The notes: a model not told the origin generated them from the sequence alone. A stretch of 64,000 bases of DNA from Zygnema circumcarinatum SAG 698-1b (GCA_037447605.1 CM074816.1:124001-188000); one strand, 5' to 3'. Positions 1 to 64,000 are shown, numbered from the stretch's first letter. Translations and numbers: made by a program.

Positions 1-96
1 GAGAGAAGACGGAGAGGGAGTAATAGTTGAGAGAGAGATAGGAGGAATAGAGACGCTGATGAGAGTAGGAGGGATCGGCAAGCGATGGTCGTGCAG

Positions 97-1573
97 ATGG
101 AGACTATCTCCAATTACAAGTTCTGTCTCGCGTTTGAGAACTCGTGCGAAGATGATTATGTGACTGAAAAGTTTTGGCAAAGTTTAGTCGCCGGCTGTGT
201 ACCTATCGTCGTGGGAGCACCCAACATTAAGGACTTCGCGCCTGCGGAAGGCTCATATGTTCACATCAAGGTAAGCCGAATTATAGGGCTCTCTCTCACG
301 ATTTGAGGGGATTCCATAGAACATAAAAGGTTCGGTTAATTGGGACATATGCAAGAGTAGTGTTCAGAGAGGAAACTTAGCTTCACTTCCGGCTTATAAA
401 CAATCAAAACTTTCAAAAAAGCAAGTTGAGATGATTGTAGTATGAGGGAAGTTCTCCACTTTCCGTGGATTGTGTTCGGACTGCCCTTAGGGCTGTAATT
501 TGTGCCCAAATTCCTAAAGCCATAGCACCTTGAAAGCAATAACCCCATTTACTAAAACTATCCGTTGCCTGAAATCAGAGTGCGAACGAGATAGAAGGGG
601 CCGCCCAGAAAATACAGGAGATAAGCAACACTCCGGGAGCGTGGGAACAAATGGTGGAATGGAAAACAAAGGGACCTTCGACCCAATTCAAAGCTCTCCT
701 TGACATGTCAGCAGTTCATTCCTCCTGCCGGCTGTGCATATATTTGGCGGACGAAAAACATGTGAAGGATGAGCAGATGGTGAAGCAGCGCAGGCCATGC
801 AGGTCACACCTCTTCCTCTTTCTCTCTCTCGCCACTCTCTCCCTCCCAATGTCCCACCCCTTTCTCCCTTCTTTTCTTCCCCGGCTCTCTATCGCCCCCC
901 CCTCCCCCCCTCTCTGTATCTTACTCTCCCTCTCTCCTCTCCCCCTCCCTCTTCCTTCCTCTCACTCACCCACTTTCTCCCCCCTCCCTCATTTTCCCTT
1001 TCTCTTCCCGACTCTCCTCGTCCGTCTCTCTGCCCCCTCCCCCCGTCCCCCCCCCCCCCCCCCCCCCCTTCCCCCTTCTCTCTCACTCCCTTCCCCACAC
1101 CTCTCCTCCTTCCTTTATCCCTCCCTTTGGGCTCAGCGCCAAATGCGGTGATCAATTACCAACACCTCAATCTCCTCCTTGCTCTCTTTTTCGTCCCTCT
1201 TTACTTCAGGTGCAAGGAAAGAACGCCGGAGGGGCAATCCCAAGTGGTATACCACATCTATGTGAGAGAGAGAGGGCGCTTCTACTTCTCCTCCCTCTAC
1301 CTCAGAGAGAGTACACAGCTCACCCTAGAGGCCCTCAAGGAGGCCATCAGAGCCACGTTTAGGGCCACAGGGCACGAGCCCATTTGGAGGAGTAAGCGCC
1401 CTCCTGTTCTTGTAGGGGAGAGCGATCTTGAGCTTAACATATACAAAATTTATCCGGCGGGGTCGACTCAAAGGGCTGCTTTGTATGGAAATGCTGCCTT
1501 CAATAGCGACGACGACTTGAGAACCTATCTCGGAAGCCATCCTTGTGCAAAATTAGAAGTTATTTTTGTGTAA
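97..1573 (+). CDS. FUT11: Glycoprotein core alpha-1,3-fucosyltransferase (GT10), last three exons (97-270, 579-802, 1210-1573); 5' part lies outside the window
   Basis: Peptides [64 protein letters not shown] and C-terminal CAKLEVIFV match plant FucTA; GT/AG junctions are phase-consistent. Confidence 0.92.
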
Positions 1574-1859
1574 TATACGGAACTCTCGTTCTTTTAAACT
1601 AACCAAATTTTGTTGTTTAATAATTTTGAACCTGTTTAATTCTTTTCAACCGGCTCGGACTCTGATTGGGGGATGTTTTTCGAACATTTTTTCTTTGAGG
1701 GTGAATGTGTACCATCAACAGCTTACATTCGCGAAAAGTCAGTATTTACAGAATTGACCCGACACTTTACAACTTATTGCATGGGATAACCGAGTACTGA
1801 GTAAACCACCGCAAGCGCCCTGAACCCTTACGCAAGCATTGCCAAAGGAGAAATCCTCC

Positions 1860-2110
1860 TGCTCCGCTTTCAGTTCCTCTCTCTCAGCTCATGTCTCCGC
1901 TCTCCTTCCTATCTCCTTTCTCTCATCGCTTCTCTGTCAGCTCCTCTCTTAGCTCCTCCCTCTCTCAACTCCACTCCCTCTCGCTCAACTCCTCTCTCTC
2001 TCTCAGCTCCTCTCTCTCTTAACTCCTCTCAGCTCCTCGCTCTCTTTCTTAACTCCCCTCTCTCTCAGCTCCCCTCTCTCTCAGCTCCTCCCTCCCTCAG
2101 CTCCTCTCTC
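1860..2110. repeat. Degenerate pyrimidine-rich tandem repeat (CTCTCAGCTC-like units)
   Basis: Recurrent ctctcagctcct / ctctcaactc units read directly. Confidence 0.7.
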
Positions 2111-3115
2111 TCGACACGCCGAACGCCTCGCCCGGAGGCTTGAGAGCGTCGATGTGGGCCTCCGCTCTGTTGGGGGAATTGGGAACGGTCGGACCCTCCG
2201 GAAAGCGTTTAGGATCGACCTCTTCTTGGTCGCGCCGAGGGGCTGTGGGGACCCTCTCGCCCCTTAGCTTGCTGGAAAGACTCATGGAGACTGCAACAAG
2301 GGCTGCATTCGACAGTGTGAACAAAGAGTACTTTTTGGTGTTAATTTGGTGTAAACAGGCGCAAGAAGAGGAATCAGAAGCGCCTAGGAGACATGAATCG
2401 GAAGGAGAGAAGGGTGAAAGCGGTAGAAAGAGAAGAGCGAAAGGAAAGATAGAAAGCGAGATGGAAAGGTGGGAAGAAGAGTGCAAAGGGCGAAGTCTGA
2501 GGGAAAGTAGTACCGACCTTGTAGTAACATTTACGGAATTCAACAGGGAACAAAATTAAATAAAGAAAAAGTGAAAAGTAATTTCACTCACCTGCAGCCA
2601 CAAGAGCTCCCGCCACAAGGATGCGTTTTTCCATAAAGCCGCTCTCAGCCTTCAAAGGAGCCTCGCCAGCTCCTTCGCGCCAAGAAGCAGGATTCTTTTT
2701 TTTTTTTTTTTTTTTTTTCCTTACAGAAAACCTCTTTATTTGAGAAGCATTAATCAAACTCAAGCATTACGAGTGCACCTGCATCACCCAGAAAAAAAAA
2801 TAAAAATGAGGGGGAGAAAAAAGTACACGTAAATGACATTTCTGCGCGGGTCTTGCCATAAGTCTGATATTCAAACATCATAGTTCGGATCGGAAATGGG
2901 AAGACTGCCCGAATTAAGCACCCTTTACTTTCAGCACACAGCTTCCTTCAATCCTGACTAATCATTAACCAACTCTCAAGACATGTCTTACGCGTCTAAA
3001 CCCTAAAAACCCAAAACCTTTAATGCGAGGACCCCATATGAAGAAACCCGCAAAAGACCCACTTCTTCGTTTCTCTGCTGGTTAAAATTTATTAAATTTC
3101 TTTTCCCAACATACC
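2097..3115 (-). other. Possible small spliced transcript divergent from RH58; product unknown
   Basis: Minus-strand donors GTATGT (~3114) and GTGAGT (~2591), an acceptor at ~2384 and an open frame (MEKRILVAGALVAA / ...PKRFPEGPTVPNSPNRAEAHIDALK); no family recognised. Confidence 0.3.
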
Positions 3116-3249
3116 TACTTTGGCCCCTCCGCCTTCAGCGGCCTCCCCCCCTGCAAGGCGGCTGCTGGAAACGCTGAAATGCGAGAAAGTTGTTCAACGG
3201 AGCGTTAAACTGTGCTCATGGAAACAGCGCTTCGCTGGGAACGCCATGA

Positions 3250-3450
3250 CCTGCCACGTGGCAGAACATGATTGCATGCTTTGTTCCACGTGGCAGTCGT
3301 TTTGTAAAAGTGAAAAAAGTAGTTGAAAGCGACACGTGTCAAACTCTGGCGACAGAAAAAGGCGTCACGCTCCACGTCAAACCCGTACGGTACGGTCAAT
3401 ATCGTACGGCCTAGGTTAGGATGTACGAAAACGTGACACATGTCACAGAA
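3250..3450. promoter_or_regulatory. Upstream region of RH58 with G-boxes and CCGTAC/GTACGG motifs
   Basis: gccacgtggc, tccacgtggc, gacacgtgtc, cccgtacggtacgg within about 200 bp. Confidence 0.45.
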
Positions 3451-3824
3451 GGCTGTTTCACGGCCAGTTTTATCATAGATTCTAAAAATTTTCGCTTTTC
3501 GACAGTGTCGTTCAACACGAATTTTTTGGAATCCACATGGAGCCGCTCAAAGGGTTACAGAATCCGCAGATGACTAGTTGTGAGGTATTCGTGTTTTGGA
3601 CGTCCAATGGGACACTGAGCGTCCGCCCCTCAGACTGCAGAGCGGTGCCTCCCTATCCTTGAAGAGCTCGGCGACTTTGAGGCTATGGCTGCACCCCTAA
3701 TCTGAACCCTGACAATCCCTGTTCGTCAAACTCTCATATATTACGCTGTGTAGCAGCCATGCACAGGTCGGACTATCCTTGAACCCTAATTGCGTCCCCA
3801 CCTGGCGTTTACCCTAAAAACAAA

Positions 3825-6800
3825 ATGTCGCTCCATACCTTCTTCCAATTCCCGGGCCTTTCCTCAGCTGGGCGCAGCAGCTTGCACGGAAAATGGAATT
3901 TTTTATTCTTACAGAAACAGACTCTTTTGAATCCGCATGGTAAAAAATTCGGCCTTAAATTCACTCCTGGGCGTCACATATGCATTAAAGCTTCACATCC
4001 AAAAGCAACTTCAGGTGCAATCACTCGGCTTCCAGCAGCAGTGGGAGAAGAGAACGTGGGGCTTGAGGAGGGAGGAGTGCAGAAGGAGGGAGGCAGGGGA
4101 GGCGAGAGCAGTCTAATGGAGCTCTGCCACGGCATGGCGCCTGAATGGTTGTTGAAGAGGTGATGCGCTTCCCTGAAACCTTTCTTTGTGTGTGTGTGAG
4201 AATCCCTCCCTCTCTTCCGCTCCCTCTCCCTTTCCCATCTCCTCATCCTCTTTCCCCTTCGACTTTATCTTTCCGACCATCCCCTCCCCCACCCCCCCTC
4301 CTTCCATCGTCCTACCACCCCGTCCCTCGCCTCTCTCTCCCTCTCCCTCTCCCTCTCCCTCTCCTTCGCCCCGCCCTTGATTGCCTGATTCCAATACAAT
4401 CATAATCTGAAAGACTATACAACGACGAATGCTCATTGACTCGATGATTTAACCGTCGTTCGAGAATTTGTCCTTTTTCTTCTGGTAGACTTTTTCTGAA
4501 GTTATAGTTGTATACCTCATAAATTCAGATTTATATGCTCATCATCATGGTTCTTTTAGAATGTTTTGTTTTTTGCTCAAGACACATCTTTTCTAGGGTT
4601 GTACAGGGCTTCTGAAGTCGGATATGGGGTTCCAACAATGACCCAAAGGAAGGCGTTGCCTTTGGGATTCGCCCGCCGTGACTTCCTCCTGCACGCTCAG
4701 GCACCTCCTGCATTCTCTTTTTATTCCCACTAAAGTTTCTTCCTTACGTTTTTTATATCATGATTAACGTGAAGAGTCAAATTTCAAAGTGAAGCTATGA
4801 TGTTAGAGTGACTGCGGGCGTGTGCGCGGGATCGCCGAGATGAGGGGGGGAGGGGAGGAGAGGACGAGAGGGGGTGGGGGGAGTGAGATGAGAGCGAGAG
4901 AGAGGGGTTGAAATGAATGAATTTTTTTAATTTGAGTGATTTTTTGGGAATTGGCGTTTGGGCAGACAGGCTCTGGAAAGACTGTGGCATATCTCCTGCC
5001 TTTGCTTTCTGCAGTGGACGGAAACAGGTCCTCTGTGCAGGCCATTGTGGTCGTTCCAACTCGGGAGCTCGGCATGCAGGTAGAAGTTTCATACTTTAAG
5101 CTTTCCTTCTTAAGCTTTCCTTCTTCTTACTTTCTTAACCTTGCTTTGGGGTTTACAGTTAGGCTGTTGCTTCCTTTTGTGCCTCTTTTCTTTGGGGTTC
5201 GGACTTTATTTACTCTTCCCAGTGTTTCACTGGAATTCGGCTCTCAGAAATTCTTTCTGCGAATTATACTATAGAATATGGAAATGCTCAAACGATCCTG
5301 AAATCTGTGAAGAACCCTGAAAAATCTAAGGACTCACACGTAGTGGTGAGGGTCTGGCAGGTGGCACGTGTAGCGCGGCAGTTGGTGGGGAGGAGTGAGG
5401 AAGGGGCTGAGAGTGAAGGAGAGAAAAAGGGAGAAAAGATATCCGTGATGGCGCTGCTGGATGGAGGGACTTCAAGTCGACAAAAGGCGTGGCTGAAGGT
5501 ATGAGCGGGAGAGGGAGAGAGAGAGGGAGAGGGAGAGGGGGGTGGGAGGGGGAAGGAGGGAGGGTAGAGGGAAAATGGGAGAGAGGAGGATGAGACCAGG
5601 AGACATGAGGGAGATTTATGGAGGGAGGATGGAAGGGAGAGGAAGCTGGAATTGGGAGTAAGCAAGAGGAATGGGGGGGCAAGTGGAGGTCGTAGAAGAC
5701 AATAGGGGCTGGAGGGGACGGAGGAAGCCGCAGATGCAGTGGGAGAGGGTGTGACCAAGGGAGATGTACCTATTCAGGAAAAGGTGGAAAGTTGAAGTGA
5801 TGGGTTGCTCTTTGGCATGCAGGCGGAGCCTCCCCAAGTCGTGGTGGGAACTCCGGATCGAATTCTTAAAATGATTGAAACCAAAAATCTGCGTCCGAAT
5901 GCAGTGAACTGTGTTGTAGTTGATGAGGTAAGCTTTTTTTTCTTCTCTAAACTTCCAGAAACTTTTTTGTACGACCTCTCATCCCACCTTCATACTCCTG
6001 TTTTTTTTCCCGCATATATCCCTTTTTGTACCTTAGGGCTGTCAACAACGGAGCTCTGTCCGATAATATTGGTGGAAAAACAGCAACTATGAAATAATAT
6101 TAACCTAATGAATTTTTCACCTCTGAATTGACAGTTTTCAATCACGAGCGAGTGCAGGTGGATGCTGTGACTTTCAGCACCAAAGTTTCCGGTTCGGGCA
6201 GCCTCCGAAAATTGCTGGCCTGCCTTCCCCTGCCCGGGCAGCGGCAAACAATTTTCGCCAGTGCCACAGTGCCCCAACACCATCACTTCCTGCAGGAATG
6301 TGTGAAAAATAAATGGACAAAGGTGAAGCTGGAATTTTGCAAGAGCAACTTTTTGTCAATTGGAATCTGGTCTGGAATGGGTTTTTTCAGACGAGAAGAG
6401 TTTTGTAGCCCTTCAAGTTTCAAAGTGTTCGAGTTTCATCCATTTCCTTTGGTTTATTTTAGGCTTTGAAATTTCAGTGTTGGGGGGTGTTACTGTTTTC
6501 AGGAGGATGTTATCCATTGCCACGTGGAGCCGGAAGAGCAGATTCCACCTTACATATTACATCAGTATGCGGTACGGGCCTATTCAGAACCCTACCATTC
6601 TACCTCCCTACCTCCCTATCTCCCTACCTCCCTACCTCGTTATCTCCCTACCGCCCTATCTCCCTACCTCCCTACCTCCCTATCTCCCTACCTCCCTACC
6701 TCGTTATCTCCCTACCTCCCTACCTCCCTATCTCCCTATCTTCCTACCTCCCTACCTCCCTACCTCCCTACCTCCCTACCTCCCTACCTCCCTACCTCCC

Positions 6801-8463
6801 TACCTCCCTACCTCCCTACCTCCCTACCTCCCTACCTCCCTACCTCCCTACCTCCCTACCTCCCTACCTCCCTACCTCCCTACCTCCCTACCTCCCTACC
6901 TCCCTACCTCCCTACCTCCCTACCTCCCTACCTCCCTACCTCCCTACCGCCGTCTCGCCCGCCCTCCCGCCCTCCTTCCCTCCCTCCCCTTTCAGACACT
7001 TTTGTAGCTTGGAAAATTTCTAAGGATCCCACAACTTGAAGCCCTAAAGCCTAATCTCAAAACTCTACAAAGTATGAACCACTGTTCAAAAAGCACTTCG
7101 TTTATGTTCAGTTTTTTTTTTTGACGATTGAGAAAATGCTCTCAGAAATGATTTAGTTAACAGCATTTTTATGGCTGGCTGATGATCACTTGCTCCTTTC
7201 TAGGTTTTACTTATGTCAAAGTTTTGTTCTTATGTGCCCGTAGGTTTGCGGGCAGCACGAAAAATTAGATGCTCTTTATGCGCTCATAGTTGCGGACAAA
7301 CCTCGGGCAGCAATGATTTTCGTGAGCGGGCAGGTGAAGAAATCAGTCTATTCTACTCCTCTGTAGTCTACAATAATCTCACTTTCTCTCTCTCTCTCTC
7401 TCTCTCTCCCGCCCTCCCTCACGCTGACACACATACATTCCCTTTGTGATTCAAACGAAGCTGCATGTGCTCCTTTCTTCACATAATAGAAAAAGTGAAA
7501 GCCAATGTTTTCATAAGTCGAATAGAAATGGCGAATAGATAAGAAGAGATTACTGAAGGGATTAATTTCCCTGCCGAAGCTCCTGACCCCCTCCCTCCCT
7601 CCCTCCCTCCCTCTCTCCCTCTCTCCCTCCCTCCCTCCTCCGTCATCTTTTCAGTCAGAGAAGGCAAAACGCACGGGAGCGCCGCCGCCCGCAGAAGTGG
7701 TGGCGAGCTTTTTGGCGGAGCGAACTTTCCCTGAAGAGGGGGGAAAAATGGAGCCGTTGGTGCTTCTAGAGGAGGCGCATGTGAACGCGCGAACGTTCAC
7801 TGTGCAGGTGCGGGCACATCATCATCTGCATTCAAGATTTAGGGTTTAGGGTATCAAGGCTTAAGGTTCAGGGTTTAAGTTCAGGGTATCAAGGTCTAGG
7901 GTTTAGGGTATCAAGGTTTAAGGTTCAGGGTTTAGGGTTCAGGGTATCAAGGTTTATGGTTCAGGGTGTAGGGTTCAGGATATCAAGATTTAGGGTTTAG
8001 GGTATCGAAGTCTGGGGTATAAGCTTTAGGGTTTTTAGGGTTTAGAGTATCAAGGTCGAGGGTTTAGGGTTTAGGGTATCGAGGTCTAGGGTAAAGGGTT
8101 TAGGTGAAGGTTTAGGGTTCAGGGTTGATGGCATTACCTAAGTATTGCCGCTGAGAGGGCGGGGGGGGGGGAATGCAGGATTTCCGTGAAGGCAACCGCA
8201 GGCTGTTGGTGGCAACGGAACTGGCGGCACGTGGCCTGGACCTGCCGGAGGTGAGCCACGTGTACAACTACGATTTGCCGGGCGATGCCACGTCATACCT
8301 CCACCGAGCGGGGCGGACGGGGAGGCGGCCCATAGAGAGGGAGGAGGGCGTCGTGACAAGTGTCACGGCCGAGAAGGAGCTCTTTGTGCTTCGGCGGATT
8401 GGGAATGAATTGGACCTAAACATGTTGAGGAAGGAGTGGACTCGGGTTAACGAAGTGTGTTGA
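3825..8463 (+). CDS. RH58: Chloroplast DEAD-box ATP-dependent RNA helicase 58-like; 10 exons (3825-4159, 4607-4700, 4966-5079, 5361-5498, 5823-5927, 6158-6322, 6503-6571, 7244-7333, 7655-7807, 8179-8463)
   Basis: Transit-peptide-like N-terminus; motifs AQ|[36 protein letters not shown]|[31 protein letters not shown]; all exon phases join in frame. Confidence 0.93.
6600..6948. repeat. 8-bp tandem repeat (CTACCTCC)n filling RH58 intron 7
   Basis: Near-perfect ctccctac array read directly. Confidence 0.95.
7838..8125. repeat. Degenerate interstitial telomere-like array (TTTAGGG / TTCAGGG interspersed with TATCAAGG) in RH58 intron 9
   Basis: tttagggtttaggg and ttcaggg units read directly. Confidence 0.85.
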
Positions 8464-9693
8464 ACCGTGTTGAACTATGTTGTTTGGAATACTCTATGTT
8501 CTACCTATGTTCTATGTTCTATTTTCTATGTTCTATGAATACCGTATTTTGTTTCAGAAATAGAAAGGGTTGACTTTTGGGATCTTTGCAGGATGATGTA
8601 TGGATGGATGCATACCATGAAAGGCAGTAGGGTTTTGGGGTTACGGCCATGAAGACCCTGGCGTCGCGTTTGTGTGGCGGACATGGTGTCAGTGCAGATA
8701 AGATCATCGACAATGTAGGGTTCAGAATCAAATATCAGGGCTTAAGAGTCCACCTAAAGTGAAGGTATAAAGGGCGACATACTGTTGCGGGGTTTCTTAC
8801 GAGGGAAACGATGGCTCGCCACACCAATGACAATTTACACATCGTACTATGATGGGTGAGAAGCATTTGCAGGTCGGGGGGGTACTATCATCGCGCTTTT
8901 TGAACAGCCTGTGGTAAAAAATGAGCATTTGGATCAGCATCCACTTGTTGATATGATATGTGTTGCTTGGTAAATGTCAACCGAAGGACACTCTCCAAAT
9001 GCTTCAAGTTATTGCCGAAGTTATGTCATAAAATTTATCATTGACTTTTCTGAGGCGGGCATGGCGGGTCTAGCAAGCTTCAGTGGCAGAATGTGTTCAG
9101 GACCAATATGAACAAGTTCGAAGTCTGCATGTCTTGATAGAACAAGCGACCTTCAAGGATACTTTTTAAAAAAGTACAAAGTAAAGGAAAAGTGACAGTT
9201 GTAGGGTTCAAGGTTTAAGGCTCAGAGGCCTCCTACTCAGGACCTACGAGTTAACCTAAAGGCACCGCAGCTGCAGCTGCCATATGTAGGAAGTACTCGT
9301 TGCCTCTCTATATGCTCACTGTACACAGCCGCCTCCTTGCCCTCGCAATACTATCGCCTCCGCCTCTATAAAGCTCAATATTTACAATTGGCGGCTGAGG
9401 TATATCACAAGCTAGTGGCATTTCCCTTCGTCCATGCGCTCTCTCCTCTCCACGCACCTCTCTCGCTCTCCCTCTCTCCCTCCCTCCTCACACTCCCACT
9501 CCCACTCCCACCCACACTCTCTCCCTCTTCCCACCGTCCTATTTACAACTTGCTATGGTATTATCATCTGTTAGGCTTCACTGCACAGCCCCAACACAAC
9601 TAAGGTGCGTCCTAGAGCCAAGCAAACACCACCTTTTCCTCGTCTCCCCCTCCCCCCTCTCCCTCGGCCGCTTCCTCTCCTCCTATACCTCTT

Positions 9694-12600
9694 CTACACA
9701 GCTAGAGCTATCCACCCCCATTTCCAGCACACGTAAAAGACTGCTCCCGCAAAGCTCATACCGAGCAAGAAGGGCAGCCCGAAACAGCCCAGCTCTATCT
9801 CCCAGGCCTGCTCACTCTCCAGCAGCGCTGGGAGAGATTGTGGGAGACATGCGTCCGTACACTTGAGACCCGTATTCACAGCACTGGATACTCCCAAGAC
9901 CTTCTTTAATATGCAGCATGGCGGGCTCGGCTGATAGATTTCTGGTCGGCGCAGCCGCATGTTTTCAGCCTGCGTTTTAGCAGCCACATTATAGATGTGG
10001 GGATATAATAGATGCCGTTATGGCAGTACGACTTGTATAAATGAAACCATGCTAATAGGGTCTGGACAAAAAATTTCCAGATAGTAAGTGTGGAGTGAAT
10101 AGAGAATTTCGATGGGGAATCGAGAATAGGCTACGGTTGGAAAGCTTCGTACTTGGCAGAGGAGCCCAACGATTGAAGGAGGATTGTACATTAGATGCAG
10201 TGAACTTAAAACTGGCCCTGAACATACATGGAACGTCTGCTAAATCGTAAAGCACACCTTAAATAATTTGTTTTGATGATAATGTCTTAGACATACCTGC
10301 AGTAGAAATGCCCATTGCCGGGATGCATATGAGACCGAACACTCCCTGAGAAGCAAGGCAAACAATCGCTCCTTTTCTGCCTGAGCATGGACAGCGCCCT
10401 CCTCTGCCTGCCTTGCTCGGGTCTGAGAGTGGCAGAGAGCCTCCCCAATGCTAAGCATGTCCTGCCTCTCAGAACGCTCTGAGCTGCCTCCACGAAGGCC
10501 ATTCCATACTCCGGTCCGCCCAACAGGGAGGGTTTGACTAATATTGCTGAAGCTGCACCAGGAAAATTGACTACTAATCAGCAGCAGAAAAACTCCTAAG
10601 TTGATTCATTACGGCATCAGATGCATTAGGTGCGTGATTGAGTTGCAAGGACAGGGAGTGTGTGTTAAATTTGAGTCCAATGCGATTAAATACTTTCGGC
10701 ATAGAAGCCAACATCAGGAGGGACATCAAAGGAAACGGAATGAAGATCAAAGAGCGAGAAAAAAGGAACTTGGAAGGGTCCCTTTACTTGTGACTCTTGA
10801 TTTGGCTGACTGTCAAATGACAGCTAAGTCACAGGTTGTCCTTGCATCCGACTTCCAGACCCCCTATCTGGACTAAAACATCTAAAGATAACAGGAATGA
10901 ACAATAAGAGAAAAGCCACGATAAGCATGAAAACTCACTCATGTGGCTGCACTGATTCACAAGAAGGACAGGAAAGGACTCCTTTAGCTGGCTTCGATAT
11001 TCTGCTCCCTACTGCGGCATTTGAGTGCGAGAATTGCTGCGGATTTGAGGAAGTCGAGTCCAATTTATCGAATTCGGGATAAAGTAGCGAAGCGCTTCCT
11101 TGCAAAGTTGAACTCCGCCTTGATGATGACGCAGTTCCTTCCCCCTCAGCATACAAAGGAGTTGAATTTGTTTCCCCTTCAAGCTTCTGTGCTTTATCGA
11201 GCACTCTCGCAGTGTTGAGCTCTGCCGAGGACTGCCTGGAATTTCTATCTATCATTTCTGCAATTGTTGTTGTGGGTGGAATTGATTTTCTGTTAAAGCG
11301 TTCTCCAGCAGCAGCTCCCTTCTGAGAAGTGTGACAATTCGTATCTTGAGTTTCTGATTCGGATGCAGATGCATGTGATCTCGAAGATGCTTCTCTCATA
11401 GCTTCCGTTACCAGAGCAGAAACCTCCTCTGCCTCAGCCTTGCCCCAGTTCTCCCTTGGTTCTCTCTCCTTGCAGGACATTTGATCAAACCATCTCGAAA
11501 TTTCCCCTTGACCAGACTTTTCCGGAGCACCTGTTCTCGCAGCATCCTGACTCGAAACGACCTCCCACTGCTCCTCCCAGCCGGGCTCCATCCGTGACCC
11601 TTCTCCTGAACCTGCAACAGCTCGAATATAAGGCTTGAACTGACAAGAAGAGGGGGAAGCTCTCCTCATGTCAGCTATTCCTTCTTGAAGATTAGAATGA
11701 AGACTGCCCATTCCTCCTGCGACTACTTTCGTCTGCACGATGTCAGGACTCCCAAGCGAGGCATTTTGTGCTTGCAATTCGCCTTCTAATGTCCAGCTTG
11801 CAGGTTTTTCAGCGTGTCTTGCAGAAAACCTTCGAAACGCACTAGGAGCATTACTATCCCCGCCTAGTGTTGAACTCCCGATGGATGACCGATCAGACAT
11901 GTAAGTGGTCGAGAAAGTCAATTCCCATTCAGATCCTGCTACCTTTGTCGTCAAGCTGCGTTGCACAATGGGACGAGATATAGCAGAACTGCCTGCTCCT
12001 AAGCAAGCAGCATCCTCTCGTTGACTCCTTATAGACCCTTGTATGCTCTCCTTTCCCTCACTGATCACAGAATTTCCCGGTCTGTCCATTGACTCTTCAA
12101 TTGATCCAGGCGTTCTCGCCTTTCGTAGATGACCTTCAAATGTTTCAACTGCTGAATTTCGAGTGAAGGACTCCCTTGAAGAGGGACTCAATTCCCACTG
12201 CAGCTCTGAATTGCGAAACTCTCCGGAGGTCCGGCTGCTCCCTTGCTTGCTTACTTCCTCCTTGTTTGGCCATAAATTTCCTCTGTAGTTGGCCCGTACA
12301 TGAGGCATCTCCAACGGGAGCATCTGGCTGGAGAATGGGGAGGTAGAATATGGGAGCCGAGGTCCCCGAGAGGCTTCTTCTTGTTGCTGCAATATTCCAT
12401 TCGCAACAGCTCTTTGCCACAGAGCGCGAGCTTCGGCAACATGCTTTGGCCGCTCACTGCAGGAAACATAGCGGACAATACTATTTGGTACGAGTTTAGT
12501 GGCAGAAACAGTCTATGTGGCAAACCAAGGAGAAGCAACAAAGAAGACTTCAACCGTACAAGCAGGTGCAAAAGACCTTAGGGAACTCGACTAGTGCGAG

Positions 12601-13292
12601 CACATATCCAACAGCCAGGTGCATAGGAAGTGAGAAATTCTACAAATTCACAGAATAGAAGAGCACTTTGGCAAGAAAATGTCAGCACTAGTAAGTATTC
12701 TTTCCTGGAAAGCATAGCTGGTTTCAGGTGTCAGAGCTTCCATGGAAGGAATGTAACAAAATACTTGCAAGATTGCAATGATCTAACCATAATCTGCCGA
12801 CGTTCACTGACTATCAATTCATTAAGCCCAAAGGAGAAATAATACGCATATTGCAATAGTGTACCAGCAAACAGGTGCTGCTTGCCTTTGCTACGACAGA
12901 GGCCTTCACCTTGCATGCACAGTGGCATGTCCTGAGACCTCATTGGAAGCCGCAACCCCCACTGCTCCTGCACCAAAGTAAGAAAGCATTGCACGCGCTA
13001 TCCGCTTGATACCAGAAGCGGCAAAACTCTTGTTTCTTGGAAGTTGTTGCAATTGCTTTCGTCTGTCCGATGAAACTGTGACGGACGATGCTTGCAAGCC
13101 AGAAGCAGCCTTTCTTCTCATTTCTTGCGCATTCTTGCACGAGAAAGACGCTGCTGGAGCAGGTATGGCTAAGGCGCGCGAGGAAAGTTTAAAGTGAGGA
13201 AGCCAAATTGACTTCATTGAATTCAAGGAACTGGCCGGTTGGCCTATGATTCCCGGCCACAAGCGTAAAGCAGCCATAAGAGCTTCCATCAT
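9694..13292 (-). CDS. Uncharacterised plant protein (At1g01240/At2g46550-like family) with C-terminal TM helix; exons 13292-12910, 12456-10939, 10552-10297, 9969-9694
   Basis: Family-like motifs AEARALWQRAV, EALCHSQTRARQAEE..AEKERLFALLLRE..YASRQWAFLLQ and terminal FLLGMSFAGAVFYVCWKWGW; junction phases consistent. Confidence 0.65.
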
Positions 13293-13982
13293 GGCCTTGC
13301 ATTCGCTTGCAAGGAGGCCATGACTCTTTCAAATGGACCTGCAGACCCACCGCTGAATTCAAATGAGACGTTCCTTGCCTGAAGCAGAGGGTAAAGTATG
13401 AAACAAGGTGCGTCAATTACTTTTCAATGCAGTTGCCGCCTTTACCTGAATTCGTCAACGAATTTTCTTGCACAACTTGAAGGAAAATCCATAGAAAGAA
13501 AGAATGTCGGCAGCAGTCTCATCATAGTGACCTCCAGAAGAGTTTCAATCAAGAAAGTGTCCTGTACTGCTGCGAGCATATCAAGAATTTTCAGAAAACG
13601 AGGCTCAGTTGAGCCTTACCATAGTGAAGCTGCAGGAATGCAGAATGCAGGATTTGACATGCAGGGCAGGGCGGCTGCAGGCAAGCCCGGAGGGCACTAG
13701 AATTCGCAGGGTCTCGCCGGGCCGGGCGGGCAATTCCGAAAGCCGGCAACATCGAAAAATCAGGAAACTGAAAACCAAATCCGAATCCCACTGATTTGGT
13801 TGGGCCCCGAACCGTAAGAGTACGGGCACGGATTTCCACAGAAAAAAATCAAAATATTTTGGATTTCGATATACCGAAAAAACCGCTGGAAAACATTTTC
13901 TAATTCATTTTCGGTCAGCAAATGAACCACTGAAGTGTAGATTTCACGCGTGTAGAATGCCAAGAGGTAAACATTTATATTA

Positions 13983-14253
13983 GGGGGTGTCAGACATAAC
14001 GAAATCTTACGAACAAAAAAGTTCTGTAAGTACTCCGCCGCACCAGGATTGCGATGTCACCAAAGTACTCGTTCTGGTCTCAAACTTACGAACAATTCTT
14101 AAGTCTGACTTAAAAAATTTCAGTACGCGTGTTCGTAAGTTTGACATCAGAACGAGTACTCCAGTATAATAGCGATCCTCCTGCGGCGGAGTACTTTCGT
14201 AACCTTTTTTTTCGTAACGCTTTTCGTAAGATTTTGTTAAGTCTGACACCCCC
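13983..14253. mobile_element. 271-bp non-autonomous foldback element (MITE) with TA flanks
   Basis: TIR GGGGGTGTCAGAC...GTCTGACACCCCC flanked by TA on both sides; further internal inverted blocks (aagtactccgccgca / tgcggcggagtactt; agtactcgttctg..caaacttacgaaca / tgttcgtaagtttg..cagaacgagtact). Confidence 0.85.
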
Positions 14254-14675
14254 TATTTTCTAAGAAAAAAATTCCGAGAGTCCGTATGTCTGCGAAAAAA
14301 AAGGAATAGCAAGTACGGAAATTGGAGACAAATCCTGGAAGATCCTCTGCCAGGCCAGCGCCAGGACCGGCGGTCAAGATCGTACGGACAAAAACGTACA
14401 GTACGGAAACAAAAATGTACAAAAAGGTACGCCAACATAGTCGGCGCTCTCTGATTGGTGGGTCGAGTAGGCATGCTAAGACGAGGCTGCCACGTGGCCA
14501 ACGGCAGGAGGCTCGAGATGTCGGAAAACTTTTTAGCCTTGCCCTGGAGTGCTTTTTTTTGGACGGGCAGCTGCCCTTCTATCAGGGGTAGAGACAAGAA
14601 AAAAGTTTCTGTAAGAGGAGGACGCTCGTGATTGGCGAAATGTTTTTTTGGAAACGGCCGAAAAGTTTCGGTGGC

Positions 14676-14724
14676 GCCCAGAACATCTAAGGGCATCACA
14701 GACCTGTTATTGCCTCAAACTTCC
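14676..14724 (-). rRNA. Isolated 49-nt fragment of 18S rRNA (not a functional gene)
   Basis: Reverse complement GGAAGTTTGAGGCAATAACAGGTCTGTGATGCCCTTAGATGTTCTGGGC matches the conserved eukaryotic SSU segment as I recall it; flanks are non-rDNA. Confidence 0.9.
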
Positions 14725-15665
14725 ACATGTACTGTTGAGGAGGTAACATCATCATGACGTCACTTCCACGCTCCCACTTAAGCCACCACGTCAGGAGATC
14801 GGATCGTTTCGTAGCGAGCGGATGTGGACACGTCAGCAACCCGCTCCTGGACCATTCAGAGACGGGCACGTGGTGCACAAGATCCTGGCTGCAAAGCGAG
14901 CCAACGGCCGCGTGACGTCAGAGGTGAACAGGAATTTATTGGATTTTCGACATAGATCCTCAGTTTAGGGCCGCGCATTCTCTGGCTCAACTGAGCGTTT
15001 AACGGAGTCATGCGAACGGAACTAGGGCTGGCATGGATCGCACTATGGCGGTGCCGTCAAAGGTGCATGGAAAAACCATGGGGAACCACGAGGAACCGCT
15101 CACAAAAGTAACTAGGAACTAGAGAAAATGGCCTCGCCATCGTGAGTTCAATGCCATTTTCACTTCTCAGATAAAAGCTTTGGCGGAACTGAGCCAAAGA
15201 GGCTCGATAACAATGCATGCATGCGGATGTAGTATCGCCGATCGCTTTAATCTGTCGAAAATGACAGAGCGCGCCAAACAATGTCCGCATAAAACCCCAA
15301 ACCACTACCCCAACTATTAGCAATAAATGGTTGTAACCATTGGATGCCAATGGTTCGAACCGTTGATTTGCGACCCGAGCAACCAATGGTTCCAGCCATT
15401 GCCGTCGGACCAACACAACCATTGCCAATGGTTCCAACCATTGGCGTCGGACCGAGGTTAAGCGAGGTTCAATGTACGACATGCATAGAGCCGCCGGTAA
15501 ATTTTTCCAGCAGCCGTCGATTCGTTCCAGTGGCTCCATCCTGACCGTCCGCGCCCGCCCATACATTGAGGGGAACTTGCAGAAGCCTCATCTTACAGCG
15601 ACATCACTCGCCTTTCCCGGCTCCTTTCTTTTTCCCATAGTTTCTCAAAAAACACTTGCGCCAAA

Positions 15666-18251
15666 ATGAATTTCATTCAAGAAACTGAGAGCGGCAGAAG
15701 CCAGGTTGTAGAATCCAGGAGACGAGACGCACCTGAATGCTCAAGGACGCGAGAAGTTGCGAAACTCCAGCAATTGGGGCTCTCCCCAAAACACATCCAC
15801 CCTGCTCTTGAAGCGACTGATGGTAGGGTCATCGAACTTCATTCCTCCTCTCTTTTCTTTCCATTCCTCGCTTCTAGGTCATATTTTACTTCTAGAATGC
15901 CCTTTTTTGTGCCTCTCAGAAGCTGACCTTTCCTGTCCTAGTTGTAGAATCTGCTGGAAGAAAACCTTTTGTGAAGTCATCAGATAATCACAAGTTTGTA
16001 CGGATTATAAATTCTCTCACCCCATTTTTTTCGTATCACTTATGCATGTACTCTTAATCACTCTCTCTCCCTTCTGCCTTCCCCTCTCATATTTTAGTGC
16101 TTTACTCGTGTTGTAACTCGGTGTAGGAGATCTGAACAAGGCCGCTGACTGGGCTTTCAGCCTCTGCGAACTTGAGCGAAACGGATTTTCCCTCGACTCT
16201 AGCCTGATGGCCTTAAAAGAAACTAATGGTATGTTCTTCCATTTAGAGAGAGAGAGCAGGAACGAGGATGGGGAGAGAGAGAGGAGAGGGGGGGAGAGGA
16301 AGGGGGGAAAGAGGGGAAGGGAGTGGGGGAGGGAGAGGGAAGGAAGTCGGAAAGGGAGGAGGGGAGGGGGTTGTGGGAAGGAAAGGGAAAAGGTGGAGGG
16401 AAAGGGAGGGAAAGGGAAATAATGGGGGAGGGAACGTGAAGGAAAGAGGAAGCAAGGGAGTGTGGAGAAGAGGGAGATTGTGACGGGGGGAGAGACGAGG
16501 GAGAGGGAAGTAGAGGGAGAGGGGCAGAGAAGGGAGTGGCGAGGGGGAGAAAAGAAAAGAAAAGAGGGAGAGAGAGAGGGGGGGAGAAAGTGACGGAGAG
16601 AGTGAAAGAGGGAGAGGGGGGGGGCGAGAGAAGAGAGCCTTTTTCTTTGGTCAAAATAGTCAAATGATTTAACGACAGACACTTTTCATCAAAGGTGCAA
16701 TTGCAATTTCGTGTTTATCAAACGCGTGTTCGTTCCGTTGTCTTCCTCTCTTGATTACATTTGATTCTATAGACAGTTGTCGTTTTATTTGTGATCAGGA
16801 ATCTTGCCTCGAGCCCAAGAATGGTGCCTGGACCAATTTGTTAAGGCACCGATCGAGCAACCATCTTCTTCGGAGGTAAATTTCGTCCTCTTAGAAAAAT
16901 ATTTGTAAGAGAAGCATTCCTTCTATTTATGTGATTGATGAAATTCTGCATTTTTTCTTTGGCCCTTTTTCAGCGCTTAGAAAAAGACATTGTTGTTTGT
17001 TTTGTTGAGTTTTTCTTTTCAACTTGTGTGTTTACTAGCCTGTAATACCCATAACAACATAATTCGTAATGGGGAGTTCAGATGGAAGTGGATGAGGAGC
17101 AAAAGGACGAGGACTGGGAGGAGGAAGAGGAGGAGGAGCAAGAGGACGACGAGAAGGAGGAGGAGGAGAAGGAGGAGGAGGAGGAGGAGGAGGAGGAGGA
17201 ACATGTTACACGGATCACGAAGAAAACAAAAGCCTCTGCTAGCAGACGCTTGCCTTCCTTGAATTACAACCCAACTTTTTACTTCTATTATGAAAACGTT
17301 GGGACTTGTTCGTGGGGGGAGTGCTCTCAATTCTTGTGGGGGGCTGATGTCGAGTTCGTTGATGCCCAAGATTTTTCGGCATGCCGGAGGCTCCGGGGGT
17401 ATTTGCATAACCTTCCACGAGAAGGTCGGGTGAAGCCAAGAAATTCGCCCAAAACTATTCAGGAAGCATTGCCAATTACTAAAAAGTATTGGCCTTCGTG
17501 GGATTCTCGTACAAAATTGAATTGTATCAACACGAAACGAGGGCCAGCAGCTGATGTGAATCGTATCAGGGAGTTGTTGAAGGAGGAAGAAGGTAGGCCT
17601 TCAGAATCGACTCAAGAAAAAATAATGAAACTTTGTAAAAAGTGGAATTTCGTTTGGACAGGAGTGAACCAAGTGACAAACTTGGAACCTCCTGAAATCG
17701 AAAAGTTACTTGGATTCCCAGAAGGCCACACTCGGCCAATAGCTGGGATTAGTGAGAGGTTGAAGGCATTAGGGAATAGTTTTCATGTTCCCACGGTTGA
17801 GTCTCATCTCTCAGTGCTTAAGCGAGAATTCCCAAATGGAATCAATGTGCTTTCGCTTTTTGATGGGATTGGAGGAGCGGCGGTGGCTTTATTTCAATCT
17901 GGGATCAAAATTAATGTGTACATCTCTGTTGAGATCAAGGAAAGTTCTCAAGAAGTGGTGAAGCGCTTTTTTCAAGAAAGAATGCCAAATGGGGGACGTT
18001 TAATCTTAGAAAAATGTGTGGAAGGATTAAATACGACGAAGCTTCAAAATTATGTTTTGAAGTACGGAAAATTTGATTTACTTATAGGTGGGAGCCCTTG
18101 TGACAATTTTACAGGAAACAATCGCGTTCCTAAGGATAAGGTTACAGGGAGGTGTGGGATTTTAGGGAGGACTGGGCGTTTGTTTTTTCACTTTTATAGG
18201 ATTGCGGAAAGATTGGAAAATGTTCAAATAAGACTCAGGCAGTTAGGGTAG
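15666..18251 (+). CDS. DRM2: DOMAINS REARRANGED METHYLTRANSFERASE-type de novo DNA cytosine-5 methyltransferase with two N-terminal UBA-like domains; exons 15666-15822, 16127-16228, 16799-16875, 17082-18251
   Basis: Rearranged motif order: YYENV, RRLRGYLHNLP, WPSWDSRTKLNC, LGFPEGHT, LGNSF, then LSLFDGIGG and FDLLIGGSPC; spliced UBA-like segments LQQLGL..ALEATDG|DLNKAADWAF and LERNGF..ALKETNG|ILPRAQEW; acidic linker. Start codon is tentative. Confidence 0.9.
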
Positions 18252-18593
18252 TTCAATGTCGTGAACCCAGTTTTGTTGTTAAAGACATTCAAAAAAATAC
18301 TTGACATGTTAGTGTTTTGTAGAACTTCACTTGATCGCATAAAATACGGCATGTTGTTTGTCATCAATTTTCAGTGGTAAGCAAAGCATTGCATTGCATT
18401 GAATTGGATGCTTGCAATTGTATGGATGTGATGAATGTATACTGCATGAAATTGACCAAACTCTTAAATTTAAATTCAACAGAGCCTACGTATGGCTTCT
18501 TTAGGAAGGGGGAGAAGAGGGAGGGCGAGGCAGGCGGGGGAAGCGGTGGAAGGGAGAGGGAGATGGAAGGTCAAACAATTTCCAGAATTTTAA

Positions 18594-20379
18594 GACAAGT
18601 TTCTTGATTGGAGGCTCATTGAAGTGGAGGCCCCGGACAATTCTATAGAGAACAGAAAAGTGATAGAAGTCCTTGTGAAGTGGAAGTCTAGATCATATTT
18701 ACCTGCAAGCTGGTGTGTGTAACGCCTCAGCCCAGTTTGGTAGGCTATTCAGGATTCAATTTCTGTTGTGTCAATTTACTTTTTTCGGGTAAATTGTATA
18801 GATGTCCACCCTATTGCCTTTCATCCACTTACTTTCGATTTTTTAAATTCAAGTCTGTATCGTTCGAAGGTCAGTTGACGAGCACGAGTTTATACTGTCT
18901 ATTTCAGCACAGTAAGGGTTATTAAGCTGACTCCGTGTCTCATGCAATTTGTCGCCCTGCATGTCACATTTATTGCGGTTGAACAAAACGAAAATTGGTA
19001 ACCGAGCCTAGGGTAAGAACGGAGGACATTGAGGAGGCGTCTAAGGACTTTCATGGCTGCGAACTCTGATGGAACCACTACCGTCGAAATCAGGATTGTT
19101 TTAGGAGGAAGGTTGAAGATGAAGATGGTGCGGTAAAGGGTGTTCGTACAAAATGGGTCACTGTAGACCGTGTTATTGCCTCAAGACATGAACTCTCTGC
19201 CGTTCTTAACACTTGCTCTTGCCTTAAGCATTGCTAGGGCTGAATCGCTGTTCACATCACTACAATCAATAACAGGGGATAATGTCTGCTGTGCCTGTTT
19301 GGGTTACGGACATGCATTTGTATGCTCTCAGCTTGGCACACTGTACTGCGTAGGACTGGAATCCAGTGTTGTGCCTGGGATGGACTTATCCAATAACTCA
19401 TAATTGCTGTGGTGGCAAACGGTGTTTCAGAGGGAATATCTGGTGAAATGGAAGGAGCTTGGTTATGATGAAGCGACTTGGGAAAATGTTGAAGACCTTG
19501 CTGCATTCCAGGCAAAGATTGCACGGTGTGAGGCAATTGAGTCGCGAGTTGATGAAACGTATCTTGCAAAGGAAAACGACGTAGGCACAAAGCGGGACAA
19601 GGAAACGGGCAGGAGGAACAACACCAGTCTGGAGCGTCTATCAACCAAACGGCAAAGTCGCGATTTTGATAGTACGCCAAAGTTTTTGAAAGGTGGTAAG
19701 GGCTCATGGTATCCTTATCTTGACCGAGCATGTAGTAGTGATCGTGTAATCCTTTTAGTATAGTGACCGGGATGCTTTCACAAAAGAGTTTCACGAGCTT
19801 CAATGGAAGTACATGATGGTCATAAAATATATTAAATTTTACTTTGAAGAGCGTTTTCGTCCTGCCTTGCAGGAACTTTGCATGAAGCTGTGGTGTTCCC
19901 GGGCTTTGTCATTCTATGGTTATTTCAAGCCAACTCTCCCGATTTCCTGTCCCTCAAGAGCTGAGCTCACTGTGCAATATTGGAAGGAATGTGCAGCATG
20001 TATAGCTATACGTATGTTCACACGTACTGCGCATGGTAGCATGCATGAGGGAGTTAATGGCATGGGAATGATCCGTCTTTCCCAGCATGGGAGGAGCCGC
20101 ATCCGTCGTCGGGGACTTGTTTTCTGGGGTTGAACCATCGTCTGTGATATTCTAGCAGTCGGTGCGCAAGTATCCTAAGTTGCCTCTCTGAGAAGGTTGT
20201 GTAAGCTCTCAGCATTACTGGACAGATACGGAACCTTGGCGGTTGACCTTCTTTTGGGTTCCTTTTGCTTTATGTCCATGCAGGTAACCTGTATGACTAT
20301 CAGTTAGGGGGCCTCAATTGGCTTCGGTTTGCATGGCAGAAGCGGAAACATGTCATCCTGGCGGGTGAAATGGGACTCG
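18594..20379 (+). pseudogene. Truncated, disabled CHD3/PICKLE-like chromatin remodeller fragment (two chromodomains plus start of SNF2 ATPase)
   Basis: Exon remnants EVLVKWKSRSYL, KWVTVDRVIAS, EYLVKWKELGYDEATWE..TPKFLKG|[33 protein letters not shown]; in-frame TGA at 19067, no GT donor at 19186, ILADEMG changed to ILAGEMG, no downstream ATPase exons. Confidence 0.75.
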
Positions 20380-20509
20380 GTCAGTGCCACATTCCTAACA
20401 AACTATTAGTTTTGAGTTTGCGAATTTTCGTTTTAGTCGTATATGATTTTGAGATTCGAGATTATGAGTACGAGGACTTTTTTTAGGGTTTTTAGGGTTT
20501 GAGTGGTTT

Positions 20510-20690
20510 ATGTAAAAAATAATAAGATAATTAATAGAAATTAGAATAATATAATAATAATACTACTATTACTACTAGTACTAGACAGTCATAATAATAT
20601 AATAATAATAGTAGTGTATTATTATTATTACTATTGTTACTACTTATTATTATATTATAATTGAATTATTATTAATTATTACTAGCTCAT
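20510..20690. repeat. AT-rich (TAA/TAT/ACT)n low-complexity tract
   Basis: Read directly. Confidence 0.8.
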
Positions 20691-20889
20691 GGCTCAACTA
20701 GAAATTAGTAGAATATAAAAGAATAACCCAATCAACCACCAGTTAACCCAGTGGATATAAACATGGCTCCTTGAGAAACTTAAGCAGCCCCTATAATCAT
20801 GAATCCCCAAAACACACCTTTCAACCCCTTTTCTCCTTAACCACTTCACCCCTATATACACCGTTCCCCCCTTCCCTATTCCCAACTAC

Positions 20890-23800
20890 TTACTCTGCGA
20901 ACAAGTACCGGAAGCTCCAATCGTAAGATACAACTTTTGTCATTCTTCGAGGCTTTTTCTCTTCCTTTGTCATCCTCTCAGATAGTAAAATTTTCTGCAT
21001 TGAACCAACCAATAAAGTAAAAAAGGGGTAGGTTGAGTTAGGCACAAATGCATACAATTTGGGCTAAACTTCCTGTTTCCTGAATTTTAGAATGGATGGA
21101 ATTTTCAAAATTTTCCAGGAGTCAAGAAGCCCACCATTTTATCGGAGAGGTGGTCCACAATCCAGAGCAGCAGTCCCCTGGTATCGGTTGCAAAGTCCTT
21201 TCCATACCACTGGAGGATCTTGGGAATGAGAATCTTTTGCTTTCGGGATACTCCAATGGCAGCCTGTATGTACTCCTGGGCTGCCAATTCAAGTTCCGCT
21301 TTTATGTTCTCGGCTGAATATACCCGGACCTGCAAGAGGGGGAGGGGGAGGATGAGGATGAGGGGTAGGGGGGGAGGGGGTGGGAGGGAGCGGAAGAGGG
21401 TCATAATGGAGAGGGCGGGTAATTGAGTCCACAAATCGAGGAGTGGACGTTGTTTAAGTGGTCCGAGGCTCCAATCTCACAGAGTTTCCTTCAGAACAGT
21501 GGATCCTACGGGTTTTGAAGGATTTCAGGAGGAGATTTTAGGCCTTCTAGGCGTATAGTCCTTCTGTAAACAGGTATTCTATTGAATGCATGATAGAATC
21601 AGCGATTCATTGTGACATATACTTATATTTAGGGTATAACATTGGATTAATTGATCGCGATGTAGGCTATGTCGGGAGGGCCTTAAGGCACATACAGGCT
21701 ATAATGGTCTTTACTTTAAGCAACCCTCACCCATATCTCCTCTCCCTGTTCTTCCCGCATGCATGAATCCAAGGTTCAAAAGACCCCATAACAATCACGC
21801 TCACTATGCGCAGAGATACGGCGGATGGAACTTACTGCTGGTGCAGAGCGTGCTCCACAACTGAGAGCGAAACTGACTAACGGCTCCGCCTGCGTTAGGG
21901 CGCATACTGTGCGCACATCTGACGGCTTGAACCGTTGAATTGGAAGGAGTCCAGCCTGTATAGATCATGCAAGGAATGTGAAAAGGCGTCGTAACAAACA
22001 GAAATTGCAAACTTGTGAGAGAATTTGCTGATGCCATGGTACATCACTATCAGGGTTGGAACACGTGCAGAAGCATCCATATGATTGGGAGAAGAGAAAA
22101 ACATAAAACAATGGGAAATGGATCATGAAATGCGGTATTATATCTCTAGAGAGTGGAGGGGAGGACCCACGAGAGCTGGGTGGTGGGAGTATGCTCTGAG
22201 AACATTATGTTCAATAGCCAAAATTCGAAAAACCAGACCTCCGACAGCATATGCAGCCTGAACATTAGAAGAGTAAAACAGAACTGAATGTTAAAATCAC
22301 ATTGAGCATAGCGAATGAAGAATCAGAAGTTTTGGGATTCAGACAATTAAGAGTTCGTGGGTATGCCGTACGATGCCAGGTCTCCAGAGTGAGTGTATTT
22401 TTGACTGCTTCAAAAAGACTCTGTAATTTCCCTTTCCATTTTGGAGGCCTTCTAGTGACAATCGTACACAGTACTTTTACAGTTCACTTTTAGGTACCGT
22501 TACTGTTCAGTTTCAACTTAGGTTCAGTTCCAAGTTTACGTTCAAATTTACATAGCTCTTGTCCGTCTGTGAGACTTGGACTTACAGTGACTTGAACAAA
22601 AGAATCAGCTCAAAATTGAAGCGGTTGAACTTGAAAATAGCAGGGATAACGATAAGGGCAGAGAACAGAAAAATAACGATGGGAGAAGGGGGAAAGAAAG
22701 AGAGATGCAACAGGGTGGAAAAAAGTCGGAATAACGGAAAAGAAAGGAAGGAAAAACGAAAGAATGGAGCCCACCTTCTGCATAAGCATTACCCTTTTGT
22801 AGTGTGATTTTGGCACACCGTATTCAAGATATGCCTGCATACGCACAACACGCATACATACAGAGATTCACTTTCATACACGGAAAAAATGGTAGAAAGA
22901 AATGTCAAATTTTCAGAAACCTGCCATAAACATGGTGGCATTTCAAAATGCTTAAAAAACTTGAAGCAAGCAAGCTTTGTAGTTTCCGGATTTCCAAGGT
23001 GCTCTGTCTTTTCTGGCTCGTTTACCGTATGTTCGTCCATTCTTTTTGTTTCTCATGTTTCATGATTTACAATTTGGATATTCTAGAGGTCGCTTTCAGT
23101 GTTAATTAGTAAGCTAGGGTTTTTTCTATGACGCACATGCATAACGCCGGCATTGTAAACGTTAATCCAAAATGCCAACCGCTCATTGTGAGAGAGCTTG
23201 GTCGGATCCACTTCCATAAGCTGCTCCGTCAGCTCCCTGTTGGACATCACCACGTGTATACCAGGAGTCACTTAAAGGTTTACCCCTCCACAAAAAGCAT
23301 AGCTTATCTGCACTTGTAAGGAAATGAACGAAGGGCACAAAAACAGGAAAATGGGAAAATGGATACTCACTTAAACTGTTTGAATGCAACATTTTCTGAA
23401 AGCACGTTTTCTTTGTCCCCCGGAACCTGCTTAACCTCCTGCATTTTTAAATAGTTTCCGACATCTGCCAATGCTCCGATCTCCCGAAGATTATAAGGGT
23501 CGCTCTCCTTCTCCTTCACTGGTTGAGCCGAAGAAGAACTTGTCCTATTTGAAGGATTTATCAAATCTTCCGCAGCATTTGGTGCATTTGGAATGACAGT
23601 TTCTGGCGTGCTTGAATTAGGGTTGGATGGTCGGTTGGATGACCGAAGCCTGCATTCACAAAGTTCAATTGGAGGCTTTCTTTTTTTTTTTTTTTTTTGT
23701 TTACTCAAGAAAAGGAAAAAAAAGTTCCATGGATGCTTTTGGTGCCTAAACTTCCGTAACCGTGGAAACCGTCAGTGTTTGAAATTTAGTATTCAGACCT

Positions 23801-24823
23801 ATTCATTTATTCAATCCTTACTTAACCGCCAGAATAACGCTTCCAAAAGCGCAATCATTTGCATTTATGTTTCATGAGCTTACAAATACGACATGTCATG
23901 AAATTCGAACTGGCGAGCTGTCACCCTTTTCTCTTCCATTGCATATGCGTAAGAAAGTAGCGAGAGGGAATAATAAATCCCATAATTGGAGTGCATTGCT
24001 GCTTTCAAGTTGCGGCATGTGAGTCTCAAGACGTTTCACAAATGTGCAGCAGCAACTTTAAATTAGGTGCGACCCACATCTGAGAGGGAGAGGGAGAGAG
24101 AGAGGGAGAGGGAGAATGATGAAGAGAGAGAGGAAGAGAGACAGAGAGAGTCACCTCGGCTATGTGCTGAATGAACTTACATATAAATATTTGAGATGCT
24201 CCGAACCATGTCCTGAGAGAGCTCCACCGGTCTCCCAGCAAAGCTCACTCCAACACAACTCTCCTCCTCTCCAATCTCACGCTCTCCCGCTCCTCTTTCG
24301 ACTGTCGACTTCCGCATGTTGAGCACAAGTTGGTTCACTTTCTGCCACTTGGCAGCCACTTCCATGTCCGTTCCAGAATTACCAGTGAAACGAGCCGACT
24401 GAGTCGACGAATATTGCGCACTGCTTTCCTCTGGGGTGAGTTCAAACTCCTTCGATGTTTTCTTATCTTTTTTCTTCTTCTTTTTGTCTCCTCGCCGGCT
24501 TCTGCGAGTAGGCTCAGAGGTTTCTGAATTAGCATTAGCATCATGCTGCTCGGATGATTCTTCCTCCTCTTGCTCATCCGTTGAAGACTTGTGACTTTGG
24601 TCAGCAAAAGCAGGTTCCGTTTCTGAAGGAGGTGTCTCGTCCCCTTCTACGGACTGATGAGAATGTTCCCGTAGCCGTTCCGTTACATGGAACTGCACAT
24701 CATGAGGAACGGAAGGGCTGTGTGAATGTATGAAGGAAACCGAAAAAATCTCCAAAAACCACTAAAATCTCTTCAGAATCCTCCTTTTTTCAAAGCTCAA
24801 AGACGTAACCTGCACTCAAACAT
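20890..24823 (-). CDS. DUF547-domain plant protein; exons 24823-24810 (tentative start), 24717-24181, 23649-23371, 23236-23137, 22834-22775, 22257-22171, 21955-21836, 21329-21135, 20994-20890
   Basis: ELSQDMVRSISNIY, LAFWINVYNAGVMH|AYLEYGVP, AAYAVGG, EPLVSFALSCGARSAPA|VRVYS, IPKILQWYGKDF, SYDWSFRYLF are DUF547-family motifs; phases consistent. Confidence 0.85.
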
Positions 24824-24969
24824 TTCTTAAACTCGCACAGCTATCCATCTTAAGATAGAGAATCCAATCTCCTACAAGCCTTCAGAACTTGTAAGCATTA
24901 AGACCTCTGAGAGTCTATCGTCTTGAATGTTCATTGCCTAGAATTGTTCATGACAATACTTAAAAAAAT

Positions 24970-27565
24970 TGTATGATCCTGGCGAGGAAAAACTTCCTGA
25001 CCTCCGGGAAGCAGTTGTTGCAGAAAAACTCCCGACAGGTGCTACAAAAGAGAGTGGTGGGATTTGTGCGGCCCCTCGCGTTGCAGACGGGGCATTGGCG
25101 GGGAGCTGAGGGGGGGCGGCCTAACACTGTGAGGCTGGCAACAGAAGCTGCGGCAGATCGGGTTGCACTCAGATTAGATCAAGAGAGATTCTGTGGTTGA
25201 AGACTGTATAGTTCTTCGATNNNNNNNNNNNNNNNNNNNNNNNNNNNNNNNNNNNNNNNNNNNNNNNNNNNNNNNNNNNNNNNNNNNNNNNNNNNNNNNN
25301 NNNNNNNNNNNNNNNNNNNNGAGATTATCGCTAAGCCCTCCCAAGTTATCCGCCGTAGAGTTGGCGCTCCATGGAAACTGGTCTCCCTTACTCCACACGC
25401 GTGAGCGAGCATTCACATCGCAGGGGGAGTGATGTCGCGAAACACTGCAGTCACCCCAAGGGAAGGGTTGCCTTAGAGCCCAACGTGGCTTTGCTGTCCA
25501 TCCAATGAGTACCTGGCAACTGCAGCATCGGATCCCTATAGGGCAGAAGTCCTGCAGGGTGGAAGTCGTGAGAACTGGTTCACCCGTGGGGCCGCCACAT
25601 AATCTCTATGGGCCCCACGTCAGCGGCCAAGGTCCCCTCCTCTTGCAGCGTAGAGGAGATCGCAGACTCGCGCACAAACCAGTCCAATTCTCGTAATTAG
25701 ATCTGAGGCAAGCCCCAGACCCCCCTTTTGACTTCTCGTTGGTCCATACATCAAGCTCTCGTTGGTGCGGCAGATGTCATCGGGTCGGCCGCGCAGCGGT
25801 AGGCTCTAACCATCCACCGCATCCGGCAAGGTCACATCGCCACAGCGCACCGCAACCTCAGCGAGCATCATGCGTTGTGTCTCTAACCCATTCCAAAGTC
25901 AAGAAGGGGACACGTGGGCAGTGTCCATGGGCCACTGCTTCCAATCCTGCCATGCCTGGTCACAGAGGTCAAGCGGGGAAGCGGTGAAGGGCAAGGGTGA
26001 GTGCTCGTAGCCAGAGCCAGTGATGCCAGCGTCCGTTCACACCATCCCGGGCTGCTCCCCACTCTGAAGCTCTCTCTCTCTCTCTGAATCCCTCTCAATC
26101 TGAACTCTGTTTTGCTGAGTGCTGGTGTGTGATTCCGCGCAGGCTGAAGAGGCGGTTCTCAGCTGTTACACTTGATCCACTGGTCCTCCTTCAGGTCTGC
26201 TTGCGCTGCCTTCTCCTCAAGGTGTCTCAGCCAAGACTCTGCATCTTCCTGCTTGCCGGTGAAGCCTCTAGTGATGATGCCCGTGGTATCCCTCACCTCA
26301 CTCTTTTCAGGAATCAAGGCTATCAGTTTTGTCATCATCTCTTCCATCTTGCTGGGGAACTCAGATCTGACTCGTGTGCTTCTCTGCAGGTTGGTTCGAA
26401 AGCTGGAGGGTCCATGCGATCGTCCTGCCCTTGCCCCTGAAGCCGCTCGCCTGGGGCTGCCGGATGGGTAAGTCGTGAAAGCCGGAGGTGAGGGTGTCTT
26501 CTGATGATTCCCTTGCTCTGCTGTAGGACTGCGTGCCGCTGCAGTGCTTGAAGGGACTCCTGGTGCAGTAGTTATCCGACTGAGATCCCGTGGGTTCTGT
26601 CTCTGTGGGGCCGCGGTGGGGACCTCAGGTTCGAACGGCACTCCTCTCTTCACGGCATCGGCGGCCGTGACAGCGACTGGGCAGGCTGCAAGCTTGATCA
26701 TCCGGCGTGCGTATTGCCAGCGAAGTTTGTGGCCATCACTGCCGAGACGGAGTCGTTGCAGCTCTTCAATCGACTCGATCTGCTCAAGGTAAGCCAGACT
26801 GGGATAAGGGTTCTCTTCGGTGATGCCCATCTTCAGTCTCTCTCTGACTGCTTCTTCCTCTGAGTCTGAATCCGTCCTTGGATTTCCGATCGCCTGTTCT
26901 TCTTCTTCTTGAGGTGCCAAGTCTTCCTCTGAATACTCATGAAGATCTGCTTGTCCCTCTTGCTGCAGCTCTTCATCCATGGCGGCTGTGACACGGGTCA
27001 CAGGATCGGCAGCCTCACGTATCGAGGTACGTGGATCTGCAAAACCTTCNNNNNNNNNNATGAAATTGTCTTCTCACTGAAATCTTTGTCTAACTGGGCT
27101 GAATGGGACGTCTAAATGCTATCAGCAAGAAGACTCTTTCTCTCTCTCTCTCTCTCTCTATGGCATGGAACTCTCTCTCTCTCTCTCTCTCTCTCTTACT
27201 TAGCATATGTTGCTGTAACTGAAGAGGAAGGAAAAGAAGAAAGAAGAACAAGACAACAAACCACACAGCAAATCCAAATACTAAGCCCAGCACTAAAAGA
27301 CAAAAAAGCATCACTGACATCCCATCTACTTAACACTGACAATAGATCTTGAGTCTTAGCAGCGACAGTCTCTGATTGGCCAACTGCCCACTGAGAGGCC
27401 TGACTGACTACGTGGAGCCTTCGNNNNNNNNNNTAATCGGCGGCCTTAGGCGGTGTTCCCGAGTGCGCCTTGCTGGATGGTGTGCTGTTCCGTGGGCCGC
27501 CAACGCATGGCGCCGCCTTCTCTCAATCTCCGTTGGCAGCTCCTGGATTCCGTTGATCCGTGACA
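24970..27565 (-). mobile_element. Gapped, nested LTR-retrotransposon remnant (gag-like ORF plus LTR-like segments)
   Basis: Minus-strand LTR-like starts TGTCAC (27565) and TGTAAC (26170), possible end ..TACA (24970); gag-like ORF between them; three N gaps; no matching TSD found. Confidence 0.55.
26159..26980 (-). CDS. Truncated retrotransposon Gag-like protein
   Basis: Intronless ORF ending FTGKQEDAESWLRHLEEKAAQADLKEDQWIK (gag-like FxG..E..WL) and cut off by a TGTAAC LTR-like start. Confidence 0.55.
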   Translation of the reverse strand: MDEELQQEGQADLHEYSEEDLAPQEEEEQAIGNPRTDSDSEEEAVRERLKMGITEENPYPSLAYLEQIESIEELQRLRLGSDGHKLRWQYARRMIKLAACPVAVTAADAVKRGVPFEPEVPTAAPQRQNPRDLSRITTAPGVPSSTAAARSPTAEQGNHQKTPSPPAFTTYPSGSPRRAASGARAGRSHGPSSFRTNLQRSTRVRSEFPSKMEEMMTKLIALIPEKSEVRDTTGIITRGFTGKQEDAESWLRHLEEKAAQADLKEDQWIKCNS

Positions 27566-27913
27566 CGGAAGAGGCATACGTCAAGTACAACTGAACGGAC
27601 GCGGATCCGCCGAACGCAGCTCCGTTACGCTACACCCGTGACGGCTAGTACAGCTAGTACGGGAAGTACGGTTAGTACGGTTAGTACGAATAGTACGGCT
27701 AACACAAGTTACCGTACAAAAAGGTGGTTTCGGCAAAATCGGGGCGAATTTCTTGGGGACGCACTTTTGATGGTGGAAAATATGACGGGGTCCTACTGTA
27801 CTGTAATAGCGTAGAACCGTTGTACGAAAATGTACCGTACGGCTCGCTTTGGGGCAAACCCTAATTCCCAGCGCCTCCCTCCCTCAGAGCGGTCGGCGGC
27901 GAAGGAGGGCGCC

Positions 27914-35872
<7,959 letters not shown>

Positions 35873-36390
35873 GAGGGAGAGAGGGAGGGAGAGAGGGAGG
35901 AGGAGGAGGGAGGGAGGGAGGGGTGGAGGGAGGAGGGAGGGAGGGAGGGGAGGGAGGAGGGAGGAGGGAGGGAGGGAGGGAGGGAGGAGGAGGAGGAGGG
36001 AGGGAGGGAGGGAGGGAGGGAGGGAGGAGGGAGGGAGGGAGGGAGGAGGAGGAGGAGGGAGGGAGGAGGAGGAGGGAGGGAGGAGGAGGGAGGGAGGGAG
36101 GAAGTGGGAGGAGGGAGGGAGGGAGGGAGGGAGGAGGAGGAGGAGGAGGAGGAGGGAGGAGGGAGGGAGGAGGGAGGGAGGAGGGAGGGAGGGAGGGAGG
36201 GAGGGAGGGAGGGAGGGAGGGAGGGAGGGAGGAGGGAGGGAGGGAGGGAGGGAGGGAGGGAGGGAGGGGTGAGGGAGGGGAGGGAGGGAGGGAGGGAGGG
36301 AGGGAGGGAGGGAGGGAGGGAGGGAGGGAGGGAGGGAGGGAGGGAGGGAGGGAGGGAGGGAGGGAGGGAGGGAGGGAGGGAGGGAGAGAG
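35873..36390. repeat. (GGAG)n/(GAG)n purine tract directly after the S1 gene stop
   Basis: Read directly. Confidence 0.9.
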
Positions 36391-37282
36391 GCAGGAGGGA
36401 GGTAGGAGGGAGGTAGGAGAAGGAGAGAGAAGAGAGAGGGAGGGAGGAAGGTGGGGGAGGGGAGAAGGATAAGACGGGGTGGAGAGAGAGAGAGGGGGGG
36501 GGGAAGGGATGAGTTAAAATGGACTAGGCGTCGGTTTGCAGGATTCTTTGATTTTAGTTTTAGTTTTTAAATTTATTTGTACAGGTGGCATGACCACCAA
36601 GGCTCCTTTGTATTTGTACAAATGTTTTCCCAAAATTTTATGCAATTTCTTTGAGCTGAAAAATGAATGCAGTTTGGCATCTGACTTTATTTCCCACCCC
36701 ATGATTTGGTGAATTCAAGATTCCTCTTGTTCCTTCCGACCATTTTGCAGAAAACCAGTTTGAAGTTTAGACTCACCGCTTGGTTTGAACGCTGCCAAAA
36801 TCCCTCCTGAGTGGCTGTGCCTCTATTTTTGCGACGATGGTCAGAACTGCGAATACTATTTGGAATGCAAATTATGTTAAAAGCTGCCGACTCCCATGCT
36901 CGCTCCCTCTCCCTCTCCCTCTCCTTCTCCCTCTCCCTCTCCCGCTCCCTCTCCCGCCGTCTATTTCCCTTTCCCTCTCTGCCCCCACTCTCCCTCGTCC
37001 TCGCCATTCACCAAATGTTGTCCAGTCCGAACCATAGCCTTAGCCCCACTCCGAATGAGATAGAACTTTGCAATTATTTTTGTTACACTAAAAAATTCCT
37101 GGTACAGCTTGCCATCCGCGGCGCTGTTGCCGATTGGTGGAAAACGTTCTTCATTGACACGCAATTTTTTTTTAACAAATTCCGACGTTGAAAAAAACCT
37201 TCCACCGGATTATTTTCGACCCTGCACGTGTTCACACCTGATTGGCGGTCCACTATTTGGTAACGGCGATCCGAGTCAGTAC

Positions 37283-37475
37283 GCCACGTGGCGAGTCCAG
37301 AACAAAAACTGGTCCCTTCTCCACGTCATCATTTTCATCTGATTGGACGACAGTTTAAATTTCCACGTCATCAGTTTGACTTGCCCCGAAACGCTGCCAC
37401 GTGTAGCGCCACGTGTTGCCTGCGCTCCCTGCTCGCCACTTGGCAAAAGTTTGGAGCCATTTCTGGACTATAAAT
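37283..37475 (+). promoter_or_regulatory. ABRE/G-box cluster and TATA box of the LEA gene
   Basis: gccacgtggc (37283), ccacgtca twice, gccacgtgt (37396, 37408), TATAAA at 37469, about 120 bp before the ATG. Confidence 0.75.
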
Positions 37476-37592
37476 GGAGAGCCCACTCTATTGCAGGAAA
37501 GTGCGCAAGGTGTTCTTTGCTTTCAGATTCCTTTTGCTTTCAGAAATTTCATCGCCCTCGCCAGTTTTTTTCTTCTAAAAGTTCGACACAAG

Positions 37593-38556
37593 ATGGCGGG
37601 ACAAGGACAAGAGGTGAGTCTTGAAGGGCTTTTAGTTCATCAGTTGAGTTTTCATTTTTTAGTTTTTAGTTTGAAGCGAATGAGGAAAGCGGCAGCTCCT
37701 CCGCTTAGAATATACTTGCTTAGAAGTTTGGCTGGATGCGAACCGTTCTCTGGTTCAGCTCGGTCAGAAGTAATACTTTCTGCTTCAGTTGGAGCTGTTT
37801 TTAGCCCGCAGATATTGTGGTTTGGACACATTGTTGATTGCAATAATGAAGCTTGGAAATTGTGATGCGTCGATTCTTGCCTTGTGGAGGATACGTCTAT
37901 GAAGGACGATATCACTGATAAATTTGAAATTGGTGTTGCTTGCAGTCGATGGTGGACAAGGTCAAGGGATATGCGCAAGGAGGTAAGTCAAGCTGTTTGT
38001 GTTGTTTGGTGTACCTTTGCGGCAGATATTCATAGAGACTTTTATTAATTGGTTCGAATGAAAATGCAACATTGGACATGGAAGTATAATGAACGGTTCA
38101 GGTTTGCATGCTTGTAGTTGTTGCTACTTGAAGCTAAGCTTGCATTAGCGCCTTCTGACTAAGAACTAATCATACTGCAGTGGCTCGGTAACGATTAGTT
38201 TCCGTTTACCTGAACACATTAATCCACTATCTGCCTGACAGTGCGACAAATCAGAAAAAAAATTGCCATTTCTCTGCCGTCAGTCTAATACAACAGCGCT
38301 GGCGATCTGTCTGCATCCCCTGATGTTATCTTATGGTCTTGTTGCAGCCAAGGAGAACATCATGGGAGCCGGGCAGCAGACCAGTGACAAGGCCCACGAG
38401 GCTGCCGGAAGGACTCAGGAGAGCGCCTCTCAGGCTGCGGGGCAGACCCAAGACGCAGCGAACCAAGCCGCTGGGAAGACGCAGGACGCTGCGCACAACA
38501 CTGCCAAGAGCGCACAAGACACTACCAAGGACGCCAAGGACAGGATCTTCACATGA
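37593..38556 (+). CDS. Small hydrophilic group-3 LEA-like protein, 88 aa; exons 37593-37613, 37946-37982, 38348-38556
   Basis: MAGQGQE|SMVDKVKGYAQG|AKENIMGAGQQTSDKAHEAAGRTQESASQAAGQTQDAANQAAGKTQDAAHNTAKSAQDTTKDAKDRIFT; 11-mer A/Q/K/T periodicity. Confidence 0.82.
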
Positions 38557-39842
38557 GCAACCTGAGGTAAGAAGGATTTTTTTACGTTGCTTACATGGAT
38601 GGAGATGCTCGCATCTGTCGCCTTTGGATATGCTTGCTTTCTTTTTCCTGTTTGCAATATGGAATTGTGCAGGCTTTCTAGTTCATGGTATGTAAAATGT
38701 ACACAGCATTTTTTATTGCTTTGCCGCTTGACAGTTGCTGAATGTATTGCAGGTTGCAGGCCTCCGATTCGTTGGACGTGGAGCGTCTTCAGAGCTCCTT
38801 TACATAAGGGGCGTGTTGAGTTGTAGACTATGCGTAGCAGCAGAACTTTGAAACTGTAAATTTTGTTACGCAATTTTGTGAGTGTAGATGTGTACCTACG
38901 GTTTCTTTTCAGCTGTGATGTACAGTGTCACATTGTGTTGTTTTTATACAACCAGAAAACTTCATTCTCAAGCCTCTTCTTCCTTTGGTGCATATGCTTG
39001 CTTTGGAAATTTCGGGTTTCAAATCTTTGGATTGGGCATTCAGTATTGATGTCAGATTTGACGTGGGTCATGAGATTTCAGAAAGAAATGTCAAACACAT
39101 ACAGCGAAGAAACGGATTTGCCAAGAATATTACAGAATCGTCTTATTTTGCCGATAAAGAGTTTTGCTTCACTGCTCTCTAATAGTTTTTTTTCGCTCTG
39201 AGGAGGTCGGGGGCTCTGAATAAAGCTGTTTTTGCTTGCTATACGTACTAAGAACTGTTGGCGAGGCACTGTTTCGTTTTTTCTTTCCTTAGTAGCATTC
39301 TTAGCTTGATGAGAGGTTGAGAAGATAGGAAGATAGAAGATGAGAAGTGTATAGCAGTCTCCATTAGACTTAATGTGCACAAACCGGTATACATGCTTGC
39401 ACGAATGAACACATCACCTAACAATGTCAAACCAAAACAAAAAAGAAACGAAAAATCAAAATGTCCCCTGCAATACCTCGTCCTACATGACTAACCGCCC
39501 TTCTTGTCTTTCTCAAAAAACCATGACCAAAACTTTGCTGCGAATCTTTCATGCTCAAACCTTGCCTTGCCTTCCGCGTGTCGTGACCCCCAACCCCATG
39601 ACAGGCACACGGCACGTCATGTCTTATGTCTGTTCTAAGTCATGCTTCGCATACTTGCCACGATGTCCACATGTATCTATCTCTCAAAGCATGGAAATCA
39701 ATTGGGAGAAACCATGGCATCATGCAAGGAAGCATGGGAGCCCATCTCCATGGTCCATGGCGCCTACGCAAATCGGTGCCGTTCATGTGAACATCGATGT
39801 TCCCATCAGATGAGTCCGCGCCTTGGGACTCTCCGACGGCTC

Positions 39843-42800
39843 CTACACAGCCTCGACGTGCTCGTTCAGCGAAGCATCCTCCACCATGAGTTCGTCCGGC
39901 ACTGACGCAGTCGGAGCAGCAGCACAGAGGAGTTCGTCTACATTTTCCTTCCCTATTGCATCGTTTTGGGCTTTTTCAGCTTCTTCAGAGGACTTCTCTC
40001 CGAGACAGACGGCCTGTCCGGCGCCCATCTCCAATTCGTGTGCCATTGGCAGACCTGCATGATCAGGGTTAGCATAGGAGTTAGCAAGCAGGGCCGATAA
40101 GAAGGATGGAACAGTGAAAAAAGGAATAGAGCCAGTTCTCCTACCGAAGAGATAGTGGCTGCGGTTTCTGCTAAAAATCCAGACTAAGCATGAGGCTGTC
40201 TTAACGATTGGGGCTCAAAAAATCGCTCTCTCATTTGAAGAAAGAATGGAGTTACTCTGCCATTTTGCAGAACCCCCCCATTGACTTTGGCCAGGTGAGC
40301 GAGCCACGTCTCCTCCCTTTACCGCGGCACTCTCCGCTTCCTCTTCCAACTCCTTGGCAGTCCTTTTCTCTGCTCCTTCAGCTGCTGCCATCATTGCAGA
40401 TGCTGCAGAAGCAGCCGCCTCTCCAAGAGATAGCTGCAAATCTCGCAGCAAGAAAAGGCATCATCGAGGCCCCACAATAAAAAGGTAACAATAATAAAAG
40501 TTTGTTACAGACTATCTGCATCCATCTTATTTGAATGCATCTTTCTAACACTCCCAGCCTTGGCAATAGGATAGAGGACACTGACAATATTGCATATTCT
40601 TATCCATAATGTCTCCGGCATTTTCTGCACTACGCAAACTTATTCCTGTCAGATAGCTCCAACCATAGGGTTCCCTTTTGAGATTGAAATTTAAGAAAGT
40701 CTGACATACATACTGAACGTTGCTGGAATGTCGATTTTCCCGACATTTCCCAGGGTTTTTTTTCCGATTTTTTTGGTCAGACTTGTAAATGAGGAAAGCA
40801 CTCATAGCGATCAGAACGCCTCCCGTTACAATCAATACGAACGGCCCCTTAGACCTTCCCTTCCCATCCTTCTTCTTAGAAGAGGAAATATTCTGCAAGG
40901 AGGTGCACAACATTAGATTCTAGATTTGAGATTTACTATTTGATTCTAGAAATCTTAGGCAGCTGCGAGAAGCTATTTTCACAAATCCTGCTTCACAGTA
41001 TGAGATTTGGATGAATATGGACAGACCTTCATATCTTCGGCTACATGCAGCTCCGCCTCATGGACTCCTCCCAATGAGGTGTAATCTGCGATTTTGAAAT
41101 CCTGCCAAAGGGAATGCTCGAGAAGAAAAAGTGAGTATCACTTTCAAGTCATGGCAGATTTAGCAAAAAGCAAGAAAAAGACTACTTCTTCAGAAACACC
41201 CACCCATTCAGTAAAGTTTTGACATTGCAGATAGACTAACAAACAAACAAACACAAAGACGGGGTGCCTTGAAAGTTGGAACTTTCCAAAAAAAAGGGTT
41301 TATATTCAGACTTTTATAAAAGTATGAGATCATGGGATTTTCTGCAAAATTATTTTGCTCTGACGCATGCAAGTACGATCACTGAAGCAATCCGAAAATA
41401 CTCATACAGACTTCCTGATATTTTCCTCATAATTCGGCAGCCATACGTACATTTGGCAAATTGTGTGTTCTTTCGGTCTGGCCTCCTGCTGGAATTGGTG
41501 CAGGCCTCATTTCTTCCTGCACTCCACCAAAAACATCACATGAAAGCTCAAGGATAAATCTTTTGTCACAATTTCCCTAAGGGATGCCCTGAGTAGCTTT
41601 ATTTGCTTCATGTTTTTGCTTGTTCAATAGACGATAAATTTTTCTTGCATTTTTGTAAAAGCCTTTAGACTTTATCAGCAACATTCTGTATTCTGTTACT
41701 TCAAACTGACCTGTACAATAGCTGCAGTTCCAACATCAACCGTACTTTGAGAACTGTTCAAAACCCCTTCTGATTGATGCTGCTTTGTTGGAGCTTCACC
41801 CTTAATTTGACTGCCCTTTTCGATCTCAATTTCGTCCCTAGAAGCTTCCCGGGAATACCCTGTGGCGCCTTCAACGTCCTTCGGTAAGTCTGTAATTTGC
41901 TGTCCACCGCAGCCTGTAATTTCATGCTCTTCACTGAGACCTAAAAAATCATCCTTTGCTTCTTCCTCATCCTGCACTAAGGTTTTCTGCTCCTCCTCAA
42001 TATCTTGATGCTTTGAATTGATAGACTTCTGATATTCACTAAGAAGCAACTGATCTTCACCCTCTTGCTCATTCAATTCTGGAAGTCGGGATGAAGAATT
42101 GGATTTGGGAGTGGAAACATCTTCTGGATACGGCTTGGGGGCGATTTCGGTAGGCAAGCTTCTCTTTTTAGAAGAACTACCTCCCCACAGCCTAGACACT
42201 CGGAACATTGGACCACTCACTCCTTTCATTTTTCCTTTCACATTCAAAGTGGTGTTTGAACCATTGTCACTACCAGGCTTCTCAACGGAGATGAAGTCTT
42301 CGTCTTCTAGGATACGCGTCATCTTCAGCTCCGAAAAACTTTGTTCCGAAGATGTTTTCCCGGCGTCAAAGGCTGGATGAGTCGGGGAGTCCTTCTTTTC
42401 TATTATTCCTTCAAATTGGACCTCCTTTCCAGTAACACTCTCTGATTCAGAATACGATAGCATGGAGAATTCTGATATTTCCGGAATAGACGAGGTAGAT
42501 TTAGAATTTGATTTGATCGGTTGCTCCACCTGCAACTGCGCTGATGAGGGTTCCACAGGCCTCGTGCCTCCAGGGAGCTGAACAGTATTCGCCGCTTGAC
42601 CTTCAGTTGATATTGAAACGCCTCTGCTTAGACGCTGTTGAATGAACGAATCTTGAAACATGCTCGTGTCATCGTCGCCAGAAGCAATAGCTTCAGAACT
42701 CTGAACGTGAATTCGAGCTATAGCTCGAGATGTGAAAAGTGGTAAATCATCTGTCATGCGATTCGATTCGAGAACAGAAATGTCGAGAGGTGTATTCTCA

Positions 42801-43920
42801 GCAGGTTTCCGTAAGGGTATGACAGTAAGTGAAGTTGCGCAGCTGGCTGGAGCGAGCGATGAAGCGGACGGATAATTTGAAGTTGTTTTTTCGTAAAGCT
42901 CTGGAGGATATATTGTATCGTCGGTTTCAAGAGATCCGATTAATGGTGGATCTGCTGAACACTGGCTCCTGCAAAACCACAAATAGTTCATCGTTTGACA
43001 ATCACGAAACGAATTTGAAGTTGGCGATCGTCCACATCACTGTCACTTTGTCACTTTCAAAAAAAAAAAAAAGGTTGATATCCACGCAGAGTCTGATTTC
43101 CTTTCTCCTCGTCAACGGGGCCCTAATTCGACAATCAACAGGATTGACAACACCATTTGCAGCCAGTTTCCGTTAGCATGCAGGAAACTATCCGTGACTG
43201 ACTTCAAAGTCAGCATTTTAATCCAGACAGAGGCTACCTTCGCCAAACAGTGACTCCAATTGCTTGGTAGACATGTTCACCGTTATCAGCAGAAATTTCC
43301 TCGTTAAGTTCATGCTCCATCTCATCGATTTTCTGCGGCAAAAACTCAACAGCTTGGCACCTGTCGAGAAGAAAATGCATATTGATATGGTCTGAATACT
43401 GAAATAAACCTGAGACGCTCCAGTTACCAGTCACTGTACCTATTGGATTCCAGTGCAACAATTGGATTCCAGTGCAACACTGCAAACGAGCTTTCAGGTG
43501 AACGTTTGTCAAAGCAATATCTCCTAGCTAGTGGGAAATTTTTTCCTCTTTCGTTCGATACAAAACACTACTGCTTTCTGAATCAACATTTACAAAAATC
43601 GACGCCTTGCAACTTCTTAGTTTCAAACATGCAAAACAGTAATCCCATAAACGGCCTAAACTGGATTTTAACCACCTCTAGGTGTCTCCTGTCGCAGATA
43701 GCGCCCACTGTCAACAGATGCACGCTTGGATGCGTATCCAAAAGGCAAATTCCCTACAGAAGCGAAAAAAGTGCTTTTTGTGTGCGTTTTCTGAGCTCGT
43801 GACAACGACGGCGCTTCCGATTCAGCGATTCACCAACCGCCTCATTCCCACGATATGAAAGCACCACTTACTGTAGAGCTTCCTCAAACTATGAACATGG
43901 AAAACCATCGCCTTATCCAT
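39843..43920 (-). CDS. Orphan multi-exon protein with a large disordered acidic/Ser-rich exon (42968-41711) and one predicted TM helix; both ends uncertain
   Basis: 1.26-kb open exon joined in phase to EEMRPAP.., DFKIADYTSLGGVHEAELHVAEDMK and NISSSKKK..PFVLIVTGGVLIAMSAFLIYK exons; no family recognised. Confidence 0.5.
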
Positions 43921-44293
43921 AAGCTGAAAAAACCGCCTATTTCGCAAAAATATTCACAAAAAGGAATCCGCAGTCCCTGAGCCAACTTCTCCCATTGAAA
44001 GTATGGCACGTGTAAAATCCTTTCCAAGTGGCGGGCCAGCGTCGTCTGAGGTTGATTCTGACAATCTCATGCCATATATATTGGCGTGGCAGCTTGAAGC
44101 TGCCCCCCTTGCTTGCCTGCAAGCGGTCCCCCCTCAAGCCATGCCGGACCTTGGCTGGCCTGGAAGGCGGCTACTTGCAGGGCCATTCAGAAGTCCAAGA
44201 CCAATCAAAGATGGCCACGTCAGAAAATGTGTCCTACGTGGCGCTCTCTGATTGGTGGTCCTCTGAAGGAAGAGGAATCATGTACCGTACTAC

Positions 44294-44341
44294 CCGTACT
44301 CATGGAATCTCTCCGTACACGGAGAGATTCCATGAGTACGG
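44294..44341. repeat. Perfect 23-bp-arm palindrome in a divergent promoter
   Basis: ccgtactcatggaatctctccgt-ac-acggagagattccatgagtacgg. Confidence 0.9.
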
Positions 44342-44678
44342 CAGTTCAGTAGGGCGAGATCAACGCAGTCATATGTTGAACGACACTGCGAACGGCATCA
44401 TGGAGTCTTGAAGCTTCGGAGACTCCAACGGCTCGAACGATCAGGAAAATTTGAACTCCGCTCCGGACGTGGAGCCAGTTATCCTCCAATAGAGGACCGC
44501 CACGTGTATGACTTTGTACACGTGGCGATCAGTCATTGGCTGATGCTCAGCTCATTGTTTGGCAATGGAAGGCGCTCACAGGCAGCAGTGGCGGCCTGTG
44601 CTCCTTCTTGCAGCCTCCCTGCTTGAGAATGTCCTGCTAGAGAAAGTGGAATTTTATTTTGACTCTGTCAGATATCTC

Positions 44679-47600
44679 ATGGATTCTTCTGAAATTCGAA
44701 GTGGTGCAGATCCTGAAGAAGAACGCGCAGAGCAGGTTCAGGTATTAAGGTTGTCTGAAATTCATGAAATAAGGGACGATGCCACCCTTCCGATCGCAGA
44801 AAAGCTGGATCAAGTTAAGGTGTCTCCTGCACCATTGTCGGAGGGGAACTTGACAGATGAATGCGCTTCTTCTGAGGTCTTTGAAGAAGTGGACGTGCCA
44901 CCGAGGCGAGCGACAAAACCAGAATCCTTTAAAAAAGTGTTACAGGTCGCAGTGCCTCTGACAGATAAGCCGCTGCAGTCTCCCCGGGCGAAGACTTCGC
45001 AAAAGCCGCCTTCACCAATACACTGGTTTCCGAGGACCAAGACTGAGTCGTATCTCGAGAAAAAAATTCGCCTTCTGCAGGTAGAAATCGCAGGGAGATA
45101 AACTCTTGGAATTTTCGTTGCCAGTTTATTTTAAATACATATGGAGCTATCAGCTGGATAGCTATCAGCTCTTTTGTTCGTTCAAAACATCGTCTTGCTT
45201 AGTATTGAGGTCAGGCTTGAAAATGCCGTGGATAATGACAGCGTTCCTGAACATTCACTGTTGACAATGACAGGAGAAGGACGGAGTATCACACGGATCT
45301 CTCGATGAAACTTTGGTTCCTGCCAAGCTGAGCCGAATAGAAAGGGAAAAGCTTGCAGCAGCGACAGCGGCGCAGGAAGCCAAGGAAAGCCGACACATTG
45401 CATTAGTAGAGGCGACCTGGTGTCGTATTCTGGATGCAGCAGGGTATGCATTTTCTTCATTTTGTTGCCTAGGGAGCCTTCAAAGTGAAGAGAAGCAAGC
45501 GAAACGACTAACAAATGCTTGATTCTGAATGGTTTTTCCCTTGATGTGGAGTAAACAGATTTAACATCCAGTAGAACGTTTTCATGCACGCTCCGCTACA
45601 TGCCTTGCCGACCGTTTTTGTCCCATGCATATTGCTTTTTAATTTGTTGTTCATCTTTTCATTTTGAATGATCCTGAGGCGATTCTCGGTTATGGTACAC
45701 TCTTGAATTCTGAGCGCTGCAACTGAATAGAACTGAACCGTGAAGAGCAAGATTAGGGTATAAAAGAATGCTTTAAAAATAGAAGATATGGTGTTTTTCA
45801 TCGCATGTATGGGAATTCCCCTTTCTTTGTCACGTGATTGCGGCGTTCATGTCCTTATCGTTCTGTTTGCTGCAGAATTCCATCGAATGATGCAGTGCAG
45901 ATAGCACAGGAGGCAGAGGACCGAGCAGCTGAAGCTCTTCGTGCAGCTACCGAAGTCGGTGCACTTTTGCTCGACCAGTCAAAAAGCAGAGGCAGCTTGA
46001 GAGACTCTATTTTCACATCCGCTCAGGATGTTAGAGAGATAGAGAGGAAAGTTGTGTCAGCTGTAAAGAGTGCACTTGACAAGGTGGCGAGGGATCATGT
46101 GAGGGATGAATATGACATTCAGGATTTTTTCACGGATCAGACTTTAATGCGGCTCTCCAATACAGAGGTGCTTCCAACTGATGATACCGACGGCATGAAG
46201 TCAAGGGCAGCTGAATTTGAAGATAAACACATTCAGTGTGCAGCGTATACCCCCATGACAGATAACCGAGAAACTGAAGCTGATGTGGCTTTGATCATGG
46301 ACGCTACAAATTGCTCAGCTCAAAATGCGCAGGACAAATACATAGAAGGAGCGCCCACGAGGAAGCGAGAGGGAGCAGCAGAGAAAGAGGCAAATGCAGA
46401 AGTGATACTCCAAGCAGGTCTTCTGAACGAAGGTGGCTCCGGGCCCTCCGTTGTGATAGAACCAGCAAATTCTGAAGGTGAATCTTATACAAGCCCGTTC
46501 TATGATCCGAAACGTTTGAAAAGTCCTCTACGAAGCCCTGTTGACAGCTCAACTTTCAGCCCTGATCTCAATTCCCTCAGAGCGCCACAATGCGTTGTCA
46601 AACCTAACGAGGTTGAGCAGAATGCGAAGCCCCATTTTATGGAAGAGTTTATGATTGATCGAGTGAAGGTGTTGGCACCGCAGCAGAAAGTTGCCCTGGC
46701 TGCTGTGGTGTCCACTCACAGCCTCGTCAATAACTTGCTAGAGGAAATAAGGGATGTGAGGGAGACCGGGGTTCGGAGAATTAGTGGAGGCGGGCTTGGC
46801 GATATACTGAAAAAGCACGTCTCCAGACTGCAAGCTGAAAAAGCTGCTGCTGAGAACAATGCCATCACAGTGCAGAACGAGGCAGAAACGGCCATTGACG
46901 GAAGGAATGAAGGAGAGGAGGAGGAGGAGGAGGACGAGGCACTGAAGAATCATGCATCAGAGTTAGAAAGAGATCTGAACGTTGCCAAGGTGACGACGGA
47001 AGACTTGAATGCAGAAGTCAGTGGACGAATGAGTAAGGATGAATCACGAACCGACTCAGAAGGAACAGAAGGAGGGCTTGGGCAGACACTTCTGCAGCAT
47101 GAAATCCAACTCCAAAGGGAGCCAGAGGCCAGCAAGGCAGTTACAGACTTTCGTGCCAGGAGTGAAAACCGGAGCCTTTTACGTTGGCAAGAAACAGAAG
47201 GAAGTCTGGGGGATGTTGTTTTCAAGAAGCCCTTGTCACGCTTGGAGCGCGAGAAGCTTGCAGCCTCAGAAGCAGCAAAGCAAAATGGAGGGGATTTGAC
47301 GCCTCGATTGGCGAAGGGAGGGCGAGAGAGAGACAGAACACAGCAGACCACCAATGACTGTCCGGGTCTCGGAGACATTCTAGTGAAGCGTGTAGGAGGG
47401 CTGCAGGCAAAGGTGCAGGTACAGAAAAAAACGCAAAGTGAAGGACCTCGAGTACCTGTAAAATCAGTGCCTTCTCCTTCTCCTGCTTTTGAAGGGGACT
47501 TGGGAACGGCTTTCGTGAAACGTAAGTCAAGGCTTGAATTGGATTTGGAGAAAGCAAAGACAGGAGCTCCAAGCCAGTATCTGAGCAGCCGCAATAAGGA

Positions 47601-48127
47601 GAGGTCCAACAGTTCGCAGAAGGGCGAAGGGCTGGAAGACCTGCTTGTGTCCCGTAAATCGAAGCTTCAGCAGGAGCAGGAGGCAGGACGTTTGACAAGA
47701 GGGCCAATGGAGACGAGGTCTATTGGAAGCCAAAAGCAGGGAGACGAAAAGAGCGAGAGTGCAAAAGGTTCAGGCGGTTTGGGTGATGTCCTAGTGAAGA
47801 GGGTGTCCCGATTGGAAAAAGAGAAAATGCAACAGTCGGAGGTTGTCGTGCAGGCTCCCAGGAAGAACGAAAGCAGGAGGGTGGAAACGGATTCTTGGGC
47901 CGGTTTAGGATTGGGGGAGTCCATGAAGAGGCCCGTTTCTAAGCTTGAGAGTGAACAGGTCAGAATTACATTAACTGAGCTCAATCACTGTTTTTTTTAG
48001 TAAACGAATTACAGCTTGTCAGCAGTAGTTGACTTAGCTCTTGCTGACTTTCTTTTTTGCTCTCCATGCCTCTTGATTGCAGGCTGCTTGGAAAGCGGAG
48101 GCTGCAGCAAAATCACGCAAAGGCTGA
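44679..48127 (+). CDS. Uncharacterised plant coiled-coil protein ('myosin-2 heavy chain-like' family) with repeated GLGDxLxKxxSRL motifs; exons 44679-45080, 45274-45443, 45876-47958, 48083-48127
   Basis: PSPIHWFPRTKTESYLEKKIRLLQ|E..LDETL..REKLAA..ALVEATWCRILDAAG|I matches a conserved plant family as recalled; phases consistent. Confidence 0.7.
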
Positions 48128-48947
48128 TGGAGCATTCCGCCAAAGGACCCGCGGTTGGCTTCGGCTGCTGCTCAAGGATGACACTAATCTGGAAGTTTCT
48201 CGGAAGCCACCGAAGGTTTCCTGAAAACTGCTGAGCTCTCTGTGTAACATAACAGCAGGACCTCCATTTGACCTCACGTCCATTCGCTCTTTGGTCACTC
48301 CTCGGGCAAAGCCTGGAAGGATTAGCTTGTACGGGTTCATTTCAACTGCAGAATAAGAAAACTCTTTCATACCTGAAACCCTACAAGCACTAAAAACATG
48401 GGAGCCAATGCCTCAGTCCTGCTCAGTCCATCACCATAGCAGGGGCTTGAACTTTCCGTGGAAATAGGGTGCAGACCTGCGTTCCCAGAGTACGAGGTTT
48501 AACGTTGCATCATTATGCAACGAAGATGTGCTTATGACGTGATGCCGTAGGCTCGGGCCAGGATACCTTGGTTTGTATGCTTTTGCTGCCCTTTTCAGCA
48601 CCTTGAATAAAATTCCGAAGGAATGCCCCTTGACCACAGAGGAAACAACTAGGAGTGGACTAGTAAGAGAGGACGGTCAACCTGGCCACTTTATTATCTT
48701 GTACTGTGTCATGCATTCAATGTATTGTGGCTCGTGTATAAGAATCACGAACATACCAAAAATGCTTCCTCTAACTGCTAACATGCAGCCAGCTTCTACT
48801 TTACAATTGGGGGGCAGAAGGTATAGGTCGTTCCTAAACATCTTTCTCTGCCCATTTAAAAAGCAAGGTAGAGGAAGATTGTAATGAACTTCGGGAGATT
48901 CTACTTCAGAATTTCTCTGCCCCTTTCTTTTCTTTGGAGCAAGTTTC

Positions 48948-54368
<5,421 letters not shown>

Positions 54369-55585
54369 TGTCACTTCTTGAAGGGGGGAGGGGGCGAGGA
54401 GAGGGAGTGGGAGAGGGGAGGGAGAGAGGGAGGGAGAGGGAATGAGTGGGACCTCGCATGTGGCGATGCACCGGCCTGGATTTCAGGCGACATTACACTT
54501 CCGTACTGCGACGCACGTGATTGGTGTATTGGGCCGTGCGACGTCGCATGATGTCGCACTATGGACTGCGCGCCCTTCTCTCCCTCACACTTTCACACAC
54601 ATCGGCGCCCCGCTTTCTCTGAATGTCTCCCTTCACATTTCTCTTGGGGAGAAAATGTGAGAGAGAGCCTGTTGTAAGAGTGAGAGAGAGATGCTGCTGC
54701 TGCGGGAGAGGGTTTGAGAGAGAGGGAGGGCGAGAGGAGAGTGGGAGAGGGAGAAAGGGAGAGGCACATCAAGGTATTTCTATATATCCTTTCTCTTTTA
54801 TATGGCACCTTTCTCTCTCCCCCCGAAAGAGAGAGAGGAAGGCCTTCCGTGAGACGGCGGATAGAGCGGTTGCCGTGAGGGAGAAGGAGAGAGGGAGAGA
54901 GAGGCATCTCCCTCGTCCTTGCTCTTTCATTTGACATCCTTCTCTCTCTCTCTCACTCCCACTCTCATTCGCGAGAAAGCGTGGGAAAGGGGCTTTCTTG
55001 AGAGAGAAGAGAGAGAGAGGCAGCCTGCCGGGAGAGGGAGCGATAAGAATGGAGGGGGGTAAGTGAGAGCAAATAAGAAAGTGTGAGGGAAAGTGGCATC
55101 ACTATCTCTCCTTTCCCTTTCATTTGGCAGCTCGCTCTCTCCTCTCCCTTCATCTCCCTCTCCCTTTTTTGAAAAAACAATAGTGCAGTATATGGTTAAC
55201 TGTCGATTCAAGTTCGAATTCAATTGATCAGGTCCATCTCCTCCTTTTCCCACACTCTCTCTCCCTCTCGTAAGCGGAATATCCTCGAATTGCGTATCGC
55301 AGTGTATCCTTAAATACAGTATTCTCATATTCTCATTCTCCCAGTCTCATAATTCGAGGATATTCCGCATAATGAGATTTGAAGATACAGCGCGAAACGA
55401 CGGTCCAGGATGCACCGCCATGCAGGATTTGAGGATACACCGCGGGATGACATTTAACGATACACTGCTTAAATGAATTGAGGAATCACACGATACGCCA
55501 TCGCAAGATACACAACTTTACGAGGGAGGGAGAGGTAGAGGTTGGGAGCGAGGTGAGGGCAGGTGGTGAGGCGAAGGGGGCCGCG

Positions 55586-55664
<79 letters not shown>

Positions 55665-56074
55665 GAAGTGGGAGCACGGAGGAGAGGCATGGCAAAAGCA
55701 AACCCTAATTTTTGTTATTCAGGCATCCAAGCAGCCGACATTGCCAGCCAACCATTGTCATCCAACGGTCGCAACCATTGGCAATAGTTCGCAACCATTC
55801 CAACGGTTGATCCGATGGTGCGACCTGTGCATTAGAGAAGCCGCGCAGTCCATATTGCGATATCATGCGACGTTTTGCCACGGCCCGCTCCGCCAATCGC
55901 GTACGTCGCAGGACGCACGCGAATCGTATTGTCGCGCGCGATCCTGACCGTCGGATCGCCGCGTGCGAGATCCCTCGCCGTCCGTTCCCTCCTTTTTTTC
56001 ACGCCTTCGGGTTGTTTTTGAAACCACGCCTCACGGTTCATTCCATGCTCTGCCTTGCATGGTGTCCACTCCGT

Positions 56075-56255
56075 CTCCGCCATATACATATCCATACATA
56101 CATGCATCCCTCATACATACTCATACGTGTCCATACATCCATACATACATACATCCCTCATACATAGACATATCCATACAAACATACATACCTCATACTC
56201 ATGCATGTCCATGCATACATACTGTACCTCATACATATGCATGTACATGTCATGG
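56075..56255. repeat. Degenerate (CATA)n tract
   Basis: catacatac units. Confidence 0.75.
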
Positions 56256-56344
56256 TACGGCGTTTTCCTCCCTAGAAAACATGCACACTTTGTGTCGGGA
56301 CGAGGGAAGCGCCCCCCCATATCTTCAAGCCTCCGTACGGCACG

Positions 56345-56440
56345 CGGCTGCCGGCAACCAGTGGCTAACTAACCAGTGGCCAGTCAGCCAACCAGTGGCC
56401 AGCCAACCAACCAATGGCCAGCCAACCAACCAGTGGCCAG
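56345..56440. repeat. Short tandem array of caaccagtggccagc-like units
   Basis: About five accagtggc/accaatggc units. Confidence 0.7.
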
Positions 56441-56768
56441 TGACAGGGCGGTTTGCAGAGCAACAAACTCAGACTCTGGTTTGGCCAACACCGCACAACC
56501 CTCCAGGACTCCGACCAACGGGAAATATCTAATAGCTTCAGCTTCAAAATAAACTTGATCGCCGAATCCAGTAAACACGGTCTACAACATGGCGGAAAAG
56601 GCTTAAAGAAAATGGAGATAATTCTACACGAATATAAAGGAATCAATTAGTAATCTACAGGTAATCAATACAACAAAAACATGATAGTGCTCACTGCTCA
56701 GAGTGAGAGAGAGAGAGAGCACTACCACATGTCTACCTAAATCCATGCCAAGAGAGCCAGCCGCCTAT

Positions 56769-58808
56769 TCACACGTGTGTGCTCTGCCATAGGTCGGTCT
56801 CCGCCAGCTTTAGACCCCTTTTGGAGCATCTCCTCCGCACGTGCCGCAGAATGGCGGGCCCCACCACTTCCGGCGCGGTCAAATGGGGGATGTGGCCGCT
56901 GACCGGGAGGAGGTCCAGACACGCAACGGAGGACATGTGCTCGCACATGTGCTCCGCCACCTTCAACGGAACGGCCGCATCGAACACCGTCTGGACCAGG
57001 TGCACGGGAACTGTGACCTGCGCCATGGAACAGGCCCTAGGTCACGCTTCAGCGGCTTAAAATTTGAACGGAAAATGGCATTGATCTCACGATGGCGATG
57101 ATGCCATCAAATGTACATGGCCAACATCAGCATGGGGAAGGAACCACGAGGAACTGGTCGCTAAGGACCTTAGCACCACCTGTTTAAAAAGTTAGTTAAC
57201 GAAAAACAAAAGGAAAGGAGCAGGTTCCCGCGGATGGAACCCCCCCCCCTTTGAGGATGAACGGAGAACGGAACGGAGAACGGAACGGCGAGAGCATGGA
57301 AAGGGTCAGCACCTGTGGGAGAATGTGGCGCATGTCGCTTCTAAAAATGGTCCTTGTGATGTGAAATGCGATGTCGGGCCGCATGAGGTACAGCGTACGG
57401 CAGTATTCCCTCACTTTCGCGGAAGAATTTTCCTCCCCCACCAGCATTTCTCCGAACCCTGTTGCCCACGCCTGCATGGAAAGCCTGATAGTTCTAAGTT
57501 AATGATCAGCTGCTTTCAACAGCTATACGCTCTATGAATAAGGAAAGCAGCAGCTTGTTGGTTAAGCAACCCATCAACCCATTTGTTTAATGATTGACAG
57601 AAAAAGGGGACTTTGTTTATTTGAACAAATCACGAGTTATGAACCGGGAATAAGTTGTTATGAGAATATTTTTCACCCTGTAATTCGCCTGCATCCTCGC
57701 AAAGGCCTCATCCAAATCCTCCACGTTGAACCCTCCGAGGTATCCGGGCTCGTTGATGTACCTGAACCCTCTCCCTCATGTTTTGCTGTGAGCAGTTGAC
57801 CCCTTAGACCCACTCGCTGCTGCAACAGATACCTAAACCTGAAAACAAAAAAGAAACAGTTCAACTGCCCTTCAAACATATCAAAACCCTAAACTTAAGA
57901 TATATCAGATTCTACACAATTCAGCTTTACAGTTTCACATCAAACGCGGAAATCGAGCGCATCGTCAACCTGAAACTTCTTTCTTCTTCGAAGATTTCCA
58001 ACTTCCCAGTTTCAGCTAAAACCACTCGAATAATAGAATTGAAGGTTTAGGATTGTAAATTTTTAGAGTTTAATTGTGTTTAATTACTAAGTTTTAAAGA
58101 CTTTACCTCGGGGATGCTCCCAGCGCTATGATTTGCTGGAAGAGATTTGGAGCTTCTATGGAGGCCAAGAGGCCGATCATTCCCGACATGGAGTGGCCCA
58201 CGTAACTGCACCGCTCTATGCCGAGCTCGAAAAGAATATCGAGCAAGTCGTCCGCGAATCCGTGCAGTGTGCTGTAACGCTCGTAGTCGAACTGCTCCGT
58301 GTTTGTGCTGCACATGGAACAGCTCCGCGCGGGGAGGGGGGAGCAAGGGAACTGTCAGCCCAAGAAGAAGGGAGGGGGGGGAGGAGGAGGAGGCTGGAAT
58401 GAGAGCATTAAATGGGGTGCAAATGGGGCATAAGTGGGGATAAACAGGTTGGCAATATGGTGTGCGTAGGGTGCAAATGGGGTGTCAAAGTGAATAGCAA
58501 ATAAGGAAATGAGAGGGGTACGAATGGGGTGTAAACAGGGCATGAGTGGAGGGTAGACGGTGTGTGAAAGGGGGATAAAAGGGCAAAAACCAAAAAAAAA
58601 AAATAGAAATATGAAAATAAAAAAGAAGGCGAATGGTGTACAAATGGGGTGTACCTGCCCCCGCCCATGTGGTCGAAGAGCACGAGTCGGTACTTTTTGA
58701 GGTCGAAGAAGGGCAGCACAAACTGCCAAATGCTCTGATTGGTGCCGAACCCGTGCGCGAGCACCACCGTCTCCGGGCCCTGCCCCAACACTCGCACATT
58801 GTGCCGCT

Positions 58809-58845
<37 letters not shown>

Positions 58846-59119
58846 NNNNNNNNNNACGACTTGCGGAAGTATGCAGTTCTTATTTCATCGTATAAGGGCT
58901 GCATTTACCGTGAGCTGCAATGGAACCATTGTATGAAATTTGAAGCGATGAAAGAGACCCAATTCAATAGCAATAAGAATACTGATATTTAAAAAGACTA
59001 AACGTGCGATCGAATTTCGACGAGAGAGAGCGGAGCAGCACTTGCAGAGAGGACGAGAGGCGCTCCTCCTCCTCCTCCGCTGCAGCCGGTAACGGGTGGC
59101 GACTATGAAGGGAAGCCAT
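56769..59119 (-). CDS. KAI2: KAI2/D14-like alpha/beta hydrolase; exons 59119-59042, 58806-58655, 58307-58107, 57761-57677, 57471-57313, 57017-56769
   Basis: HNVRVLGQG..VVLAHGFGTNQSIW, FDHMGGGS|TN, YVGHSMSGMIG, GASPR|YIN, MRPDIA..TIFRSDMRHILP, FDAAVP, SGHIPHL; Ser-Asp-His triad present. The symbol denotes the family; orthology is not established. Confidence 0.88.
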
Positions 59120-60499
59120 GGCTGCCTCCCTCTCCCACTCTCCCACTCTCTGTGCCTCTATCCCTCTCTCTCTCCCTCTTCCTCTCTCTCTCCCTCTCCC
59201 CCCTCTCTTTCCCTCTCTCTTCGATTCTCTCTCTCCCTCTCTTACACTCTGCAGCTCCATCTCTCCCTCTCTCTTCCTCTCTCTTTCCATTTCTCTCTCC
59301 CTCCCTCTCACCCTCTCACTCTCTCACTTCTCACTCTCTCACTCTCTCTCTCTTTCTCTCTCTCTCCCTCCCCCTCCCTCTCTCTATTTCTCTCTCTCTC
59401 CCTTCCTCCCTCTCTCCTCTCCCTTCCTCCCTCTCTCCTCTCCCTCTCCCACTCCCACTCCCACTCCCACTCCCACTCCCACTCCCGCTCCACCGCCACC
59501 GCCCCTTTCTTTCCGCCCGCCATCCTCCGCGCTCCTCCCAGGCTCCATGCGGAAATCGAATGACCGAATTTGTAACTCCATGGAAACGGCCGACTGTAAT
59601 ACCTGCCACTGCCACGTGGCGATCTCACGAATCCTACCACGTGACCTCGCATCTGCTCTTTTGGACCGTAGCGACTTCGGATCCACACAATGATACGAAA
59701 ATGTCGGTGGCCTGAACTTTCACGAACGTTGCACCGTTTGTCCAGAAGAAAAACTTCGCCCTGTTCAAATTCGCAAAGGCGTAAATGCAGAAAATGACAA
59801 AATTGTACGAGTTGCAGCTGCAAATCCGTACACCTGATCAAGGAAGGCCGTACAGTTCATCCTAGATGCGGCCATTGGCCATTTGACTTTTGTGGTGTTC
59901 GTACAGCTAATTTTGGCACGCGAGGCTGCCCAGCCAATCAGCGCAGAGCGCGAGATCCTCGGCGCGTGGGCCTCTCCGCCGCTTATAAAATCCAGCGTCA
60001 TGTCGTATCGAGATATATCGTGTAGAATGACAATACGATACAATATCGCAATATACGAATCGATACAGAAATTCAGAGACATGTAGCTCGTGTTCTCTGT
60101 CTTTCAGTAAAAACGTCCGTAGAGTAAATACTGTAGTGTTGAAATTCCCTGTTTGAAAATCAATTCCTCATGGATCGGCTGTTTGAGTTAAACTGGCATG
60201 TGACCCGGCCCGAAGTAGCCGTTCGTCGGCTCTGCCCGCGCGGTACGGCGTACGGCGCGCCCCGGAGCCGTTGCCGCATGCCACGTCACTGTCCGTACGG
60301 GAGCTTTCTGACTAGAGCCAGTAGCCGTACAGCTACCTGCGACACGTGGTGCAATGTGATAGGTATCGGGGATTCGGACATGCGAGGGTCCCCCTGAGTG
60401 CGCCACGTGGAAAGTAGGCCTGGCGCATCGGGCGGTGCCGACACCCGGAGGGCCGTACGGCCGGGGCGCCTTTTGGTGGCAGAGAGCGCGGGAGAGGGA

Positions 60500-60945
60500 G
60501 AGTGGGGGAGGCCGACGGAGAGGGAGAGAGGGAGAGGGAGAAGGGAGAGGGAGAGGGAGAAGGGAGAGGGAGAGGGAGAAGGAGAGGGAGAGGGAGAGGG
60601 AGAGGGAGAGGGAGAGGGAGAGGGAGGGAGAGGGAGGGAGAGGGAGGGAGAGGGAGAGGGAGAGGGAGAGGGAGAGGGAGAAGGAGAGGGAGAGGGAGAA
60701 GGAGAGGGAGAGGGAGAAGGAGAGGGAGAGGGAGAGGGAGAAGGGAGAGGGAGAGGGAGAAGGAGAGGGAGAGGGAGAGGGAGAAGGGAGAGGGAGAGGG
60801 AGAGGGAGAAGGGAGAGGGAGAGGGAGAAGGGAGAGGGAGAGGGAGAGGGAGAGGGAGAAGGGAGAGGGAGAGGGAGAGGGAGAAGGAGAGGGAGAGGGA
60901 GAGGGAGAGGGAGAGGGAGAGGGAGAAGGAGAGGGAGAGGGAGGG
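60500..60945. repeat. (GAGGGA)n purine tract between two divergent genes
   Basis: Read directly. Confidence 0.92.
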
Positions 60946-61239
60946 AGGAGGAAGGAACAGGTCCTCTTCTCACAGCGTAGGCCCCCCTTCCTCCCCTTAC
61001 CCTTCCCCCTCTCACAATCTGCGTCTGATTTTTTTTTTAACTCCCAGTAATTTTTATATATGTATTCTATATGTATTTTCTTGTTTATTTTTTTATTTTT
61101 TTTGAAGTAAAAAAAAATCTTTCTCCGCCAATTAATTACGATTGCTTATCGCGCAAAATTTTCACCTCTGGACCTTCCCCTATCTGAGCTCCCCCCCGTC
61201 TCCCCCTGTGCAGACAGGCGGCCTTTAAACGCAGCCGCC

Positions 61240-64000
61240 ATGGCCGCCCTCCCCGTGCAAGCGACCGTCTTTCTGTGTCTCCTAACCCTAATGTCCCGTT
61301 CCATGTCACGAATTTCCGCCCTTCAGTTCCACGGCCCCCAACAGCTGATCGATGTGGTCAAATACGCTGAAGGCGATTTCCTAATCCCTATGCCGCCCAA
61401 GGATGCGAGGGGTTCCATGGAGAACGTTACAGTTCCGTTGAACGGAGTCGCAGGATTCCAGAGAAGGATGCCCCAGAAGGGCAGCGCGGAGGGAGTGGAG
61501 GCGGCAGCTTCTACCCCATTTGTACCCGATGGCATGAGGGCGTCTGTAAATGTGAATCCGCAAGTGGGAGTGGTGGGGTTTCCCGGGCTCAGCGCCTATG
61601 AGGAGGCGACAAGTGGCACTGGGCTGTACGCAGGCTCCAACGCGGCATTCGCGCCGTCAGACGCGGCGATGGCGGTCGGTGGGGGATACGTCGTTCAGGT
61701 GTGAACACGGAAATGGGTATTTGGAGGGGAGGTTGGGAGAGGCTAACTGTTGGGGCTCTGCCATACTTTGTTTAAACCAAAAAATGCAAAGCTTTAAACA
61801 GAATTAAACCAAGTTGTTTTTATTTTTTTTAAAGGAGTCTTTTTTATCTGAAAGGGTCTTCTGCAATTTCAGCTTGTTTTTAATTTTTATTTTTTGAAGT
61901 CTGCTTTATAAAAAAGCATTGAATTTAAGGAATGATGTTCCTAACCCCAGTTCCTTTCCTTTCCTTTCCTTTCCTGCCCCAGGTGGTGAACTCGGCCATC
62001 CGCGTGTTCCGGTCGCGCAACAAGCGCCGCCTCACGCTGCCCACGCCGCTCAACCAGTTCTGTGCGTTCCGGCACCAGGAATCAGCCCATAGTTTAACAG
62101 TCATTCCTTGCTATATAACGACTTGAAACTGAACTGGAACTGGAACTGAACTAAAACTGAGCTGGAACTGACCTGAGCTGGAACGGGAACTAAAACTGCT
62201 GGAACTGGAACTGGAACTGAACTGGAGCTGAACTGAAGCTGAACTGAAGCTGAAGTGGAGTTGAGCTGGAGCTAATGTGGAGCTGATGTGGAGCTGATGT
62301 GGAGCTGATGTGGAGCTGATGTGGAGCTGATGTGGAGCTGATGTGGAGCTGATGTGGAACTGATGTGGAACTGATGTGGTGATGTGGAACTAAACTGGAA
62401 CTGAACTAGAACTTAACTGAACTGTAACTGAGACTATCGGTTGGGTTTCCATGCAGTCAACGTGACGCCTTGGGTGAGACGCAACGGAACGGACACCATC
62501 ATCGCATTCGGCGACAACATCCTGTAAGTGCCTGCCACGTGGACCAGTCAGACGTGTCGTGTCACATGGCGTGAGTCACGTGCTCATACTCGAGTGCTCG
62601 AGTGCTTTGCCACGTGGACCAACGAAACACTGCCATGTGGTGCATTCTGACATGTCATGCCACGTGGCGTGAGCAGCATGCTCGTACTTTGCTGCTTTGC
62701 CACGTGGACCAGCCAAACACTGCCATGTAATATGAGGCTGACGTGTCATGCCACATGTCATACAGGGACCCCCACGTGGCGTACGACGGGCGGTCGCAGC
62801 GGTGGTTCGTGTCGGCGTGGGGCACGCGCGGGCCGGACTCGACGCGGTTCGCGGAGGACGAGGCCTTCCAGGTCCTCGCCGTCAGCCGTACGAGGAGCCC
62901 GCTCAGGGGCTTCGTCTACTACAAGTACAACGCGGAGTGAGTGCATGGCCATGCATGCATCATGCATGGCTAGGCCCATGCATGGCATGCATCTATGGTC
63001 AGGCTCATGCATGGCATGCATGCATGGGCATGCTCGTCCCTTGCTTAGCCAACTCAGCTTCTTAAAGCAAACAAAAAATAATTCAACAATTGTTTCGATC
63101 AGAACTACAAGGACAGAGTGTGCGTACCATTCTTTTGGTACAGGTTTTAAGATTAGAGTGATTTGAACACCGAAAAAGTGTAGTAGGAGTTGGCTGTTGT
63201 TGTGCATCAGACCCTTAAGTTGGCAGGCAGACAAAGCGAATGCTGACAGTTCCATGCTGGATCTATGCGGCCGCCGTTCCGTCAGCCTGCTGGACAGCGA
63301 GGCGCTCCATGCGGTGGCGGGGCCGTGCCCGTGCTATCCGGACTACGCGCTCATTGGCTTCGACGAGTACGGAGTGCACATAACGGCCGACAGCTACTCT
63401 CTGATCTCGGGGAACTTTGTCGGCGCGCAGATCTACTCCATCAACAAAAGGGTGAGAGGACCCTTCATGCGCCTGCATGCATTGTATACGGCTTTTTAGT
63501 TCCCATTTTGTTGGGGGGGGAACTGAGGGAGACCGAGAGGGGGAGAGGGAAAGGAGAGAGGGAGAGGAGTGGGAGCGGGAGAGGGAGAGGGAGACAGGGA
63601 AAAGGAGAGAGGGCGAATGAGAAAGAGGGAGAGGGAGAGGAAGAGATGGAGAGATGGAGAGGGAGAGGGAGCGGGTGTAAAGGAGAGGGCGAGAGCGAGA
63701 TGGAGGGAGAGAGGTTGATAGGATGAGGAGGAGGAAGAAAGCGAGAAAACTAGCTGGGGGAGGAGGACAACCCCCTCCCCCCCCCCCCTGACGTTCCTCC
63801 CTCCCTCCCTCCCTCCCTCCTCCCTCCCTCCCTCCCTCCCTCCTCCCTCCCTCCCTCCCTCCCTCCCTCCTCCTCCCTCCCTCCTCCTCCCTCCCTCCCT
63901 CTCCTTGCCTGCAGGCCCTGACATGGGGCAGAGACACCACGGTCGCCGCGCGGTTCGACGGCGCGGCGGCGGCGGGCGGGCGGCTCCTCGCGCCGCGCGG
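61240..64000 (+). CDS. Secreted bacterial-type probable beta-rich/propeller protein, 3' end outside the window; exons 61240-61698, 61983-62061, 62457-62523, 62766-62936, 63250-63451, 63915 onward
   Basis: Signal-peptide-like N-terminus; motif string PSDAAMAVGGGYVVQ|VVNSAIRVF..PLNQF, DPHVAYDGRSQRWF, LAVSRTRSP, DYALIGFDEYGVHITAD, FVGAQIYSINKR|AL; canonical in-phase introns. Confidence 0.72.
62125..62430. repeat. Intronic (GAACTG)n and 11-bp (GTGGAGCTGAT)n tandem arrays
   Basis: Read directly. Confidence 0.9.

What the first reader, a model, noticed from the sequence alone, without database searches (positions are those of the whole stretch)
61240..64000. Intron-containing secreted protein of apparently bacterial type (HGT candidate)
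Seen: six in-phase exons giving a signal peptide and the motif series PSD..AVG.GYVVQVVN..IRVF / DP.V.YD...QRWF / LAVS.T.SP / DY..IG.D.YG..IT / F.GAQIY.I.K.AL. From memory, this series matches an uncharacterised family of extracellular bacterial proteins (PPD..AVG..H.VQ.VN, DP..YD..RW, DYP..G, GAQIYA..K), and I know no angiosperm equivalent. Established: soil-bacterial HGT into streptophyte algae is documented for other families. Inference: a domesticated bacterial gene acting at the cell wall or apoplast with unknown enzymatic or lectin function.
Basis: partly seen in the sequence, partly recalled or inferred. Interest (0 to 1): 0.75.

Follow-up and report, generated by a model that had tools for sequence, protein, structure and literature searches.

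The report
Bacterial-type secreted propeller gene in alga
A green alga related to land plants carries an expressed, intron-split gene for a secreted beta-propeller protein whose family is otherwise seen mainly in soil bacteria; it is a solid new case of an already known kind of bacterial gene gain, and its biochemical function is still unknown.

Summary
Six in-phase coding exons with GT..AG introns lie at 61240-64000 (+). A further 5'UTR intron lies upstream. Spliced transcript contigs from three studies carry every junction. The gene runs off the window: about 343 codons are visible, and the transcript continues about 1.3 kb further.

The protein has an N-terminal signal-peptide-like leader and no Pfam or NCBIfam match. 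Its nearest relatives are six eukaryotic transcriptome proteins of 626-661 aa (one a 429-aa fragment). A profile of these hits an unnamed family with more than 2,500 proteins in the search and 540 loci in prokaryote species genomes. Those genomes are mostly Acidobacteriota, Chloroflexota and Actinomycetota from soil.

A bacteria-only HMM matches exons 1, 2, 4 and 5 in colinear order. The eukaryotic sequences form one clade (100/99). It is sister to the sampled bacterial subfamily, not nested in it, and lies inside the wider prokaryotic family. An ancient bacterium-to-alga transfer is therefore the best reading, but the donor is unresolved.

A confident AlphaFold model of the closest full-length homologue is a seven-bladed beta-propeller with no specific solved relative. 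Function is inferred only: an extracellular, pocket-based enzyme or binder.

The parts
60947..60976 (+). 3' end of a 5'UTR exon. Transcripts extend at least 229 nt further upstream, into or past the GGGAGA microsatellite.
   Evidence: The loose-end consensus of X2, X3 and X6 matches 60947-60976 exactly and only once in the window. It is followed by GTAGGC.
60977..61213 (+). 5'UTR intron (GT..AG)
   Evidence: Contigs resume at 61214, after CTGTGCAG.
61214..61698 (+). Exon 1. The ATG is at 61240 and the exon holds 153 codons. It ends in APSDAAMAVGGGYVVQ.
   Evidence: HMM positions 65-140 of the bacteria-only model, 29 bits.
61240..61320 (+). Signal-peptide-like leader, about 27 codons. The hydrophobic core is ATVFLCLLTLM and the leader ends in ...RISA.
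   Evidence: Kyte-Doolittle maximum of 2.45 at residues 8-18. The homologues have leaders in the same position, followed by a shared F-G-P/S-Q/P motif. No SignalP run was available.
61699..61982 (+). Intron 1, 284 nt, 36% GC
   Evidence: (X3 record 7 is contiguous across it).
61983..62061 (+). Exon 2 (VVNSAIRVF...NQF)
   Evidence: 81% identical to P0001 residues 193-218.
62062..62456 (+). Intron 2, 395 nt, filled with 11- and 22-nt tandem repeats
   Evidence: The joint 62061>62457 is present in 4 runs.
62457..62523 (+). Exon 3. It holds two N-x-T sequons and is poorly conserved.
62524..62765 (+). Intron 3, 242 nt, with five CACGTG sites
   Evidence: The joint 62523>62766 is present in 4 runs.
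62766..62936 (+). Exon 4 (DPHVAYDGRSQRWF ... LAVSRTRSP ...)
   Evidence: 65% identical to P0001. 30 bits against the bacteria-only HMM.
62937..63285 (+). Intron 4, 349 nt, partly retained in two runs
   Evidence: The joint 62936>63286 is present in 3 runs. Separate contigs cover the intron at about a quarter to two fifths of the exon depth.
63286..63451 (+). Exon 5 (H..CPCYPDYALIGFD ... FVGAQIYSINKR)
   Evidence: 43 bits against the bacteria-only HMM.
63452..63914 (+). Intron 5, 463 nt, made of GA-rich and CCTC microsatellites
   Evidence: (records are contiguous across it).
63915..64000 (+). Start of exon 6. The gene continues beyond the window.
   Evidence: The X3 contig runs 1345 nt further.

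Best explanation
This is a genuine, expressed nuclear gene of a streptophyte-type green alga. It encodes a secreted protein that is probably about 650 aa long. After a signal peptide and a variable linker of about 100 aa, the body of the protein is a seven-bladed beta-propeller.

The propeller belongs to an unnamed family of secreted or surface proteins. The family is abundant in soil Acidobacteriota, Chloroflexota, Actinomycetota and other prokaryotes.

The most likely history is one ancient transfer from a bacterium into an algal ancestor. After the transfer the gene gained introns, a eukaryotic signal peptide and N-glycosylation sequons, and it evolved fast.

Shown here: the gene structure, splicing and expression; family membership; the distribution, which is dominated by prokaryotes; a single origin for the eukaryotic copies; and the fold, modelled on the closest full-length homologue.

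Inferred: the direction of transfer and the function. I expect the protein to enter the secretory pathway and to act outside the cell, in the wall, mucilage or surrounding medium. It would act through the pocket on the top face of the propeller, which is lined by the conserved motifs that start each blade: D41, DP..YD..RW, H..CPC.D, G.D and GAQ.Y..K. The pocket would bind or cleave an extracellular polymer or small molecule.

All eukaryotic copies have replaced two residues that are nearly invariant in bacteria: Q179 became Y, and E195 became S, A or T. The window's nearest relative has lost several more. The algal proteins have therefore probably shifted from the bacterial activity.
For: - Gene model and splicing.
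- Eukaryotic setting: the introns are spliceosomal, and an intron-bearing KAI2/D14-like gene lies 2.4 kb upstream on the other strand.
- Closest relatives: a search of 1.84 billion representative proteins with exon 4 found only five true hits, all eukaryotic transcriptome proteins. The exons map colinearly onto residues 15-378 of P0001.
- Bacterial family, part 1: a profile of the eukaryotic proteins hits P0013-15 at about 1e-80. P0013 lies on an 85-kb contig of densely packed bacterial genes.
- Bacterial family, part 2: 2571 proteins score E<=1e-5, with source names such as Solibacter usitatus, Bryobacteraceae and Chloroflexi, and none has a Pfam domain. There are 540 loci in prokaryote species genomes. 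The best 80 are 40 Chloroflexota, 20 Acidobacteriota, 8 Actinomycetota, 5 Pseudomonadota and others.
- Direct match of the window: a bacteria-only HMM matches exons 1, 2, 4 and 5.
- Trees: the eukaryotes form one clade, with SH-aLRT 99 in the quick tree and 100/99 in the careful tree. That clade lies inside a family rooted on distant prokaryotic surface proteins.
- Conservation table.
Against: - The eukaryotic clade is sister to the 47-94 sampled bacterial sequences, not nested in them. That split has support of 94/56 in the careful tree and 89 in the quick tree. One quick tree gave a basal polytomy with two bacterial sequences.
- The stem of the eukaryotic clade is long (about 1-1.4 changes per column), so long-branch attraction towards the outgroup is possible.
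- Only the 80 loci most similar to one bacterial query were sampled, out of 540.
- The species of the six eukaryotic homologues are unknown, so the breadth of the family in eukaryotes is not established.
- Absence from land plants rests on a word-limited search.
- No functional data exist for any member, there is no conserved bacterial gene neighbourhood, and there is no specific structural relative.
- The window's C-terminal half could not be read.
- The fold and the tree rest on the proxy P0001, not on the window's own joined protein.
Confidence: 0.72

Rival explanations
1. The family is ancient in eukaryotes, or at least in the green lineage. It was inherited vertically and lost many times, and its similarity to bacterial proteins reflects common descent rather than transfer.
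For: The eukaryotic sequences form a clade outside the sampled bacterial subfamily. They are very divergent from each other, at 33-43% identity.
Against: Only seven eukaryotic sequences were found, against thousands of prokaryotic ones in at least nine phyla. The deeper outgroups are prokaryotic surface proteins. No named plant, fungal or animal protein was returned. The 30 nearest ESM Atlas clusters are essentially all bacterial.
Confidence: 0.1
2. The protein is a non-catalytic binding module, such as a lectin or receptor-like propeller, and not an enzyme. The algal lineage kept the scaffold but lost the bacterial active site.
For: All eukaryotic copies replace bacterial Q179 and E195. P0001 also lacks EPPD, the DDR of DDRM.Q and the R of RWGDY. 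The window has APSD in place of EPPD and D in place of the invariant N194. The best structural matches are binding propellers of the WD40 type.
Against: Many pocket-type residues are kept in the window: D41, D103, P104, D109, R114, H..CPC, D178, D185, Q207, Y209 and K213. Other eukaryotic copies (P0003, P0004, P0012) keep EPPD, RWGDY and E499. No catalytic residue is known for the family, so loss of the active site cannot be judged.
Confidence: 0.25
3. The conserved His-x(n)-Cys-Pro-Cys motif at the start of blade 3 forms a metal or redox centre. The family would then be an extracellular metallo- or redox enzyme, not a glycan-active one.
For: H..CPC is kept in 97% of the bacterial members and in all eukaryotic members, including the window. 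Several seven-bladed propellers are metal enzymes; this last point is from my own knowledge and was not tested here.
Against: No model coordinates were available to check the geometry. There is no similarity to any known metal-binding propeller above the generic fold level. The two cysteines could simply be structural.
Confidence: 0.15
4. The stretch is bacterial contamination or an assembly artefact, not an algal gene.
For: None beyond the bacterial-type sequence.
Against: There are six GT..AG introns, all removed in transcripts from three studies. Intron composition and microsatellites match the rest of the window. An intron-bearing KAI2-like plant-lineage gene lies next door.
Confidence: 0.01

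Closest known systems
Unnamed prokaryotic secreted-propeller family, for example the uncharacterised protein of Solibacter usitatus Ellin6076 (P0063), the metagenome proteins P0013 and P0111, and the Tengunoibacter tsumagoiensis locus L079
   Same: The homology is colinear over about 520 residues at 30-38% identity. The motif series is shared: (E)PPD, DP..YD..RW, AVS.T.P, H..CPC.D...G.D, GAQ.YA..K, QPA, W..NT, M.QV, YP.I, RWGDY and NWGT. Both have an N-terminal signal peptide. The predicted structures match at TM 0.88-0.90.
   Different: The algal gene has introns, a eukaryotic leader, a linker of about 100 aa and N-glycosylation sequons. It carries eukaryote-clade substitutions at Q179, T193 and E195. 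A long branch separates it from all sampled bacteria. The family has no name, no Pfam or NCBIfam model and no studied member.
Solved seven-bladed beta-propellers: WDR61 (3ow8), YncE (3vgz), virginiamycin B lyase (2z2n) and CylK (7ron)
   Different: Sequence identity is 6-10%. All these rows are tied with dozens of WD40 proteins. About 180 residues of the model are insertions with no counterpart. No shared motifs were found, so no function can be carried over.
Sialidase / BNR six-bladed propellers (GH33)
   Same: They are secreted beta-propellers with conserved Asp and Arg residues at the starts of the blades. They appear among the Foldseek hits.
   Different: TM is only 0.3-0.37. There is no Pfam BNR or sialidase match and I saw no Asp-box or FRIP motif. 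The blade number also differs.
Documented gains of soil-bacterial genes in streptophyte algae and land plants: LPR1-type ferroxidase (PMC9168544), GRAS (PMC9942845) and subtilases (PMC6713707), as their abstracts state. Earlier notes of this scan list further candidates in this same genome.
   Same: The pattern is the same: a bacterial-type gene in the plant lineage that now carries introns and eukaryotic targeting signals.
   Different: Those families have known functions and are retained in land plants. This family is uncharacterised and, as far as the searches show, is not present in land plants.

Membership tests
Unnamed prokaryotic secreted seven-bladed propeller family (the 'H..CPC / RWGDY / NWGT' family) | Significant colinear match of the sequence to a profile built from prokaryotic members only | tested here: met
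   Exons 1, 2, 4 and 5 score 29, 11, 30 and 43 bits at HMM positions 65-140, 142-165, 186-240 and 254-295. The shuffled maximum is at most 6 bits.
Unnamed prokaryotic secreted seven-bladed propeller family (the 'H..CPC / RWGDY / NWGT' family) | N-terminal-half motifs: (E)PPD, DP..YD..RW, AVS.T.P, H..CPC.D, G.D, N.F and GAQ.Y..K | tested here: met
   All are present in the window apart from these changes: EPPD is APSD, N194 is D, and Q179/P180 are Y/A.
Unnamed prokaryotic secreted seven-bladed propeller family (the 'H..CPC / RWGDY / NWGT' family) | C-terminal-half motifs: QPA, W..NT, DDRM.Q, YP.I, RWGDY and NWGT | not testable with these tools
   This part of the gene lies beyond the window end. 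Transcript contigs exist but their letters are not available to me.
Unnamed prokaryotic secreted seven-bladed propeller family (the 'H..CPC / RWGDY / NWGT' family) | Seven-bladed propeller fold | tested here: inconclusive
   The fold is shown for the closest full-length homologue, P0001:140-661 (pLDDT 91.4). It is not shown for the window's own protein, because the exons were not joined.
Horizontally acquired gene of bacterial origin | Stable integration in the eukaryotic genome: introns, expression and eukaryotic neighbours | tested here: met
Horizontally acquired gene of bacterial origin | A distribution dominated by prokaryotes and narrow in eukaryotes | tested here: met
   There are 540 prokaryote genome loci and more than 2571 proteins, against 7 eukaryotic sequences. 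The species of the eukaryotic sequences are unknown, and absence from land plants rests on word-limited searches.
Horizontally acquired gene of bacterial origin | The eukaryotic clade is nested within prokaryotic sequences in a supported tree | tested here: inconclusive
   It is nested at the level of the wider family, because the outgroups are prokaryotic. It is sister to the sampled close subfamily (94/56) or in a basal polytomy.
Sialidase / BNR propeller (GH33) | Asp-box repeats, an FRIP motif and a six-bladed fold | tested here: not met
   There is no Pfam match for the exons or the homologues. Foldseek TM is 0.3-0.37. The best alignments are to seven-bladed propellers.
WD40 repeat proteins | WD40 sequence repeats (Pfam WD40) | tested here: not met

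The most novel reading that the evidence does not exclude
The family is a new class of extracellular propeller enzyme built around a conserved His/Cys-Pro-Cys plus acidic pocket. Soil bacteria would use it on a soil or cell-wall polymer. An ancestor of the streptophyte algae captured it around the move to land and re-tuned it (Q179Y, loss of E195) for the alga's own wall or mucilage. In that case it would give a handle on an unknown wall-modifying or environment-sensing activity.
Probability: 0.15. Interest if true: 0.7.

Novelty: new member of a known kind. Interest (0 to 1): 0.42.

Why it matters
Gains of bacterial genes by the algal relatives of land plants are an accepted theme, so one more case does not change the picture.

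What this case adds is a large family with no annotation at all. It has thousands of members in soil bacteria, no Pfam or NCBIfam model and no studied member. It now has a confident fold and a eukaryotic branch with clear expression.

The eukaryote-specific substitutions at otherwise invariant positions point to residues worth mutating. If an activity is found, it would at one stroke annotate a widespread secreted protein of Acidobacteriota and Chloroflexota and an algal apoplast protein.

Tried and rejected
- Pfam and NCBIfam scans of each exon, of the six eukaryotic homologues and of bacterial members found no family.
- PDB sequence searches with exons 4 and 5 and with profiles A1 and A4 found nothing.
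- tblastn of exons 4 and 5 against plasmids found no match.
- The word search with exon 1 was blank. This was expected, because candidates are limited to 84-268 aa.
- The Atlas feature search with exon 1 gave nothing usable.
- The first AlphaFold run, with only 5 sequences, gave pLDDT 43 and was discarded.
- Alignment A2 was too diverse for the genome scan. A3 worked.
- A search for conserved neighbours of the bacterial genes in 80 loci found none.
- The viral contig scan found no relative, so there is no sign of a viral vector.
- I tried to identify the species behind the homologues by searching papers for run accessions SRR8128902, SRR8128906, SRR8128908 and ERR12684112. Nothing was found.
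- A paralogue search within the window found none.
- A look-up of earlier findings by sequence was blank.
- Readings rejected: sialidase/BNR, WD40 membership and contamination.

Full report
**Observation**

The stretch 61240-64000 (+) holds the 5' part of a split gene. Reading the DNA and translating each exon by reference gives these exons:

| Exon | Coordinates | Note |
|---|---|---|
| E1 | 61214-61698 | ATG at 61240, 153 codons |
| E2 | 61983-62061 | |
| E3 | 62457-62523 | |
| E4 | 62766-62936 | |
| E5 | 63286-63451 | |
| E6 | 63915 to window end | cut by the window |

All five introns are GT..AG, and the phases are consistent. Exons are 57-83% GC. Introns are 36-62% GC and full of microsatellites.

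**Transcript evidence**

Logan contigs from four runs of the same organism were laid on 61140-64000. Contigs from three studies (X2, X3, X6) are spliced exactly at all five junctions, with no mismatches. A short contig from a fourth run (X1) carries two of the junctions.

The contigs also show a 5'UTR exon that ends at 60976 (GTAGGC follows) and a UTR intron that ends at 61213. The X3 contig is 2628 nt long, and 1345 nt of it lie beyond the window. The window therefore shows about 343 codons of a protein of probably about 650.

Intron 4 is also present in separate contigs. Their word depth is 27 against 112 in X2 and 11 against 26 in X6, while the other introns are near zero. This looks like partial retention. 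It would stop translation at the TGA at 62938-62940.

**Rule followed**

I never joined them. For folding and for trees I used the closest full-length natural homologue, P0001, as a proxy.

**Relatives**

The exons have no Pfam or NCBIfam match. I searched 1.84 billion representative proteins with HMMER, using exon 4 as query. It found five true hits, all eukaryotic transcriptome proteins from EukProt Trinity assemblies or Logan RNA contigs. A sixth hit is a repetitive, unrelated protein.

P0001 (661 aa) is the nearest. The six exons map colinearly to its residues 15-378, with identities of 34, 81, 43, 65, 71 and 38%. Its mRNA has long UTRs and 41% GC, so it comes from another organism.

A profile of the eukaryotic proteins (A1) hits the metagenome proteins P0013-15 at about 1e-80. 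P0013 lies on an 85-kb contig packed with typical bacterial genes, including TonB_C, a sigma-54 activator and HipA_2.

A mixed profile finds 2571 proteins at E<=1e-5 among the 8000 candidates scored. None has a Pfam domain. Source names include Solibacter usitatus, Candidatus Sulfopaludibacter, Bryobacteraceae, Chloroflexi and Betaproteobacteria.

A scan of one genome per prokaryotic species finds 540 loci. The best 80 are 40 Chloroflexota, 20 Acidobacteriota, 8 Actinomycetota, 5 Pseudomonadota, single Myxococcota, Eisenbacteria and Dormibacterota, and two archaeal MAGs. One locus is in a genome not labelled as a MAG, Tengunoibacter tsumagoiensis strain Uno3.

An HMM built from the prokaryotic rows alone matches the window's exons 1, 2, 4 and 5 in colinear order, far above shuffled controls.

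**Phylogeny**

A quick tree of 103 rows and a careful tree of 56 rows under LG+C20 PMSF agree on two points.

- The six eukaryotic proteins are one clade, with support of 99 and 100/99.
- With distant prokaryotic surface-anchored relatives (P0016-18) as outgroup, that clade is sister to all sampled close bacterial sequences. Support for this is 89 in the quick tree and 94/56 in the careful tree.

One quick run left a basal three-way polytomy with a deltaproteobacterial and a Solibacteraceae sequence. The eukaryotic stem is long.

The tree therefore shows one origin for the eukaryotic copies inside a prokaryote-dominated family. It does not nest them in a particular bacterial group, so no donor can be named. 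Within bacteria the tree mixes phyla freely, which fits a gene that moves among soil microbes.

No viral relatives were found.

**Is it really algal?**

Yes. Apart from the spliced introns, the next gene upstream on the minus strand (pieces between 56772 and 58812) is an intron-bearing KAI2/D14-like alpha/beta-hydrolase. Its best solved relative is Physcomitrella KAI2-like E, at 5e-23 for one exon. Earlier notes of this scan describe the genome as a green alga related to land plants. I did not test that.

**Fold**

AlphaFold2 on P0001:140-661 with a 105-row alignment gave pLDDT 91.4 and pTM 0.93. Foldseek against the PDB returns only generic propellers at TM<=0.49, such as CylK, DPP8 and sialidases.

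ESM Atlas models of bacterial no-Pfam clusters match at TM 0.88-0.90. More distant clusters fuse the same propeller to Por_Secre_tail, DUF11/CARDB or Flg_new_2. P0016 and P0018 match NCBIfam's 'invert_tail' model, a putative C-terminal anchoring domain; only P0018 reaches its cut-off score. Across prokaryotes, then, this is an exported or surface module.

**Function (inferred)**

The window's protein starts with a hydrophobic leader. Leaders lie at the same place in all full-length homologues. It also has three N-x-T sequons.

The residues that are nearly invariant across the family sit at the starts of blades, as they do in propeller enzymes and binders that use the top-face pocket. The window keeps D41, D103/P104, D109, R114, AVS, P147, H..CPC, D178, G183, D185, G205, Q207, Y209 and K213.

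All eukaryotic copies differ from bacteria at Q179 (to Y or L), T193 and E195 (to S, A or T). P0001 has also lost EPPD, DDR and the R of RWGDY.

I therefore expect an extracellular protein that binds or processes a polymer or small ligand in its central pocket, with a specificity that shifted after the transfer. The split between enzyme and binder, and a possible metal or redox role for H..CPC, remain open. There is no conserved bacterial neighbourhood to help and no literature on the family.

**Verdict**

The case is a new member of a known kind: a gene of bacterial origin in a streptophyte alga. It involves a family with no annotation and no known function.

Noticed in passing
window 56772-58812, minus strand: An intron-bearing KAI2/D14-like (RsbQ-type) alpha/beta-hydrolase gene lies here. 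The exon piece at 58106-58315 hits Physcomitrella KAI2-like E (6azc) at 5e-23, and many D14/KAI2 structures as well. Other pieces lie at 58411-58812, 57199-57477 and 56772-57026. A 10-N assembly gap sits at 58846-58855.
   Followed up: partly
window 62937-63285 (intron 4): Separate contigs cover this intron at about a quarter (X2) to two fifths (X6) of the exon depth, while the other introns are near zero. This looks like partial intron retention. It would end the reading frame at the TGA at 62938-62940.
   Followed up: no
window 60490-60943, 62127-62430, 62524-62765, 62950-63035, 63525-63901: The 5' region and the introns are built largely of short repeats. They include (GGGAGA)x75 just upstream of, or inside, the 5'UTR exon; 11- and 22-nt tandem units in intron 2; five CACGTG sites in intron 3; a CATGCATG-rich 29-mer repeated three times in intron 4; and GA-rich and (CCTC)x28 tracts in intron 5.
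   Followed up: no
window 45838-48000, plus strand: A 720-aa open frame holds a unit repeated about eight times, of the form G-LGD-(I/V)L-K-(R/K)-x-S-(R/K)-L-E/Q-x-E-K. I did not examine it.
   Followed up: no
loci L005-L084 (prokaryote genomes): The bacterial homologues stand alone, with no conserved neighbours. Their tree mixes Chloroflexota, Acidobacteriota, Actinomycetota, Pseudomonadota and two archaeal MAGs. This suggests frequent exchange among soil microbes.
   Followed up: partly
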